Part shown: piece by piece, positions 1 to 64,000 of the stretch
Layout of the letters: each line of letters begins with the position of its first letter
How positions within the stretch are numbered: the stretch's first letter is position 1
From: an uncultured cyanobacterium
GTDB lineage: Bacteria; Cyanobacteriota; Cyanobacteriia; Leptolyngbyales; Leptolyngbyaceae
Assembly: GCA_963766075.1 (NCBI GenBank)
Contig: CAVYAN010000012.1
Coordinates: 37,507 to 101,506, forward strand
Length of the DNA: 64,000 nt
Direction: 5' to 3'
Program-made: the position numbers and the translations under genes
Notes under the pieces: model-generated
What the model was told of the DNA's origin: nothing
The model's database searches: none
Seen by the model: the letters and a program-made list of their open reading frames with translations, nothing else

Positions 1-568
1 CAATTCCCCCGGCCCACCGCAAATCTCGCCGAGTTTTCAGCACACACAGCAGCAACACCAAAAATCCACAGAGCAATGCCCCATCGAGCATGGCCATCCG
101 GCCCAAGCGCACCACCGGAATAAACGTCACGTACACCAGCGCCGCAAAAATCGCCGCATTGCGCTTTGGAAAAATTTCTCGCCCAATGTGAAACAGCACC
201 GGCACGGAAATGGCTGTCAGCACCGCTCCGGGCAATCGGGCTGTCCATTCCTGCACGCCTCCGATTTGATACGCGAGGGCAATGAGCCAATGGACCAGAG
301 GCGGCTTATTCAAATAAGGTGCCCCTCCCAGGGTGGGATGCAACCAGGTGAGGGCGTGACCACCCCCGTGCAGATCCTGCCAAATTTCCCGCCCCACCTG
401 TGCCACCAAGGCTTCGTCCCAATCTTTGAGCGGCAATTCCCCCAGATTCAGTAAAAAAACAGCCAACGCAACGCTCAACAGCGCTAAGGTCCAGAGGTAA
501 TCGACCCAGCGATGCCAAACAACGGGAATGTCTTTAAAGTCTTGCCATCGATTAATTTTTCGATCCAT
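1..568 (-). CDS. ArnT/PMT-like glycosyltransferase family 39 membrane protein (5' part, runs off the window)
   Basis: Manual translation from ATG at 568: MDRKINRW...LGELPLKDWDEALVAQVGREIW...PYLNKPPLVHWLIA...WTARLPGA; the DWDE and KPPL motifs are typical of GT39/ArnT. Confidence 0.85.
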   Translation of the reverse strand, partial: MDRKINRWQDFKDIPVVWHRWVDYLWTLALLSVALAVFLLNLGELPLKDWDEALVAQVGREIWQDLHGGGHALTWLHPTLGGAPYLNKPPLVHWLIALAYQIGGVQEWTARLPGAVLTAISVPVLFHIGREIFPKRNAAIFAALVYVTFIPVVRLGRMAMLDGALLCGFLVLLLCVLKTRRDLRWAGGI

Positions 569-816
569 TCCACCGGTTGGGTCAGTTTTTTGATTTTTCT
601 GGCTTGAGAATTGCTTAAGAGACGGTCAGGTAGCGAATACCGCTCCGGAAAGGCGGCAATAAAACTCTCAGAGAATTTTCATTGTTGTTTGCCAATGCCC
701 CCTGATACTTTAAATGATTACCTGGTACTGTAAATAGTAGTCTCATGCGTGCAGTATTCGGGGACTAGACAGTGTTTTAGGAGGCGGCGGATCCCCTTCG
801 CTTTCTGGAAGCGGGC

Positions 817-1542
817 ATGATGCCGGGATTTATCGCATTGGTTAACTTGTCATCCCTCAGTTTTTTCCATAGCCTCCGATCCGACCATCGCAACAAACAA
901 TTTGCGGTGATTGGTCTGGGGCGGTTTGGGCGAGCTGTTGCCCATACCCTACATCAGCAGGGTTACGATGTCCTGTGTGTGGATACTGACGAATCCAAGG
1001 TGGCACAAATTTTATCTGATCGGATTGCCACCCATGCCCGTCAACTCGATTCGACCCAGCCTGCGGCCCTGAAGGAAGCGGGAATTTTTGAGCAAGACAC
1101 GGTGATCGTGGCGATCGGGAACTACGTCCAGGAAAGCATCATCACCACCCTTAACGTCAAAGAAGGGGGCGTTCCCCACGTCGTCGCCAAAGCCTCTTCA
1201 GAGATTCACGTCAAATTACTCAAGAAAGTGGGGGCTGACCACGTTGTTTTCCCCGAGCATGAGATGGGCTGCGAACTGGCCCGATCCCTCACCCGTCCCG
1301 GCATTCTGGATCGGTTTGATCTGGATCCCGAAAACAGCATTGTTGAAGTGATTGTGCCGGAACAGTTTGACGGCAAAACCATTGCCGAGCTGAAATTTCG
1401 GAGCAGCTATGGGCTAAGTCTCCTGGCGATCGCCCATAACGGCAAATTTGCCATCAACCCCGCTCCCAGTCAACGCCTGGAGAAAGGCAGCCTCATGGTG
1501 GTGATTGGCTCAAACCAAAATATTGACCGTCTGCCAATCTAG
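817..1542 (+). CDS. ktrA: TrkA/KtrA potassium uptake regulatory subunit
   Basis: FAVIGLGRFG Rossmann motif plus TrkA-C domain; true start may be TTG at 838. Confidence 0.9.
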   Translation: MMPGFIALVNLSSLSFFHSLRSDHRNKQFAVIGLGRFGRAVAHTLHQQGYDVLCVDTDESKVAQILSDRIATHARQLDSTQPAALKEAGIFEQDTVIVAIGNYVQESIITTLNVKEGGVPHVVAKASSEIHVKLLKKVGADHVVFPEHEMGCELARSLTRPGILDRFDLDPENSIVEVIVPEQFDGKTIAELKFRSSYGLSLLAIAHNGKFAINPAPSQRLEKGSLMVVIGSNQNIDRLPI

Positions 1543-1585
1543 TCAAGTTCTAATCAGTCACAGCGCGGACCATCAGCGCGGTCCA

Positions 1586-2662
1586 TCAACCCAACGTCAG
1601 CCCCGTCGTGGCATCAAACACCCGCAGCGCGGCCAGATCCAGCGTGATCCCTAGGCGATCGCCCACCTGCACGCCGAGACTGGGTTCCACCCATAAAGTT
1701 AGGAACTGGTCCGTCCCCACTAGACGGGTCCGGACTAGAGTTTCCCGTCCCAAAGGTTCGATAACTGTCACCTCCGCCTTCAGCATCGCTGGGTCAGTAG
1801 CGATCCGCAGGTGTTCTGGACGGATGCCCAAGTCATAGCGCTGGCCCCGCACCAGTTGGAGTTGCCTTTGCCAGTTCACGGGACCAGCTATGCTCTGGTC
1901 ACCCATGTGCCATTGGTCTCCTTGATAAATCGCCGCCAGGATGTTCATGGGTGGATTGCCCAAAAAGGTAGCCACCATCCGATTTGCTGGGTAGTGATAA
2001 ATCATCTGCGGCGTGCCAACTTGTTGAATTCGCCCTTGATCCAAGACCACGATGCAATCTGCTAGGGTCATCGCCTCTACCTGATCGTGGGTCACATAGA
2101 CCGTAGTAATGCCAACGCGCTGATGCAGTTGCTTCAGTTCCACTCGGGTCCCATCCCGGAGTTGGGCATCCAAATTCGACAGTGGCTCATCCAGGAGAAA
2201 TACTTGGGGTTGGCGGGCGATCGCCCGTCCCAACGCCACCCGTTGCTGCTGTCCCCCCGACAACTGCTGGGGCAAGCGTTCCAACAAATGCGCAATATCC
2301 AACATCTGGGCCACGGCGGCCACCCGTGTGCGTACCGTGCCGGCCTCTACCTGCCGCATCCGTAGCCCAAAGGCCAAATTTTCGGCCACGCTCATGTGCG
2401 GATACAGCGCATAGTTTTGAAAGACCATCGCCACATCCCGTTGGCGCGCTGGGACCGCATTCATGTGGCGATCGCCGATGTATAGATCCCCAGAAGTCGC
2501 CGCTTCCAATCCCGCAATTGTTCTTAAAATCGTTGATTTGCCACAGCCCGATGGCCCCACCAAAACCCAAAACTCTCCATCCGGAATTTCAAAGGTAATA
2601 TCCGCAATACCTACCGTTCGCCCAAAACGCCGCGAAATCTGGTCTAATTTCACCCTAGCCAT
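1586..2662 (-). CDS. MalK-type sugar ABC transporter ATP-binding protein
   Basis: GPSGCGKST, VFQNYALYPHM, LSGGQQQR, LLDEPLSNLD, C-terminal TOBE-like region. Confidence 0.93.
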   Translation of the reverse strand: MARVKLDQISRRFGRTVGIADITFEIPDGEFWVLVGPSGCGKSTILRTIAGLEAATSGDLYIGDRHMNAVPARQRDVAMVFQNYALYPHMSVAENLAFGLRMRQVEAGTVRTRVAAVAQMLDIAHLLERLPQQLSGGQQQRVALGRAIARQPQVFLLDEPLSNLDAQLRDGTRVELKQLHQRVGITTVYVTHDQVEAMTLADCIVVLDQGRIQQVGTPQMIYHYPANRMVATFLGNPPMNILAAIYQGDQWHMGDQSIAGPVNWQRQLQLVRGQRYDLGIRPEHLRIATDPAMLKAEVTVIEPLGRETLVRTRLVGTDQFLTLWVEPSLGVQVGDRLGITLDLAALRVFDATTGLTLG

Positions 2663-2910
2663 TACCGCTCATCTCCTGAATTTCCTAATGTAACGTCGGT
2701 TTAACCGGTCCTTTTCCTTGACGAATCCGGATGCTCGCGCAGTGCGGCACAGGCAAAATGCGCGAACATCCGGATGCCTATGACCCTAAACCCTCCGGGC
2801 TTCCGTAGGAATACGATTTCATCTGGCGGGGTTCTCCCCTTCAATGGAAAGGCACGAAGAATCCATCTTCGGTTCATCTATCAATATTATTTATCTTTCG
2901 GGAGTCACAG

Positions 2911-3267
2911 ATGGCCATTGAAAATCATCCAGACGTTCGGGTGATCAGACCGCAAGGAATTGTGACCGCTACCACCTCGGAAGCCTTAATCCAAGAATTA
3001 AATGAGTGCACCGCTGCAAAGATCAAAATGGTCGTATTGGATCTGAGTGGGGTGAGCTTTATCGATAGTTTTGGACTAGGCACCTTGGTGACAATGCGTA
3101 CTAAACTCATGCTGGCAGGTAGCACCCTCTACCTTGCGGGATTGCAGGACCAAGCAAGCTGCCTGCTTGAGTTTTCTGATCTTCTAGCAATTTTCGACAT
3201 TTTTACCAGTGTCAAGGAATTCTTTGCGGTAAAGATCTATAAAAATCAGGTTGTTCTCGTTAAGTAG
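2911..3267 (+). CDS. STAS-domain anti-sigma factor antagonist
   Basis: VVLDLSGVSFIDSFGLG motif. Confidence 0.85.
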   Translation: MAIENHPDVRVIRPQGIVTATTSEALIQELNECTAAKIKMVVLDLSGVSFIDSFGLGTLVTMRTKLMLAGSTLYLAGLQDQASCLLEFSDLLAIFDIFTSVKEFFAVKIYKNQVVLVK

Positions 3268-3435
3268 GCCCCTAGAGCCAACAGGCCGGTGAAAGACAGG
3301 CAGGCGAAAACGCAGGACATGGCGGGATTCCTCCCCCCACGCAGGCAATGATTATCCTTTATGCAAAAGCCCCTAATTGTTTTAGGGGCTTTTGCATTGG
3401 CAAGTATATTTGACCGCGATATTTGACCGCGATCG

Positions 3436-3795
3436 CTAAAATTCGTCGTAGCCAGCGCCCGTCGCTGTTTCGGCATCCCGCTTAGAACCCATTAGCTCCA
3501 AGCGTTCGACGCGGATTACGGGCTTAGACCGTTTGGCCCCAGAGTTGCGATCGGTCCAATACTCAAATTTCAGGGCACCCGTCACGCCAATTTGGCTCCC
3601 CTTGCGCACATAGTTTGCCGCCACCTCGGCCTGTTTTCCCCACAGTTCTAAGTTAAACCAGTCAGGCTGATCATTATTCCGTGTGGCGCGATTGACCGCC
3701 AGCGTCAGGTTGCACACGACACTACCCGACTCAAAGTACTTCACATCCGGATCTCCCCCGACCCGGCCCACCAAGATGACTGTATTCAAACTCAT
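3436..3795 (-). CDS. ssb: single-stranded DNA-binding protein
   Basis: MSLNTVILVGRVGGDP...LWGKQAE...KGSQIGVTG, acidic C-terminal DEF. Confidence 0.95.
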   Translation of the reverse strand: MSLNTVILVGRVGGDPDVKYFESGSVVCNLTLAVNRATRNNDQPDWFNLELWGKQAEVAANYVRKGSQIGVTGALKFEYWTDRNSGAKRSKPVIRVERLELMGSKRDAETATGAGYDEF

Positions 3796-4699
3796 AAGGT
3801 TTACCCGATTTCCCGTGTCCTGATTAGAATTCTGGAATCATACCGTTCTATTTTAGAAGGGATCAACCCAATTGATTAGTACGGAGGTATTGTGGATCGT
3901 GACACCCCAATCGGGGTGTAGAACCATCTTGTCCAAACATCCTGTCCAAAAATATGTGAAATCATCATCGATGCTCTGAATTGCATCAGCGATTCCAATG
4001 GAACAAATTCTAGATGGGAAACCATTCCGGGTCCGATTAGGCGGTCCGCCTGTATCCATCACCCATCAGCTATACGTTGATTTAATCGCCCAAATTAATC
4101 AAACAAATATCCCAATTTTGGGGGCCAATTTTTGCGGTCGGGGTGAAGAGAGCCAGTCGAACCTAGATTTACGTGTTCACTCAAAGCATAAAATTGACGG
4201 TAGGATGACAACAGGCGATCGCAAGGCTAATCATCCCAGATTAATTTTCACGGATGATCTAGATCTAATCTATATGGTTTTGTTGTTAGACAAATAATTG
4301 TGTCGATCAAGCGGAGACAAGGCTTCTAGGTCAAGCATACTTAATGCTTAGGGTTGGGATTGGTAAAATTCATAGGGTCCATTCCACAAATCCGTGAATA
4401 AAGTAGCCTCCAAGTAATAGCCACCTAAGTAGTCCGGATTAAACTTCTATCGATTGAATACAGCAGCGCCATGAAGAGCGCTTCAACATAACAGGACAGT
4501 AGTTTGATATAAGTAATGCAAGCTACACAAGCGCAGACTACACAAGATCGAGACTGACGCGAAAAGATCCGCTTTTAATTGACTCGATTTGACTGACTCA
4601 TTTGATTGACTAGACGATTGATGCGAAACGTAATAAGATTCAACCTGAATTATGTTCGGTAATTCCACCCAATTATTATTAGCAGAGGCATAGGGACCA

Positions 4700-5737
4700 G
4701 TGGGACTTTTCAGTCGCTTTTCCCTTTCACGGGACATGGGTATTGATCTAGGCACAGCCAACACCTTGGTGTATGTGTCTGGGAAAGGAATTGTATTGCA
4801 GGAGCCCTCGGTCGTCGCCATCGACCAGGATGCGAAGGTCGCCCTCGCCGTTGGAGAGGATGCGAAACGGATGCTGGGACGGACTCCAGGAAATGTGGTG
4901 GCACTCCGTCCGCTCCGTGATGGCGTGATTGCTGACTTTGACACGGCGGAGCTGATGTTGAAGCATTTCATCACCCGTGTGAACGAAGGCAAAGCATTGG
5001 TTGCCCCTCGCATTGTGATTGGGATTCCAAGTGGGGTAACGGGTGTGGAGCGCCGCGCTGTGATGGATGCCGCTTCTCAGGCAGGAGCGCGGGACGTGTA
5101 TCTCATTGACGAGCCTGTGGCTGCGGCCATTGGTGCGGGTTTGCCGGTGGCAGAGCCTACTGGAAATATGATTATCGATATTGGGGGCGGTACGACGGAA
5201 GTTGCCGTTTTGAGTCTGCAGGGTACGGTGATCAGCGAGTCCGTTAGGGTAGCTGGGGACGAACTGACGGAGGCGATCGCGGCCTACATGAAGAAAGTGC
5301 ATAACCTGGTGATTGGGGAGCGCACCGCCGAAGACATTAAAACCACGATCGGTTCTGCCTACCCCGTGGATGACGACGCCACCATGGAAGTGCGGGGCTT
5401 ACACCTGCTGTCTGGGCTACCCCGGACGGTGGCGGTCAAGAGCGCCGAAATTCGCGAAAGTATGGCAGAGCCGCTAGCGGTGATTATTGACGCCGTTAAG
5501 CGTACCCTGGAGCGTACTCCCCCAGAATTGGCCGCCGACATTATTGATCGGGGCATTATGCTGGCGGGCGGTGGTGCTCTCCTGAAGGGCCTGGACACAT
5601 TGATTAGCCATGAAACCGGGATCGTCGTCCATGTGGCTGCGGATCCGCTGAGCTGTGTTGTTTTGGGTACAGGGCGGGTTCTCGAGAACTTTAAGCAACT
5701 GGAGCGGGTATTCAGTGGTCGCTCTCGCACCCTGTAG
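4700..5737 (+). CDS. mreB: rod shape-determining protein MreB
   Basis: [32 protein letters not shown]. Confidence 0.98.
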
Positions 5738-5822
5738 TCGTCTGTGTTACCCCTAACCGTCCGAATCTAAGCTCGAATTAAGACCAGATATCCAGACCAA
5801 ACATCCAGAACTTGTTTGCCGA

Positions 5823-6887
5823 ATGTTTACACTCCGTCGCTGGTGGGATCGACACCGATTGCAAGTCGCGCTCCTGGGTGCCGCCCTAGGTGCCGCTGCT
5901 TTGGTGCGGCAAACGGGGGCTGGATTTGTGTTTGAGACATATCAGTTACTCACACGCCCGTTCCATCCTAACGAGATGCAGGAGCGCGTTCTGGACAATG
6001 CGCAGTTTCAAGAACTGCAACAGCGGTTGACAGAACTGGAAAGCCAAAACCAAAAGCTGCAAGAGCTTTTGGGGTATATGAAACAGCAGCGTCAGGTCGG
6101 GATTCCGGCTCCGGTGGTGGGACGCAGTGCTGATCACTGGTGGCAGCAGTTGGTCCTGGGCCGTGGCAGTAACGATGGCATTAAGGTCGGCGATGTGGTG
6201 ATGGCTCCGGGCGGGGTAATTGGCCGGATCACTAACGTGACGCCCAATACCAGCCGCGTGTTGCTGCTCAGTGATCCATCGAGCCGGACAGGGGTGGCCA
6301 TTAGCCGTAGCCGCTCTATGGGCTACATGCGTGGGCAATCGGGGAATCGGGCCATTATGGAGTTTTTTGACAAAGTGCCGGATGTGCGGCGGGGGGATGT
6401 GGTTTCGACCTCGGCGTTTAGTCAATTGTTTCCTGCCAGTTTGCCCGTGGGGCGGGTAGAGTCCGTCAATCTGAGCAAGAGTCCTGCGCCGGAAGCCGTA
6501 ATTGAGCTGTCTTCTCCCGTGAGTTATCTAGAGTGGGCGGTCATTTACCCCCATACCAATGGGGTTCAGCTCGGTGCCCCCACCAAGTCCGGTAATGTTA
6601 ATCCACCGATTTCCGGAGGCTCGTCCGATGCCGATGCCCCGAAGGCTGGCGGCAGTTCCGGAGGTGCATGGTCTCAGCCTGTGAATTCCCAACCGTTTAA
6701 TGCTGAGGCCCCGGCGCGATCGCCTGCGCCCGCGCCATCGGTTGCCCCCCCGGTCAATGCGCCTTCCCCGGAAGTTGCTGCCCCAGCACAGTCCCCAGCC
6801 GACCCTGCAGCATCTTCTCCCCCTTCAGCCCCTGAGCCTGTTTCTCCGTCCTTGGATGTGGATCCTGTTCCCAGTCCTAGCCCATGA
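5823..6887 (+). CDS. mreC: rod shape-determining protein MreC with Pro/Ala-rich tail
   Basis: Follows mreB; coiled coil, GSNDGIKVGDVV and SRVLLLSD motifs. Confidence 0.93.
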   Translation: MFTLRRWWDRHRLQVALLGAALGAAALVRQTGAGFVFETYQLLTRPFHPNEMQERVLDNAQFQELQQRLTELESQNQKLQELLGYMKQQRQVGIPAPVVGRSADHWWQQLVLGRGSNDGIKVGDVVMAPGGVIGRITNVTPNTSRVLLLSDPSSRTGVAISRSRSMGYMRGQSGNRAIMEFFDKVPDVRRGDVVSTSAFSQLFPASLPVGRVESVNLSKSPAPEAVIELSSPVSYLEWAVIYPHTNGVQLGAPTKSGNVNPPISGGSSDADAPKAGGSSGGAWSQPVNSQPFNAEAPARSPAPAPSVAPPVNAPSPEVAAPAQSPADPAASSPPSAPEPVSPSLDVDPVPSPSP

Positions 6888-7444
6888 AAAGCGCACCGTT
6901 AGATAACCTCCGGGAGAATCCGGTTCAGCGCTTGCTGCTGAATTGTGCCGTGACGGCGGGGTCGGTGATGCTGTGCCTGTTGATTATGCCGACGCGCTTG
7001 CCGGGGATGGAATTGGCTGGGATTGGCCCCAATTGGCTCCTGATCTGGGTGGTGGCCTGGAGCGTGAAGCGTTCCATGTTCCAGGGGGCCTTGGCAGGGT
7101 TAGTTCTGGGGCTCCTGCAAGATGGAATGACGGCCCCGGACCCGACCCATGTGCTGAGCCTAATCGTGGTGGGTGTGCTGACGGCCCGCATTCGTAAAGA
7201 GCGCTACATTCAGGAAGACTTTATCTCCATTGCCCTGATTGCCTTTGCCATGGCGGTGGTATCGGAGACGGTGATGGCGATTCAGTACAGCATTGCTGGG
7301 GAGCGATCGCTGATCGAAATCTGGCAATACCACCAACTGATTGCCCTCAGTTCTGCGATTTTGAGCAGTCTCTGGGCGCCTGCGATTTACTTCCCGCTGA
7401 ATCTTTGGTGGCAGCGGATGAGCGCCATAGAACAAGCGCCATAG
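6884..7444 (+). CDS. mreD: rod shape-determining protein MreD
   Basis: Hydrophobic, ATGA-coupled to mreC, PNWLLIWVVAWS motif. Confidence 0.92.
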   Translation: MKSAPLDNLRENPVQRLLLNCAVTAGSVMLCLLIMPTRLPGMELAGIGPNWLLIWVVAWSVKRSMFQGALAGLVLGLLQDGMTAPDPTHVLSLIVVGVLTARIRKERYIQEDFISIALIAFAMAVVSETVMAIQYSIAGERSLIEIWQYHQLIALSSAILSSLWAPAIYFPLNLWWQRMSAIEQAP

Positions 7445-7459
7445 AACGCGCCATAGAAC
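7422..7459 (+). repeat. GCGCCATAGAAC x3 spanning the mreD stop codon
   Basis: Copies at 7422, 7436 and 7448. Confidence 0.85.
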
Positions 7460-7552
7460 AGAACACCCGTAGGCATTACAGGGCGCTCCTCCGATCTGTC
7501 GGAAAATTTAGTCAGTCGGAGCGAGCAGTCGGGAAATTAGTCAGTCGGGAAA

Positions 7553-8098
7553 TTAGTTAGTCAGACCTGTGGCCAGGATGGCCTGCCGGATGGCCTGTTT
7601 CTGGGCCTCATCATAGTCCCAGCGAGTTAAGAAGGCTTGGTACTCGCCTGCGCCCGTATCAATGCTGGTGATGAGCTGGTGGGCCTGGGTTTGCAGGTGA
7701 GGACGGGGGAGAGACTGGATCAACCGCAGGGTCCGCGATCGCACCCGATCCGATCCCTGGGCTGAGGCTTCATCGTCGTGGCGGCGGTGGGTGAGAGCCA
7801 TGGCCGTGGACATGGCCAAATTCTTCATCAGTAAGGGACTCACCGTTGTGGGTGATGCTGCCAGGGCCGTAGCCACCGACGGAAGCAGAGGCTCCATTGC
7901 GGGGCGATCATCACTCAAATACACGACAAAAAAGCCCCGTGCACCATTTTCGGTGCGAACCAGGGCCGCGATTGCGGCTGGCCAATCCACTAGAGCCGGA
8001 GTCTCCGCTACGGCTTGCTCTAATACCTCTTGGCTTAAGGTCATCGCCTGCTCAAAGCTTGGAGCTTCTGGCACGATAAATCTTGAGTCAACTGTCAT
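7553..8098 (-). CDS. conserved cyanobacterial hypothetical protein
   Basis: MTVDSRFIVPEAPSFEQAM...NGARGFFVVYL...LMKNLAMSTAM; the longer 7553..8623 ORF overlaps ruvB antisense. Confidence 0.7.
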   Translation of the reverse strand: MTVDSRFIVPEAPSFEQAMTLSQEVLEQAVAETPALVDWPAAIAALVRTENGARGFFVVYLSDDRPAMEPLLPSVATALAASPTTVSPLLMKNLAMSTAMALTHRRHDDEASAQGSDRVRSRTLRLIQSLPRPHLQTQAHQLITSIDTGAGEYQAFLTRWDYDEAQKQAIRQAILATGLTN

Positions 8099-8183
8099 CG
8101 TTAGGGATTCTCCCGGTATGATTGATGAGTATATTTGATTTAGATTCTTGATCTCAAGCGTTTGAATACCTTGCTCTCGCGCT

Positions 8184-9478
8184 ATGGCCATTATCTCGTC
8201 TCGCAAAGCCATCGCCAATGCCGATGCATCGGATCCCCAGGACAAATCCGCCGCCGCCGAGGCCCCACTGGAAGCGTTGATCGCAGCGATCGCCCTCCCC
8301 CCAGCGGATTTGCCGCCTGAGAATCGGCTGCCGGGGATCCGCTGCCAGGGGATCCGCCTGTGTTGCCCGAAGATACTCCGCATGTGGCGAGTCCCGGCAA
8401 TTCTGCCCCGACCAAGGCCCCGACTCCGGCCAAGGCCCCTGCGGCTCTGCCCAAAACCCCAACCGACCTGCTGAAGCCCCAGGCCGAACCCGAAGAACGT
8501 AGCAAGCAAGAAGAGCGCCTTCGTCCACAAATTATTTCCGACTATATTGGGCAAAAGGCACTGAAGGAAGTCCTGGACATCGCCATCAAAGCTGCGAAGG
8601 TCCGTCAAGAGTCCCTGGACCATCTGTTGCTCTATGGGCCACCGGGACTGGGCAAAACTACAATGTCTTTAATTTTAGCCGCAGAAATGGGCGTGAACTG
8701 TAAGATTACCAGCGCGCCAGCCTTGGAGCGGCCCCGAGATATTGTCGGCCTCTTGGTCAATCTGGAGGCGGGGGACATTTTATTCATCGATGAAATTCAT
8801 CGCCTGTCGCGGGTGACGGAGGAAATTCTCTATCCTGCTATGGAAGATTATCGTCTGGACATCACCATTGGCAAAGGGTCGAGTGCTCGCACGCGATCGC
8901 TCCCCTTACCCCGATTTACCCTGGTGGGCGCAACGACCCGTGTGGGGGCGTTGACCTCTCCCCTGCGCGATCGCTTTGGCCTGATCCAGCGCCTCCGCTT
9001 CTACGAACTGGATGAACTGACCCAAATCATTCTCCGCACGGCTAGGCTTCTGAATACGCCGATTACTTCCACAGGCGCAGAAGAAATTGCACGGCGATCG
9101 CGGGGCACCCCTCGGATTGCCAATCGCCTGCTGAAGCGGGTGCGGGACTATATGCAAGTCAAGGAAACGGGGGAAATCAGTCAGGCGATCGCAGCGGAAG
9201 CCCTAGAACTGTTCAACGTCGATCCCTGTGGACTGGACTGGACCGATCGCCGTCTGCTCACCTTTATGATTGAGCATTTCAACGGCGGACCAGTGGGCCT
9301 AGAAACCATGGCCGCCTCTACCGGTGAAGATGCCCAAACCATTGAGGAAGTCTACGAGCCGTACCTGCTGCAAATTGGCTATCTGAACCGCACCCCGCGC
9401 GGTCGCATTGCTACCCCAGCCGCCTGGAAACACCTGGGGTTCAAGCCTCCCGATAGTCAGCTTTCCCTGCTGACTTGA
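8184..9478 (+). CDS. ruvB: Holliday junction helicase RuvB; apparent frameshift at about 8330-8360 after the MAIISS N-terminus
   Basis: [38 protein letters not shown]; the cyanobacterial MAIISS start at 8184 is in another frame. Confidence 0.93.
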
Positions 9479-9501
9479 TCGATCCCCATGACGGCATGGC
9501 C

Positions 9502-10443
9502 TTATTCTCTGGCCGATATCCAGAAATAATCGGCACTATTGGGGGGCGGTTCTGCGGTCAGCGCGGCCTCTGGATTGAGCAAAATCCTGGCCTGTTGTAG
9601 ATGTGGCAGACGGCGCAGCACCCGATCAGGGATGCCCTCACCATATAGGATGTGTCCCTGCCCTACCAAGACAATGATGAGCGCGTCGGGATAACGCTTC
9701 GACGTATCGGCAATCCGTTCCGCCATGGTTTCATCCCAGAGCACTTGGGCTTGGAAGAAGCGATCGAAGTTTTGGCTATTGGTTTTGCCTGAATGAAAGG
9801 ATTCATAGATCGTGAGTAAGCGTTGGCGATAGGTCGGCGGGCCCAGGGCGATCGCCCCCAGAGGCGGGATAAAGCGGCGTTCTATCCAAGTCAGACTTTC
9901 CAACCCTTGGCGGGCCACTTTGCGGGTGACTTCACTGGGCGTATTCAAGGCAATCACGGGCAGGCGATTGGCCTGGGCAAAGCGCAGGATCGGCGCATAG
10001 AATTCCCAGGGAAATCCCCACCGCTTTTGATAATCGCTGCGGGTTTTGAGCTGCGTTTCAGTGATTTTCTCGGCTAGGTAGGCATTCAGCAGGGGCTGGG
10101 CAGGCCGCTGAAACATTTCCATGGCAATGATCAGCCGGGGACGGTGCGTATGCAGCGCTTCAATGATGGCCCGTTGCGCGGCATGATCGGCGGGGCGATC
10201 GTGGGTTTCCCCCAGATACACAACATCGACAGTGGCCAGATGGGCGATCGCCTGGGGCGGCGATTCGGTCGTTTTCTGGGCGACATTCTGCACCGTTACG
10301 CCATCCCAGGGGACGGTCACTTCCTGCTCCGTAGGCGCTGCGATGGCAAGCGGCAGGTTCAGAAACAGGGATGCCCCAACCGGCATCCAGAGCAGGAATC
10401 CCACCAGACCAACCCGAATCAGCAAAACCTTGATGTGAGGCAT
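9502..10443 (-). CDS. ChaN/DUF399 family (heme-uptake-like) exported protein
   Basis: VVYLGETHD, AMEMFQRP, AQVLWDETMA, LVGQGH; signal-like N-terminus from ATG 10443. Confidence 0.85.
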   Translation of the reverse strand: MPHIKVLLIRVGLVGFLLWMPVGASLFLNLPLAIAAPTEQEVTVPWDGVTVQNVAQKTTESPPQAIAHLATVDVVYLGETHDRPADHAAQRAIIEALHTHRPRLIIAMEMFQRPAQPLLNAYLAEKITETQLKTRSDYQKRWGFPWEFYAPILRFAQANRLPVIALNTPSEVTRKVARQGLESLTWIERRFIPPLGAIALGPPTYRQRLLTIYESFHSGKTNSQNFDRFFQAQVLWDETMAERIADTSKRYPDALIIVLVGQGHILYGEGIPDRVLRRLPHLQQARILLNPEAALTAEPPPNSADYFWISARE

Positions 10444-10730
10444 GGGCCAGGATTGGGTGGATCTCAATACGTCATATTCCAACGCATCCAGGCTACACGA
10501 ATTTTGCGGGTGCTGCCCAGCACAATTGCTCCGCTCCAAAGAGCCGCCCCAAAGAGCCGCCCCAAAGAGAAACGTTCCATTGGGACACCTGTGCAATGCC
10601 AATGGAACGCCTGAGAGATGCTCATCCTGTTCATTAGAGTAGAAGAACGCTGGCGGGCTGTCAGCGCTGATTCGTGAAACCAATTTTCCAAATTTGGAAA
10701 CCCCTTGACCAAATTTGGAAGATTGAACGC

Positions 10731-12105
10731 CTAGACTACTCGGTTTTGCCGAATACACTCGGCGTACCAGTGAAAGCTGGCCTTGGGAATGCGCTGCTGG
10801 GTGGCATAGTCCACATAGGTGATGCCAAAGCGGCGAATCGTAGCCCCAGGCCCATTCAAAATTGTCTAGTAGGCTCCACAGGAAGTAGCCCTGAATCGGG
10901 TAGCCTTCGGCCACACCCCGGTGGACGGATTTCAAATATTGACGCAGGTAAAGGATGCGATCGCAGTCTAGCACTTCGCCCTGCGGCGTCACTTCATCGT
11001 CAGCGGCACAGCCATTTTCGGTAATTACCAGGGGCAAGTCGGGGCGGCCTAGGCGATCGCTGACATGCCGTGCCGCCCAATACAACGCCTCCGGCACCAA
11101 CCACAGCCACGGCATATGCAGCCGCGGATAGCCCTGGGGATAGTTGAGAAATTCAAACCCTTGGGCATTGTCGGCGGCCCGCACATAGGTACCGGTGTAG
11201 ATATTCAGTCCTAAGGCATCGAGGGGCTGATGGATGATCTCTAAATCTCCGGCTTGGATATTGGGGGCATCTGCGCCCAAATGCTCCAATAATTCGACAC
11301 TGTAAGCACCGGTAAGGGCGGGGAAAATAATGCCCCCATTGGTACCGCAAAGAGGCAAAGATCGCCAAGCTGCCGCAATATTTTCCGGGGATTCGCTCAG
11401 CGGCACGGGCACGGCGGGATTGTCTACGAGGGTGATTTTACAGGGCTGGGGCGTCGTGGCCCGAATCGCCTGACAGGCTAGGCCATGGGCTAGGAGGGCG
11501 TGGTGGGAGGTTTGCCAGGTGGCCTTGACGGTTTTGACACGGGTGCCGGGGGCGTGGGGCGGATCGTGGTTAACGGCGTAGCCCATGTGGGTAAAGCAGA
11601 CAATCTCATTGAGGGTCATCCAGTTGGAGATGCGATCGCCCAAATTTTGCACCACCACGGTCACATAATCGGCAAAGTCTTGGGCCATCTCGCGACTTTG
11701 CCAAGACCCATAGCGATCTTCCAAAGCTTGGGGACTGTCCCAATGAAATAGAGTGGCATGGGGTGTAATCCCAGCAGCCAGTAAGCCATCGACTAAGCGC
11801 TGATAAAAATCAATGCCTGCCTGATTAACCGCCCCGCGCCCGTCGGGAATAATTCGCGGCCAAGCAATGCTAAAGCGATAGTCGCGAATCCCCAGATCCA
11901 CCATTAATTGAATGTCATCGTGAAAGCGATGGTAGTGATCACAGGCGATCGCCCCTGTATCGCCATTGAGGACCTTGCCCGGTGTGGCGCTAAAGATATC
12001 CCATACGCTGGGCTGGCGACCTGCGGTAGTGGTAGCGCCTTCGATTTGATAAGCGGCGGTGGCGGCACCCCAGCGGAAGTCTGGGGGGAATTGGTAGGTG
12101 GACAT
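10731..12105 (-). CDS. GH1 beta-glucosidase; 1-nt insertion at about 10837 near the 3' end
   Basis: FRWGAATAAYQIEG, TLNE and ITENG catalytic motifs, WSLLDNFEW; removing one T restores RRFGITYVDYATQQRIPKASFHWY and a stop at 10731. Confidence 0.92.
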
Positions 12106-12425
12106 GAGGGCAGGCAGAATCAGGAGTAGAGGGTTGAGATAGACGGGGCCATTACGGGGCGAGAAGAGACAAAATGGGAGGTCCGTTAAAATCGGAGGTC
12201 GGTTCAGCGGATTTGTCTTAAGCGGATTTGTGTATACGGTAGGGCTTTATGGGGCGGGGGGCTTGGGAGCAGACGGATTGATCCGGCGTTTGTATTAAAA
12301 CTTCACGAGAACGTTAACTATTGCTGCGAACGGGTCCGCTGCGGGGGAGTTTTTTGGTAAATATTCTTACAAACTTACTCAGTTTGAACTCAGTTTGATT
12401 TAAGAACCAACGAAGGAGACGTCTC

Positions 12426-12689
12426 TTGCTAACCTCAACTGTTTTAGCTGCTGCCATGCCCCGTGGCACTGATTGGAATCTTAACGTCGCGATCATCATG
12501 GTGCTGTGTAATATCGTGGCGATCGCCTTGGCAAAATACACCGTTAACCCCAAAAACACGGGTGCAGAGTTGCCCTCCAGTAATCTGTTTGGTGGCTTTG
12601 GTTTAGGGGGAGTGCTGGGCATTACCTCCTTTGGCCACATTCTTGGGGCCGGCGTGATTTTGGGTCTGTCGAACATGGGTGTGATTTAA
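12426..12689 (+). CDS. psaK: photosystem I subunit PsaK
   Basis: MVLCNIVAIA...TSFGHILGAGVILGLSNMG. Confidence 0.93.
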   Translation: MLTSTVLAAAMPRGTDWNLNVAIIMVLCNIVAIALAKYTVNPKNTGAELPSSNLFGGFGLGGVLGITSFGHILGAGVILGLSNMGVI

Positions 12690-12732
12690 TCACGCCTAGA
12701 AATCTGGCAGGGCTAACCCCCTGCTGTCTATC

Positions 12733-12759
12733 AAAGCCAGGGAATGACTCCCTGGCTTT
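12733..12759 (+). terminator. intrinsic terminator-like hairpin after psaK
   Basis: AAAGCCAGGGA-ATGAC-TCCCTGGCTTT. Confidence 0.65.
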
Positions 12760-13916
12760 GTGCTGTCGTTGGAGGATCTGGGGTTGAGCGCAAGCCAAGT
12801 TTTAATTTTGGGCGGACAGGGGCGGATTGGCAGGCAGGTAGCGGCAGATATTGCTGCCCATACCCGCGCTGAAATTACTATTACGGGGCGTCAGCCCAGC
12901 GGAGTGCCGTTGCCGGAAAATCTGCGGTTCTTGGCGTTGGATTTGGCGGATCAAACAGCCCTGGAGCAGTGCATTCAGGCGATCGCCCCCTACGGCAGGG
13001 CGACTCCCCCCGCAATGTTGTAGTCCATTGTGCGGGACCCTTTCACTATCGGGACACGCGGGTTTTAGAAACGTGCATCGCGGCGGGCGTGAATTATGTC
13101 GATGTTAGCGATCATCCCTCCTACACCCGCAAGGCCATGGCCTGGAACACAGCAGCACAACAGGCGGGCATAACGGCGATCGTGAATACGGGGATATTTC
13201 CAGGAATTTCCAACAGCATGGTGCGGCAAACTGTGGAGCAACTGGATCAGGCCGAGCGGATTCACTTGAGCTATGTGGTGGGTGGGTCCGGTGGGGCAGG
13301 ATTGACGGTGATGCGGACGACATTTTTGGGGTTACAGCGCCCGTTTCAGGCGTGGTTGCAGGGCGATTGGCAAACGGTGGCTCCCTACAGTCAACGGGAA
13401 ACCATTGAATTTCCTGAACCTTACGGACGGACGGGAGTGTATTGGTTTGATATGCCCGAAACGTTTACCTTAGCGAGGACGTTTCCGGTGACTAGTGTGG
13501 TGACAAAGTTTGGTACGGTGCCGGATTTCTACAATTATTTGACCTGGAGTGTGGCGCGGGGTTGGCACCCGTGGCTGCTGCGCCAGTCGGCAGTGATTGA
13601 GTTTTTGTCGCGGGTGAGTTATGGCATGACCCAGGTGACCGATCGCTTTAGTGGGATTGGGGTGGCGATTCGTTCAGAAGTGACGGGGCTGAAAGACGGT
13701 CAGCCGTGGCAGTCGATCGCCACTCTGGTGCATCCGAATACGGCGATCGCCGCAGGCTACGGCACAGGCAGTGTGGTGGAATTGCTGCTGGCCGGTCGGT
13801 TAGACCAGCCGGGGGTCTGGTGTGTGGAAGCGGCCTTGCCGACGGACCTGTTTACGGAGACACTGCAAGCGCGCGGGGTGACACTGCACCTTTCAGAGCG
13901 GGCCGTCCCGGAGTAA
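12760..13916 (+). CDS. saccharopine dehydrogenase-like oxidoreductase, frameshifted at about 12985-13012
   Basis: VLILGGQGRIG in one frame; VVHCAGPF, YVDVSD and NTGIFPGISN in the next frame. Confidence 0.85.
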
Positions 13917-13941
13917 GACGCGGGCCGTCCCGGAGTAAGAC
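13898..13941 (+). repeat. perfect 22-bp tandem duplication spanning a stop codon
   Basis: GCGGGCCGTCCCGGAGTAAGAC x2. Confidence 0.9.
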
Positions 13942-14050
13942 AACATGCGAACCAGGGCAGAGCGGGCCGGATAGGCAATGATCCGTCTCCATAGAAATTA
14001 CCCCCACGTCTATCCACAACTTACAATAGGGTTAACCCGGTGCAGGAGAC

Positions 14051-14647
14051 GTGTACCCCATGACGATCGCCACCCAAAAACAATTGACGCTTGCGGAGTA
14101 TCTCGGCTATGACGATGGAACTGATGCCCGCTATGAACTGGTGGATGGGGTATTAGTCGAGATGGGTGCGGAATATCCGATTAACAGTACGATCATCAGC
14201 TTTCTATTTGCAGTGTTTCTCGGCATGGGGGTGCCTCATTATCGGTTAGCGATCGGGCATCAAATTGCAGTCAGTTCGACGAAGGCCACGGCTCGGCAAC
14301 CTGATTTGGTCGTGCATAGCGAGGCATCCGCCACGGCGATTCTCTCGGGGAGCCGCTTGCTGATGCCGGAGATGCCGGTACCGATGTTGGTGGTTGAAGT
14401 GGTTTCGAGTAGTGATACTGACCTCAAATCGAGAGACCGCGACTACACAGAAAAGCGGGTGGAATATGCGGCTCGGCAAATTCCAGAATATTGGATTGTT
14501 GATCCGATCGCGGCGATGGTATGGGTGTTAACGCTAGCCGGTGACGAATATGGCGAATCGGGTTTTACCGGAACGCAGAGGATTGTTTCACCAGGTTTTC
14601 CTAGCCTTAATCTGATGGCAGAACAGGTGCTGAAAGCGGGACGCTAG
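14051..14647 (+). CDS. Uma2 family endonuclease
   Basis: YELVDGVLVEM, RQPDL, LVVEVVS, KRVEYA..IPEYWIVDP. Confidence 0.92.
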   Translation: MYPMTIATQKQLTLAEYLGYDDGTDARYELVDGVLVEMGAEYPINSTIISFLFAVFLGMGVPHYRLAIGHQIAVSSTKATARQPDLVVHSEASATAILSGSRLLMPEMPVPMLVVEVVSSSDTDLKSRDRDYTEKRVEYAARQIPEYWIVDPIAAMVWVLTLAGDEYGESGFTGTQRIVSPGFPSLNLMAEQVLKAGR

Positions 14648-14728
14648 AGAAGCTTCTGGACGTCGCACTATTGGAGATCGATTGAAGATCGATGTAGGAT
14701 TTGCGTTCTACTGAAGCGTGGAGCGGCT

Positions 14729-15421
14729 TTATTCAGGCAGCGTGGCTTGCGTTTGGCTATGAATCACACTACTCCAGTCGTCGCTATGGGCAGCGGCCAA
14801 ATTTTGGCGTTGTTCTGCGTCTGACAGAGCCGCAGGGGCTGAAATAGCGGCAGGCTGGCTCAGGGTGTTATCCGCCATGGCTTTGCGGAGTTTCAGCTTT
14901 TTCTCTTCGTAGGCGGTGCGCTCGGCAGGGGACATGGCGGCTAAGGGGGTTTCGGTCCAAAGGTCGGCGCGATCGCCATTGCCCGGTGGTACCGCACCAT
15001 TTTCGGCAATCCACGCGGCTTGCAGATCGGCCATCACCTGACGCTGGGGAAATTTGAAGGGCTGGACGCGAACAAAGGCGCAAATGTCCGCTCCGAGCTG
15101 ATTCAGATGCCCTTTTACGGATAGGGCGACGTTGCGGGAAATATTGACGTAGTGGAGTTGGCGATCGTGATCCCATACGGCATAGACTCCGGCAATTTTG
15201 GCGGTGCCGACAATTTCGCACCACGTGGCGAGGGGCACGATGCGATCGGCCATGCTGTCTACGGTCAGCGTGGCGCTGTCTGAAACGGTGTGATCATCCC
15301 CGTTGCCATAGAGAAAATCATGTAACCCTCGATGTTCAACGGGGACGTTTTGATGCTCAAGTTTCAGGTCTGGGGCGGTTTCTGGCGCAGCTTTAGCCGT
15401 CTGTGGGGTGGATTCGAGCAT
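14729..15421 (-). CDS. GIY-YIG-like domain hypothetical protein
   Basis: AGVYAVWD...LHYVNISRN, VPPGN. Confidence 0.65.
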   Translation of the reverse strand: MLESTPQTAKAAPETAPDLKLEHQNVPVEHRGLHDFLYGNGDDHTVSDSATLTVDSMADRIVPLATWCEIVGTAKIAGVYAVWDHDRQLHYVNISRNVALSVKGHLNQLGADICAFVRVQPFKFPQRQVMADLQAAWIAENGAVPPGNGDRADLWTETPLAAMSPAERTAYEEKKLKLRKAMADNTLSQPAAISAPAALSDAEQRQNLAAAHSDDWSSVIHSQTQATLPE

Positions 15422-15585
15422 GCGTACTCCTAGGGCAATAGCCAATAAACTCAGAACAATCGGCAAAGGGCGCGATCGCCACGCCCCTTACTGTACTGCA
15501 AATCGGTTGGCAGGGCGGTGGCACACCAACCGGGCGTGGAGCCACGCAGAAGCCCACGCTGAGTGCCACACCCGTTGGCGGTGAT

Positions 15586-16113
15586 TTAGCGATTGCTGAG
15601 GAATTTGCTCGCCATGCCAAGGGCATCGCCGAGGTCAACATCCCCGTCGTGATCGCCGTCTAAAAAGGCATTCAGGACAGGGTTACCGACTGGAGCATTG
15701 CCTACAGCGGCGCTGTCTGTGGGCGCACCCGTTTGCAAAAATTGCAGGGCGAGGGGAATCAGGGTCGGCAGTAGTCCTTCAATAGTCTGTGGATCCAGCC
15801 CGGTGCGCCCGATGAGTTCCTGGACGACTTGCTGCTGCATGACGGGTGTTAACAGGGCTTGGACCGCCTGGGGATTGGCCGCCGCACCGCCGAATTGATT
15901 GACGAGGGTTTGGGCATGGTCTGGGCCTGCTTCCCGTAGGGACGATTGCAGGTAGCCCCCCACCACAGAGAGCATGGCTTGGGTCGCATCGGACCCGCCA
16001 CCATGGCTGCCACTCATGGCTTGGACGGCATTAAAAATTGTGCCCAGTTGTTCCATGCTGCCTTGTTGGGCGGGATTGGCCACCGCACCCAAAACTTGAT
16101 CCAGTAATCCCAT
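15586..16113 (-). CDS. DUF937-like protein with a C-terminal EF-hand-like DxDxDG motif
   Basis: MGLLDQVLGA...NPVLNAFLDGDHDGDVDLGD. Confidence 0.7.
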   Translation of the reverse strand: MGLLDQVLGAVANPAQQGSMEQLGTIFNAVQAMSGSHGGGSDATQAMLSVVGGYLQSSLREAGPDHAQTLVNQFGGAAANPQAVQALLTPVMQQQVVQELIGRTGLDPQTIEGLLPTLIPLALQFLQTGAPTDSAAVGNAPVGNPVLNAFLDGDHDGDVDLGDALGMASKFLSNR

Positions 16114-16340
16114 ATGTTTGCGTTCCCTAGATTTCTAAGTGGATGTGGTTGCTCAGAGATGGTTGCTCAGAGATGATTGCTCAGTGGACATAATTCTTGG
16201 CTGGACGCAAGAAATAATCCCACGGAAAGCGGCGATTAGACAATGGGAAGCGGGGGGGAGAGGTGGGGAAGGGAGTGGGGTATGCGGGCGCGCCTACCAT
16301 CCTGGGGCAGTGGAACTGTGTGACGGCCTCAAAGACGGCC

Positions 16341-16880
16341 TCAAATTTTTTCCCTGGCACCCGTGGGAATCAGGTAAATGGCACCGGAAACCCAGGTCAA
16401 GAGGACGGCAATCCAAAAAATGATTTGAGTGGTTAAATGCCAATTGGGACTGAGGGGGGCAATTAAGAGCGCGATCGCCGCGATCTGAACCACGGTTTTG
16501 ATTTTGCCCCAGAGGTTGGCCCCAGAAATGCTGGCGGTGCCTTGTAGGGCGGGGTTGACGCGCCAGCCTGCGATGGTTAACTCCCGCGCCAGGATGAGAA
16601 ATACGCCCCAAGCGGGAACTTGGCCCAGTTCGACCAGGGCCATCAGGGGAGCCATGACCAGCAGCTTATCGACCAGGGGATCGAGAAATTTGCCCAGGTC
16701 CGTGACTTGATTCAATTTACGAGCGAGATAGCCGTCTAGCCAGTCGGTGCCTGCGGCCAGAAGAAATACCCCCAGGGCAAACCCGCGATCGCCGTCGGTA
16801 GGGGGATGACCGCGCAGTCCGTACAGAGTTAAGGGCACGGCGAGCAGGCGGGAGAGGGTGATCCAAGTGGGCAAATTCAT
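16341..16880 (-). CDS. pgsA: CDP-diacylglycerol--glycerol-3-phosphate 3-phosphatidyltransferase
   Basis: MNLPTWITLSR, TDWLDGYLARKLNQVTDLGKFLDPLVDK. Confidence 0.95.
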   Translation of the reverse strand: MNLPTWITLSRLLAVPLTLYGLRGHPPTDGDRGFALGVFLLAAGTDWLDGYLARKLNQVTDLGKFLDPLVDKLLVMAPLMALVELGQVPAWGVFLILARELTIAGWRVNPALQGTASISGANLWGKIKTVVQIAAIALLIAPLSPNWHLTTQIIFWIAVLLTWVSGAIYLIPTGAREKI

Positions 16881-17004
16881 GGGCAGTTTTGAGATGAAGG
16901 CAAAGAATGGCAGCGGGCGAATCAGCCAGCGGGGAGCGAATCAGGTACATTAAAATAGCGGGTACTGAAAAATCGTTGCTAGAGTCGTTCGCTGGGGGCA
17001 AGGC

Positions 17005-18840
17005 ATGAGCAAACCCGTCGTGATATGCGTGGACGATGAACCGACCGTTCTCGATAGTCTCAAGATTGAATTGCGACGAGCCCTGGGGGATCAGTGTTTG
17101 ATTGAGACGGCGGCGGGGGCAGCGGAAGCCCTGGAGCTGCTGGCTGAGTTGCAGCAAGAACAGTATGACGTGGCGGTGGTGGTTGCCGATTATATTATGC
17201 CGGGGATGCGGGGGGATGAATTACTGAGGCAGGTGCATTTGCGATCGCCCACGACCCTGACGATTATGCTGAGTGGACAGGCCGATTTGGAGGCAGTGAG
17301 CAATACCATCCGCTACACTCAGCTCTATCGCTACTTGAGCAAGCCGTGGCAATCGGAAGATCTCAGGCTGACGGTGGGGGAAGCGGTGCGCAGCTATGGG
17401 AAAACTCGACAGTTGGATGTGCAGGAGCGGCAACTGCGGCAATTGAATCAGGAACTGGCGCGATCGGTGCAGGAATTGCATCAGGTTGAGGCGGTGTTGC
17501 AGCAGCAGGCGCAGCAGGAAAAAGTTTTGAACCAACTGGTGCAGGCGATTCGTCAGTCCCTAGAATTGTCTACGGTATTTTCGACGGCGGTGAATGAGGT
17601 GGGACGGGCGTTGCAGGCGGACCGGACCACAATTTTGCACTATCGACCGGACCAGCAAGACTGGCTGATAGTGGCGGATTATTGTTGCGATGCAGCGGAG
17701 CCCAGTCGGGTGGGTACCCGGATTCCGGATCAGGGCAATCCCGTGATGGCTCGCCTGAAGCAGTTTGAAATTGTGCAAGTAGAGGATCCCCATTTGGCGT
17801 CGGAACCGCTGATTCGCCACTTGGCCCAAGAGTATCCGGGCCGTTGGCTGGTGGTGCCCCTAGAGATCCAGGCCCAGGATCGACAAATTTGGGGAAGCCT
17901 AGGGCTATCTCGGACCGATGATCAAGCTCCCTGGCAGAACTGGGAGGTGGAACTGGTGCGGGCGATCGCCGATTCCTTGGAGATCGCCATTCAACAGTCG
18001 CAACTCTATGCCCAGGTGAAGGCACTCAATGCGTCCCTAGAGCAACAGGTTCAGGACCGCACGGCTCAACTGGAAGCCAGCCTGCAATCCATTCAGGATC
18101 TGAGCCAATTGAAGGATGACTTTCTCCATGCCGTTTCCCATGATCTGCGGATCCCGATTACGGGAATGGTGCTGGTGCTCAAAAACTTCTTGGCGAAAGC
18201 GGCGGATTCGGTCACGGTTTCGCGATCGATTTTGGAGCGGATGGTGGACAGCGGAGAACGCCAGCTCCAAATGCTGGATTCACTGCTGGAAGCCCATTTT
18301 AGTGATTTGCATGGCATTCCTTTGCAGCGAGAGTCGATGAATTTGGGCCAATTGGTGGCGGCTGTTGGCCAGGATTTAGCGCCGCTGGTGGGCCAAAATC
18401 AAGCGACCTTACGCAACCGGGTGCCGCTGGATCTGCCGATGGTCTATGCAGATTCCTTACAAATTCGACGGGTGTTGGAAAATCTGATCTCAAATGCGCT
18501 GAAGCATAATCCTCCTGGGGTGGAGCTGGTGCTGGAGGCGGGGGCGATTGGGGCCATGGGGGCCGGGGATGGCCGGGGGGCTTGGGTGCGCTGTGATCTG
18601 CGGGATAATGGGGCGGGAATGGACTCGGCTGAGGGGGCGGAGTTGTTTAATCGTTACCGCCGTGGACAGCGCGGGCGGCGATCGCAGGGCATTGGGTTAG
18701 GACTCTATCTGTGTCGGCAAATCATTACGGCCCATGGGGGTGACATTGGGGTCAGTACGGCTCTCGGGCAAGGCTCCACGTTCTGGTTTACCCTGCCAGT
18801 GCAACCGACAACGGCAAAACCATTGCCGACTCGAACTTGA
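17005..18840 (+). CDS. hybrid sensor histidine kinase (REC-GAF-HisKA-HATPase)
   Basis: VICVDDE/DYIMPGMRG receiver, GAF, VSHDLR H-box, NLISNALKH, GIGLGL. Confidence 0.92.
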   Translation: MSKPVVICVDDEPTVLDSLKIELRRALGDQCLIETAAGAAEALELLAELQQEQYDVAVVVADYIMPGMRGDELLRQVHLRSPTTLTIMLSGQADLEAVSNTIRYTQLYRYLSKPWQSEDLRLTVGEAVRSYGKTRQLDVQERQLRQLNQELARSVQELHQVEAVLQQQAQQEKVLNQLVQAIRQSLELSTVFSTAVNEVGRALQADRTTILHYRPDQQDWLIVADYCCDAAEPSRVGTRIPDQGNPVMARLKQFEIVQVEDPHLASEPLIRHLAQEYPGRWLVVPLEIQAQDRQIWGSLGLSRTDDQAPWQNWEVELVRAIADSLEIAIQQSQLYAQVKALNASLEQQVQDRTAQLEASLQSIQDLSQLKDDFLHAVSHDLRIPITGMVLVLKNFLAKAADSVTVSRSILERMVDSGERQLQMLDSLLEAHFSDLHGIPLQRESMNLGQLVAAVGQDLAPLVGQNQATLRNRVPLDLPMVYADSLQIRRVLENLISNALKHNPPGVELVLEAGAIGAMGAGDGRGAWVRCDLRDNGAGMDSAEGAELFNRYRRGQRGRRSQGIGLGLYLCRQIITAHGGDIGVSTALGQGSTFWFTLPVQPTTAKPLPTRT

Positions 18841-19031
18841 TTATTTCTAGGGGGAGTAGGCGATTTTGATCATTTTCTGGTGCGGGTTCAGGAACTGGAT
18901 GCCCTCGGGGTGATTCTACTGTAATGATTCTGTGGAAATGATTCTGTGGATTAGAGGGCGGCTTTGGCCCTGTCACTTCTGATTGCCCTAGAATCAGGCC
19001 AGCTCATCCAGCCCTGTAAGGTACGTTTCCT

Positions 19032-20249
19032 ATGCGAATACTGGTCCCAACCCTGCTCTCCACTCCCCTGTTGGCGATCGCCGTTGCCGCCCTTCCCCTC
19101 ACTGCCGCGCCGCCGCCCACGGGCTCGGAACAGGTGGCCGCCTTTATGCAAGCCCAGCGATCGCAGTTGGCCACGTCTGCAAAAACCCGCGCGGCCCTGG
19201 ATGCCCTCTGCCACCAGCGGGACTGCGATGCCTCTGGCCTGTTCTGGTATACCGACTGGGATGCGGCCAAAGCCGCTGCCCAGGCCAGTGGTAAACCGAT
19301 TTTGTCCCTGCGCCTGCTGGGCAATCTGGATGAAGATTTGAGCTGTGCCAATAGCCGCTTTTTCCGGGTGGCGCTGTATCCCAATTTGGCGGTGCGCCAA
19401 ATGCTGCGCGATCGCTACATTCTGCACTGGCAGTCGGTGCGGCCCGTGCCCAAAGTCACCGTGGATTTTGGCGATGGCCGCAAGCTGGAGCGGACCCTCA
19501 CGGGCAATAGCATTCACTACATCACCACGCCCACGGGAGAACCGATTGAGGCCCTACCGGGACTCTACGGTCCCCAGGCGTTTTTGCGGCACCTGGAACA
19601 GGCGGCAACAGCCGTGCGGAATTACCAGGCGCAGCCCGAGGCCGATCGCCGTCGGTTCCTGGAAGCGTATCACCGCGATCGCCTCATGGCCTTGCAAACC
19701 CAGTGGGCCAAGGACTTGCAGGCTATTGGGGCCAAACCGCCTGTTTTGGCGAGTCTCACGCCCAGTGCCAATGCCCCCAGCGCGATTGATGCGGGCCGGA
19801 TTGCTGTCAGTAAGGCCATGGTCGAGAGTCCCTTGGTGATGGCGGCGCGATCGGCGGCGAATCAGAATCAAACGGCCCTGACCGAAATTACGGATGCGGC
19901 CACGTGGGCCAAGCTGGCGGCGCGCTATGCGGGGGATGCCCAGCTTGATGCCAACAGTCGCCAGTTGATGCAACGCAAAACCGGGGCCAAGACCGCCGCC
20001 GCCCTTGCCGCCACGGTTCAAGCCTTTGAAGCCAGTATGGCCCTGGATAGCATTCGCAATGAGTATCTGCTTCACAGTCAGTTGCACCAGTGGTTTATTG
20101 CGGGCCCGATCGCCGGGACAGGCAGTCTGGAGCAGTTGAATGCGCGGGTGTATGCCCAACTGTTTTTAACGCCCGATCGCGATCCCTGGTTGGGACTGGT
20201 GGGGCCGGAGAGTTTTTCGGCGATCGAGGGCGATGGCATTCGGCAGTAA
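19032..20249 (+). CDS. exported hypothetical protein with a thioredoxin-like N-terminal region
   Basis: Signal-like N-terminus; WYTDWDAAKAAAQASGKPIL, SCANSR. Confidence 0.65.
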   Translation: MRILVPTLLSTPLLAIAVAALPLTAAPPPTGSEQVAAFMQAQRSQLATSAKTRAALDALCHQRDCDASGLFWYTDWDAAKAAAQASGKPILSLRLLGNLDEDLSCANSRFFRVALYPNLAVRQMLRDRYILHWQSVRPVPKVTVDFGDGRKLERTLTGNSIHYITTPTGEPIEALPGLYGPQAFLRHLEQAATAVRNYQAQPEADRRRFLEAYHRDRLMALQTQWAKDLQAIGAKPPVLASLTPSANAPSAIDAGRIAVSKAMVESPLVMAARSAANQNQTALTEITDAATWAKLAARYAGDAQLDANSRQLMQRKTGAKTAAALAATVQAFEASMALDSIRNEYLLHSQLHQWFIAGPIAGTGSLEQLNARVYAQLFLTPDRDPWLGLVGPESFSAIEGDGIRQ

Positions 20250-20328
20250 GCCCATTTAGATTCCCGGCATCTGGAGCACTCCCGGTTATTCCGACAAATT
20301 CATCGGTGTTAGAGTAAACCCAATCCTG

Positions 20329-20607
20329 ATGAAATCTGACCCCATGCCCAGACAACTTACGATCGCCCAAGCGCAACAACAATTGCCGAACTTCCCCAAC
20401 GATCTCACCGACGAACCCATTATCATCACCCAAGATGGTGTTCCGGTCATCGCGGCCCTTAGCTATGTCCACCTCGCCGAATTGCTCGAAACTTTAGATA
20501 TTCTCACTGACACGGAATTTGTCACGAAGCTGCGCCAAAGCATGCTTCAGTCAACAGAAGGCAACACCATTGATTGGGAGAGCGCCAAAGTCCAACTGGG
20601 ATTATGA
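20329..20607 (+). CDS. Phd/YefM family antitoxin
   Basis: LTIAQAQQQL...PIIITQDGVPV...LLETLDIL; overlaps the toxin start. Confidence 0.85.
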   Translation: MKSDPMPRQLTIAQAQQQLPNFPNDLTDEPIIITQDGVPVIAALSYVHLAELLETLDILTDTEFVTKLRQSMLQSTEGNTIDWESAKVQLGL

Positions 20608-20927
20608 GCGAGGCAAATCCGATTGCATACCAAATTCAACTCACAGCCTTGGCCCTAGAAATGCTGGCTGCGGTTAAAGATCGGCGAGAGCAAGAAAAAC
20701 TGGGCGATCGCATTGACCAACTCAAAAGCGAACCTGAAAAACAAGGTAAAGCTTTGTTAGACAACCTTTCTGGCTTTCGCAGCATTCGAGCGGTTGGGCA
20801 GCGCTATCGCATCGTCTATAAGGTTGAGTCAGAGCGAGTCCTGGTTTTAGTCGTGGGCATTGGCAGGCGCAAGGATGGCGACAAAAAAGATATTTACACC
20901 GTGCTGGCAAAATTAATGGGCGAGTAA
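20604..20927 (+). CDS. RelE/ParE family toxin
   Basis: GKALLDNLSGFRSIRAVGQRYRIVYKV. Confidence 0.88.
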   Translation: MSEANPIAYQIQLTALALEMLAAVKDRREQEKLGDRIDQLKSEPEKQGKALLDNLSGFRSIRAVGQRYRIVYKVESERVLVLVVGIGRRKDGDKKDIYTVLAKLMGE

Positions 20928-20973
20928 AGATCGCCGGGGATCTGGAGAAGCGCCGTGATAGGTATGGCGCTTT

Positions 20974-21840
20974 ATGCCTCGCCAACCGCGTCAACTCAAA
21001 CCTGCCTTGTGCTATCACATTACGCTGCGCTGCAACAATCGCGAGTTTCGCCTGACCCGCTTTGAATGTCGGGAAGTGTTGCTGTATGCGATTCAGAAAT
21101 ACCGGAATCGATACGGCTTTAAGCTCTATGCGCTGTGCATCATGAGCAATCATGTGCATTATCTCCTGGAGCCGTTGCAGCCAGAGGATTTGCCTAAAAT
21201 CATGCAGGGGTTGAACTGGTATACCGCCATGTGTTTTAACCGCATGCAGAACCGGACGGGCCACTTTTGGGAGAAGCGGTATCACAGTACGGCGGTGCCG
21301 AATGGGGATCATCGCCGGGTGCTGAATACACTGCGGTATATTCACGGCAATCCCAAGGCGGCCCAGATGCAGCAGGGCTGGTTTTATGACTTTAGCAACT
21401 ACGGCACCTATGATCGCCTGACGGATGATGGCCTGACCCAGTGGCATCCGGCGTTTTTGGCGTTGGGGACGACGCTGGATATTTGTGCGGCGGCCTATCG
21501 CAAGTTTTGTCAGAAGTATCGTCCGATGCCCAAGTCGGAGCGGCGGAGCCACTGGGGAAGCAAGCTGTTAGCGAAGCTGAAGACCAAGGGCAAGCCCAAG
21601 AAAGTAAGTCCAGGGCAAAAGAGTTTGTGGGAGGAGTGGGAGGCACCGATGGCGGAAATTGAGGAGGTGGCGGAAAAGTTTGTGCGGGCGAATGCCTATA
21701 ACCCGGAGATTGCCAGCCTACAATTTAGTTCGTCTAAATTTTATTCCGAAAATGAGCTGGAGGCGATGGGGCGGTGCCAGGTACCGGATCCTGAAAATGC
21801 CGATTCCAGGGTCGATTCAGACCCAGGTGAAAATCTTTAA
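20974..21840 (+). CDS. REP-associated Y1 (HUH) tyrosine transposase, RAYT-like
   Basis: YHITLRCNNR, MSNHVH (HUH), GHFWEKRY, YIHGNP (catalytic Tyr). Confidence 0.88.
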   Translation: MPRQPRQLKPALCYHITLRCNNREFRLTRFECREVLLYAIQKYRNRYGFKLYALCIMSNHVHYLLEPLQPEDLPKIMQGLNWYTAMCFNRMQNRTGHFWEKRYHSTAVPNGDHRRVLNTLRYIHGNPKAAQMQQGWFYDFSNYGTYDRLTDDGLTQWHPAFLALGTTLDICAAAYRKFCQKYRPMPKSERRSHWGSKLLAKLKTKGKPKKVSPGQKSLWEEWEAPMAEIEEVAEKFVRANAYNPEIASLQFSSSKFYSENELEAMGRCQVPDPENADSRVDSDPGENL

Positions 21841-21862
21841 AAACGGCTAAGAGCCAGACGTG

Positions 21863-24172
21863 CTACAGTTTACAAGTCTCCACGCGAGAGAAGAGAACCA
21901 ACCACCCAACCCAAACTCCCAACAAACCCCACCCTACCAACCCCCTCGGTAATTCTCCAATGAGGGAATTTAGGGGATCGTATTTGAGGTCGGTGCTGCT
22001 CACCCAGTGATTATCCTTGCGCCAGCCGACGCGATCGCCAAACTTTTCCCAGATTTCATCGCTTGGGTACTTGCCGTCTAGTGTAGCACCGCATTCGGCG
22101 TAGATTTTTTTCTGCACGCTAAAGCCAAATTTGCCGTTGCTGTACTGCACCCACAGCCGATCCAGAATCAATAAGTCCTCGCAGGGAAAATTTTCCAGAT
22201 CTTTCCGGTCAAACCATTGCCCCTCTTCCTTACCCACCGTGGTGATCATCAGCCGATAGGTCTCCTGGTCGGCTTCGCGCCACTGCCCCGCCTGCATCAT
22301 CGCCTCCAGGGCCGCGTAGCGCGAGGTTTCCACCGTTTGCCGAAGCTGTTCAATGGCCGCTGTCAGGGCTGGGGGAATCTGCTTCGTGGTTTCGGGCAAA
22401 CAGGCATAGGCCAGGTCTGCCGCGCCGCGATCCAGCATGGCTTGGATCAGGCTACTGGGATTTTTGACTTGGGCCGCGTAGAGCAAAAGGGTGGGTTTCC
22501 ATTCCAGATCCGTAAATCGCTCATACAGCAAACTTTCCTGCTGCTGTTGCAGAATTTCCCGCGCTGCTAAATATTCCTGAAAGCTCCAATGGGCAAACTC
22601 GTAGGTATCGGCGTCTTTTTCCACCAGCAGTTCGCTAATCTGCACCACAGCGTCGAGAAACTGCTGGGCCTCAGCGGTTTCATTTTCGGCCTGGAGATGG
22701 GCAGCTAGCCGTCGCCGCAGCGTCGTCCGATCAATGCTCTTTTCGCGGCCATTCAGCAGCATTTCCAGGGCTAGCCGCTGCAAAATTTTCTGAGCATCAG
22801 ACTCGATGAGCAACGTTTCCAGGGCTTTGGCCCCCGGACGATGCTTCAGTTGCAGATCACAAATGCCTTGGTACAGTTCCACCCGACGATCCGGCAGCTT
22901 GGCCGTGGGATTCAAGCGGTGAAAGGCGGTGATCATGTTCAGCAACAAGGGAATACTAGCCAAATCCTGAATTTCCGGTCGGGCCTGGATTTGGCTGAGC
23001 AATTCCTCGGCGGCCTCATTGGCGGCAGCCCGGACATCCGCCCCATCGCGCCCATTGTTGGCGTAGCGCTCTTGGTACAGGTAGCACTGCTGCACAAATT
23101 GCCGCTGCTGGGTCAGGTCAAACGGTTCCACCCACAGGGTCATCCGCATTTCTAGCCGATTGGTTTCGGCCTGCTGGCGGTAGGCTTTAGGGCGCGAAGT
23201 CAGGATAAAAATGGAGGCACTTTTGCTGTACTGCTGCATTTGCTGGTTAATCCAGGTGGCAATCACGGCCTGCTTATCCTTCGGCACTTCATCCAGACCA
23301 TCCAGCAGCACCAGCATTTTGCCCTGCTTCAGCAAATTTTTGGCCCAATCGGGCGGCAGCTTGACTTCACCGCCTCCGGGCAGGCGGGCCACATGGTACA
23401 TTTCAATCACGTGACCAAGCTGGGCAGCGGCTCCAGTTAGCTCCTGGGTGGCCAAGCACTTTTTCCAGCAGTCGCCCAGGGACAACAATACGGGCACCCG
23501 CGCCGACACGCCATAGCGCTGCTGCTGCTGACTGCTGTAGATGTAGGCAATGTGTTTGAGCAGCGTCGTTTTGCCGAAGCCGCCCCAAGCCACGATCGCC
23601 ATTTGCCGAAAGAGGGGCTGCTGTTCGGCTTGCTTCAGCAAATGCCAAATTTTGAAATGTCTGCTCTGGAGGTGGCTCAACTGCTCACGTTCCTGGCCTT
23701 GCAGGGTTTGCCACCCGGCGGCGATCGCCCCGGTATCCAGGGTCAAATCCACAAAGATTTCTTCCAGCAGAGGCACATAGCTCTGCATGATGCCCTGGCA
23801 GCGATCGGTCTGGCAGTCGAGTTTCTGCGCTTCTAAGTACTTGGCGTCAACGCCTGTGGCTTTGGCGATCGCGTTTTGAGCGGTTTTCTCGGCGGCGGTT
23901 GCGCTCGCTTCACCAATTTGATCCGCACCCTTTTTGATTTTCTTGAGCGTTGGCTCCACGAGGGCATAGAGGATGGTTCCTCCGCCCAAAATGCCCGCGC
24001 CAACGGGGACTTGCAGCCAATTACTCGTGCTGATCAGGGAAACTAGCCCTCCGGCACCACTGGCTAAAACTACTGGGACGGCTTTTTTGAGGAGCCATTC
24101 CGCCGCTTTCTCATTCCGCTGTTGTTCTGGCATACCGATAAATTGGGGGGCGATGGGGAGGAGCGATCGCAA
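21863..24172 (-). CDS. NACHT (STAND) NTPase with C-terminal GUN4 domain
   Basis: GGFGKTT Walker A, LLDGLDE Walker B, PLLL, FAHWSFQEYLAA; GUN4 motifs WREADQET, FPCEDL, SNGKFGFSVQKKI, FGDRVGWR. Confidence 0.9.
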   Translation of the reverse strand: MRSLLPIAPQFIGMPEQQRNEKAAEWLLKKAVPVVLASGAGGLVSLISTSNWLQVPVGAGILGGGTILYALVEPTLKKIKKGADQIGEASATAAEKTAQNAIAKATGVDAKYLEAQKLDCQTDRCQGIMQSYVPLLEEIFVDLTLDTGAIAAGWQTLQGQEREQLSHLQSRHFKIWHLLKQAEQQPLFRQMAIVAWGGFGKTTLLKHIAYIYSSQQQQRYGVSARVPVLLSLGDCWKKCLATQELTGAAAQLGHVIEMYHVARLPGGGEVKLPPDWAKNLLKQGKMLVLLDGLDEVPKDKQAVIATWINQQMQQYSKSASIFILTSRPKAYRQQAETNRLEMRMTLWVEPFDLTQQRQFVQQCYLYQERYANNGRDGADVRAAANEAAEELLSQIQARPEIQDLASIPLLLNMITAFHRLNPTAKLPDRRVELYQGICDLQLKHRPGAKALETLLIESDAQKILQRLALEMLLNGREKSIDRTTLRRRLAAHLQAENETAEAQQFLDAVVQISELLVEKDADTYEFAHWSFQEYLAAREILQQQQESLLYERFTDLEWKPTLLLYAAQVKNPSSLIQAMLDRGAADLAYACLPETTKQIPPALTAAIEQLRQTVETSRYAALEAMMQAGQWREADQETYRLMITTVGKEEGQWFDRKDLENFPCEDLLILDRLWVQYSNGKFGFSVQKKIYAECGATLDGKYPSDEIWEKFGDRVGWRKDNHWVSSTDLKYDPLNSLIGELPRGLVGWGLLGVWVGWLVLFSRVETCKL

Positions 24173-24242
24173 TCTAAACCTCCCCCAATCTTAGTGCGCT
24201 TCCCGAAATCCTTCCGCCCCACTGACAAGGGCAACACGCAAA

Positions 24243-24305
24243 GATCCCCGGCATTTTGAAATGCCGGGGATCCGGGGAGGCATCTCTAAAAATGCCGGGG
24301 ATCTA
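24243..24305. repeat. REP-like palindromes (GATCCCCGGCATTT family)
   Basis: GATCCCCGGCATTT-TG-AAATGCCGGGGATC plus another half copy at 24290-24305; related copies at 20257-20272 and 20933-20943. Confidence 0.75.
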
Positions 24306-24310
24306 GACCC

Positions 24311-25597
24311 TTACTTGGCTGCTCTGGGCATCGTCCCTTGGGCCTTAATTTGCTGCGTCAACACATCCAGCGCCTTCGCATACTGGGGATCCGCCGGAGT
24401 ACCAATCTTGGCCCGATCCTGCCCCAGTTCCTTCCGCTGAGCATCCGTCAGCTTGATCACCACATCCGGGTCAATCCCATGCTTATTAATATCCCGCCCA
24501 TTCGGCGTCAAATACTTGGCAATGGTCACCGCCAACCCCGAACCATCCCCCAAACCCCGAACCGACTGCACCAATCCCTTCCCAAAGGTTTGCGTCCCCA
24601 CGATCGCCGCCCGCTTATTATCCTGCAACGCCCCCGACAAAATTTCACTAGCACTGGCCGATCCACCATCCACCAGCACCACCAAGGGCTTCGTCGTCAA
24701 AGCCCGATTGTTCGCCGCCTCCGGCTCCTTGTGGCCTTGGCGATCCACCGTCGAAACAATCCCCCCCTACTTCAGCCACATCCGGGCAATTTCAATACTG
24801 GCTTGCAGCAATCCCCCCGGATTCGATCGCATATCCAACACATAGCCCGTCGCCTGCTGCTGCTCCAGCTTGGTAATGGCTTCCCGCATTTCCTTCGGAG
24901 CCCCGGCGCTGAACTGCACCAGACGAATATAGCCAATTTTCCCCGTCGGTCCCTGCTGCATACTGAAGCGGACCGGATGAATCTCGATGCGGGCGCGCTT
25001 CAGCGGCACGACCAGTTCCTGGGTGCCTCGCAGAATCGTCAAGGTCACCTTGCTGCCCGCCGGACCCCGAATCAGATTGACGGCGGCATTCACATCCATG
25101 CCATCGGTACTCTTACCGTCAATTTTGCTGATGATGTCCTTGGACTGGATGCCCGCCGCAAAGGCCGGAGAATCCTCAATTGGAGAAATCACCGTCAGTT
25201 TCTTAGTTTTCTCATCGGCAGCCAGCTGGATCCCGACCCCAAATAACTCGCCAGAGGTATCAATTTGCAGGTTTTTGAATTCCTTCGGGTCCATAAACCG
25301 GGTGTAGGGATCGCCCAGCTTCTTCACCATCTCGCGGATGGATTTGTAGGCTTGTTCCTTATCCGTATAGGACTTATTCAGGTACTCGGTACGCACCTTC
25401 TTCCAATCCACTTGGTTGAAGGTGGCATCCACATAGGTGCGATCAATAATCTGCCACACTTCATCTATCAGTTCCTTAGGACTATCCCGAAAGAAGGCTT
25501 GCCCTTCGGAAAGATGGAGTCCTGCGCCGGTGATGGTGACAGCAGCAACCGCGATCGCCGTAGCACCGAGCACGACTTTGTGGGGAATAGTCACCAT
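24311..25597 (-). CDS. ctpC: carboxyl-terminal processing protease (S41, CtpC-like) with an in-frame TAG at 24767-24769
   Basis: [37 protein letters not shown]; both halves are in the same frame ([12 protein letters not shown]); the paralogue name is tentative. Confidence 0.8.
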
Positions 25598-25768
25598 AGT
25601 GAAACCCAAAGTAAAGACTGTGAAGATCATGCTCAATCTAGCACAGCCCGTTAGAGGTGATCGGATTTTGGGGGTTGGATTTTGGACTGTACCGCTGAGT
25701 TCGGCTCCCGCTTGGGGCGCGCGCGCATTAAATCAGGCCCATTAAATCCAGAAATCAGGCCCATTAAA

Positions 25769-27358
25769 TCAGGCAAAGGCCGCCTCAAAGTCCCGCAGGC
25801 GAGCGGCTTCGAGGGCATAGCTGCGCCCATAAATGCGGGTGAGTTGGCGGGTTTGTTCCAGCACCTCCCGGACCTCCCAGTTGCCCACTTGGACCAGGTC
25901 ACGGTTGTTGTCGATGGCGATCGCAGCGGCAATGCCCACACCCTGGGCCACGCCAACATTGAATTCGACAATCCGACCGGCGGCACAGGCGTAGCCATCA
26001 AACCCGGAGCCGGGACCAATCACGGCCAAGTTCGGCACATTCAGCACCAGGGCATGACGAATGCCGATGTTAAACAGGGGCGGATGGTGGAAGGAAATGC
26101 TGCCGATGCCCTTGGCTGACGCCTTGGGGCCCAAACCTTCGATGCCGCCGCGAATGTCCAGGTGGTAGCCAAAGGTGCCCAGGGCCTCGTAGTCCGAAAC
26201 ACCACCATCGAGCATTTTGGCCCCGCTCAGCATCTCTAGCGCGCCGATAATGTTGCCCGCGTGGCGAATATAGAGTTCCGGGAAAGGCCGGACGGCGGTG
26301 GCCCCAAGGCTGCGGAGCCAGCGATCGACGAATTTCATTTCCTCCACCATGGGCGGGGTGGGTTTGGCTCCACTGCGGGCGATCGCCTCGGCTTGACTAC
26401 CCGTCACCTTAAACAGCAGCGAATTCCAGGACAGGCGATCGGGGCCCAAGATGGCGATATTCGGCTGATCCACCACCATGCCCGTTTCCACCAGCGACAA
26501 TTTTTTGCCGCGAAAGGCGTGGTAAGTAATCGACAAGGCCCGACAGCGCACATCAATGTGGTCAGAGGCGACGTACATGCCCTTCAGCTTGCCGTTGGCA
26601 TCCACAAAGTCGCGGCGGAAAAAATCGGCGAGGGCGAGATCGTTTCCGGCGGCGACGTTAATGAGGTTTTGGGCAGCGGCATCGGCCGGGTTAGTCAAGC
26701 GGGTGAGGTAGGCCATTTCCACCTGGGCCAATCGCTGGGGCGTGAGGCCGTCTGTTTCAAAAATCAGGCCCACGGGCAATTCGGCTTCGGGGAGATCGAA
26801 ACAGGCAAATCCGGGCAGCTTGCTGACTCCGGCGGCTTGGGCCAATTCAGCATTGACGGTGCAGTCGATAAATTCCTGGGCTTGGTAGGTGGTGCCGTTG
26901 GTGAGGGTGATGCCGGTGATTTTTTGGCCGGTCTTGGGGACGGTGGCAATGGCGCACTGACTGAGGATTTCTGTGCCGGTTTCCTTGAGCATTTGCCGGA
27001 GGGCGGCATCCGCCAGCTTGGGATCCAGGGCGATTTGGGTGACTTGCGATCGCCGCAAAAATTCCTGATACAGCACCACGGGTTCGCCAAAGGTGGGCAG
27101 TCCGCGCGCATTACGCACATCCAGGGGCACGTTGCTGCGGTCCAGATAGGCCAGTCCTCCCCGGACTAAGTGACCGCCAATTCCCGTCTGGGCACTGCTT
27201 TTCAACATGATCAAGGTGCGGGGCAGACGGCCCAGCCGCCGCCGAAATTCCCGTGCAAAGGCAACCACGCCCAGGATGCCATGCACTTCATCCCCGAAAC
27301 AGATTAAGTCATAGGTGCGGGTATTGGTCGAAGGGGCGCTGGGGGTGGATGCCGTCAT
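25769..27358 (-). CDS. FAD-dependent oxidoreductase
   Basis: YDLICFGDEVHG, IGGHLVRGGL, FIDCTVNAELA, LYIRHAGN. Confidence 0.75.
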   Translation of the reverse strand: MTASTPSAPSTNTRTYDLICFGDEVHGILGVVAFAREFRRRLGRLPRTLIMLKSSAQTGIGGHLVRGGLAYLDRSNVPLDVRNARGLPTFGEPVVLYQEFLRRSQVTQIALDPKLADAALRQMLKETGTEILSQCAIATVPKTGQKITGITLTNGTTYQAQEFIDCTVNAELAQAAGVSKLPGFACFDLPEAELPVGLIFETDGLTPQRLAQVEMAYLTRLTNPADAAAQNLINVAAGNDLALADFFRRDFVDANGKLKGMYVASDHIDVRCRALSITYHAFRGKKLSLVETGMVVDQPNIAILGPDRLSWNSLLFKVTGSQAEAIARSGAKPTPPMVEEMKFVDRWLRSLGATAVRPFPELYIRHAGNIIGALEMLSGAKMLDGGVSDYEALGTFGYHLDIRGGIEGLGPKASAKGIGSISFHHPPLFNIGIRHALVLNVPNLAVIGPGSGFDGYACAAGRIVEFNVGVAQGVGIAAAIAIDNNRDLVQVGNWEVREVLEQTRQLTRIYGRSYALEAARLRDFEAAFA

Positions 27359-27781
27359 AGATCAAACCAGTTCCTAGGGTAAGTTGTGGATAGAATCAAA
27401 TATCGGGGCTTAGAGGTCAGTGAAGACCAGCCCGTGAAGACCGATCAATGAAGACTGAGCGTAGTCGGGACAAAACAGCGGAGAATGCCTGAATTGTACA
27501 CACGCTCTCTGCCGTTCACTCGGATTATGCCCGAATCAAGGTATTGATATTTCCAGGGTGGATGATAATTTAGCTCCTGCGGAGCTAGCCGATAATTTCA
27601 GAACTGCCGAACTACCGAGCCACCGAGCCACCGAACCGCCGAACCACCGAGCCTTGGGGGGTTGGGGTGAGGGGCTGGGGTTAAGTATGTCTTGGGATTG
27701 GATCGGGGATCTGTTGCACTCTTTTGGATTGGGGAGCGGGTGGGAGAGCTGCATCCTGGCTATGTTCACTAAAGTTTTCTA

Positions 27782-28906
27782 AGTAGCTAGGCACAATTAA
27801 ATATAAAACGCTCTAGCGCATAATCACCGGACTGACTACGAGATTCCATGCCCTGCATCACAGCTTTCGCCAGGTCATATTGATTGTCGAACATCTGACC
27901 CGCGATTTCATGGGTCTTGAGTTGGTGCCATTGACCTTCAATGGGATTCATTTCTGAACAATAGGGGCAGAGAAAATGAATCAATAACCCCTTGGCTTCC
28001 CACTTTTGCCAGTGTTCACGGGTTAGGCGACTGGTATGCAAAGACCCATTATCTTGCACCACCACCGTCAAACGCCCAGTTTCGGCTAACCTTTGGGCGG
28101 CTTTTTCAGCCACCCAATCCATGACCTTGATGTAACTCGCACTCTTGAAGCCCCCTTGGGCTAGGGCATACTCAAAGGACTCGCCCGGTTGCCAGAGTCC
28201 CAGTATGCTAATGCGATTGCCATAGCGTTGGGCCGTTTGCTCCATGCACTTCTGTTCGCCGATCCGACTGTAGCTGTAGCTGACCGGACTCCACAGGCAG
28301 AATCCCGATTCGTCGAGATACTTTAAGTCGATATGTCCTTCCTGCTGGGCTAACTGCAAGGTCTCCAAATCCGCTAGTTTCAAGGCTTTTTTGACAGGGT
28401 CTTGATTGTTGCGATGGCGATGGCGGGTCCGTTTCCACCGATAGTCTTTTTTTTGAGTAAGCGCCGCAAACGGTCACTACTCAAATCAACTAAGCGCTCC
28501 TGTTTGAGCTTCTTGGCCAGTTGCACACTATTGTAGGTGCGCGGTTCTGCCTCGATACAGGCACTCAGGTAGTCTAAATCGGATGCTTGCCATCTCGGTT
28601 TCGCTCCCCGTCCCGGCGCTTCCCATAATCCCCCTAATCCTTTGCTTTCCCAGCGCCGCAATGTTGCTCGGACTGTATGCTCATGACAATCGAAGATTTC
28701 TGCTATCTTCGGGACAGTCCAGCCTTCTGCATTTAAGCGCAGCATATGGGCTCGATCTCGCGTCCGCTGCGGTACAGTTTTCGCCTCACGCAATTCCGCT
28801 AAGGTGCGATCCTCTTCTACCGTTAACTTGATTCGTAGCGGCGCAGGCATATATTCTCTCGACAAAAATACTCTTCCTATCTTACATTTAATTGCGCCCT
28901 CCTACT
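27782..28906 (-). mobile_element. IS630-family insertion sequence
   Basis: Imperfect terminal inverted repeats AGTAGCTAGGCACAATTAAAT / AGTAGGAGGGCGCAATTAAAT, flanked by TA at 27780-81 and 28907-08. Confidence 0.92.
27787..28865 (-). CDS. IS630 transposase (HTH ORF + DDE ORF joined by a -1 frameshift)
   Basis: YLDESGF, VQDNGSLH, SEMNPIE; A8G slippery run at 28446-28454 gives KKDYRWKR after a -1 shift. Confidence 0.9.
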
Positions 28907-28946
28907 TAGGCTAGCTTGCTGCGTGGGTTGGAATTTGGTCTTGCTA

Positions 28947-30197
28947 TTAGCTACCCCGGAAACTATCGCTGACTTGGGGCCGGGGCACTGGGGTGGGAAA
29001 TAGGCGCTGGAAGGCAGCTTTCCGGATGGCGATCGGCTCCTGGGTCAAATTCCACAGCGTTTCGTAGAAAAAGAAAGACACCCCCATTTTCTGACTGCGA
29101 ACCAGTTGCACCTGCTCCTGAATCTGTTGACTCGACACGGCCCGTTGCTTTAGGCCCGTGAGCACGCCCACGCCTACGGGGATGTGCCGCCGTGCGGCCA
29201 GCACTTCCGGACGATTCAGCTCCGCTAGAAAACTTTGGGGACTGTCCCGATAGACTTGCAGCACCAGTTCCTCGATGTAGCCGGTTTGCTCCCAAGTGCG
29301 CCAGTCTTGCAGGGAATGGTTCAAGGAAAACTCGTAATTGTTGGGCGACAGGGCAAAGATGACCTTGGGCTTTTTGGCTTTGACGGCACGAAAAAGACGC
29401 TGAGTAAAAGCAGTAATTTTATCGGCCCGCCAGCGGACCCAGGCAGGGTCTTTGGGATCTTTGGGGGGTGTTTTGCCGGTTTCCTGGCGATAGAGGGCCA
29501 CAGTGAAGTCATCGTAGCCAAATTCGTAGGGCAGTCCAAAGTGATCGTCAAGCTGGATGCCATCAACATCGTATTTCGTGACGATTTCCACGACTAAATC
29601 TTGGATAAATTGCTGCACTTCGGGCTTAAACGGATTCAGCCAAACGCGGGGCCAGCGGCCTTCGATCCAATATTGGCTGCCATCTTGCTTTTGGGTGAGC
29701 CAGTCGGGATGGCGCAGGGCCAGGGCGGAGTCCTCGGGGGCCATGAAACCAAATTCAAACCAGGGCAGGATGGCCAGCTTATTTTGATGGGCCTGCTGCA
29801 CCATTTCCGCGAGCATGTCCCGTCCGGTGAGGCGATCGGGACGGGGATCGACGGCAGAGGCGATCGCGCTCTGCATGACGGCACTGGGATAGGTGGTGTA
29901 GCCCCAGTTCCAGACTGCGGGATAAAGGGTGTTGAAATTCAATCGGGCCAATTCCTGAACGGCGGCTGTGAGCCGATTGGCCTGGAATAGGACATCGCTA
30001 TCGACATTAGTGAGCCAAACGCCGCGAATTTCGCGGGGTGGGGACGGGGCGGGCTGGGCGGGCGTGGAATGGGGAATGAGGGCGAGGGCAAGGGCGATCG
30101 CCAGTGCTACTGCCCCAAATCGCCACGTCCCAAATCGCCACGTCCCAAATTGCCATGGGACTAAAGATGTGATGGACAACCTGATTGACGGCTTCAT
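28947..30197 (-). CDS. glycoside hydrolase-like 10 (DUF187) family protein
   Basis: EIRGVWLT, PWFEFGF, WLNPFKPEVQ, YDVDGIQLDDHF. Confidence 0.88.
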   Translation of the reverse strand: MKPSIRLSITSLVPWQFGTWRFGTWRFGAVALAIALALALIPHSTPAQPAPSPPREIRGVWLTNVDSDVLFQANRLTAAVQELARLNFNTLYPAVWNWGYTTYPSAVMQSAIASAVDPRPDRLTGRDMLAEMVQQAHQNKLAILPWFEFGFMAPEDSALALRHPDWLTQKQDGSQYWIEGRWPRVWLNPFKPEVQQFIQDLVVEIVTKYDVDGIQLDDHFGLPYEFGYDDFTVALYRQETGKTPPKDPKDPAWVRWRADKITAFTQRLFRAVKAKKPKVIFALSPNNYEFSLNHSLQDWRTWEQTGYIEELVLQVYRDSPQSFLAELNRPEVLAARRHIPVGVGVLTGLKQRAVSSQQIQEQVQLVRSQKMGVSFFFYETLWNLTQEPIAIRKAAFQRLFPTPVPRPQVSDSFRGS

Positions 30198-33100
30198 GGA
30201 CTCAGTACCCCCTCTAACTGCTCATCGGCTAGATCATACAGGTTTCGTAACTGGGCTAACTTGTCCGCATCCGGTTGCCAAAAGCCGCGCCCTTGCGCTT
30301 CCAGCATCCGCCCAACAATATTGCGAAACGCCTCGGGGTTGGACTCCCGCAGTTTTGCAGCCATTGCGGCATCCAGGGCATAGGTATCCGCCGCTTGGTC
30401 ATAGACCCAGGCATCCTGAAAATCCGCCGTGCCGCCCCAGCCAATCAGCGCCGTCATCCGCTGGGAGATTTCGTAGGCTCCCCCGGAACCCTGATCGGCC
30501 ATGGCGGTAGCCCATTTAGGATTCAGCAGTTTGGCACGATATTCCAGACGCAGCAGGTCTTCTAAATTTCGGGGCGTTGTGTCTTTAGAAAAACTTTCGA
30601 CGAAGCTGGCGGTGACTTTTTGGCCCTGTTGCTGCTCAGCAGCCCGTTTCAGCCCCCCGGTATTGGCGTAGTACTCCTGAATGTCCGTTAGACCATATTC
30701 CACGGAATCGATTTCCTGGACAATCCGCCCGGTGGTTTTGAGCAAACTTTGCAGGACTTCCGGGCGGGCTTGGCCTTTGTCTTGGCGACCATAGCTGAAG
30801 GCATTGCGCCCCTGCCAGGTAGTGGCTAATTCCTCACCAGATTCCCAGCTTGAGGAGACGACCTGATCGTTGACTAGGGAGCCAAAGTCCCCGGCGGGGT
30901 TGGAAAACAGTCGGGCAGTGGCGTTGTCAATGCCTTGGGCTTTGAGGGCGATCGCGTGTTTGCGAATAAAGTTTTGCTCCTCCGGCTCATCGGCGGCAGC
31001 GGCCCGCTGAAACAAATCATCCAGCAGTTCCAGAATGTTGCCAAAGCTATCGCGGAAAATGCCAGAGAGGTTGGCCAACACATCAATGCGGGGGCGACCG
31101 AGGTCGGTGAGCGATTGCAGCCCATAGCGGACAATCCGCCCCGTCCCTTCTTTAATCGGTTCTGCCCCCACCAACTCCAGCAAAATCCCCAGGGATTCGC
31201 CCTTGGTCTTGATGGCATCCAATCCCCACAGCATCACCGCGACGGTTTCGGGATAGGTGCCCTGCTCTGCCAGATGTTGCGCCAGGATTTGTTGGGCGAT
31301 GGCACAGCCGCGCAAGTACGCCGCCGGGGACGGCATCCGGTAGGGGTCGAGGGCATGGATATTGCGGCCCGTGGGCAGGACTGCGGGACCGTCCCGCAGC
31401 AGATCGCCACCGGGAGCCGGGGGAATATATTCGCCGTTGAGGCCGCGCAGCAGGTTGGTGAGTTCGTCGGTGTTCTGGGCGAGGAGATCGCGAATTTGCA
31501 GCGCTTCTTCGAGCTGGGGGGTTTGGCCGTTTAAGGAGCCGTTTAAGGAATACTGCTCTAGGATTTGGGCACGGGATTGGTTTTGGGCGATCGCCCCGAT
31601 CACCGCCGCTGGCAACGCTTCGCCAAAGTACGCTTCGAGATATCCCGCAACGTCTTCCGCGTCGGGGGCCTCGCCCAGGGTGTGGAGTCCGGCGGAAAAC
31701 AAGCGGTTTTCTAACACGTGCAGGTAGTCGTACAGCGTCACCAAGTAATCCTCAAAGGCATGGGCGCTGAACAGGGGTAGGTTTTCCGGCGTGAAGGCAA
31801 TGCCCAGGGTTTTCGCCGCCCTAAAGGGACAGTCCGCATCCAAGCCCGTGGTGATGATTTTGTGGGCGATCGCCGATTTCAAGCTGTAATTCTTTTCCGG
31901 ATCCTCGCGATATTCGGCGATCAGTTCCCGCAGCCCGATCAGCTCCTTGTATAGGCCCGCCCGCCCGTAGGGCGGCACATTATGGGAAATCAGTACGCCA
32001 TAGCCCCGCCGCTTGGCCAAAATCGACTCTGAGGGATTATTCGCCGCATACACATACAAATTCGGCAAATCCCCTAGTAAAATATCCGACCAGGAATAGC
32101 CCGTATTGCCCAGGGGCGAACCGGGCAGCCATTCCACGGTGCCATGCATGCCAAAATGGACAATCGCATCGGCCTGAAAGTCCTTTTGCAACCATTGGTA
32201 AAAGGCGGCGTACTGGGGATGGGGCGTCAAATCCCGCTCAAACATCAGCCGCATTGGATCGCCGTCAATGCCTAAGGGCGGCTGAACACCAATCCAAACA
32301 TTACCCAAGGACACACCACCCAGAATCAAATCATCGCCAATGGTTTTGATGCCGGTGGCGGTGAGGGATTTCCAGTTCTTTTTAATCCGTGTGGTCAACA
32401 GATAGCCTAACCACTTCGCTAATTGATCAACGGAAACACGATTGACCGGTTCGCGATTGGTTGGCCCAGCCGTGGCCTCATTCTGGAATATGGTTTCGTC
32501 AGCGGCCTTGACCTGCTGAATCAGGGCTTCGCCATCGGCGGGAATATCACCGACGTCATAGCCTTGGACTTGCAGCGCGTGCAGCAGGTTGAGCAACGAT
32601 TTGGGCACATTCAGCAAGGCCGCAGTGCCGGTGGAGCCGTAGCCGGGAGGGAAACCGTAGAGAATGATGGCGATTTTGCGATCGCGGGGGGCCTTTTGGC
32701 GCAGGGCAATCCAGTTTTTCAGCCGGTTGGTGAGGCGTTGGACGCGATCGGGCACCAAATAAATGTCTTCGCCAACAAGGCCGCCCAGGGGAATCGTGTC
32801 GATCGCCCCATCCAACTCCGGCAGCGCATACAGCACTACACTTTGCAACCCGCTAATCCCCTGGCGCGTCCAGGAATGAATGTCCTGAATCAGCAGCGGT
32901 GCCGCCACGAGGTAGGGCACATTCTTGGCCACCAAAATCCGCTGGGCCACGGCGATCTGGCGTCCTGCTTCCATGGACCCGGCTGGCCCCCCAACAAGGG
33001 GAAAGCCAATGGTGGAGACGATCGCATCCACCGCCACCGCTTGGGCGGAGAGCGACAACGTGTCTCGAATGCCCTGCTGGCGCTGGGCCTGTTCATAGGC

Positions 33101-33964
33101 GGTAGTGAGCCAATCCCGCACGGCCACATGCCCCTCAACGCCATTAATAAAGATGGGGACGGGCACCAGACCCGCTGTTTCAAAGGCGCGAATCAGTTGG
33201 GGAATGTAGGGCTGTTTGGTAATCACATGCTTGCGATAGAGCAAAATACCCACCACACTGCTCTGATCACCGCTTTGGGCCTGGGGATGCTGACGGTGGT
33301 ACCAGGCCAAGTAGGCTTGCGGGGATTCAAAATATCCGGTGTAGTCTGGGTGCAGCAGTCCGAGGTTGGGCGTTTCCAGGGGTGGGGCAATTTCGCCGAT
33401 CGCTAACCCAAGATACTTCTCCGCCAAGGTCCAAAACAGGGCCGCTACATTTTCACTGCCGCCCGCATTCCAGTAGCCGTAGATGATCAGCCAGTTGCGC
33501 AGATCCTGGACTTTGCCGACGGGAATATATTTCAGCAGTTTTGGCCCCGTTTTGAGAAAGCTGATGTAGCCCGCGAGTTTGTCTTCTTCTTTGCCGTTGC
33601 CAAATTTGCTGAGGATGAATTGCACAGGTTTGGGCATGCCCTTGGGTTTGTCGCCAATGGCAAACTTGCCCAATTGAGTCACACTCATCAGTTCTAGGGC
33701 CGATTCAAACACGAGGCGAATGGGAATAGCCTGTACTCGTTCTCGTAGCCACAGCACTTGATCGTAGTCAAAGAGCAAACTACCGAAGAAAACATCGGCT
33801 CCGTCGAGGGCGGCGGCGACGGTGGCAGGGGCAGTGGTGATGTCGCGATCGCAAAAGACCTGAATGTCCAAATCAGCACAGCGGGATTGAGCCAACTGCG
33901 CCGCCTGACGATACAGATTGGCGTTAAACGACTCGAAACCCGCAATCAAAACAATCCGCTGCAT
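30194..33964 (-). CDS. bchH: magnesium chelatase subunit H paralogue (BchH/CobN family)
   Basis: HFGMHGTVEWLPG, YAANNPSE, LPTGRNIHALDP, LLNPKW; the MQRIVLIAGFESFN start differs from canonical cyanobacterial ChlH. Confidence 0.88.
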   Translation of the reverse strand: MQRIVLIAGFESFNANLYRQAAQLAQSRCADLDIQVFCDRDITTAPATVAAALDGADVFFGSLLFDYDQVLWLRERVQAIPIRLVFESALELMSVTQLGKFAIGDKPKGMPKPVQFILSKFGNGKEEDKLAGYISFLKTGPKLLKYIPVGKVQDLRNWLIIYGYWNAGGSENVAALFWTLAEKYLGLAIGEIAPPLETPNLGLLHPDYTGYFESPQAYLAWYHRQHPQAQSGDQSSVVGILLYRKHVITKQPYIPQLIRAFETAGLVPVPIFINGVEGHVAVRDWLTTAYEQAQRQQGIRDTLSLSAQAVAVDAIVSTIGFPLVGGPAGSMEAGRQIAVAQRILVAKNVPYLVAAPLLIQDIHSWTRQGISGLQSVVLYALPELDGAIDTIPLGGLVGEDIYLVPDRVQRLTNRLKNWIALRQKAPRDRKIAIILYGFPPGYGSTGTAALLNVPKSLLNLLHALQVQGYDVGDIPADGEALIQQVKAADETIFQNEATAGPTNREPVNRVSVDQLAKWLGYLLTTRIKKNWKSLTATGIKTIGDDLILGGVSLGNVWIGVQPPLGIDGDPMRLMFERDLTPHPQYAAFYQWLQKDFQADAIVHFGMHGTVEWLPGSPLGNTGYSWSDILLGDLPNLYVYAANNPSESILAKRRGYGVLISHNVPPYGRAGLYKELIGLRELIAEYREDPEKNYSLKSAIAHKIITTGLDADCPFRAAKTLGIAFTPENLPLFSAHAFEDYLVTLYDYLHVLENRLFSAGLHTLGEAPDAEDVAGYLEAYFGEALPAAVIGAIAQNQSRAQILEQYSLNGSLNGQTPQLEEALQIRDLLAQNTDELTNLLRGLNGEYIPPAPGGDLLRDGPAVLPTGRNIHALDPYRMPSPAAYLRGCAIAQQILAQHLAEQGTYPETVAVMLWGLDAIKTKGESLGILLELVGAEPIKEGTGRIVRYGLQSLTDLGRPRIDVLANLSGIFRDSFGNILELLDDLFQRAAAADEPEEQNFIRKHAIALKAQGIDNATARLFSNPAGDFGSLVNDQVVSSSWESGEELATTWQGRNAFSYGRQDKGQARPEVLQSLLKTTGRIVQEIDSVEYGLTDIQEYYANTGGLKRAAEQQQGQKVTASFVESFSKDTTPRNLEDLLRLEYRAKLLNPKWATAMADQGSGGAYEISQRMTALIGWGGTADFQDAWVYDQAADTYALDAAMAAKLRESNPEAFRNIVGRMLEAQGRGFWQPDADKLAQLRNLYDLADEQLEGVLSP

Positions 33965-34052
33965 ACGTGCCCTGATCCAATGATTGGCTAAAAATGCTCT
34001 GTAAATACTCTGTAACTACTCCGCGATCGCCTCGCTGTGGTTGCCGAGGTTG

Positions 34053-34132
34053 ACTCACCCCGCCCTGCGGGCACCCCTCCTGGGAGGGGATATTTTCGAG
34101 CATTTCCCTCCTGGGAGGGGTTAGGGGTGGGT
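34053..34132. repeat. REP-like paired palindromes (CCCCTCCTGGGAGGGG)
   Basis: Two CCCTCCTGGGAGGGG units bracketed by the inverted ends ACTCACCCC / GGGGTGGGT. Confidence 0.7.
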
Positions 34133-34461
34133 GCAACGGATGGCACAAGCTGAGTAGTTATAATAATCTGCTAAAAAACTCGGTTTTTTTGATCTTAACG
34201 AAGTTCCTCGGATAAACCGGATCAAGCAGACTCTGGAATTTGCGGGGCAATGCTGCTGGGTCGCTAGGTCGGACAGAGCAATCGGATCAATCGGACGGAT
34301 CAAAAAAACCAGGCAGATCACACCCGAGAACCCTTGCATTCTTTGGCCTTTGTGAATAACCTTTAAGTTAATCTAAGTTAATCTAGGATTAACGAATTGT
34401 TAGGAACACAGATACCGCCATCGCCTGTCATTCTGCATCCTCACCCCCTCCCCTGTTGCCC

Positions 34462-34896
34462 ATGAATGCCGCTGAGCAAGCCAACAGTTTGGCAGTCACG
34501 AGTAAAATCGCCGCCTTAGTAAATCTGTTCAAAGCCGAGCTGCCCAATATCCGCTCGGACCTAAAGCCCTGGGCTAACGATCCTGATACTCGCGAACTCG
34601 TCGATCCCGACTCGATTGACGTCGGTTTTCATTTTCCCGGTTGGTCCCGCCCCTGGCAAAGCCGCAGCATCCTCATCCAGGTGCGGCTCCATACCGATGA
34701 TGCCAGCGGCGAACGACGGGCGATCGGCATCGAAGCCGCTGGATTTGACCACCGTGGCAAGCAATGGACCCTCTCCACCGTAGAAACCTGGACCGCCGCT
34801 GGCTCCAACTGTCCTACCCCTGAAAAGCAGGACCAATTGCGCGCCGTGCTCAAGGAGGCTCTGCTGCTGTTTAGCTCTGCTAGTGAAACTCCGTGA
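34462..34896 (+). CDS. conserved cyanobacterial hypothetical protein
   Basis: MNAAEQA...DLKPWANDPDTRELVDPDSIDVGFHFPG. Confidence 0.75.
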   Translation: MNAAEQANSLAVTSKIAALVNLFKAELPNIRSDLKPWANDPDTRELVDPDSIDVGFHFPGWSRPWQSRSILIQVRLHTDDASGERRAIGIEAAGFDHRGKQWTLSTVETWTAAGSNCPTPEKQDQLRAVLKEALLLFSSASETP

Positions 34897-34962
34897 GGCA
34901 AAATCGGCTGGCGATCGCCCCTAGGGCACCGCTACCCAGTTCACTGGCCTCAGCCCCCTGCC

Positions 34963-35139
34963 TCAGTTCAAGCTGGGAAACGTCTGCTTGAACTCGTCCA
35001 GCAGGTCATCCATTTCCTCAATCGCCTGATTCACATCCACACGCAGCGTCCCCAAATCTGGCTGCTCCAACAAGCGCACCAGCGCCTCGCGTTTCTCCTT
35101 AATCACAGAAACTTTTTCCTTAATCAGGTCAGGATTCAT
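34963..35139 (-). CDS. small conserved cyanobacterial hypothetical protein
   Basis: LLEQPDLGTLRVDVNQAIEEMDDLLDEF. Confidence 0.7.
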   Translation of the reverse strand: MNPDLIKEKVSVIKEKREALVRLLEQPDLGTLRVDVNQAIEEMDDLLDEFKQTFPSLN

Positions 35140-35283
35140 CCCACAGCTCTCCATCCGAACAAAACGCATGCTTCTTCAACAGGATAGTCCATCTCCCCCC
35201 GAACTTGATCCCACAAGCCGACCGAATCCAGGGATAATAGACACCTAAACAAATCATTACATTCTCTAGAATCCCCTGCGCCT

Positions 35284-35859
35284 ATGTTCGGTAAAATTCC
35301 CTTAGCCACCTTGGGTTTGGTCGTGGGTGGCATTCTCACCCTGGGTGGCTTTGTCGCCTACTTCAGCAATAATGCCACCCTGAACCTGGTGGGCTTTTTC
35401 TATGGCTTTCCGTTGCTGCTGGGCGGGCTAGCGCTGCGGGCTTCGGAATTGAAGCCTGTTCCCTTGGACACCACAGAACAGCTCGTCGCGCTGCGATCGC
35501 AACAAGCCACCGTCACCCAAAACAAAATCCGCAAAGACATTACGCGCTATGAATACGGCAAAAATGTCCACATGGAAGAAGCCCTTAATTTTCTGGGCCT
35601 TAACCCCACCGACGAAGAACGTCCCACCATCGTCGGATTGCGAGAACTGGCTACCGACGGTGCCTACACCCTCGTCATGGAATTTGATGCGCCCTTGATG
35701 CCCCTCGCCACCTGGGAAGCCAAGCATGAAAAAATGACGCGCTACTTTGGCCCTGGGGTCACAGTAGTGATTAACCAACCCCTGCCCGAACGTATCGACG
35801 TCGCGCTGATTACCGATCCTGTGGCGGATGCTGTGGCCGAATCGGCGATCGCGGGCTGA
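35284..35859 (+). CDS. DUF2854 family membrane protein
   Basis: LNLVGFFYGFPLLLGGLALRASELKP, KDITRYEYG, RYFGPG. Confidence 0.85.
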   Translation: MFGKIPLATLGLVVGGILTLGGFVAYFSNNATLNLVGFFYGFPLLLGGLALRASELKPVPLDTTEQLVALRSQQATVTQNKIRKDITRYEYGKNVHMEEALNFLGLNPTDEERPTIVGLRELATDGAYTLVMEFDAPLMPLATWEAKHEKMTRYFGPGVTVVINQPLPERIDVALITDPVADAVAESAIAG

Positions 35860-35975
35860 AGACAATTAGCTGAAATAATTAATCGTATCCCCTTCCCTGG
35901 ATTCAATCGCGATCGCTAAAACAATCGCTGAATAGTACAATTGATCCGTGTTTTGTCCCCTTGCTTTGAAATCCC

Positions 35976-37337
35976 TTGTCATCCCTTGATTTACCAGCCG
36001 AGACTTTGCCGGATTTGAGCCGTCCTGTGCTCAACCAGCTTCGAGAGTGCGATCGCGCGGCCCATGACTGGTATCGCTTTGTGCTCTCGTTTCCCCCTCA
36101 TCTCGTGCAAACTTACCTGGAACGGTTTGGGATCGGGCCGGAACAGCGGGTGCTCGATCCATTCTGTGGCACTGGCACGACAGTGGTGGATGCGAAAAAG
36201 CTGGGTATTCCCAGTGTGGGCGTAGAAGCAAATCCCATGGCCTGGTTCGCGGGTACGGTGAAGTTAGACTGGACGCCTCATCCGGAGGGTTTGGTAGAGG
36301 CGGCAGAGGCGATCGCCCAAGCGGCAACAGCAGCGATCGCCCGGGGGGCTGAGGTCTTGTCCACCCTGTCTCCAGAGCAGGAAAAGCTTCTATTGAAGAA
36401 TTCCATCAGCCCCTTGCCCTTGCACAAGACGCTGATCCTCACGCAAACCCTGGAGCGGTTCTGCAACCCCGACCCGTCCAGCCCAGATCCCAGCCCGCCC
36501 CGCCAGACCTATAGGAACCATCTGCGCCTTGCCTTGGCGACGGCGATCGTCACGGATATTAGCAACCTCCATTTTGGGCCGGAAGTTGGGGTTGGCAAGC
36601 CTAAGGCCGATGCTTCTGTTGTCGAGGCATGGCTCACGCGGGTGCGCGCCATGGCGGCAGATTTGCGCTATTTACAAACCCTGCCCAATGTACCCGCCCA
36701 GGTAATTCATGCCGATGCGCGCCACCTCTTGCAGGTGCTGGAGCCCCAGTCCATTGATGCTGTGATTACCTCGCCGCCCTATCCCAATGAAAAAGACTAT
36801 ACCCGCACCACTCGCCTAGAGTCGGTGCTGCTGGGTTTCCTCAACACGAAGGCCGACCTGCGATCGCTGAAACAAAACCTCGTCCGTTCTAACAGCCGCA
36901 ACGTCTACACCGCCGACACCGATGACCAATGGATATCCCAGCATCCAGCAATCCAGCGCATTGCCGCCGATATTGAAGCCCGCCGCATTGCCCTCGGCAA
37001 AACCAGCGGCTTTGAGCGGTTGTACCCTCGGGCGGTAAAGCTCTATTTTGGCGGCATGGCTAAGCACCTCGCCGATCTGCGCACGGTTCTGCGCCCCGGT
37101 GCACAGTTAGCTTACGTCGTGGGCGATCAAAAGTCCTACCTACAAGTGATGATCGCCACAGGAACCCTATTGGCGGAAATTGCCGCCGGGTTGGGCTATG
37201 AGGTGATCGCCATTGATTTGTTCCGCACGCGGCTGGCTACCGCTACCCGCGAACAAATGCGGGAAGAAGTTGTGCTGTTGCGGTGGCCCGGTCAAATGCC
37301 CCCAAAGCCCTACCCCTTTAGCCATGTACCGCTCTAG
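35976..37337 (+). CDS. amino (probably N4-cytosine) DNA methyltransferase
   Basis: Motif I DPFCGTGTT followed later by catalytic TSPPY. Confidence 0.88.
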   Translation: MSSLDLPAETLPDLSRPVLNQLRECDRAAHDWYRFVLSFPPHLVQTYLERFGIGPEQRVLDPFCGTGTTVVDAKKLGIPSVGVEANPMAWFAGTVKLDWTPHPEGLVEAAEAIAQAATAAIARGAEVLSTLSPEQEKLLLKNSISPLPLHKTLILTQTLERFCNPDPSSPDPSPPRQTYRNHLRLALATAIVTDISNLHFGPEVGVGKPKADASVVEAWLTRVRAMAADLRYLQTLPNVPAQVIHADARHLLQVLEPQSIDAVITSPPYPNEKDYTRTTRLESVLLGFLNTKADLRSLKQNLVRSNSRNVYTADTDDQWISQHPAIQRIAADIEARRIALGKTSGFERLYPRAVKLYFGGMAKHLADLRTVLRPGAQLAYVVGDQKSYLQVMIATGTLLAEIAAGLGYEVIAIDLFRTRLATATREQMREEVVLLRWPGQMPPKPYPFSHVPL

Positions 37338-37489
37338 TTTGATACACCCGCGTCTGCTGCAAAGTAATTCCCAGCATGGCTTCTACCTCCACTCGACTGA
37401 GTTGATCAAACCGATAGACCAGAATCGTCGTCAGCATCTCCATTATCGTCCGACTCGCCCGCTGATCGGGCAATTCCTGCTGCGATCGC
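37318..37489 (-). pseudogene. C-terminal remnant of an Rpn/DUF2887 recombination-promoting nuclease
   Basis: RSQQELPDQRASRTIMEMLTTILVYRFDQLSRVEVEAMLGITLQQTRVYQ resembles DUF2887 C-termini. Confidence 0.7.
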
Positions 37490-38416
37490 CCGCTGGGCCG
37501 ACAGCGTATTGCGCTCCCAAAAAACGCCCTGGGCATAGCCTTGAATCGTGAGATCGGCCTCGGCCTGTTCCAACCGCTTTTCTGCCAGCAAGCAATAGTC
37601 CAAACTTTGCTCAATGCCCAGAAACCGCCGCCCCAGCTTTTTCGCCACCACGGAGGTCGTGCCACTGCCTAAGAACGGATCCAGCACCCAATCGCCCGGA
37701 TTCGTACTGGCTAAAATCAGACGGGCCAAGAGCTTCTCACTTTTTTGGGTCGGGTGATCGGTATTTTCCGGCATCGACCAGAACGGAATCGTAATATCCG
37801 TCCAGAGATTTGACGGGTGCGTATCGCGAAAATTTCCCGCCGTTGTAGCCTGCCAATCCTTGGGACTGCCATCCGTCCGCCGATAGGGAGCCACTACCCG
37901 GCGGCGTAGCTTCACTGCGTCCACGTTAAAGGTGTACTCGTTGGACACCGTACAAAACCAAATGTCCTCACTGGCATTTTTCCAATTCGCTTTTGCTCCC
38001 CGCCCCTTTTCTCGCTCCCAGGTAATCCGGTTGCGCACCGTAAAGTAGGTCGAAGCCACCGTGAAGAGCGACACCGAAGAAAACCAGTCGCCGCAAATGT
38101 ACACCGATGCCGTGGGCTTCAAGAGCGGCATCAGGGTTTGAATCACCTGATCAAACCACTGGGTGTACTGTTCCACGGACTGGCGAGCAAAGCGCTGACC
38201 GCTGAAGGTTTTGTCCAGATTGTAGGGCGGGTCGAGAACCAGCAAATCGATGGTGCGATCGCCCAGGACCTTTACCCAGTCCCGAAAATCACCCCAAATC
38301 GTGCCCTGGGGCAGCGATCCGTAGGGCTGAGTTGGCAACTGCGTGATTAATTGTGGCGTTAGCCGCGCCACATCCGCTGCCGACAGTTCGACGGTCCGAT
38401 TCATGGGCGCTTTCAT
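37406..38416 (-). CDS. beta-class N6-adenine/N4-cytosine DNA methyltransferase
   Basis: LDPPYN, HPTQKSE, DPFLGSGTT in beta order; start at MKAPMNRT. Confidence 0.9.
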   Translation of the reverse strand: MKAPMNRTVELSAADVARLTPQLITQLPTQPYGSLPQGTIWGDFRDWVKVLGDRTIDLLVLDPPYNLDKTFSGQRFARQSVEQYTQWFDQVIQTLMPLLKPTASVYICGDWFSSVSLFTVASTYFTVRNRITWEREKGRGAKANWKNASEDIWFCTVSNEYTFNVDAVKLRRRVVAPYRRTDGSPKDWQATTAGNFRDTHPSNLWTDITIPFWSMPENTDHPTQKSEKLLARLILASTNPGDWVLDPFLGSGTTSVVAKKLGRRFLGIEQSLDYCLLAEKRLEQAEADLTIQGYAQGVFWERNTLSAQRAIAAGIARSAGESDDNGDADDDSGLSV

Positions 38417-38520
38417 GCCAACCCTAGGAAAATGATATTCCGCCCCATTATTGCCTAAGCTAGAAGAATCCGGACACTGAACCCACCGGATACTATCCCG
38501 ATGCACTGACGTCCCTGCTT

Positions 38521-39162
38521 ATGTCTCTCTCCATTGCTGATCTACGGCTAAATTACAGCCTGAAAGAATTAAATGAGTCTGCGGTCAATCCCGATGCGAT
38601 CGCCCAGTTCCAAGCGTGGTTTGCCGAAGCCCTCGCCGCCCAGTTGCCCGAACCCAATGCCATGACCCTGGCCACCGCTACAGCCGACGGTACGCCCTCA
38701 GCCCGCATTGTTCTGTTGAAGGGGTGCGATTGCCAAGGGTTTACGTTCTTCACCAACTACGAAAGCCGTAAAGGCCAAGAACTGGCCGCCAACCCCCAGG
38801 CCGTGCTCGTTTTTCTTTGGCAAGCCCTGGAACGACAAGTCCGCATCGAAGGCCGGGTCGAAAAAGTCACCCCAGAGGAAACCGAGGCGTATTTTCACGC
38901 CCGTCCCATCGCCAGCCAAATTGGGGCCTGGGCCTCCCACCAAAGTCAGGTCATTCCCAGCCGTGACGTTTTGCAGCAGCGCTATCAGGACCTAGAGGCC
39001 CGCTATGCCGGACAAGTTATCCCGCGGCCTGAGCACTGGGGCGGCTACCGTGTGATCCCCCACCACATCGAGTTTTGGCAAGGGCGACCCAGTCGCCTGC
39101 ACGATCGCCTGCGCTATCGTCTGGACAATGACCAGTGGGTGATTGAACGATTATCCCCCTAG
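38521..39162 (+). CDS. pdxH: pyridoxamine 5'-phosphate oxidase
   Basis: [40 protein letters not shown]. Confidence 0.97.
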
Positions 39163-39196
39163 AATTTGGCTGCCCTGGGGATCGCGATCGCCCCCA

Positions 39197-39247
39197 AAAA
39201 GCAAAGCGGGAATTTTGGATTGGCTCCAAAATTCCCGCTTTGCTTTT
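39197..39247. terminator. bidirectional terminator between pdxH and nrdJ
   Basis: 23-bp perfect inverted repeat AAAAGCAAAGCGGGAATTTTGGA with a 5-nt loop. Confidence 0.8.
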
Positions 39248-39283
39248 AAAGTTCCCGCTTCGCTTTTTCAGCGATAGGTATCC

Positions 39284-41623
39284 TTAGCCCTTTTTCTTCT
39301 CCGGCATCATGCACTTATCGCTATCACAACCCGCTGGCCCCTCAGTCAGGCTAAAGCCCCGGTCATACTGGCTCAGTGCCCCATAGAAGTCCGGATTGCG
39401 CTGCCGCACCAGCACCTCTGCTTGAAGGCGATCGTAGGTTTCCTTGTCGATCTTCTCAAACGGCAACCGAGGGAAAGGCGCGTCGAATCGCGCCAGCAAT
39501 GCAGCACTGATGTAGCCTTCGTTATGGGCGATCGCCTGATGAATCCGCCGCCCCAGGGGTTCAATCTCTGCTTCCGTCAGTTCCAGAGTGGCACTGGTGT
39601 TATGGGCCGTGTAGAACTTTTGGACCTGCATATAAAAATCGAACTGGGCCAGCGCGGAAAACTTCTCGATCGCCACCGCATCGGCACCGGGAATATCCGC
39701 CCAGGACACCGCCACTGGAATTTCCACCAACCACTCGGTACAGCGGGAATCAAAGGGATCATTGAGCAAGTTGCCCGCTTCATCCTTATCGGACTGGGAA
39801 GGCACCACGCTGTACCCATAGTCCAGACAGGCCATCGCCACGGGATCGCCCTTCCGGAAGGTGATCCGCCGGATGAACCGTTGGGCCTTGGGCGGATGCC
39901 AGCCCGGACTAGCCCCCGTCAGCAACGACTTCGTCCCCGCAGGCTGAATCGTGGTGCAGCGATTGGGGGTCTTAAGACCGTGGCGATCGCAATAGTCTCC
40001 CACCGTATCTTGCACGATTTGCCGCCAGCGCTGGAGATAGGATTTTTCCTGCTCCTTAAACTGTAAACCCGTTACCGTATCAGGACGCCCTGCCTCCCAC
40101 CAGCGCAGCCATTCTGCCCCGAAGGCATGGACAAAGAAATCAAACAATCCCGTAAACGACACCCCCACAATGGGATCCAGTGCGCGGGACTTTTGATAGC
40201 GGGGCTCGGTGAATTGGTGGTTGAGTAATGCCGCCACCGACAACGCCCCCGCTTTAAAGGCATCTGCCTGCCCGTCATAGTCCAAGGGATCAATTTGATT
40301 GAGATGGACCTCGGCCAAATTGCAGTGGAAGTCGGCTCCAATAATTTCACCGCAGGGGTTTAAGCCATAGCGGCCTAGGCGATGGGCCATTTCATCCGCA
40401 GGCATCGTGGGATAGTGGGTTGCCAGCCAGGTCTTGCCCTGGTCCTGGGTGAGGGCTTGCAAAAAGTCTGCCCGCAGTTCTGGGTTCGGAAGAATGTCGT
40501 TGTTGGCGCGGGCGATCGCCTCCGGTGCATACTGAATCGCGCCTTCACCGGAATAAAACTGTTTTCGCACGGCATCAATGCATTCTTGCTCCGTGGGTGG
40601 GTGGTGGTAGACCCGCGTGTGGTTGGCCATCCGCAGGGAGTCCCGTTCGGGATCAATCCGCCAGTTGCCCGCATCGTCTTGCTGCCACAGGTTTTCCTTG
40701 GCGCTGGCAAAGGCGGTGTCTGCACTACTGCCCTGACGCATCCCGGCACTGCGTCGAATGTTTCCGGCCACCACCGTGGCAGCGGCTTCATCAATCAGCA
40801 AACAGGCTTCCACCGGGGTCAGTTGTCGCCCGATCGCCCGATTTAAGATTTGGGCACAGCGGGCATAGAGCATGGGCAGTTTCACCGGATTAGCGACGCC
40901 CCCAAACCCCTTGAGGATCTCGCCCTCGGCCCGGACATCGGCCAGATTGACGGTGACATGCACGTCGCCCCCGAAGCGATCGTCCGTGGACAGTTCTAGC
41001 AGGGCTTGATAGGACTGGACCCAGCCTTGCCGACTATCCCCGACGCTAATCAATACAGCATTGCCGCCTACGGTCACCTGGGTAAATTCCTGGCGCTGAT
41101 CGGGGGGAGTCGCGCCCACAGAGCCTTCCAGCTTGACATGCAAACGGTTGCGAATGGGGGGCAATTGGTCAACGTACTGGGGTTCCAAAATTGCTCCGGT
41201 ACCGCAGCCCATCATGGCCAGGTCCATCATCAAGCCAAAGGCTCGCCAGTCAATCACATTGGTGCTGGTGCAGTTATAGGAGCCCGAGAAATTTTCTGGG
41301 CGCTCAATCCAGTCGGTGCCACCCACCCACATCCAGCGTCCGGAGGGCAGGCTTTTGAGTTCTCTTTGCATCCGCTCTAACAACGCCACTTCATCCGAGG
41401 TCAGACGGCCCAGTTTGGCCAATCCCCGAGTGGTGCGCTGGATGAGATCATCCAAGGATTCCCGGCGATCGCCAATCCGACGACTGTAGGTCCGGAAAAA
41501 CACCGGATAGGCGGTTGGCGCGGTGGTGGGAAAAGGGTTCGCGACCGTGCTGGAATCCTGGGAGGCTGCGGACTCAGACTGGACACGATTTCGGAAACGA
41601 ATCTGTTCTAGCTCTTGGACCAT
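39284..41623 (-). CDS. nrdJ: adenosylcobalamin-dependent (class II) ribonucleoside-triphosphate reductase
   Basis: PVFFRTYSR, YNCT, AGNIRRSA, GLNPCGEI, TTIQPAGTKS, C-terminal CDSDKC. Confidence 0.96.
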   Translation of the reverse strand: MVQELEQIRFRNRVQSESAASQDSSTVANPFPTTAPTAYPVFFRTYSRRIGDRRESLDDLIQRTTRGLAKLGRLTSDEVALLERMQRELKSLPSGRWMWVGGTDWIERPENFSGSYNCTSTNVIDWRAFGLMMDLAMMGCGTGAILEPQYVDQLPPIRNRLHVKLEGSVGATPPDQRQEFTQVTVGGNAVLISVGDSRQGWVQSYQALLELSTDDRFGGDVHVTVNLADVRAEGEILKGFGGVANPVKLPMLYARCAQILNRAIGRQLTPVEACLLIDEAAATVVAGNIRRSAGMRQGSSADTAFASAKENLWQQDDAGNWRIDPERDSLRMANHTRVYHHPPTEQECIDAVRKQFYSGEGAIQYAPEAIARANNDILPNPELRADFLQALTQDQGKTWLATHYPTMPADEMAHRLGRYGLNPCGEIIGADFHCNLAEVHLNQIDPLDYDGQADAFKAGALSVAALLNHQFTEPRYQKSRALDPIVGVSFTGLFDFFVHAFGAEWLRWWEAGRPDTVTGLQFKEQEKSYLQRWRQIVQDTVGDYCDRHGLKTPNRCTTIQPAGTKSLLTGASPGWHPPKAQRFIRRITFRKGDPVAMACLDYGYSVVPSQSDKDEAGNLLNDPFDSRCTEWLVEIPVAVSWADIPGADAVAIEKFSALAQFDFYMQVQKFYTAHNTSATLELTEAEIEPLGRRIHQAIAHNEGYISAALLARFDAPFPRLPFEKIDKETYDRLQAEVLVRQRNPDFYGALSQYDRGFSLTEGPAGCDSDKCMMPEKKKG

Positions 41624-41635
41624 AGGACGGTGGGA

Positions 41636-41651
41636 TACCTAGATGTGGGAT
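41636..41651. promoter_or_regulatory. possible NrdR box
   Basis: CCACATCTAG on the minus strand, just upstream of the nrdJ start, resembles the NrdR core CwAtATaTwG. Confidence 0.3.
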
Positions 41652-41821
41652 ATAGAGATCAGAGTCTACACCATGGCTAGAGTTTTAGCATGGGATCTAT
41701 TCAGGATTTATCACGATCGATCAAAGCACCATCACAAAGGCATAATACTATATTAGTAATATATTAGTACTATTATTTTGTTTGTAGGGAGACCTCTTTG
41801 GACCCGTTAAGGCTCGCGATG

Positions 41822-41847
41822 GCTTCCTTCGACTTCGCTCAGGAAGC
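41822..41847. repeat. REP-like CTTCGACT(T/C)CGCTCAGG element; inverted copy at 53290-53306
   Basis: 16/17 identity between the two copies. Confidence 0.6.
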
Positions 41848-41957
41848 AATTTTCCGCAGATTGGGTTGGTGCGCTAGGATTGGGCTGCACGACGTTGTTT
41901 GGGGCGATCAGCCTAAGAATGACACCTGAGATTTTTGCCCAAAACCTCTGAACCCCC

Positions 41958-42521
41958 GTGAAGACCTTTTATCCTGAGAATCGTGCCCAGTGGCGATCGT
42001 GGCTAGACCAAAATCACGCCCATGCACCTTGTATTTGGTTAATTTATTACAAGAAGGGTAGCGGTAAACCTTCCATTACCTACAGCGACGCTGTCGATGA
42101 AGCCCTGTGTTTCGGCTGGATAGACAGCAAAGTAAAATCCCTCGATCATGAAAAATATCAGCAATTTTTCTGCCCGAGGAAGCCAACGAGCGTTTGGTCG
42201 AGGGTGAATAAAGAGAAAGTGGCGCTCCTGATCACGCGGGGATTGATGGCACCCGCCGGACTCGCTGCCATTGAAACTGCAAAAATCAACGGCTCTTGGA
42301 ATACGCTAGATGCCGTTGAAGCGTTAATCATTCCAGAGGATTTATTGGCGGCATTGGCTCAAAATCAGATAGCAGAAGACTATTTCTTGAACTTGAGCCG
42401 TACCGATACCCGAAATCTTTTGCAGTGGCTGATCTTAGCGAAGAAGCAGGAAACCCGTCAAAAGCGGATTAGTGCTATTGTCAGTGCCGCCGCCCAGGGC
42501 CAAAAGCCAAAGCCGTTTTAG
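41958..42521 (+). CDS. YdeI/OmpD-associated family protein
   Basis: WRSWL, DAVDEALCFGWIDS, SVWSRVNK, IPEDL, AKKQETRQKRI. Confidence 0.9.
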   Translation: MKTFYPENRAQWRSWLDQNHAHAPCIWLIYYKKGSGKPSITYSDAVDEALCFGWIDSKVKSLDHEKYQQFFCPRKPTSVWSRVNKEKVALLITRGLMAPAGLAAIETAKINGSWNTLDAVEALIIPEDLLAALAQNQIAEDYFLNLSRTDTRNLLQWLILAKKQETRQKRISAIVSAAAQGQKPKPF

Positions 42522-42566
42522 CAGGCACTGGGTTCGCTCCACAGCACCCCTAATCTGCGCTTGCAG

Positions 42567-42678
42567 GAATTGTTCTTAGTCTGGGGTGAGGTGGATAGTC
42601 ATGGGATGAGGCGATCGCGATGGGGCCGAGTCTTTGCATTATAGCAAGGGCGATCGCGGCTCTTTGGGACCGCAGAAC
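42567..42678 (-). repeat. 112-bp direct repeat copy 1 (promoter + dead parD 5' end)
   Basis: Near-identical to 43905-44016; encodes MTIHLTPD*EQF. Confidence 0.9.
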
Positions 42679-42740
42679 CGAACCTAACTCTAAATCTCAG
42701 AGGTTTCAAGGAATGTTCAAGAGCCGTTTGAGGGCAATGA

Positions 42741-43010
42741 CTAGGGAAAGTATCGATAAAATTCGCAACGATGCATGACTCGCATGAGTTCGAGCTCATT
42801 ATCGTGGAGTCTGAAGCCAAGGCGGTAATCTCCTAGTCGAATGCGGTAATGGCCGGGATAGCCAACCATGGCTTTGATGTTGGGGATGTCTTGCAGCTTG
42901 GCTAATTCCGGTAAGGTGTTGAAGGCGAGGTCATGGATGCGATCGTACAGATCGGTTTTCTTGAGCTTTTTGAGGTCTTTCAAAAACAGCTGACGATAGA
43001 CAACCTTCAC
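42741..43010 (-). CDS. RelE/ParE family toxin
   Basis: FLKDLKKL...YRIRLGDYRLG...HRCEFYRYFP. Confidence 0.88.
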   Translation of the reverse strand: MKVVYRQLFLKDLKKLKKTDLYDRIHDLAFNTLPELAKLQDIPNIKAMVGYPGHYRIRLGDYRLGFRLHDNELELMRVMHRCEFYRYFP

Positions 43011-43237
43011 TCTGAGAGTGCCTCCAGATAGGCGAGAGCTGCTTCTCGATCAAGCAATGGAGTTGTTTCTGCTTCAATCATGGCTTGGTGGAGGCAGTAG
43101 TCTTCAATCGCGTCGGTAAAGTCTTCAGGCGTGGGTTGAGTCGTGAGTCCGGGAAAGAGCTTACGCCAGAGGTCGATGGGGATGACGACGGCTGTGGGCT
43201 GTCCGGTGGCATCGGTGAGGTATTCCAGGTCAAACAT
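43007..43237 (-). CDS. putative antitoxin
   Basis: YLTDATGQPTAVVIPIDLW...IEDYCLHQAM; overlaps the toxin start. Confidence 0.75.
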   Translation of the reverse strand: MFDLEYLTDATGQPTAVVIPIDLWRKLFPGLTTQPTPEDFTDAIEDYCLHQAMIEAETTPLLDREAALAYLEALSE

Positions 43238-43392
43238 GGGAACCTTGGCGGATGGGAATACTTTTATTATGCCTGATCGCCTGTGGTCGATGGTGCTGCG
43301 GAAGCCAGGGCGATCGCGGCTCTGAATCCCAATCTAGAGATTGCAGTGCCTCAGGAATTTCTCATGACTAGGAACGAGAGAATCTCTCCAGC

Positions 43393-43683
43393 TTACAGAA
43401 ACAGCTTTGGCAAATCCCGCCTTCCACTCAGAACACGCAAAATTTCAATCTCATCTTCTAAAAGCCGATAAAAAATGACGTATCCAGACCAAGAAATTCC
43501 ACGCAAACCCGTTTTCAAGTCATCGTAAGCCTTACCACTCATGGGGAAAGCAGCGATTTGTTGGCATTTATGGTCGAATTCTTGCAAAAATCGATCGGCT
43601 AAATCCAAATCCAAGTTGGCTCGATATTCTGCAATCGCTTCAAGGTCACGGACGGCTCGGCTATTGAGAACGTATCGGCTCAT
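43393..43683 (-). CDS. parE: ParE family toxin
   Basis: AVRDLEAIAEY...FPMSGK...YVIFYR...ILRVLSGRRDL. Confidence 0.9.
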   Translation of the reverse strand: MSRYVLNSRAVRDLEAIAEYRANLDLDLADRFLQEFDHKCQQIAAFPMSGKAYDDLKTGLRGISWSGYVIFYRLLEDEIEILRVLSGRRDLPKLFL

Positions 43684-43940
43684 GGTTTACTTTGCTTGGC
43701 GACCTGTAGGCGGTGTCGAAGCTGATTGATAAAGGTGGGACCGTCGATCGCGGGTTCGGTTGCGGCATAGGCTTCGTCGATCGCGGGCCGGATATTTTCT
43801 AGCCAGTCTGCTTGTGTCGTTTCATGATCTTGGAGAAGTTGCAGGGCGGTGGCGAGAACTTCTTCGGCACTTTGGTATTGACCGGTTTGGACTCGAGACT
43901 GAATGAATTGTTCTTGGTCTGGGGTGAGGTGGATAGTCAT
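43680..43940 (-). CDS. parD: ParD family (RHH) antitoxin
   Basis: MTIHLTPDQEQFIQSRVQTGQYQSAEEV. Confidence 0.88.
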   Translation of the reverse strand: MTIHLTPDQEQFIQSRVQTGQYQSAEEVLATALQLLQDHETTQADWLENIRPAIDEAYAATEPAIDGPTFINQLRHRLQVAKQSKP

Positions 43941-44016
43941 GGGGTGGGGCGATCGCGATGGGGCCGTGTCTTTGCATTATAGCAAGGGCGATCGCGGCTT
44001 TTTGGGACCGCAGAAC
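43905..44016 (-). repeat. 112-bp direct repeat copy 2 with extended -10 (TGCTATAAT) between two HIP1 sites
   Basis: Matches 42567-42678. Confidence 0.9.
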
Positions 44017-44074
44017 GGCTTCCTAGCGAAGGGAGGCGTCCACGGATAATCGTCATGTCCCAGTTATGGGGTGA

Positions 44075-44327
44075 ATGGGGCGATGTTTCGGCGCGGCGGC
44101 TACATCCACCCTAACTGCGGGCAACTTGACCCACCGCTCTACTAAGCCACCCCATCCGGTTTGATTTTCGGATATTGGCGGACTGACATCGCGGGAGCAG
44201 GTCTGGACTCTTCGAGGACACGCTCGCACCATTCCCCTGGCCCGACTCTGGAAATGAAGAGTACTGGGAACTACCGACGCCACACACCACCACCCGAGAA
44301 CCGCAATTGTTGTTGCGGTTGGCAGAA
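44075..44327 (-). repeat. second, truncated copy of DGR TR 3' part + downstream spacer
   Basis: Highly similar to 45169-45446, with an internal deletion between the repeated CGCAAC units. Confidence 0.88.
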
Positions 44328-44524
44328 GGGAAAACTTACGCCGCGTAGTAATAGGCAATACAGCATTCTCTCAATAGAATCGATCGGCGCATATCGTAGA
44401 TTAACTTAATATTTACTTAATACTTATTTTAACCACCACGCCGCCGGGTGTGGTTAGAGTGGTCGATGAGTAACGATGAGTTTAAATTTTGAGTTTTAAA
44501 TTTTGAGTTCTAAATCTTAGGAGA

Positions 44525-45039
44525 ATGCCAATGCGATCGTTACACCCCCTGTGGTTTGTCAGTAGCATCATTTGTCTAAATTTAGGGTGGGCCCAACTGC
44601 CAGCAACTGCCAAAGATGCCGCCGCCCCAGAAACTCCTGCTCTGCTGCCGCCCAAGAGCCTGCTGCTGTCCCCCACGTCTACCCGCCAGAAGTGCTCAAG
44701 CAACTCAGCGAAATGAACGGTAACTGCGAGGCTAACGAGGCGAAGCAGCAGCTCTGTAAATGCACCATTAACGAAATTCAAACGCGATATACGGCTGACG
44801 AATTTATTGCCCTCATGAGTGAGAAAAACGCGCAGCCGAGCACCTTGTCTGCGATGCCGACGCCAACCGGCAATATGCTGAAGGATGCTCTAGCGACCAA
44901 AGCATGGTTAGAGCAGAATGGCTTAGCCACCAGTGACGGCACTCCGACTAGCGGTTCTATGGACAGGATGCTGTCAATCTCTATGCCCGCTCCGATCGCC
45001 GCGATTATGCAAAGTTGTCAAGAAAAAGTCACTAAATAA
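44525..45039 (+). CDS. secreted Cys-containing hypothetical protein, probably frameshifted at about 44645
   Basis: Signal-like MRSLHPLWFVSSIICLNLGWAQLPATA in one frame; YPPEV...C...CKCTINEIQ..YTADEF in another. Confidence 0.55.
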
Positions 45040-45356
45040 CGGGTTCGGCAGGAATCGCTGACAGCGTCATTAATTTCACCGACACGCCATTCGATCCATA
45101 GCCTCCTAGGCTACATTCCCAAACGGGAGCTTGGGAGCGCGGTTAAACGAGGGAATGCCGGGGGTTAGATGGGGCGATGTTTCGGCGCGGCGGCTACATC
45201 CACCCTAACTCGGGCAACTTGACCCACCGCTCTACTAAGCCACCCCATCCGGTTTGATTTTCGGATATCGGCGGACCGACATCGCGGGAGCAGGTCTGGA
45301 CTCTTCGAGGACACGCTCAGACCATTCCCATGGCCCGACTCTGGAAATGAAGAGTA

Positions 45357-45486
45357 CTGGGGGAACCACCGACGCCACACACCACGACCCGAAAACCGCA
45401 ATTGTGGTTGCGATTCCCGCGCGTATTGTGGTTGCGGTTGGCAGAACGGCAATACACAGGATTGTTGATCCAAGAACCGCCGCGCC
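45357..45486 (-). ncRNA. DGR template repeat (TR), followed by a spacer to about 45169
   Basis: 130-nt ungapped match to VR; AAC/AAT-rich; 13 of 14 mismatches at TR adenines. Confidence 0.92.
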
Positions 45487-45562
45487 CGTTTCTACCTCCT
45501 GCCCCAGCCTTTACCCTAGGGGACAATGGGCCGGAGTGCCCCAAACGTATTAAAAATTTTCG

Positions 45563-45581
45563 ATCCGCGCAGGGCGCGGAT
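45563..45581. promoter_or_regulatory. DGR target-recognition hairpin downstream of VR/IMH
   Basis: ATCCGCGC-AGG-GCGCGGAT, 8-bp GC-rich stem, about 45 nt after the target stop. Confidence 0.75.
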
Positions 45582-45623
45582 AACGGAGGGCAAAGGGGAA
45601 AAGAGCAAGAGTGTAAAGGGATA

Positions 45624-47606
45624 CTAAAGAACCCTGGGGGAACCACCGACGCCACACACCACGACCCGAAAACCGCAATAGTGGAGGCGAAGCCCGCGCG
45701 TAACGTGGTTGCGGGCGGCAGAACGGCAATCCACAGGATCGAGGAACCAAGAACCGCCGCGCCTTATTTTATACTCAGTATTTCCTCCGGCAAGCCAAGC
45801 TGTTCCGTCGCTGGGCGCGTTCTGGTAATTGTCGTGCCAGTTATCCTCGCACCATTCCCAGACGTTGCCATGACAGTCAAACAGCCCCCAGGCATTGCCC
45901 GGAAAACTGCCGACAGGGGTGGTTTGCTTGGCGAAATTCACCCAGTTCCCTCGACCATACTTACGGAATAGGTGGTGCCTTCATATTTCCAATCTTGTGC
46001 GTCGATAATTGGCGATCGCCGCATCAATCGTGTCTCCAAAGTGAAACGGCGTAGTCGTTCCGGCCCGACAGGCATATTCCCACTCGGCTTCACTGGGCAA
46101 GCGATAGCGTTTCCCGGTGTGGGCGGTGAGGCGATCGCAAAACTCCACCGCATCGTCCCAGGACACTTGTTCAACGGGGCGATCATCACCCTTAAAGTTT
46201 GATGGATCGGGATTTAATTCCCGCTGCTGTTGCTTGAGGCTGGCGACGGCCCGCCACTGGGCTTGGGTGACGGGATATTTGCCGATGAAGAAGTCGGGCA
46301 CGGTGACGCGATGAATCGGCTTTTCATCGTCATATTCATTCGATCCCATGTCGAAGCTGCCGCCGCGAATCTGCACTAAGTCGAGGGCGACACCGTTGAT
46401 GGTTTCGCGGTAGTAGTGGGCGGTGCCAGAGTGTTTTTGGATCTTGAGTTTCGCATCAATAGTGGCGTATTCAAACTTGAAGGTGGGAAGGGCGGTTGGC
46501 GCTCCCTCCGCTTTCTGGTCCCCCCCTTTTGAAGGGGGGCGAGGGGGGATCACCACGCTGGGCGAGGAGTCAGCGATCGGCTGCGTTCCAGATTTTGATC
46601 CCCCTAAATCCCCGCGCTGTCGCGCCGCTTCGCTAGTAAAAAGGGGGAGTTCAGACGTAGGTTGGGGCTGAGGGCTAGGCGACGGGGTGGGTTGTCTTAA
46701 CTTCAGCGTCAACTCAACAATCTCATCGAGCGCCTCACGGATCCAACGCCCCGACTGGCAATATTCACCCGTAGCCAACATTGCAAAGCCAACCGCAAAT
46801 CTCCCCGATTCTCCGCCCGAAACGCATCCATCTTCAGCATGTCCAAATCCTCCGGGCGGGCATGGGTGGGCATCAGAATCAAGTGGGATTTGCTGATCGG
46901 TTCCGCAATGGCATAGGGCACCTGCTGCGCGCGATCGCCCACACACTCCCGCACCACCTCCGGCACTCGCCGCTGCAAATACGCATCCAACCGCGCCACC
47001 GTCGCACAGCGCCCCTGCACCCCCAACCCCTCCAGCAGCACCTTGGTAAACGCCCCCTGCCCATAGCTCGGCAACTCATAGGAAAACTGATTCGGACTAC
47101 AGGAAAACAAACTAATCACCCCCGTCTGCCGACAACCACTCCTGCGTCTCGTCGCCAATGCCTTTGCCATCCTTAATGCCACCACTGCGACAGGCATCCA
47201 AAATCATCACCACATTGTCCGCCCCACAGCCCCGCAGCCACTCCGAAATCTGCGCCGTCGCAATCCCCGACTCAGCAATGTCATCCGGATCGCCATCAAT
47301 CGGCATCAAGAAATCGCGCTCCCCATGGCGCATCCCATGCCCACTAAAAAAGAACCAAAAGTTATCGCCATCGCCCATAAACGGTCGCGCAAACGTATCC
47401 CGCATTACCCGACGCAGATTGTTTCGCGTCGGCTTCATGGCCACCCCATTCACCGCCGGGGCATCCTCCGCGAAATAGTAGACGCGATCGAACTTCGCCT
47501 CCTGCTCCAGAAACGTCTTCACCGCCAATGCATCCTGCTGGGCATACTGGAGCGGTTGCAGAAACTCGTACCGATTCACGCCAATGACGATCGCTTCGCT
47601 AGTCAT
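45624..47606 (-). CDS. caspase-like peptidase C14 + FGE-sulfatase (CLec) DGR target protein; about six apparent indels
   Basis: FSGHG and ILDACR dyad; [48 protein letters not shown]; indels near 47134, 46740, 46004, 45964, 45946, 45930. Confidence 0.85.
45634..45763 (-). repeat. DGR variable repeat (VR) at the 3' end of the caspase-FGE gene
   Basis: Encodes [34 protein letters not shown]. Confidence 0.92.
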
Positions 47607-47992
47607 TCATCCACTCGCTTAAACTTCAGCTTAATCGACCCCTTGGTTTCCGCCTTGCCCCCGGCAATCAGCTTCACTTCCCCACTGGCCGTAATTTCAA
47701 TCGCCATCTCCACCTCCTCCAGCTTCAAGCGTGAAGTCTTGCCCATGGGTGCTTCAGCCGTCGTCAGTTGGGCCTGCTGCTCCGCCTGCCGAAACAACCG
47801 CCCCACCAATCCCAAAAACTGGCCCATCTTCTGTTCCAGTTCCACGACGCTAATCCGCCGCGCCGCCGCGAGCTTGTCCAGCATCCCGTCCCGCAGATTG
47901 CCGCCCTTTCTCACGGCCCCGGTTGGATCAGTGGTTTCGTCCTCACTGACCACGACCCACAAGAATTCGTCGCGATCGTCCGCCATAGCCAT
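47603..47992 (-). CDS. Pepco/Trypco-like peptidase co-occurring small protein
   Basis: LKLEEVEMAIEITASGEVKLIAGGKAETKGSIKLKFKR; ATGA-coupled to the caspase gene. Confidence 0.7.
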   Translation of the reverse strand: MAMADDRDEFLWVVVSEDETTDPTGAVRKGGNLRDGMLDKLAAARRISVVELEQKMGQFLGLVGRLFRQAEQQAQLTTAEAPMGKTSRLKLEEVEMAIEITASGEVKLIAGGKAETKGSIKLKFKRVDE

Positions 47993-48151
47993 AGCCCCAA
48001 CCCATTTCCCCCATCATACCTAGATCTTCCCGCTGATCCGGGAAAAATGGGCGATCGCCCCGCCCACCGCCTACTTCACAGCGTTCTCTGCCCCGAATGC
48101 TCCCGAATGGTCAAGGATTACCATAGGAATATAGAAAAGCCCCCTCCCCCC

Positions 48152-48874
48152 ATGGCAACCCGATTCCCCCCCAAACAGCAACGGCAACTTTTGTGTCAAT
48201 GGACTTTAGTCAACGGAGTCGGCACCATTGCCGCGTCATTTGCAGCACTTTTTCTTTATTCACACCTATGGCTGAGTCGATACGGCAACGGTCCCACAGA
48301 TTGGGTCAACCTGGTCAGGGGCCTCGCCCTTTGCGGTATCACCCAAGGATTAGCGCTAGCTAGCTTGCAAACGCTCCTTTTGTTGGGGGGAAAAGTGGCC
48401 ACGATCCAAAAAGCCAGTCAATGGTTTTTCGCCACAATTGCCTGCATGGGCGTGGGCATGGCCTTGCCCACATATTATGCCTTCTTCATGTCTCTTCCCG
48501 AACCCCTCATAGCCACCCTCCAGGATGTTCGCATTGTCGGGTTAGTGCTGTCCTGGACCTTAGCGGGCCTCGCTTGGGGGGCGATCGCCGCCAGTCATCC
48601 CATGCAAAAAATTCGCTGGGGACTGCTCAATGCCGGAGCCTATTCCCTTTGGAGCGTAGCGGCGATCGTTGGCTGGTTCTTCCTCATCGCCGCCTTGGAC
48701 GATATCCCCGGAGACGGTACCCCCAGTTTTACCCTCGCCCAGTGGGTCAAAACGTTCTTGTTCGTCACGGTGACATGGAGCCTGGGGAGCGGGCTGAATG
48801 GCTGGATTTTTCACAGGGTACTCCGGAGCGGGTTACGCTACAGGCAACACCCCGAAAATCGGGGCGAAGATTAG
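48152..48874 (+). CDS. hypothetical multi-pass membrane protein
   Basis: About six hydrophobic segments. Confidence 0.6.
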   Translation: MATRFPPKQQRQLLCQWTLVNGVGTIAASFAALFLYSHLWLSRYGNGPTDWVNLVRGLALCGITQGLALASLQTLLLLGGKVATIQKASQWFFATIACMGVGMALPTYYAFFMSLPEPLIATLQDVRIVGLVLSWTLAGLAWGAIAASHPMQKIRWGLLNAGAYSLWSVAAIVGWFFLIAALDDIPGDGTPSFTLAQWVKTFLFVTVTWSLGSGLNGWIFHRVLRSGLRYRQHPENRGED

Positions 48875-48912
48875 CCCTATCCTTCTGAATCAACCCATTA
48901 CAGGCAGCCACC

Positions 48913-49905
48913 ATGAAACAGCTTGAGGGCAAAGTGGCCCTAGTCACCGGGGCTACGCGCGGCGTCGGCAAAGGCATCGCGATCGCCCTGGGCGAAGCCG
49001 GAGCCACCGTTTATATCACCGGGCGCAGCCTCGACCATCCCGGCACAGCCGACAGCCTTTCCGGCAGTTTACGGGAAACAGCCACCGCTGTAGAAAGCGC
49101 TGGGGGGCACTGTATCCCCGTTCAGGTAGACCACGGCGACGATGCCCAGGTGCAAGCCCTGTTCCAGCGGATTCAAACCGAGCAAAACGGCCAACTGGAC
49201 CTGTTGGTCAACAACGCCTACGCCGGAGTTGCCGCCCTAAAAGCCGCCCATGGCAAACCCTTCTGGCAACAAGACCCCAGCCTGTGGGATGCCTGCAACC
49301 ACGTTGGCCTGCGGAGCCACTACATTGCCAGTGTGGCAGCCGCCCGATTGATGAGTCCCCGGCGGCAGGGGTTAATCTGCACTATTTCCTCCTGGGGCGG
49401 CATGTCCTATATTTTTGGTGCAGCCTATGGCGCGGGCAAAGCCGCCTGCGATCGCCTTGCCGCAGACATGGCCACGGAACTCAAACCCGATCAGATTGCC
49501 TCTGTGTCCATCTGGCCCGGAATTGTCGGCACAGAACAGATTTCCCAACTGGCCGACGAAATGGCCGAGGCACAGACCCCATCCGAGCACCGAGGTAGCG
49601 ACCCCGCCGGAATTCGCGATCGCTACAACTGGGAAACCCCCTTACTGACAGGGCGGGTAATTGCCGCCTTGGCTGCCGATCCAACCGTGATGCAACGCAC
49701 GGGGCGTGTGCAAGTGGTGGCAGAACTGGCACAATACTATGGACTCACCGATCAGCAGGGAGTGCGACCCGTTTCACTGCGATCGCTGCGGTTCTTGCTG
49801 CCCTTAGCTGTCCCCCGCCTCAGAAAGCATGCCGCATGGGTGCCCGATCTGCGGATACCCTGGGCACTGCTGCTGTTCACCACCCTGAGATCGCCCCAGA
49901 TTTAA
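48913..49905 (+). CDS. SDR oxidoreductase (DHRS1-like)
   Basis: TGATRGVG, LVNNA, YGAGK. Confidence 0.9.
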   Translation: MKQLEGKVALVTGATRGVGKGIAIALGEAGATVYITGRSLDHPGTADSLSGSLRETATAVESAGGHCIPVQVDHGDDAQVQALFQRIQTEQNGQLDLLVNNAYAGVAALKAAHGKPFWQQDPSLWDACNHVGLRSHYIASVAAARLMSPRRQGLICTISSWGGMSYIFGAAYGAGKAACDRLAADMATELKPDQIASVSIWPGIVGTEQISQLADEMAEAQTPSEHRGSDPAGIRDRYNWETPLLTGRVIAALAADPTVMQRTGRVQVVAELAQYYGLTDQQGVRPVSLRSLRFLLPLAVPRLRKHAAWVPDLRIPWALLLFTTLRSPQI

Positions 49906-49962
49906 TTGCCCCCCATTGCTCAGACGCCCAAAAACTACGCCCAAAAACGACGCCCAAAAACA

Positions 49963-50811
49963 ATGACACAGTTAAACGAAGCCGTAGTGCTGATCACAGG
50001 AGCCGCAGGCGGATTTGGCCAGGAATTAACCCGCCAGTTGTTAGCCGCCAATAGCCACTTGATTCTTACCGATCGCGATGCCGCTGGACTACAAGCCAAT
50101 GTGACCCAGATTCAACAAGCGGTGCCAACGGGGAAGGTATTGGCCTGTCTAGCAGCGGATCTGTCCAGTCGCGAAGGCTGTGAAACCCTGTATCGGGAGG
50201 CGATCGCCCTGGGGGTCGCGATCGACATTGTGATTAACAATGCAGGCATGGGCCTCTTTGGTCGCATGGATGAAGTGCCCAGCGAGCACTGGGAACGCCT
50301 GATGCAGGTTAACCTCCTGGCCCCCATGCGCTTAAGTGCCCTCTTTGCCGCCGATATGATTGCCCGCCGTCGGGGCCATATCGTCAATATTTCTTCCCTC
50401 GCGGGCTGGGTCGCCACAGCCGGGTTGACGCACTATGCCACCAGCAAATTTGGCCTGCGGGGATTCAGCGAAGGGCTGCACCAAGAAGTCAAACCCTACA
50501 ACGTCCAGGTCACGGCGGTCTATCCCTTTTTTAGTCGCACGCCCATTCTCCAGTCCCCCCGCTACGGCACCCTGGCCCAGGGCATGGAAACGGAGGGCTT
50601 AGACGGCTTTCCGCCCCAACTGGCCACGGATCCGGTACGGGTGATGCGGTCTACCCTGCACGGCATTCGCCGCAACCAATTGCACGTTTTTCCGGATGCG
50701 ATCGCCCAAATTTCACAGCACCTCAAACGCTATACCCCGCAACTACTGGGCTGGATCACAGCCACATTCACCCGAAGGTTCACCCATGGTACTCACCAAT
50801 CCCGGCCCTAG
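49963..50811 (+). CDS. SDR oxidoreductase
   Basis: TGAAGGFG, INNAG, YATSK. Confidence 0.9.
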   Translation: MTQLNEAVVLITGAAGGFGQELTRQLLAANSHLILTDRDAAGLQANVTQIQQAVPTGKVLACLAADLSSREGCETLYREAIALGVAIDIVINNAGMGLFGRMDEVPSEHWERLMQVNLLAPMRLSALFAADMIARRRGHIVNISSLAGWVATAGLTHYATSKFGLRGFSEGLHQEVKPYNVQVTAVYPFFSRTPILQSPRYGTLAQGMETEGLDGFPPQLATDPVRVMRSTLHGIRRNQLHVFPDAIAQISQHLKRYTPQLLGWITATFTRRFTHGTHQSRP

Positions 50812-52117
50812 TGCCCTAGCGCAACTGGATACCCGATCCAAGCATTTGATTATCGGGGCGGGCTTTGTCGGTTTGGGCATGGCCCAGGCCCTGCAAGCGG
50901 CCAGTATTCCCTACGACCAAGTCGATGCCAGCGATGCCATTGGCGGTAACTGGCATCACGGCGTCTACGAGACAGCCCACATCATCTCATCCCGCAGGAT
51001 TACCCAATTTACGCACTTTCCCATGCCCGCGCATTATCCGGACTTTCCCAGTGCCCAACAAATGTTGGAATACTTGAATGCTTTTGCCGATCAGTTTGAA
51101 CTCCGTCAACGGATTGAACTCAATCGATTTGTCAAATCAGTTCGCCCCATTGAAGATAACGAATGGGAAGTCATTTTTTCAGACGGTCAGCGGCGAATTT
51201 ATAAAGGCATCCTCCTGTGTAATGGCCATCACTGGAGCGAACGTTTCCCGCAATTTCAAGGCCAATTTAACGGTGAACTCATCCATTCCAAAGCATACAA
51301 ACATCCCGATCAATTACGAGGAAAACGGGTGCTGGTGATTGGGGGCGGCAACTCCGCCTGCGATCTGGCCGCAGAAGCTGCACGGGTAGGCAAAACAGCG
51401 GTGCTGAGTCTGCGCGAATCAGTCTGGTTTATCCCCAAAACCTTTGCCGGAGTGCCGATCGCCGATTTGATTCAGTGGTGGATGCCCGTTTGGTGGCAAC
51501 GGCTGATGGCCTATGGCATTATTCGGCTCAGCTTTGGCCACCATGGGTACTATGGCCTGCCCCAGCCCCAGTACCCCATATTTGATAAGCACCCCACCCT
51601 GAACAATGAAGTGCCCTACTACATCAAACACGGTCGGATCACACCCAAGCCTGGGGTAAAACGGCTCGACGGAGAGCAGGTGGAATTTGTCGATGGCAGT
51701 CGGGCCGCCTTTGACCTGATTGTTTGTGCCACCGGGTTTAACGTTTCCTATCCCTTTTTGCCGCCAGAACTGCAACGGGTCCAAGGGCCGGTAGTCCAAT
51801 GCTACGGGGGAGCCTTTCTGGATGACTACAAAGGACTCTACTACATCGGGTGGGGACAGGCACGCGGGGGCGTGGGCTCACTGATGTCTGCCTATGGGCC
51901 TCGATTTGCCCGGTTGCTTAAACTTCAGGATCAAATCAAGGTGCCTTTAGGACTCGTGTTCAAAACCATGGGACAACAGTTTCCCACCACCCATCTCGCC
52001 GATCCACAGCAGATCTTCAGGCAATTGAAGTTGCTGGATCTGGGGTTTGCTTGGCTAGAAAGGAAAGCGCGTCAGGTGGATGCGCAGCATGCCGAGTTTC
52101 GTAACCACAGACTTTAG
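50786..52117 (+). CDS. flavin-containing monooxygenase
   Basis: IIGAGFVG, FNGELIHSKAYK (FMO motif), VIGGGNSA, CATGF. Confidence 0.92.
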   Translation: MVLTNPGPSALAQLDTRSKHLIIGAGFVGLGMAQALQAASIPYDQVDASDAIGGNWHHGVYETAHIISSRRITQFTHFPMPAHYPDFPSAQQMLEYLNAFADQFELRQRIELNRFVKSVRPIEDNEWEVIFSDGQRRIYKGILLCNGHHWSERFPQFQGQFNGELIHSKAYKHPDQLRGKRVLVIGGGNSACDLAAEAARVGKTAVLSLRESVWFIPKTFAGVPIADLIQWWMPVWWQRLMAYGIIRLSFGHHGYYGLPQPQYPIFDKHPTLNNEVPYYIKHGRITPKPGVKRLDGEQVEFVDGSRAAFDLIVCATGFNVSYPFLPPELQRVQGPVVQCYGGAFLDDYKGLYYIGWGQARGGVGSLMSAYGPRFARLLKLQDQIKVPLGLVFKTMGQQFPTTHLADPQQIFRQLKLLDLGFAWLERKARQVDAQHAEFRNHRL

Positions 52118-52216
52118 AATGGGCGATCGCACATTCACAATTGCGTATACTCATCTGCGTATACTCCAAGATCAACAACAATTTGTCGCGTGCATCATTG
52201 AGTTTGGGGCGACGTC

Positions 52217-52627
52217 CAGGGCCACCGCATAAAAAAATTGGGGTAGTGTGGGATAAAGTAACGTCATAGGAAAAGCCGCCCATGAGTCATGGTCGCCGAT
52301 GCTAGCATACTGACGCATTTTTCTAGTTTGAGCGATCCGCTAGACAATCGCGGCAAGAAGCATGTATTGCTCGACATCGTGGTGATCGCGCTGTGTGCGG
52401 TGATCAGCGGAGCGGAAGGATGGGAAGACATCGCCGATTATGGCGTGGCGAAACAAGGATGGTTAGGGACGTTCTTGAGCCTGCCCCACGGGATCCCGAG
52501 TGCCGATACGTTTGAGCGGGTATTCGCGCGCCTAGAGCCATCGGAGTTTCAACGGTGTTTTTTGAGCTGGGTGAAGACGATCAGCGGGCGTTTGGCCTCC
52601 GAGGTGATTGGGATCGATGGCAAAGTC
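52217..52627 (+). mobile_element. truncated ISAs1-family element (N-terminal transposase remnant from 52289)
   Basis: FSSLSDP..KHVL.DIVVIALCAVISGAEGWEDI, GIPSADTFERVF, ends at IDGK; possible left end CAGGG at 52217. Confidence 0.85.
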
Positions 52628-52651
52628 CGTCTACGGCAGGTGATTAGGACA

Positions 52652-53134
52652 CTATGCATAGGATGTTCCATCTTTGTGGACAAACTCCCACTGGCCGGCA
52701 ACGCGCAATGCCTTGAGATCATCGTCGGGATAGATGCCTTCATCTCCCGGCATTCTATCGCCAACTTCTAGATAGAGAACCTCTTCCTCGGTTTCGTTGA
52801 CTAGTCTGTGGCCGTTGCCAGTGCCCGCTTTGAAACCAGCACACATGCCGGGGCTCAGTTGTGTGTGCCCTTCATCGGTGTGTAACGTCGGGTACCCCTG
52901 GAGGACATAAATGAACTCGTCCTGTTGGGTGTGCGCATGGCGCAGAGCTGACACAGCCTGGGGGGCCAAGCGAGTCAGGTTAACGCCAAAATTTGTAAGA
53001 CCAAAGAAATCACCCAGTTGGCGCTTTTCTCTGCCCAGCATCCGCGATGCAAACGGCTCCGGATAGACGGAAGGCTTACTGCGCATGGGCACCTCGGCGG
53101 CAGCGACAGCAAGGGGATGGGACTGATCTGGCAT
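52652..53134 (-). CDS. cupin domain protein
   Basis: LGDFFGLTNFGVNL, SALRHAH..QDEF, GHRLVN, YPDDDL. Confidence 0.9.
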   Translation of the reverse strand: MPDQSHPLAVAAAEVPMRSKPSVYPEPFASRMLGREKRQLGDFFGLTNFGVNLTRLAPQAVSALRHAHTQQDEFIYVLQGYPTLHTDEGHTQLSPGMCAGFKAGTGNGHRLVNETEEEVLYLEVGDRMPGDEGIYPDDDLKALRVAGQWEFVHKDGTSYA

Positions 53135-53189
53135 GGGAGCCTCGCAGAATAGAGTGATGAGGATGATACAACTGAGGCATAGCCAGATC

Positions 53190-53231
53190 CTACCGTCAGA
53201 TCACTACCGTCAGATAACTACCGTCAGATCA
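53190..53231 (+). repeat. 14-bp tandem repeat x3
   Basis: CTACCGTCAGAT(C/A)A x3. Confidence 0.8.
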
Positions 53232-53493
53232 CATGCCCTCATTGTTGTTAAGAGATTGCTACGAAAGAATCTATCGATCCAGATTGCGCCCTGAGCGGAG
53301 TCGAAGAGAGTAATCTGGATCGGAAGTCTCCTCAGTCGTCTGTTCTAGTGCCTTAACGTCATCGCCGCTCCCCTGTGACTAAAAATCCGAGGCATAAGCT
53401 GGGCGATCGCCGCCATCAGACCCCCACCCCAGACAAACCTCGATCCAATAAGTCCCGATACAATAAGTCATCCCACATCCGTCCATAGGCCCC

Positions 53494-53898
53494 ATGCATC
53501 TCCTCGACGACGAAGCCGACTTGCCCGCCCAAATCAACATCGTGCCAATGATCGATGTGATTTTTGCGATTCTCACCTTCTTTATCATGTCATCGCTGTA
53601 CCTGACCAAATCTCAAGGTCTCCCCGTCAACCTGCCCAAAGCCGTCACCGCCCAAAATCAGGACCGCAGCGAAATTACCATCACCCTAGACGCCAAAGGC
53701 CAAATCGCCCTCAACCGCCAACCCGCCCAACCCCGCGATCTGCCCGTGCGCATTCGAGCCCTCATGGGAAATAAGCAGCAAGCCCTCGTCGTCATCAACG
53801 CCGATGAGCGCGTCACCCACGGCAAAGTGATCGCCGTCATGGATCAACTGCGGACGATTCCGGGCGTGAAAATGGCGATCGCCGCACGGCGTAATTAA
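53494..53898 (+). CDS. exbD: ExbD/TolR biopolymer transport protein
   Basis: INIVPMIDVIFAILTFF, VNLPKA, INADERV.HG. Confidence 0.9.
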   Translation: MHLLDDEADLPAQINIVPMIDVIFAILTFFIMSSLYLTKSQGLPVNLPKAVTAQNQDRSEITITLDAKGQIALNRQPAQPRDLPVRIRALMGNKQQALVVINADERVTHGKVIAVMDQLRTIPGVKMAIAARRN

Positions 53899-53948
53899 AA
53901 ATGACGCCCCATGGGAAATGACGCCTCATGGGAGCTAACCGAGCCGAC

Positions 53949-55286
53949 CTAGGCAATACTGCCCCGTTTCCGCGCCTCCTTGTACGACGTGCCCACATTT
54001 CGCAACCCGGCCCGAATCATCTGCTGCTCCAGCAGGGCAAAAAACCGCGTGCGATCGCCCCCTCGGACCACCGCCTGATTGTGCGCCTCCGCCAGCGCCA
54101 CCGGATAGCCAAACCCCTTCTGCACCTGCGCCACCGTCAAGCTCAGGGCTATATCCAGCAATTCCGCATCTTGCGCCACCCAATCCGGAAACTCCACCCG
54201 CGCCACCTCAGTGCCGACGTGGACATAGCAGAAGGAAATCCCTTGGTCGCCTTCGGGATCTCCATAGAGGCCCAAAATCCGCGCAGAGCTGCGCCAAATC
54301 GGGCTTCGCTGCCCCGGCTCTAGTTCTAAAGCCCAGACCGCCGTATCCTTAAGTGGATCTAGCACCTGGCAGGGCGGGCGATCTCCCGTGTTCGATTTTC
54401 TCGTCGCCTTTTTGCCCCTAGCCTTTTGACCTGCCGCTGACAGGTTCGCCGCCTTGCCAGTCCCCGTCTTGCCAGCTACAGACTCCTCAGCCACAGACCC
54501 CTCAAAAATATCCGCCTGAAAAATATCCGGCTCGGCTCCCCCCTTTCCCGCACAATGGGTGGGACAGTCGGGCGCATCAAACGGACACGCTTGCAACCGC
54601 AAAAAACTCAGCGCCTCGCCACTGCGCGACGCACTCACATAGCCCACCAACGGAATTCGTCGTGCCCGCAGTTCCGCCCAGGCCGCCAGAATCGGGGGGA
54701 GGATGCAATCGCGGGCTTCCGGCGGCAACGCCTCCAAAAACCAGTAGATCAGCGAACCATCCACCATGGCGATCGCCGGTCCCCGCACCGTATCCGCCAA
54801 CTCCGCCAGCATGCGGGCCTCCGACACCGTCCGCTGATAGCCCATCCATTCCTCAGTCCGAATGCCCCACTGGCGAGAAACATACAAATCCTCGGGTCGA
54901 TAAAAAACCTCCGGCAGGCTATCCAGCAAAGGTAGGCGGTTTTGCCCATAGTGCAGCACAATCCGCCCCACATTAATCAAGTAGCAATAGGCGATTTCGT
55001 GATGATTCGGGGCAATTTGGGAACCATCCGTAGCCAACACGGTATGCGCCGCCGGAGCTGTAGGCACCGCCGATCGCCACTGCAACGGTTCCCTCGGCAC
55101 CGCCGCACTAAAACAGAGGCGATCGCCCCACCGTTGCTGCTGGGCCACCAACGGCACCTGATTTTTCGCCGCCTGGGCTAGGAGCGATCGGGCCAGGGTC
55201 AATCGCTCCTGTGTTGCCGTTGCTTCCAGGGCTAAATATTGGCTAATCCCCTGCATTTGCTGAGCCAGTTTCGTCAAATCCAGCAT
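53949..55286 (-). CDS. nurA: NurA-domain nuclease
   Basis: ATDGSQI, MVDGSL, GYPVALAEAHNQAVV. Confidence 0.85.
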   Translation of the reverse strand: MLDLTKLAQQMQGISQYLALEATATQERLTLARSLLAQAAKNQVPLVAQQQRWGDRLCFSAAVPREPLQWRSAVPTAPAAHTVLATDGSQIAPNHHEIAYCYLINVGRIVLHYGQNRLPLLDSLPEVFYRPEDLYVSRQWGIRTEEWMGYQRTVSEARMLAELADTVRGPAIAMVDGSLIYWFLEALPPEARDCILPPILAAWAELRARRIPLVGYVSASRSGEALSFLRLQACPFDAPDCPTHCAGKGGAEPDIFQADIFEGSVAEESVAGKTGTGKAANLSAAGQKARGKKATRKSNTGDRPPCQVLDPLKDTAVWALELEPGQRSPIWRSSARILGLYGDPEGDQGISFCYVHVGTEVARVEFPDWVAQDAELLDIALSLTVAQVQKGFGYPVALAEAHNQAVVRGGDRTRFFALLEQQMIRAGLRNVGTSYKEARKRGSIA

Positions 55287-55958
55287 TTGAGTCGTGGGTT
55301 AAGTAATATCCATTCACCCTACACCCCTCATCCAGCAAAAAATGCCAAATCCCAGCAAAATTTTCGTCCATTTTGCGAAATTGTGTGTAACATCGCACTT
55401 GAGTACATTAATACTGCGTAATCAATTGAGGATTCTAGATCAAAGAGTTTCAGCATCAGATCGTTTATAGAGCGCTTGTCTTCAGGATTAGCCAGTCATA
55501 AATTGCCATTAGCCCCACCTGATTCCTCCCGATTCAGAAGCAGCTAATAGCGCAGGGTAAGAACATTTCAGAAAGCGTTGGGTCAGTCCAAAACTTTTTT
55601 AGAGAGTGGTGCGCTAAATTTGTCACTCCCTCCTATAATTCTTCTTTCCCTAAGTAGCAAATGGCAACGTCATGGCCTAGAGAGGTTCACTTAAAAATCC
55701 TTGAATCAACCTTTTAGTTGATTCAAACTCTGTGAATCAAATGGATGGCGATGCAGTAGTATCTGAAATGAGCCAATCCAATTAAAGTCCTAATGGCGCT
55801 TTGGTAGGGAATCTCTAGGTGGCATGTTGAACTGGGTTTAACCGCTCTGGTTTAAAAGGCTACGTTGAATCACCGTTTAATTGAGCCGTTTAATTAATAC
55901 GTACAATTGCTGGTTTTGGGTCGGTCCTTTCCCCTCTTTTAAGTGAGTAGATGATATT

Positions 55959-57071
55959 GTGGATGGCTTAAAAAATCTACTGTCTAAAGGTTCCAAGGGC
56001 ATCGGTGTGGAGCTTTCCCCCAATCGCATCAACGTATCTCAACTGCGGCGGCAGGGACAGGGATACAAGCTCACCACCTTGGCATCCGCTCCCGTTCCTG
56101 AAGGTATGTTTCAAGACGGGCAAATTACTGACATCGCCGGGGTGGCTGAATTACTTCAGGCCCTCCTCGCCGAGAACAAAATCAAAACCAAAAAAGTCGC
56201 CACGGCAGTCACCGGTGGGCGCGATACGGTAACGCGGATTATTCCAATTCCTGCCGAATTGAATGACCAAGAGCTGCGGGAAATGGTTTTGAATCAAGAA
56301 GCCGGTCTTTACCTACCGTTTCCCCGAGAAGAAGCCGACGTAGATTATCAGAAATTGGGCCTCTTTGTCGATGAAGATGGCATTGAAAAATTCCAAGTGC
56401 TACTCGTTGCCACCCGCAAAGAAATTACGGATAGCTACATCCAAACCTTTCAGCAAGCTGGTCTGCAAGTGGATGTATTGGAAATTAGCAGTTTCGCCTT
56501 GATTCGGACCATTCGTGAACAGTTGCGACAGTTTTCCCCCCAAGAAGCCGTAGCCTTGGTGGATATCGAGTTTGAGAGCACTGAGATTTCCATTGCCGTG
56601 GATGGCGTGCCGCAGTTTTCCCGAACCGTCCCGATTGGCACCTACCAAATTCAAAGTGCCCTGTCGCGCGCCATGAACTTGCCCCCCAGCCGCAGCACCG
56701 ATTTGCTCCAGGGTATGACCATTCCCTTGGGTGCAGCCGACACCCTGGGGAATCCAGCCCGCAGTGGCGGTACCAATCCCGGAGCCGCTGCCATGCTGCG
56801 CATCATTAGCGATCTGGCCGATGAGCTACGCCGTTCCATCGATTTCTACCTCAACCAGGGAGACAATTTGGAAGTCGCTCAGTTGCTGTTGGCTGGACCG
56901 GGAGCATCCATTGGCCAATTGGATGAATTCTTCACGCAGCGTTTGAGTCTGCCGAGTAGTCAAATTGATCCGATCGCCGCCCTCGGGCTAGAGGTGGATC
57001 AGGATATTCCGCCAGCCACACGGGCAGGGTTGGCAGTTGTGTTGGGTTTGGGACTCCGGGAGGCCGCATAA
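55959..57071 (+). CDS. pilM: type IV pilus assembly protein PilM
   Basis: GIGVEL, EAGLYLPFPREE, ELRRSIDFY, LGLGLR. Confidence 0.93.
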   Translation: MDGLKNLLSKGSKGIGVELSPNRINVSQLRRQGQGYKLTTLASAPVPEGMFQDGQITDIAGVAELLQALLAENKIKTKKVATAVTGGRDTVTRIIPIPAELNDQELREMVLNQEAGLYLPFPREEADVDYQKLGLFVDEDGIEKFQVLLVATRKEITDSYIQTFQQAGLQVDVLEISSFALIRTIREQLRQFSPQEAVALVDIEFESTEISIAVDGVPQFSRTVPIGTYQIQSALSRAMNLPPSRSTDLLQGMTIPLGAADTLGNPARSGGTNPGAAAMLRIISDLADELRRSIDFYLNQGDNLEVAQLLLAGPGASIGQLDEFFTQRLSLPSSQIDPIAALGLEVDQDIPPATRAGLAVVLGLGLREAA

Positions 57072-57073
57072 CG

Positions 57074-57915
57074 ATGTATAGCTTAGACATTAATTTCCTG
57101 AATGATCGTCCGGAGTACAGCCCGGATAAAGGGCGAAATGCCGCCCGTGGCGGGGGCGATCGCGCGCACCCGCCAATCCCGATGATAAGCGTCCTCTGTT
57201 GTTAGGGGCAGCCTTGGGGCTAGCCGCCTTGGCGGTTTCAGGCGGAGCGTTTCTATTCTTCTCCACCCAAAATGCCTCCCTGGAAGCACAGCAACAGGAG
57301 CTTGACGGCAAGCTGGGGGATCTGGAAGCGAAGCAAAAAGAAGTCGCGAACGTCGAAACTGAGATTAAGCAAATTAAGGATGAGTCCACGGCCCTCGCCA
57401 GCGTGTTTAACACCATCAAGCCGTGGTCGGCCTTAATGCAGGATGTCCGCGATCGCATCCCTGCAAACGTGCAAATTCTCACCGTTAAGCAAGCCGCGCC
57501 CACAGCCGGTGCTGCCCCAGCCGCTAAACCCGCCGCTGCCGGAGCGCCGTCCCTGCCAGTGGCCGATCCCGTTCTGATTGGTGGTGTTGCCACTGGGTTT
57601 AACGATGTCAACGATTTCTTGCTGGTGCTGCAAAAGTCCAACTTTGTCAAAGCCGACGAAACCAAGTTGATTAAAGCTGCCCTGGAAACCGAAGACCGCA
57701 AGCTAGAACCGATCAAATTGGAAAACATTCCAGGACTGGGCGGCACCAACACCATCGAGCTACCCAAGATTCCGAAACAGGTCGCCTTTACCATCCAGGT
57801 CACCTTGACGGACGTAACGGCTTCTGAGTTACTTCGAGAGCTCGATCGCAAAGGAGCCGTGGGCTTAGTCACCCGCATCGAAGCGCTGCAACAAAAGGGA
57901 GTGATTCAGAAATGA
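57074..57915 (+). CDS. pilN: type IV pilus assembly protein PilN; frameshift at about 57160
   Basis: MYSLDINFLNDR (INFL motif) from ATG 57074, continuing in the frame of ORF 57199..57915 (KPWSAL, VNDFLL). Confidence 0.88.
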
Positions 57916-58799
57916 CCAGCGATTTTATGCCATCGGATCTCGATGATGATTTGGGACCGGAGTATCCCGTGGTGTTTGGTATCACCTTTACCCCAGTGAT
58001 CACCGGGGTGTTGGTAGGACTTGGGTTAATTGCCCTCGCGGGGGCGCTGTGGTTCTATCTGGGGCAGGCTGAACTCGAAAAAAATCAGCAATTATCGGCC
58101 CAAGTTGCCGAGAAGCAGCGCAAACTCGACCAGCAAGCCACCATCCTCAAAAATATTGCCGAGGCAAAAACTCGTCTCGCGACCACGAAAAAGCAGCGGG
58201 AAGAGGTGATGAAACTGTTCGCCACCCCCGCCACCTTGAATACGCTCTTGCTCGATCTCAATCGCCAGGTTGACAGCCGTAATGTCGGGCTGCTGCAAGC
58301 CAAGACCAATAAACTGGCGGGTTGTCCCGTTTGGGTGCGCAACGGCGGACAGAAATTTGATGACGAGTTGGCCAGTAAGGGCTTTGCCGTCGTGGCCAAG
58401 TCGCAATTGGAAAAATTTGAACCCGATGACAAAAAAACGGGGGTTATTGCCGATGGCTCCTATGGCTCCTTGGTCGATAACAAGCTGAAGCGCCAAACGG
58501 TCAACGTCGAATTTGCCGGGAATTTCAATCAAACCCAGCAAATCCTACGCAGTATTGAACGCCTACAGCCCCTACTCGTCCTGAAAAATATGGACATGAA
58601 GGTGGGCAAAGATGGTAATTCCGCCAGTTTACGCCTGTTCGAGTTGCGCGGGGATACGGTGCAATTTTTGACAAACTGCCAGATGGAGCCCGTAATTACC
58701 TCTAAGTTTCAATTAGAGGCGTTGCTGCCCCTGAGCCCTGAGGAAGCAGCGAAGGTGGCACCCGCGCCCGCCGCTGCCGCTGCTCCGGCTCCGAAGTAG
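57912..58799 (+). CDS. pilO: type IV pilus assembly protein PilO
   Basis: Position, TM + coiled coil, TLLLDLNR, LRSIERLQPLL. Confidence 0.85.
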   Translation: MTSDFMPSDLDDDLGPEYPVVFGITFTPVITGVLVGLGLIALAGALWFYLGQAELEKNQQLSAQVAEKQRKLDQQATILKNIAEAKTRLATTKKQREEVMKLFATPATLNTLLLDLNRQVDSRNVGLLQAKTNKLAGCPVWVRNGGQKFDDELASKGFAVVAKSQLEKFEPDDKKTGVIADGSYGSLVDNKLKRQTVNVEFAGNFNQTQQILRSIERLQPLLVLKNMDMKVGKDGNSASLRLFELRGDTVQFLTNCQMEPVITSKFQLEALLPLSPEEAAKVAPAPAAAAAPAPK

Positions 58800-58896
58800 C
58801 TGTCCATGGCCTCCGCCAAAAACGCGCCATTCATGCCGAACCACTCGCATTACTAGCCGCCCGCATTACTAGCCATACTTAAGTGAGGAAGACATC

Positions 58897-61059
58897 GTGA
58901 AACGGTCTCAGGGATTTAATGGAATTGTCTTGGGTGGAGTGGCGGCGATCGCCCTAGTGCAACCTGCCGTTGCCTCCCCCACCGCCATTACAGGTGTCAG
59001 TGTCAACCCCACCGGGTCTGGCATGAACCTCGTTTTAAAGACCCCCGTCGGTGACAAACCCCAGGTGTTTGCCGTCAATCGCGGCAACAGTTGGACTGCC
59101 GACATCACCAACACCCGCATGCAGCTTTCCGGTGGTGACACCAGCTTTGTCCAGGAAAATCCGGCCCCCGGCATCGCTGTGGTGCGCGTCGTGCCCTTGG
59201 ATGCCAACAGCGTCCGGGTCACTGTCATCGGACAATCTGGCACCCCCGTCGGCCAAATTTCCCGGCCTGCCACCGGTGGCATCGTCTTTGGGTTGACCTC
59301 GGGCGGTCCTGTTAGTCAAGCTCCAGCTCCCACGGCTCCCGCAGCTCCGGCTCCCACAGCACCCCGCTCCCCGGCTCCAGTTGGAGTTCCCCCCTTAGTT
59401 CCTAACCCCGAAATCACCTATCAAGGGGGCACCCCCGTCCCTAACCCCAACGTGCCCCCCAATATTCCCCGAGCCATGGCTCCCCCTGTGGGCGATCTGG
59501 CGGCATCCCATACTGATGCCTCTGCCGCTTACATTAACTTGGGCACAACGGAACGGGTGCCCCGCCTGGTGCTGCGGGATGCCCCCGCACGGGAAGTGCT
59601 CTCGCTGCTGGCCCGTGCTGCCAGTTTGAACCTGGCCTTTACCAACGAAGAGCAAAAGGAAGGGCAAGCCGCCGCCCCCTCCGCCGAAGGGACTGCCAAC
59701 GAAGGTCCCAAGGTCACGTTGGATATTGAGAATGAGCCGATTCAAAACGTGTTTAACTACGTTCTGCAAATCTCCGGACTAGATGCCAATCGGGTCGGAC
59801 GCACCATCTTTGTGGGCAAAAAGTTGCCCAATGCCGCGCGGAACGTCATTGTTCGCAGCATTCGCCTAAATCAGACCAATGTCACCAGCGCCGTCAATTT
59901 CCTGGTCACCCTGGGGGCTGAAAGTGCCGTCAGCCGGGAGCGGCTAATTACCAGCGTGAACGCCGTCCCCGTCGCCCAGTTGGCTGGGGGAGCGGGCAGT
60001 GCCATCACCCAAACCCAAACCACCACGGAAGCCCGGATTGAAACGCAGCGGGTGACCTACACTGATTCCACTCCACTCCTGCGCGGGTTGCAGGTGTCGG
60101 GGGATGAGCGCACGAATCAAGTCACCCTGGTCGGCACGCCCAAACAAATCGAAATTGCCACCGCCCAGCTCACTCAACTGGATGTCCGCCGCCGTCAGGT
60201 CGTGGTGAATGTCCGTGTCGTGGATATTAACTTGTTAGCGGCAGATCGGGCAGCGGCGAGTTTCTCCTTTGGGGTGGATCAGACCCGCTTTATTAACCAG
60301 GGGGGCATTGCCATTGTTAACTTTGGCAGTCGGGGACCGGCCTCGACTGGGTTGACAGGGGCTGATAATATTGGCAGCGCCGTGGATGCTAGCTCAACCG
60401 GGTCTAACCCCTTCAACTTTGCCCGAAATTTCTTTGGTCAGTTGCAGGCCGCTATCACCAACGGTAATGCCAAGGTGCTTACCGATCCCACCTTGTTGGT
60501 GCAAGAAGGCCAAACAGCCACCGTCAACTTGACCCAGGAAGTGGTGACAAACCTGTCGCAGCAAATTACTTCCTCTGGCGGCACAACCACGGCCACTTTA
60601 ACCATCGAAAAAGCAAAGGCAGGGCTAATTCTGCCCGTGAAAATCGATCGCATTGATGATAATGGCTTTATCTCATTGTCAGTCGCCCCCTCGGTGTCTC
60701 GTCCCGATTCGCAGCAGGCGATCAACTTCCCCAATCTACCCACCAACTTTGTCACTCTGCTGGCGGAACGGCGGCTAGAGTCAGGGCAAGTGCGCCTCCG
60801 CGATGGCCAAACCTTGATTCTCTCTGGCATTATCCAGGATCAGGATCGGGCAACCGTCACTAAGTTCCCCATCCTGGGTGACCTACCCTTGCTGGGGGCC
60901 TTGTTCCGTAAAACGGTGCGGGAAAGTGAGCGGAAGGAAGTGATTGTCTTGGTCACGCCCAGAATCCTGGATGATTCCGATCGCAGCACCCTAGGCTATG
61001 GCTACAATCCCAGCCCGACGGCCCAGCAAATCCTGGAACGCGGTACCACAAGCCCCTAG
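58897..61059 (+). CDS. pilQ: type IV pilus secretin PilQ with AMIN domain
   Basis: LDVRRRQVVV, LTDPTL, RLRDGQTLILSG, PILGDLPLLGALFR, VTPRI. Confidence 0.93.
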   Translation: MKRSQGFNGIVLGGVAAIALVQPAVASPTAITGVSVNPTGSGMNLVLKTPVGDKPQVFAVNRGNSWTADITNTRMQLSGGDTSFVQENPAPGIAVVRVVPLDANSVRVTVIGQSGTPVGQISRPATGGIVFGLTSGGPVSQAPAPTAPAAPAPTAPRSPAPVGVPPLVPNPEITYQGGTPVPNPNVPPNIPRAMAPPVGDLAASHTDASAAYINLGTTERVPRLVLRDAPAREVLSLLARAASLNLAFTNEEQKEGQAAAPSAEGTANEGPKVTLDIENEPIQNVFNYVLQISGLDANRVGRTIFVGKKLPNAARNVIVRSIRLNQTNVTSAVNFLVTLGAESAVSRERLITSVNAVPVAQLAGGAGSAITQTQTTTEARIETQRVTYTDSTPLLRGLQVSGDERTNQVTLVGTPKQIEIATAQLTQLDVRRRQVVVNVRVVDINLLAADRAAASFSFGVDQTRFINQGGIAIVNFGSRGPASTGLTGADNIGSAVDASSTGSNPFNFARNFFGQLQAAITNGNAKVLTDPTLLVQEGQTATVNLTQEVVTNLSQQITSSGGTTTATLTIEKAKAGLILPVKIDRIDDNGFISLSVAPSVSRPDSQQAINFPNLPTNFVTLLAERRLESGQVRLRDGQTLILSGIIQDQDRATVTKFPILGDLPLLGALFRKTVRESERKEVIVLVTPRILDDSDRSTLGYGYNPSPTAQQILERGTTSP

Positions 61060-61121
61060 TTGATTTTAGAGTTTGGATTTTAGAGCCAAGCCAAAATCTA
61101 AACTCTAAATCTGATCCAGTT

Positions 61122-62549
61122 TTACTCCGGTAGGCCCATTACTTTGCGGTAGTGGGCTTCTACTTGGTGAATGGTTTTGAACGTGGGCTGCGGGCGATTG
61201 CGACTGAGGCGGAGGACTTCCTGGCGCAGGCCCTCGGTATCCACCGTCAGGACTTTGCCCTCGGCGACTAAACGTTTGCCATTCACCCAAACGCTATCAA
61301 TTGCATTGGTTGGTCTGCCCAGCACCAGCAATTGCAGCGGGTCGTTGAGGGGCAGCATCGAGAAATGGGCTAGATCGTACAGCACGCAGTCGGCCTGTTT
61401 GCCGATGGTGAGGGTGCCGATTTGGTCCCCGAGATTCACACCCTGGGCTCCTCCCTGGGTGGCCATGGCGATCGCCTGCCGGGGGGTCAGCCAATGACGA
61501 TAGTCTGTTTCGGTAACGCAGGGCAAAATGGTGCCCAGTTTAATGGCTTCAAGTAAGTCCTGCGAATCATTACTGGCGGCCCCATCACAGCCAAAGGCCA
61601 CATTTACCCCCGCCCTGAGATAGTTCAGGATTGGGGCAATGCCACTGCCCAAGCGTAAATTGCTGACCGGATTGTGGGCAACGGTGGCGCGGGTTGCCGC
61701 CAGGATTTCGATGTCGCAATCGCTGAGCCATACGCAATGGGCCAGGGATGTGCGGTGATCTAAAAAGCCCAATTGGTGTAAGTGGGCGAGGCCGCTGCCC
61801 CCGTACTTTTCCGTGGCTAACTGCTGCTGCGCCCGAGTTTCCAGCAGATGGGTATGGCGGCATAAATTATAGCGATCGCCCAGCTCGGCACAGCCAACAA
61901 ACAGGGCATCCGAGCAGCGCTGAAAGCCGGTTGGCCCCAAGGCAATGTTGATGCCCTGCTCGGGCGCATGGAACTCCTGCACGAGGTCAGCCATTCTGGC
62001 CAGGATTGTCTCGGTTGTCTCCGGGTAGGGCGAATGGGGCAGCGATCGGCCCTGGGGCAGACTATAGACAAACGGTTGATCCTGAAGCAACGGGGCAATA
62101 AAGGCCCGAATGCCCGCTTCTCGATAGCCGCGCACCAAGGCTGCCAGCGATTCCCGCTCCTGTCCAGGAATTAGCAGGCTGTGATCCACGACGCAGGTGC
62201 CGCCAGATAATAGGGTATTCACCGCTGTACTCAGCGCCGCCAGGTAGTACTGGTCCACTCGGGTGACCGCCGTATCCATCAAATCGGCGATCCAGAGTTC
62301 CAGGGGCAGTTGAGGAATGGTGCCGCGCTGCCAGGTTTGGAAGCCGTGGGTGTGGGCATTGACGAATCCCGGCAGCAGCAATTTATCGGTGCCATCCACG
62401 CGCTTATCTGCGGTAGTGGCATCGATAGCGTTGGGCGTTGGTGCTGTAGGGGAGATCGCCGCAATTGCTGGCCCCACAATCTGCACATCCACCGTTTCAT
62501 AACTATCCAGGGTCGGGATTTTCACCCCATGAATCCATGTACTCATCAT
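61122..62549 (-). CDS. amidohydrolase (AtzA/SsnA/deaminase-like)
   Basis: PGFVNAHTH, HTHLLE, SLAHCVW, HNPVSNLRLGSG, GCDG. Confidence 0.9.
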   Translation of the reverse strand: MMSTWIHGVKIPTLDSYETVDVQIVGPAIAAISPTAPTPNAIDATTADKRVDGTDKLLLPGFVNAHTHGFQTWQRGTIPQLPLELWIADLMDTAVTRVDQYYLAALSTAVNTLLSGGTCVVDHSLLIPGQERESLAALVRGYREAGIRAFIAPLLQDQPFVYSLPQGRSLPHSPYPETTETILARMADLVQEFHAPEQGINIALGPTGFQRCSDALFVGCAELGDRYNLCRHTHLLETRAQQQLATEKYGGSGLAHLHQLGFLDHRTSLAHCVWLSDCDIEILAATRATVAHNPVSNLRLGSGIAPILNYLRAGVNVAFGCDGAASNDSQDLLEAIKLGTILPCVTETDYRHWLTPRQAIAMATQGGAQGVNLGDQIGTLTIGKQADCVLYDLAHFSMLPLNDPLQLLVLGRPTNAIDSVWVNGKRLVAEGKVLTVDTEGLRQEVLRLSRNRPQPTFKTIHQVEAHYRKVMGLPE

Positions 62550-63087
62550 CACTCCTCCACAGACCGTGGCTGATCCGAATGCCGCCCAAGGATAGCACCC
62601 GAACCAGGGACATCGTGTAGGCCCAGGCCAACCCCCAGTGCGCCCCCTGCGTATCCGCCACGGCAACTAACTGCCGCTGATAGCCATACGCCTCGAGGCG
62701 GCCTTCCGGCACCCAGTGCCGCAGGGCGACCGGATCATGCTGCTCAAATTGATCTAGGATGTCTATCATTGGCACGTCTAAGATTGGCACGTCTAGGATT
62801 GGCAGATTGTCTTGCGCATGGCCAAAGGTGAGCAAAAACCCGTGGACGCGATCGCGATCTCCGCTGAGGGCGGATCGCGATCGCCAGACTCCCCGCAAAG
62901 CGGTTCCATCAAACCCGGCGGCGCGAGAGTGGATCCGTGAGGGCCGGATATCCCAGGGGCAAATGGTAGAGAACCCCCTGGGCGATCGCGGCTGTACCCT
63001 CACCGGATAATCGCGATACACCCAGTCGTTAATTTCACCCGGCTTGAGCGTTCCATAAACAAACACCGGAATCACAGCCCGCTCCAT
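62503..63087 (-). CDS. gamma-glutamylcyclotransferase (AIG2-like), with two apparent compensating indels
   Basis: VFVYGTLKPGE; a shift at about 62990 gives AIAQGVLYHLPLGYPALT, then VHGFLLTF and AWAY. Confidence 0.75.
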   Translation of the reverse strand: MERAVIPVFVYGTLKPGEINDWVYRDYPVRVQPRSPRGFSTICPWDIRPSRIHSRAAGFDGTALRGVWRSRSALSGDRDRVHGFLLTFGHAQDNLPILDVPILDVPMIDILDQFEQHDPVALRHWVPEGRLEAYGYQRQLVAVADTQGAHWGLAWAYTMSLVRVLSLGGIRISHGLWRSDDEYMDSWGENPDPG

Positions 63088-63137
63088 CGCACCATCCTCA
63101 GCTTGCTCCGTCCTTAGCTTGCTCCGTCCTCAGCCTT

Positions 63138-63730
63138 CTACGCCTCCGGCTTCACCACCACAATGCCATAGGCATCGGCAGAGAGGAAGCGTTGGGCCGC
63201 AATTTGCAGGTCTGCCAGGGTTAGGGATTGGATCGTTTCGGGATAGTGCAGCGCCGGAGTCAAATCACCCAAAAGCGCGTGGTAGTAGCCGTAGAGGCCC
63301 GTGCGATCGCTGGGGGTTTCATTCCCAAAAATGAAGTTCTTGGCCACGCGCATACACACCCGATCCAACTCAGCAGTGGTCACGGCCCCCGCCTGCAACT
63401 CCCAAATATGCTGGGCGATCGCCGCTTCCACCACCGCTAAATGCGCAACGGGCAACTGGACCGAAATGGAGAAGGCCCCTTGATGCACATAGTTCATGTT
63501 GCTCGCCGAAATCCCCGACACTAGCCCTCGCTGTTCCCGCAGATCCTTGACTAAGCGAGCGGTGCGCCCCTGGGCCAATACTGAGGCCAACACATCCAGG
63601 GCATAGGTATCCGCCATCTCCATCAATCCCGGCACCCGCCAAGTCTAATCAATCGGGCCTGTTGCAGCGTCGCATCCGTCACCTCACAGCGGCAAATGTG
63701 GGTAAACGGTACTTCGGGCGGGTGGAGGGC
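63138..63730 (-). CDS. M16 family peptidase, C-terminal part only (5' end missing)
   Basis: PEVPFTHI...LQQARLI(M)TWRVPG, LAQGRTARLVKDLREQRGLV, ETPSDRTGLYGYY; indel at about 63646. Confidence 0.8.
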
Positions 63731-63825
63731 TGGCCCGCCGCCGTCGGTACCCGGGATCCTCTCTTGAAGCGAGCCGAGGCAGGGACCTTGTCGCGTCGGC
63801 GGGTGGCCCTATCGTTTGAACTGTG

Positions 63826-64000
63826 GTGGCTTTGGACCGCGTTCAGGCGCGCCGTCGGGCGGTCGCACTCGCACGCCACTACCGCGAGGAGGAGGGCCTC
63901 TCGATCGCTCAGATTGGCCGCCGGCTCGGTTGCGCACCGGCCACGGTCAAGGGCTTACCTGTACGACCCGACGGGCGAGAAGGCCCGGGCGGTCAAGCGC
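63826..64000 (+). CDS. HTH DNA-binding protein fragment in high-GC, apparently foreign sequence
   Basis: ALARHYREEEGLSIAQIGRRLGCAPATVK(A)YLYDP, with one indel. Confidence 0.5.
   Translation, partial: MALDRVQARRRAVALARHYREEEGLSIAQIGRRLGCAPATVKGLPVRPDGREGPGGQA

Follow-up and report, generated by a model that had tools for sequence, protein, structure and literature searches.

To our knowledge, targeted diversifiers of bacterial genes are few, and the known ones either copy a template or shuffle cassettes. What makes the cores of prochlorosins and cyanobactins hypervariable while their flanks stay conserved has yet to be explained. For prochlorosins, and for these only, a diversifying role has been proposed for the TnpA_REP genes that accompany their precursor genes (10.1101/2020.03.09.984088). 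That preprint called the link unique to marine picocyanobacteria, assigned the picocyanobacterial enzymes, a sister branch of the one described here, to TnpA_REP subclass 2.1, and named no recognition motif; its authors later withdrew the causal claim, judging the evidence to be strong in neither direction. In the window (the whole stretch of 64,000 nt analysed here, from an uncultured cyanobacterium of the Leptolyngbyaceae) a Y1-HUH gene faces a NACHT-GUN4 gene with a G/T-rich tract near its end (Table 1), and the locus offers candidates for the enzyme, its binding motif and its cut site, together with natural site-loss controls.

Table 1. Features of the locus, in positions of the window
Feature	Positions	Strand	Remarks
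Y1-HUH gene (TnpA_REP/RAYT class 2, as classified from sequence and model)	20974..21840	+	288 aa; Pfam Y1_Tnp E 1.3e-18
10-nt motif TACCTGGCAC, conserved and near-dyad; putative binding site of the HUH protein	21774..21783	-	common to all three HUH branches
Fixed-length cis element, anchor to motif	21774..21895	-	also provides a short C-terminus in each frame
NACHT-GUN4 target gene	21863..24172	-	769 aa from TTG start; protein in collection as P0129
Anchor CTCTTCTCTCGCG, at which the variable tract ends sharply on its right side	21883..21895	-	conservation profile, 70 copies
Hypervariable G/T-rich tract	21896..21946	-	51 nt, 17 codons, from GELP codons to anchor
Left border of tract, G-x-x-P codons	21947..21958	-	left-aligned profile

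The tract and the two convergent genes

An earlier note on this DNA had pointed to a near-pure G/T tract at the GUN4 C-terminus, and the base count bears this out: on the plus strand the bases of 21896-21945 are 19 A, 29 C and 2 T, with no G. Its minus-strand translation is GLVGWGLLGVWVGWLV, between the flanks GELPR and LFSRVETCKL*; the left-border codons are GELP here and GHLP at most loci. Such composition is rare in the host genome, though not unique. Only four regions in the 5.05-Mb genome reach at least 38 of 40 G/T positions on either strand (the window tract, two others on C66 and C74, and a poly-G run on C81), and purine or pyrimidine runs at an equal level also occupy four regions. 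It is the location of the tract beside the downstream element, and not its composition, that goes beyond chance: each of this element's four copies in the host genome is immediately preceded by a G/T-rich stretch. Even an orphan element without a GUN4 gene has a G/T stretch at its anchor.

The target gene is a GUN4 paralogue fused to NACHT (NACHT at residues 198-362, GUN4 at 615-743; an alternative ATG start lies 39 nt further in), without the LxNxLR bilin-binding motif of true GUN4, the Mg-chelatase cofactor. In the window protein that motif is replaced by the tract, and in the C46 orthologue it is present. The tract thus sits at the bilin-binding loop, a putative ligand loop, in line with its proposed place in a ligand-binding tail, and a rewritten loop would be expected to alter binding. 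A single-sequence model of the GUN4 domain (pLDDT 57) is too poor for use. Across the system, GUN4 paralogues cap NACHT, kinase, caspase or TIR proteins.

The facing protein is conserved up to about residue 250, and its last ~35 codons are a non-conserved read-through of the cis element. Its catalytic motifs are HVH and YIHGNP, and in H60-V-H62 and Y122-I-H-x-N126-P127 the residues H60, H62, Y122, N126 and P127 are invariant in 40 homologues. The best PDB fold match of its model (pLDDT 66.6) is the E. coli RAYT 4er8 (E 1.8e-7); a sequence search of the PDB with the HUH profile gave no matches. REP_Tyr_transpos (NF047646) is the best NCBIfam family at 69.5 bits, which is below the curated cut-off of 80, and the IS200/IS605 test (NF033573) gives 24 bits against a cut-off of 55. 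Judged by sequence and model, the protein belongs to the TnpA_REP/RAYT class. IS200/IS605 identity was rejected because it has Y---NP instead of Y---Q, no second end was found, and 43 neighbourhoods contain no recurring third gene or helper polymerase; a REPtron was rejected because there is no conserved hairpin structure, only four element copies in the genome and nothing conserved upstream of the HUH gene.

The stop codons of the two convergent genes lie 22 nt apart, a distance that remeasurement left unchanged. The proposed linkage between this RAYT clade and GUN4 genes was also recovered, as 51 of the 55 assessable loci retrieved with the HUH query have the HUH gene opposite a GUN4 gene; the arrangement occurs twice in the host genome. 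Among element-positive genomes only 20 of 44 have an HUH match at E<=1e-40 (a hand count of listed matches), and three of five rechecked have none at 1e-5. A search of mostly open-access literature found no paper on a GUN4-HUH link.

A fixed cis element and frozen copies

The right border of the tract is sharp, with conservation of 66, 63, 87, 89 and 99% over positions -1 to +3 (70 copies). A candidate nick can be placed in the anchor between 21893 and 21892 (C|T), and other TnpA_REP enzymes are known to cleave at a C|T step. Of 70 parsed copies, 68 have anchor and motif 111-114 nt apart and the other two 124 nt, and 43 element copies align without gaps. Motif TACCTGGCAC follows the gene start in 59 of 63 full-length HUH genes, including all 13 picocyanobacterial ones, and follows 11 of 17 cyanobactin precursors. 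In the GUN4 branch its distance to the target is fixed while its distance and frame relative to the HUH gene vary, which marks it there as a DNA signal; in the RiPP branch it lies within the HUH reading frame, where coding constraint may account for part of its conservation. In 66 of 70 copies, moreover, each of the element's three frames meets a stop codon before 20 codons have passed. The element thereby supplies a usable protein end in any frame, so that length changes are tolerated; the tracts themselves range from 9 to 157 nt, with a frame split of 28/19/23 over 70 copies.

Three hairpins had been noted in the HUH gene's 3' tail. They exist as written, but their role as the recognition signal finds no support: predicted folding of the region is no stronger than that of shuffled sequences (z -0.18 to -0.50), and over 43 homologous elements the consensus structure has -0.06 kcal/mol, with none conserved. 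Just one of the three, the middle hairpin, falls on the conserved motif. The conserved signal is a sequence element with fixed spacing. An Rfam search of the region gave no match at E<=1, promoter and terminator scans stayed at background level, and one exact pattern of the system had no matches in viral contigs.

Variability between fixed flanks, which the earlier note had expected, is seen directly. Four GUN4 proteins identical over 758 residues carry four different tracts in two end frames, and of the 15 members listed for that protein set the 13 that could be split have nine tails. Among 13 near-identical DNA pairs, 12 show tract identity of only 0.08-0.57; these 12 are interdependent, since six derive from four copies in G109 and G383, and among their loci one (L057) ends before the motif and another (L071) has a broken motif. 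In the thirteenth pair the anchor is lost and tract identity is 0.97. Two domain pairs in which the anchor is kept but the motif is lost have tract identities of 0.94 and 1.00, and the genome in this comparison (G718) encodes intact HUH genes elsewhere. Copies without anchor or without motif are thus frozen, in three comparisons of which two come from one gene. Proteins P0540 and P0541 share the right end of the tract and differ on the left, so polarity is not strict. Looking for the frozen Nostocales gene itself turned up relatives alone. Of the sequencing runs searched none contained half of the query words and no RNA data set was listed as containing the sequence; four runs yielded contigs of relatives alone.

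Proposed nicking with error-prone repair, and its rivals

We consider HUH nicking at the cis-defined site, followed by error-prone repair of the end, to be the best reading, with a probability of roughly 0.7. The Y1-HUH protein would bind the conserved motif, nick a single strand ~112 nt from it, at the anchor, and remain attached to the 5' end, as HUH chemistry suggests. The free 3' end might then be trimmed, slip and be extended by host enzymes before rejoining, so that a sequence new in both content and length would take the place of the segment from GxxP to anchor. The tracts contain direct copies of their flanks, four of the right flank (0.7 in shuffles) and seven of the left (1.4 in shuffles), reaching up to 30 nt. 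Other sources of the sequence were tried and rejected: snap-back copying of reverse-complemented flank sequence (2 versus 2.7 and 0 versus 0.9 expected, no enrichment), a CCA-like periodicity (TGG only 1.26-fold, similar to GGG at 1.28 and TTT at 1.5) and capture from elsewhere in the genome, where donors for two long tracts, sought in their own genomes, gave no match better than E 0.06. A LigD-Pol search gave a match in one of five genomes.

A selfish one-ended mobile unit, in which the HUH protein moves or copies the GUN4 domain, element and HUH gene and leaves the tract as a non-adaptive cutting scar, appears rather unlikely. It would fit the ~1.3 kb of paralogous identity in G109 and G383, which extends from the GUN4 domain until shortly after the start of the HUH gene, the elements joined to unrelated DNA (L017, C119), the many broken copies (such as C20 and L024) and the loci on plasmids. 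In contrast, no conserved second end was found upstream of 63 HUH genes, only two of 70 tracts contain an in-frame stop, and the variable part of three unrelated target types always lies on a functional surface, be it a ligand loop or a RiPP core.

Also unlikely is a hotspot made by the host, where slippage, G-quadruplexes or recombination in a G-rich stretch act together with selection for stop-free hydrophobic sequence in every frame and the HUH gene only hitchhikes. G-rich runs do occur, elements persist without HUH, and tract G+T is independent of an adjacent HUH gene (0.78 with an intact one, n=32, versus 0.75 without, n=15; p=0.45), which also counts against the nicking reading. At four-fold sites G+T is 0.75 in tracts versus 0.43 upstream; constant frameshifting would put all codon positions under protein selection, so this test does not exclude a hotspot. 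Nevertheless, G/T-rich tracts persist in motif-less copies and are frozen there, internal repeats are not enriched (7 versus 5.2 expected), for which reason tandem duplication was also rejected as the main tract source, and picocyanobacterial and cyanobactin targets vary as well despite being unbiased. Fixed spacing and shared motif would be left unaccounted for.

DGRs substitute at template adenines. That the tract is the target of a remote DGR, or of gene conversion from silent cassettes, is very improbable, even if cyanobacterial DGRs vary C-terminal domains of similar multidomain proteins and G000 has four RVT_1 matches elsewhere in its genome, since tract length and frame change, no reverse transcriptase occurs in 43 neighbourhoods, and a single-contig, 99% complete genome of a sister branch (G318), with six such HUH genes, gives no RVT_1 or LigD match. 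Nor was a template found: no 18-mer of the window tract recurs in the host genome (one 16-mer does), and the two long tracts have none in their own genomes, in line with the earlier note, which saw no template in the window. A base-calling or assembly artefact (two-colour dye dropout towards G/T), for which one might cite the poly-G run in the assembly and the failure to find raw reads of the same strain, is scarcely credible given the open frame, the tracts at the same codon in 70 loci of many assemblies, their presence in single-contig genomes and plasmid record NC_010632, and identical tracts in independent records.

Sister branches and known systems

Nicking and repair of this kind may not be confined to GUN4. 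In sister HUH branches the same motif is present and the genes opposite, of prochlorosin type, for beta-barrel proteins or for cyanobactins, have variable ends, and the three target types track three HUH branches; by these sequence associations the system appears wider than GUN4 and includes RiPP precursors. In a quick tree the window HUH and the picocyanobacterial HUH form one clade (SH-aLRT 97), and the quick and FastTree trees differ as to whether the GUN4 group forms a single branch. The variable parts of picocyanobacterial targets have no G/T bias, and the strict cyanobactin-plus-motif pattern occurs in one of 301 genomes, a sample poor in the relevant families. The same signal and related HUH genes beside three variable targets suggest one template-free diversifying machine behind GUN4, prochlorosin and cyanobactin variability, with the sister enzymes acting likewise on RiPP cores and beta-barrel tails. 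Whether this amounts to a general cyanobacterial diversity generator free of RT, template and cassette (a Y1-HUH family, a 10-16-nt motif, a branch-specific nick distance, and end repair that writes the sequence) is to us an even bet. If so, one mechanism much akin to V(D)J junctional diversity would lie behind GUN4 sensor loops, the cores of prochlorosins and cyanobactins and the tails of beta-barrel proteins, and moving a ~120-nt element could give it a new target. Beside the DGR lectin domains, the GUN4 paralogues carried by NACHT, kinase and caspase proteins could form a second antibody-like sensor repertoire in cyanobacteria, and a two-part cassette randomising length and sequence in vivo might serve as a library-building tool.

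Among known systems, the transposases of cyanobactin clusters, ISpagF in seven Planktothrix strains (PMC9366434) and ORF5 between sphE and sphF (PMC6162287), resemble the RiPP-branch HUH in being single-copy transposases of ~700-820 bp in clusters with hypervariable precursor cores; by their description they are probably the same as this branch, and the passages concerned give the transposase no role. TnpA_REP/RAYT enzymes with REP elements (Quentin 2018, 10.1101/279083; Corneloup 2021, PMC8266576) share HUH and Y---NP, a 4er8-like fold, low copy number and a C|T step at a fixed border, whereas here there is no GTAG-footed REP hairpin, no repeat population and no conserved structure, and the site lies in or beside a coding segment. 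Cyanobacterial DGRs (Vallota-Eastman 2020, PMC7517822; Kaur 2020, PMC7159879) likewise vary a ligand-binding domain at the C-terminus of NACHT, kinase, caspase or TIR proteins; a genome can hold several of their targets, and a cis signal lies downstream. For its part, the C-terminal domain here is hypervariable too, with ligand binding predicted; DGRs differ in that our cassette has no RT or template repeat, length and frame change, the domain is GUN4 and not a C-type lectin fold, and the enzyme is an HUH and not an RT. Closest are the procA-tnpA_REP pairs (Laurenceau, 10.1101/2020.03.09.984088), with the same HUH family, tail-to-tail layout, conserved spacer and indel-rich variable segment. 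Their target is a lanthipeptide precursor, while here it is a NACHT-GUN4 protein with the ligand loop inside the gene, and the present locus adds a G/T-biased tract, three alternative ends, a shared motif and natural site-loss controls.

The variable tract of GUN4 genes

The almost pure G/T coding tract that an earlier note had described at the GUN4 C-terminus is borne out by its base count, and the lack of a template, which the note had stated for the window, extends to the whole source genome, where no 18-mer of the tract recurs. Since regions with 38 of 40 G/T on one strand number four genome-wide, as many as purine runs, composition on its own is weak proof. The tract is genuine and not an artefact. 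In the same genome, a second NACHT-GUN4 gene (contig C72) lies opposite another HUH gene with 77.6% identity to the first, and its flanks, the same as in the window, enclose a different G/T tract; contig C20 has a broken GUN4 copy with a third tract, and the downstream DNA occurs a fourth time on C119, with a G/T stretch at its edge despite the absence of a GUN4 gene. The GUN4 orthologue on C46 has no tract; the tract stands where this orthologue has LxNxLR. According to passages of PMC10156173, this motif lines the bilin pocket and is absent from paralogues. The C72 and C119 copies, like the window locus, are bordered by small toxin-antitoxin-like genes.

Coordinates of the features in the window (contig C12, 37507-101506) and elsewhere in the source genome (contigs C20, C81 and C119)
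Feature	Position	Strand	Remarks
NACHT-GUN4 gene	window 21863-24172	minus	769 codons; NACHT residues 198-362, GUN4 615-743
G/T tract	window 21896-21945		19 A, 29 C, 2 T; within the NACHT-GUN4 gene
Y1_Tnp (HUH) gene	window 20974-21840		faces the NACHT-GUN4 gene, 22 nt between the two
Phd/YefM-like antitoxin and ParE-like toxin pair	window 20329-20927	plus	immediately 5' of the HUH gene
Two adjoining ORFs	window 27787-28865	minus	resemble a split IS630-family transposase (by eye)
Orphan element	C119:39386-39560		immediately after two small HicAB-like genes (by eye)
Pure G stretch, ~100 nt	C81:56730-56834		probably an assembly artefact
Repeated GC-clamped palindromes (CCCCCTTAAAAAGGGGG type)	C20:1090-1420		adjoin several cassettes, also at loci L029 and L080

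Across 70 copies, tract length has a median of 53 nt (range 9-157) and is spread over the three frames (28/19/23). Base composition is G 44%, T 31%, A 15% and C 10%, 31 of the 70 having at least 80% G+T, and four-fold sites are 75% G+T in the tract vs 43% upstream. Conservation rises abruptly at both borders. Direct flank copies occur inside tracts, 4 of the right flank and 7 of the left; 60 shuffles gave 0.7 (maximum 3) and 1.4 (maximum 7), respectively. The longest left-flank copy is 30 nt. No enrichment of reverse-complement flank copies or internal repeats was observed in the tracts, and no source of two long tracts was found in their own genomes.

The tract is hypervariable between fixed flanks, as the earlier note had supposed. 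In one 90% GUN4 protein cluster, 13 of the 15 listed members could be split into body and tail, and these had nine tails; four members sharing all 758 upstream residues had four tracts with two end frames, and the left part of the tract was often common among members. Clusters 1, 3, 5, 6 and 7 also varied, while in cluster 4 a single tract was common to 11 of 15; a second batch contained six variable NACHT clusters, one uniform one, and six stable Nostocales kinase clusters. At the DNA level, among 13 pairs whose flanks are nearly identical, 12 had tract identities of 0.08-0.57, six of these 12 drawing on four copies in two genomes (G109 and G383).

Linkage to HUH genes and the cis element

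HUH queries yielded 26 named cyanobacterial loci; among 41 relatives 15 had matches, and among 401 genomes of the phylum 43 did. For linkage we used loci from the HUH query (L001-L055 and L068-L087, the picocyanobacterial L036 excluded), keeping 56 distinct hits of at least 50% identity that reach residue 225, 55 of them with 700 nt of downstream DNA. Fifty-one of these 55 lie opposite a GUN4 domain no more than 1 kb away, which upholds the suspected linkage, and 48 have the element, counts that include related loci not independent of one another. Besides an antisense HUH frame (nine loci), the only recurring families in 43 neighbourhoods were HUH and GUN4 (40 loci each), the next most frequent occurring at four; the GUN4 domain is found on NACHT, kinase, caspase, TIR and TPR proteins.

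The element runs from an anchor at the tract edge to a conserved motif. Of 92 found, 70 were parsed, the other 22 being excluded because no left border was detected. From anchor CTCTTCTCTCGC to motif TACCTGGCAC the distance is 111-114 nt in 68 copies and 124 nt in two. Forty-three copies align without gaps, with no structure common to them, and while the three hairpins in which the earlier note saw a nicking context are present, the window region folds no differently from its shuffles. In 66 of the 70, all three frames meet a stop within 20 codons, so that the protein ends in LFSRxETC, SSLAxRLV or LLSRxDL. A two-block element pattern matched 44 of 401 genomes (one hit for the reversed control); 20 of the 44 also have HUH at E<=1e-40 (hand count), and of five rechecked genomes without a strong HUH, three had none at 1e-5 and two had fragments or weak matches.

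Some copies depart from this plan. An HUH sub-branch (L068-L072, in G109 and G383) has a different anchor, CTTCCCTCCTG, with motif and spacing unchanged; three GUN4 copies (L157, L162, L164) have a shorter divergent element with an altered motif, two of them adjoining a more distant HUH (55-59%); and at L010 and L014 an extra motif just 5' of the HUH start hints at tandem cassettes.

Site loss and a possible mechanism

In the 13th DNA pair (L084/L085) HUH and motif are retained and the anchor is lost; the tract is A-rich and 97% identical. Conversely, tandem GUN4 domains at L137, L139 and L140 retain the anchor and lack the motif: between L139 and L140, tract identity is 94% and 100%, and one L137 tract resembles that of a domain sharing only 76% identity. 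Genomes G718 and G632 have intact HUH genes at other positions. These cases, three pairs only, fit a need for both anchor and motif in cis. Each of the three tandem genes has three GUN4 domains, each with its own frozen tract and anchor, and is a fossil repertoire within one protein.

We put the probability that this is an HUH-driven diversifier at about 0.7. The HUH protein would bind the motif and nick at the anchor; the free end may then be trimmed, slip and be extended before the ends are rejoined. Passages of PMC8266576 describe HUH enzymes as leaving a 5'-phosphotyrosine and a free 3'-OH able to prime synthesis or be rejoined, and E. coli TnpA_REP as cleaving between C and T, rejoining requiring a 3' C. 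The right border reads C (89%) then T (99%), at window 21893/21892, and 16 of 17 cyanobactin borders start CCTT or TCTT. Anchor and flank duplications fit nicking of either strand. Two observations speak against a simple dependence: tract G+T is equal whether or not an intact HUH lies alongside (p=0.45), and one pair has right sides alike and differs on the left. Possible sources of the G/T bias are a biased polymerase, deamination of an exposed single strand, and selection acting in all frames.

Sister branches and known systems

Related HUH genes face other variable genes. Those of the picocyanobacterial branch, ~46% identical and found in family f2 genomes of 2.4-2.9 Mb, lie opposite peptides with a Nif11 leader (Pfam Nif11) and also 320-340-aa proteins with variable tails, the named clusters nearest to which have IAT_beta in 43% of members. 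There the fixed part is ~80 nt and the variable part has no composition bias. Multi-copy 320-380-aa proteins facing an HUH gene (L088-L092, L094, L095, L101-L103, L036) are auto-named 'carbamoyl-phosphate synthase', resemble inverse-autotransporter beta-barrels, and have a conserved NRDVRVHD before a variable tail that often contains Cys; they are absent from the main text of the Laurenceau et al. preprint (10.1101/2020.03.09.984088).

In a third, RiPP branch, at 59-65% identity, the genes faced are those of cyanobactin precursors (TIGR04446, TIGR03678) and, at L034, of one Nif11-like peptide (by eye). The motif was present after 59 of the 63 full-length HUH genes, including 13/13 in the picocyanobacterial branch; chance would give near 11% (our own arithmetic). 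In the RiPP branch, where it lies 115-122 nt past the stop in 11 of 17 cyanobactin precursors, it is weaker independent evidence because it falls inside the HUH reading frame. FastTree (75 rows, two labelled RiPP, L075 and L156, having no recognised target) separates the GUN4 (support 83), RiPP (94) and picocyanobacterial (92) branches, and a quick IQ-TREE joins all three vs outgroups at 97 without fixing their order. In one genome, G318, which has six HUH genes, neither RT nor LigD gave a match.

Our literature search found no published GUN4-HUH link. Transposases are mentioned in cyanobactin clusters, with no role given in the passages on pag (PMC9366434) and sph (PMC6162287). Laurenceau et al. 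described tnpA_REP facing procA and proposed diversifying recombination, naming no motif and calling the arrangement unique to marine picocyanobacteria, and their added note considers the evidence for causation not strong either way. The cassette is neither DGR nor IS nor REPtron. An HUH-linked diversifier has been proposed earlier, unproven; what is new here are the three target classes, the shared motif, the candidate cut site and the natural controls.

What the first reader, a model, noticed from the sequence alone, without database searches (positions are those of the whole stretch)
45169..45763. DGR cassette (VR + hairpin + TR) with no reverse transcriptase or avd
Seen: 45634-45763 (3' end of the FGE/CLec gene) and 45357-45486 align over 130 nt without gaps. 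On the coding strand 13 of 14 differences are at TR adenines (ATC>TTC, AAC>CTC, AAT>GAT, AAC>GCC, AAT>GTT, AAT>CTT, AAC>CTC, AAT>TAT), and one is T>G. The 3' ends diverge like IMH/IMH* (GGTTCTT vs TACTCTT), and an 8-bp GC hairpin follows VR. Established: this is the signature of DGR adenine-specific mutagenic retrohoming. Unusual: only ~75 nt separate the hairpin from the TR, leaving no room for avd, and no RT ORF follows the spacer or occurs anywhere in the window. Inference: either a non-autonomous mini-DGR carrying its own template and borrowing RT/Avd in trans, or a decayed DGR.
Basis: partly seen in the sequence, partly recalled or inferred. Interest (0 to 1): 0.88.

Follow-up and report, generated by a model that had tools for sequence, protein, structure and literature searches.

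The report
Satellite hypermutation cassette borrowing its enzyme
A cyanobacterial gene carries its own complete template for targeted mutation but not the enzyme, which lies elsewhere in the genome; a matching enzyme-less cassette in another genus suggests such cassettes keep working on a borrowed enzyme.

Summary
Observation confirmed: 13 of 14 VR/TR differences fall on template adenines. The window has no RT or avd, but contig C38 carries a full avd-RT DGR with a different template that cannot have written this VR. The window's template gene keeps every RNA element described as needed. An orthologous Pepco + caspase-CLec cassette in another genus has the same RT-less layout. At 24 of 24 non-adenine differences between the two templates, each VR follows its own, so retrohoming outlasted the split. 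Such compact cassettes occur in 11 of 150 sampled cyanobacterial genomes and cluster on a tree. Against: 10 of 22 lie in genomes where no DGR RT was found, intact DGRs with RT downstream exist, and this target and the C38 RT carry frameshifts, probably assembly errors. Verdict: RT-less satellite DGR serviced in trans (about 0.6) versus recent relic (about 0.3); current activity is not shown. I found no paper describing it (9 searches). This scan noted similar cassettes in other genomes.

The parts
47603..47992 (-). Pepco adaptor gene directly upstream of the target
   Evidence: Pfam PF24393 E 2e-21; 69% identical to the Pepco at the orthologous locus L188
45624..47606 (-). Target gene: caspase-like (C14) peptidase, linker, FGE/CLec domain. 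In this assembly it is split into four ORFs by single-base indels near 47138, 46748, 46737 and 46006-45929
   Evidence: Pfam C14 and FGE-sulfatase; one intact 611-aa ORF at the ortholog L250:12190-14025; indel list
45634..45763 (-). Variable repeat (VR), the 3' end of the CLec coding region
   Evidence: 13 A-site and 1 non-A difference to the TR
45624..45633 (-). IMH-like 3' end of the VR and stop codon
   Evidence: diverges from the TR 3' end as in other cyanobacterial DGRs
45563..45581 (-). GC-rich DNA hairpin (8 bp, 3-nt loop) after a pyrimidine tract, followed by an A/T run
   Evidence: DNA fold z -3.6; same place at the C38 and C117 targets and at L188
45513..45518 (-). Possible -10 box of the template RNA's own promoter (inferred)
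   Evidence: TAnnnT-type hexamer at the position where several RT-linked loci have one; NOT picked up by the consensus promoter scan
45496..45505 (-). 5' leader of the template RNA; pairs with 45287-45294 (cDNA-stop duplex)
   Evidence: MFE fold closes this long-range helix; leader conserved across loci
45357..45486 (-). Template repeat (TR), private to this locus
   Evidence: 22 A, 8 AAY motifs in the GGSW-anchored core; about 71% identical to the C38 TR+spacer
45167..45356 (-). Spacer RNA: template:primer duplex (45349-45355 with 45300-45306), 9-bp GNRA-capped stem-loop (45317-45338), stem-loop followed by an A run (45264-45283), terminal helix (45240-45250 with 45167-45177) with an enlarged inner hairpin
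   Evidence: 99.8 bits, positions 1-158 of a model built only from RT-linked spacers; fold z -3.0; coordinates
44572..45039 (+). Unrelated ORF of unknown function between the two spacer copies; probably the 3' part of a frameshifted gene starting near 44525 with a hydrophobic N-terminus (inferred)
   Evidence: ORF list; no Pfam hit; only weak Atlas look-alikes, best 0.82
44068..44330 (-). Second, decayed copy: last ~55 nt of the TR plus the whole spacer; 5' TR and leader missing
   Evidence: 94% identity over 256 nt; alignment; 94.5 bits
42741..43940 (-). Two type II toxin-antitoxin pairs (RelB-like/ParE, ParD/ParE) downstream of the cassette
   Evidence: Pfam; toxin-antitoxin-like genes also follow the orthologs L188 and L265

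Best explanation
A non-autonomous (satellite) DGR cassette. It supplies everything that is target-specific: a caspase-CLec gene with its VR and hairpin, and a private template RNA gene (leader, TR, structured spacer). It lacks avd and RT, and borrows the RT-Avd complex of a full DGR elsewhere in the genome (here C38). That complex recognises the conserved spacer and leader structure rather than the TR sequence, reverse-transcribes the TR with errors at adenines, and the cDNA replaces the VR 277 nt upstream. The result is a variable ligand-binding tip on a caspase-like protein, plausibly a sensor-effector of a conflict system. SHOWN: adenine-biased VR/TR pair, no RT or Avd in cis, helper genes on C38, intact RNA structure, concerted VR/TR evolution across orthologs. 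INFERRED: transcription, cross-recognition by the C38 enzyme, timing of RT loss, protein function. NOT SHOWN: activity today.
For: (1) The C38 TR cannot template this VR: 16 non-A mismatches and 14 gap columns, against 1 non-A mismatch for the local TR. C38 is the only DGR-type RT found in the assembly; the other RVT_1 hits are open frames of 628 and 638 aa and a short fragment. (2) Ortholog L188 (G087, another genus; 71-81% nucleotide identity, caspase part 88% aa) has VR-to-TR spacing 278 vs 277 nt, 17 A and 0 non-A mismatches, and no RT or avd in 6.1 kb up / 5.4 kb down. G087 has two intact DGR RTs elsewhere, whose TRs do not match that VR. (3) 24 of 24 non-A TR differences between window and L188, including a 3-nt indel, are carried by each genome's own VR. 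(4) The priming duplex shows a compensatory change between the window and L188/L249. Over 22 spacer matches from 20 compact loci, 93.5% of cells pair and 28 of 37 pairs change on both sides (alignment fitted to the model, so it leans that way). (5) The window's clade (W, L188, L249, L272; 98/86) has only VR-to-TR layouts, and none of the 3 with long downstream flank has RT or avd. Compact cassettes cluster on the tree: 11 changes vs 17.9 shuffled, 0 of 500. RT/avd remnants do not cluster (220 of 500). (6) All 4 compact cassettes with 4 or more non-A mismatches lie in genomes with no DGR RT found; the 12 with an RT elsewhere have 0-2. (7) The junction is in independent data: a contig of run X1 spans 45417-45701 (13 differences, no gap), and one of X3 spans 45522-45927 (38 differences, no gap). 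(8) avd, TR and brt work in trans from a plasmid (stated in PMC5758913, passage).
Against: 10 of 22 compact cassettes lie in genomes where no DGR RT was found, 6 of them with 2 or fewer non-A mismatches (no Avd either in the 5 tested). A clean pair therefore does not prove a helper; G014, 100% complete and without DGR RT, also has clean pairs beside an RT stub. Non-A mismatch counts of compact cassettes (10 of 22 at zero) resemble those of RT/avd remnants (6 of 16) more than full DGRs (36 of 49). Collapsed 'fused' forms are also enriched in RT-bearing genomes (p 0.011) and keep high spacer scores. Compact vs fused co-occurrence is not significant (p 0.27), nor is the mismatch difference with vs without helper (p 0.20 on 12 vs 7 loci). 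Three intact DGRs have the same VR-TR junction with avd-RT downstream, and L209 is a remnant of that layout. The ~45 nt of junction filler is not conserved between window and L188. Target and C38 RT are frameshifted in this assembly, and DGR genes make up 4 of the 7 frameshifted entries among 92 tested.
Confidence: 0.6

Rival explanations
1. Recent relic: an ordinary DGR worked in cis (avd-RT downstream of the spacer, or between hairpin and TR) for most of the divergence, and avd-RT was deleted recently and independently in each lineage. The cassette is now frozen.
For: Full DGRs with RT downstream and the same VR-TR spacing exist (L119, L234, L235), and L209 is a deletion remnant of one. DGR decay is common: 21 remnant and 13 fused loci among 108 classified. 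Clean pairs occur in genomes without any DGR RT. An ortholog in G006 (L265) has lost its TR altogether. PMC7517822 reads a similar case (all3226) as removal of the machinery (passage).
Against: It needs repeated clean losses with no surviving RT-bearing member in the window's clade (3 of 3 with flanks) or in two other groups of 7 and 10 rows (support 98/96 and 89/95). No RT or avd stub is detectable here, whereas deletions elsewhere often leave one. The three RT-downstream DGRs fall in a different starred clade from the window. A contig of run X1 (9 differences in 263 nt) already runs from the spacer end into the same unrelated ORF.
Confidence: 0.28
2. Formerly serviced satellite, now dead in this strain: the indels in the target and in the C38 RT are real, and the whole system is being pseudogenised.
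For: Frameshifts in the window target, the C38 RT and C38 target 2. The C38 RT also has an in-frame insertion of about 20 aa. A decayed duplicate of the template lies 1.1 kb away.
Against: DNA ligase- and aspartokinase-like genes each show two frameshifts as well (names recalled from the translated N-termini), which points to uncorrected assembly errors. Outside the poorly aligned linker there is no substitution-type stop in 604 aligned codons. Relatives in runs X2 and X3 lack the extra base at 47139.
Confidence: 0.08
3. VR and TR were kept alike by ordinary gene conversion between neighbouring repeats, not by retrohoming.
For: The repeats are 277 nt apart. Collapsed VR-spacer forms exist, and one contig of run X2 skips exactly this interval (may be an assembly short-cut).
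Against: Conversion would also equalise adenine sites; instead 13 of 22 TR adenines differ and only 1 of 108 other sites, and 17 vs 0 at L188.
Confidence: 0.03
4. Assembly artefact: avd-RT was dropped from between hairpin and TR.
For: The assembly is 85% complete, in 126 contigs, with indel errors.
Against: The junction is bridged by a contig of an independent run (X1), and the same spacing occurs at L188.
Confidence: 0.01

Closest known systems
Cyanobacterial chromosomal CLec/FGE-sulfatase DGRs (Vallota-Eastman et al. 2020, PMC7517822; lineage 4 of Wu et al., PMC5758913; Trichodesmium DGR, PMC4143802)
   Same: CLec target with C-terminal VR, orthocaspase-like N-terminal domain, hairpin, separately promoted template RNA, same spacer family; the C38 helper RT is 65-67% identical to the query RT from an intact cyanobacterial DGR.
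   Different: No avd or RT at the locus; the TR sits directly behind the target's hairpin and is private to it.
Remote DGR targets (Treponema; 73 non-adjacent targets in PMC5758913; 76 remote targets in PMC7517822)
   Same: Target diversified by machinery encoded elsewhere. This genome has a conventional one: the C117 VR matches the C38 TR (13 A, 3 non-A).
   Different: Remote targets borrow both RT and TR. This cassette does not match the helper's TR and carries its own template gene, so only the proteins would be shared.
Degenerate or incomplete DGR loci (Thiohalocapsa PB-PSB1 DGR 1, 3, 4, 5, 7, PMC10907252; DUSEL4 partial DGRs, PMC4372165; Nostoc PCC 7120 all3226, PMC7517822)
   Same: Loci lacking RT, discussed either as fossils or as diversified in trans.
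   Different: In the passages read, trans activity is accepted where the VR matches the TR of a complete sister locus (DGR 4/5 with DGR 2). None shows a private, diverged TR tracked by its VR across orthologous RT-less loci.
Bordetella phage DGR template RNA (bioRxiv 10.1101/2023.10.23.563531) and Rfam RT-14
   Same: 7-bp template:primer duplex, 9-bp Avd-binding stem with GNRA loop, upstream/downstream stop duplex, stem-loop followed by adenosines: all have counterparts here.
   Different: The window's spacer has an enlarged terminal hairpin and gave no Rfam hit at E 0.1; two other compact spacers hit RT-14 just under its threshold.

Membership tests
Diversity-generating retroelement (complete, cis-acting) | TR/VR pair differing almost only at TR adenines | tested here: met
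   13 of 14, p 2.5e-11
Diversity-generating retroelement (complete, cis-acting) | VR at the 3' end of a CLec-type target gene, with IMH/IMH* divergence and downstream hairpin | tested here: met
Diversity-generating retroelement (complete, cis-acting) | Template RNA with priming duplex, Avd-binding stem-loop and stop duplex | tested here: met
   predicted only: against the description
Diversity-generating retroelement (complete, cis-acting) | RT and accessory (avd) gene in the cassette | tested here: not met
   none in the 64-kb window; both on C38
Diversity-generating retroelement (complete, cis-acting) | Ongoing adenine-specific variation of the VR in a population | tested here: inconclusive
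   only assembled contigs of relatives could be laid; 40 of about 690 differences were shown
Diversity-generating retroelement (complete, cis-acting) | Template RNA is transcribed | not testable with these tools
   no RNA holder listed
Remote DGR target | VR matches the TR of a full DGR elsewhere at non-adenine sites | tested here: not met
   16 non-A mismatches and 14 gap columns against the C38 TR
Remote DGR target | A full DGR (avd, RT) elsewhere in the genome | tested here: met
   C38; RT has one frameshift in this assembly
Degenerate DGR locus (PMC10907252) | Key machinery missing or pseudogenised | tested here: met
Degenerate DGR locus (PMC10907252) | Recent derivative of a complete sister locus with matching TR, or RT/avd remnants or inserted repeats in their place | tested here: not met
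   TR+spacer about 71% identical to C38; no remnant, 77-nt junction
Rfam RT-14 RNA | Score above the gathering threshold (48.1 bits) | tested here: not met
   no hit for the window locus at E 0.1; 46.4 and 44.0 bits for L031 and L195

The most novel reading that the evidence does not exclude
Cyanobacteria carry a widespread class of non-autonomous DGR satellites (target + VR + private template RNA gene) that persist across genera without their own RT. One RT-Avd pair serves several unrelated templates in a genome (SINE-like dependence on a helper), and satellites freeze or collapse when the helper is lost and resume when one is regained. RT-anchored surveys would miss them (12 of 71 template spacers in a 150-genome sample), and Pepco/caspase-CLec conflict proteins are a recurrent cargo.
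Probability: 0.5. Interest if true: 0.75.

Novelty: new variant of a known kind. Interest (0 to 1): 0.6.

Why it matters
DGR searches anchor on the RT gene (within 5 kb of it in PMC7517822; PMC8144416 says remote cases are missed). If private-template satellites are serviced in trans, the number of hypermutated genes in cyanobacteria is underestimated, and template choice by RT-Avd depends on spacer structure rather than on co-location or TR sequence. That is directly testable with a natural pair (window template vs C38 template, about 71% identical), and it bears on how new DGR targets arise and on multiplexing DGR-based mutagenesis tools. If it is only a relic, the case is ordinary DGR decay.

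Tried and rejected
Raw-read test of VR variation: 13 runs listed, none holding half of the words and no RNA holder. The four laid (X1, X2, X3, X7) were contigs of relatives only, so polymorphism and expression stay untested. Pattern scan of metagenome contigs for the VR/TR 3' end: 3 loci, none similar to the window. Viral contigs: 0. DNA search of 400 class genomes found no template closer than about 75% over its length (only 2 candidates per genome were scored). A pattern search of the same 400 found only G006. Caspase-domain orthologs in G050, G048, G018 and G066 have no CLec or spacer nearby. A first tree of 74 rows showed no clustering of a loosely defined 'no RT' label (314 of 500 shuffles); clustering appeared only after separating compact, fused, remnant and TR-only classes, a label I defined after seeing the loci. 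Helper co-occurrence as proof was rejected: fused forms show the same enrichment. Spacer bit score as proof of life was rejected: fused forms score as high. The promoter scan did not find the TR promoter. The Atlas look-up for the neighbouring ORF was uninformative. The published cryo-EM paper was not held, so its preprint was read instead. No fold or complex prediction was run; neither bears on the question.

Full report
Observation. The two repeats are real: 130 nt without gaps, 14 differences, 13 at template adenines and one T>G; chance is 2.5e-11. The IMH-like ends, the 8-bp hairpin and the 77-nt gap to the TR are as described. Neither RT nor Avd is detectable in the window. The host is inferred to be a cyanobacterium: all but one of the taxonomically labelled loci sharing this spacer are Cyanobacteriota.

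Rest of the genome. The window is C12:37507-101506 of an assembly of 126 contigs, 85% complete. Contig C38 holds a full DGR: CLec target, hairpin, avd (Pfam bAvd E 1e-19, below that family's curated cut-off), RT, a TR with spacer, and a second target. Its template is about 71% identical to the window's. It matches its own two targets and a remote target on C117 (13 A, 3 non-A), but not the window's VR (16 non-A mismatches, 14 gap columns). So the window's VR was written from the local TR, and the only DGR RT found is on C38.

Template RNA. 27 RT-linked spacers give a consensus structure in which 30 of 37 pairs show a compensatory change. A model built from them scores the window's spacer 99.8 bits over all 158 positions; C38 scores 114.1. 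The single-sequence fold (z -3.0) contains counterparts of the elements named in the Bordetella structure preprint (passages): a 7-bp template:primer duplex, a 9-bp GNRA-capped stem, a leader-spacer duplex, and a stem followed by adenosines. This shows that the RNA could work, not that it does: collapsed loci score as high.

Orthologs. L188 (G087, another genus of the family) is collinear: Pepco, caspase-CLec (one 611-aa ORF), VR, hairpin, TR, spacer. Spacing is 278 vs 277 nt, the pair differs at 17 A and 0 other sites, and no RT or avd lies in the flanks. G087 has two intact RTs elsewhere. The two TRs differ at 24 non-adenine columns and each VR carries its own TR's letter at all 24 (21 of 21 by a pairwise aligner). 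Retrohoming therefore continued after these lineages split. The priming duplex changed on both strands between them. L249 (G233) and L272 (G252) join them in a clade supported at 98/86, all with the TR directly behind the VR. L272 ends at its contig end, and no DGR RT or Avd was found in G233 (93% complete). L265 (G006) has the same target without a TR. Contigs from two independent public runs carry the same junction region at 95% and 91% identity.

Survey. In 150 class genomes at least 95% complete, 39 have the spacer (71 matches) and 23 a DGR RT. I fetched the RT-distant spacers except G034:C317 (contig end). 12 are compact cassettes, in 11 genomes: 7 of the 23 with an RT and 4 of the 127 without. 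In 89 family genomes, 33 have the spacer, 18 an RT, and 5 a compact cassette, 3 with an RT elsewhere (G097:C651 not fetched; G009's 724-nt case not counted). Over all 108 distinct loci classified, a set deliberately enriched for RT-distant ones, there are 40 full with RT upstream, 3 full with RT downstream, 21 remnants, 22 compact, 13 fused and 9 TR-only. On a 109-row tree, compact loci cluster (11 changes vs 17.9; 0 of 500 shuffles) while remnants and fused forms do not. Rows with under 230 nt upstream, a partial spacer or no recognisable TR start were left out. Within groups of compact loci the VRs follow their own TRs (60 of 63, 279 of 304, 111 of 111, 24 of 24 pairwise differences; pairs are not independent).

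Against. Ten of the 22 compact cassettes are in genomes with no DGR RT found, six of them clean. Their mismatch distribution (10 of 22 at zero) is nearer to remnants (6 of 16) than to full DGRs (36 of 49). Fused forms are enriched in RT-bearing genomes too (p 0.011), and compact vs fused is not significant (p 0.27). All four clearly drifted cassettes lack a helper (4 of 10 vs 0 of 12; one-sided p about 0.03 by hand, 0.06 if the sister pair L080/L112 is counted once). Intact DGRs with avd-RT downstream of the spacer exist and could be the source by deletion, though they fall in another clade than the window's. In this assembly the target and the C38 RT are frameshifted. 7 of 92 tested gene entries are, 4 of them DGR genes; two others look like DNA ligase and aspartokinase (names recalled), so uncorrected errors are likely but not proven.

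Mechanism. Most likely the template gene is transcribed on its own, binds RT-Avd made from C38 through spacer and leader structure, and its adenine-mutated cDNA replaces the adjacent VR, diversifying the ligand-binding tip of a caspase-like protein. Caspase-type effectors with adaptor genes beside CLec sensors are proposed conflict systems (PMC10907252, passages). The sequence anatomy and concerted evolution are shown; transcription, cross-recognition, timing of RT loss and function are inferred.

Literature. Read as passages: PMC10907252, PMC5758913, PMC8867640, PMC12691664, PMC8144416, bioRxiv 2024.11.15.621889 (62), PMC6642488, bioRxiv 2023.10.23.563531 (76), PMC4143802, PMC4372165, PMC4159848. 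PMC7517822 was read as part 2 of 6, passages and a term search of 6 supplements. RT-less loci and remote targets are in print, read as fossils or as served by a sister locus with a matching TR. Nine searches found no description of private-template satellites. The library lacks most subscription papers, and other supplements were not read. Earlier notes of this scan report the same idea in other genomes, with both verdicts; none overlaps this sequence.

Verdict. Real DGR cassette without RT, most likely a trans-serviced satellite (0.6), otherwise a recent relic (about 0.3). New variant of a known kind; interest 0.6.

Noticed in passing
window 44068-44330 and L030:7412-7564: Both this locus and an unrelated compact cassette (G006) have a second, decayed spacer copy about 1 kb downstream, with an unrelated gene between the copies. 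Two sites where the window's TR may have changed after the duplication are shared by the VR (weak hint of later retrohoming).
   Followed up: partly
G000:C38 about 49960-50610; window 42612-42678 and 43950-44016: Short gene blocks (toxin-antitoxin pairs in the window) are flanked by direct repeats of about 35-67 nt (at C38 the start of avd is duplicated), suggesting cassette insertion with long duplications at DGR loci.
   Followed up: no
L048, L049, L060, L175, L179, L181, L182, L186, L190, L193, L205, L207, L214: Fused forms in which a CLec gene runs straight into an intact spacer, as expected from recombination between VR and TR; 13 loci. One contig of run X2 skips the same 277 nt here.
   Followed up: partly
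L119, L234, L235; L191, L273, L275: Alternative full DGR layouts in cyanobacteria: avd-RT downstream of the spacer, or divergently transcribed upstream of the TR.
   Followed up: partly
G000:C38 RT about 51480-51570; window 46500-46650: Palindromic repeat-like insertions inside coding sequence: about 20 extra residues in the C38 RT, and a longer linker in the window's target than in its ortholog.
   Followed up: no
L030, L076, L183, L187, L188, L197, L201, L202: Caspase-like N-terminal domains, often with Pepco upstream, recur at compact cassettes (9 of 22 including the window).
   Followed up: partly
L046, L084, L174, L200: Template+spacer genes with no matching VR, RT or avd within about 5 kb (TR-only class, 9 loci, some at contig ends).
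   Followed up: no
G000:C27:18802-19464, C17:102806-103267, C38:27988-28161: Three further RVT_1 hits (open frames of 628, 638 and 90 aa), not DGR-like by the RT query; class not determined.
   Followed up: no
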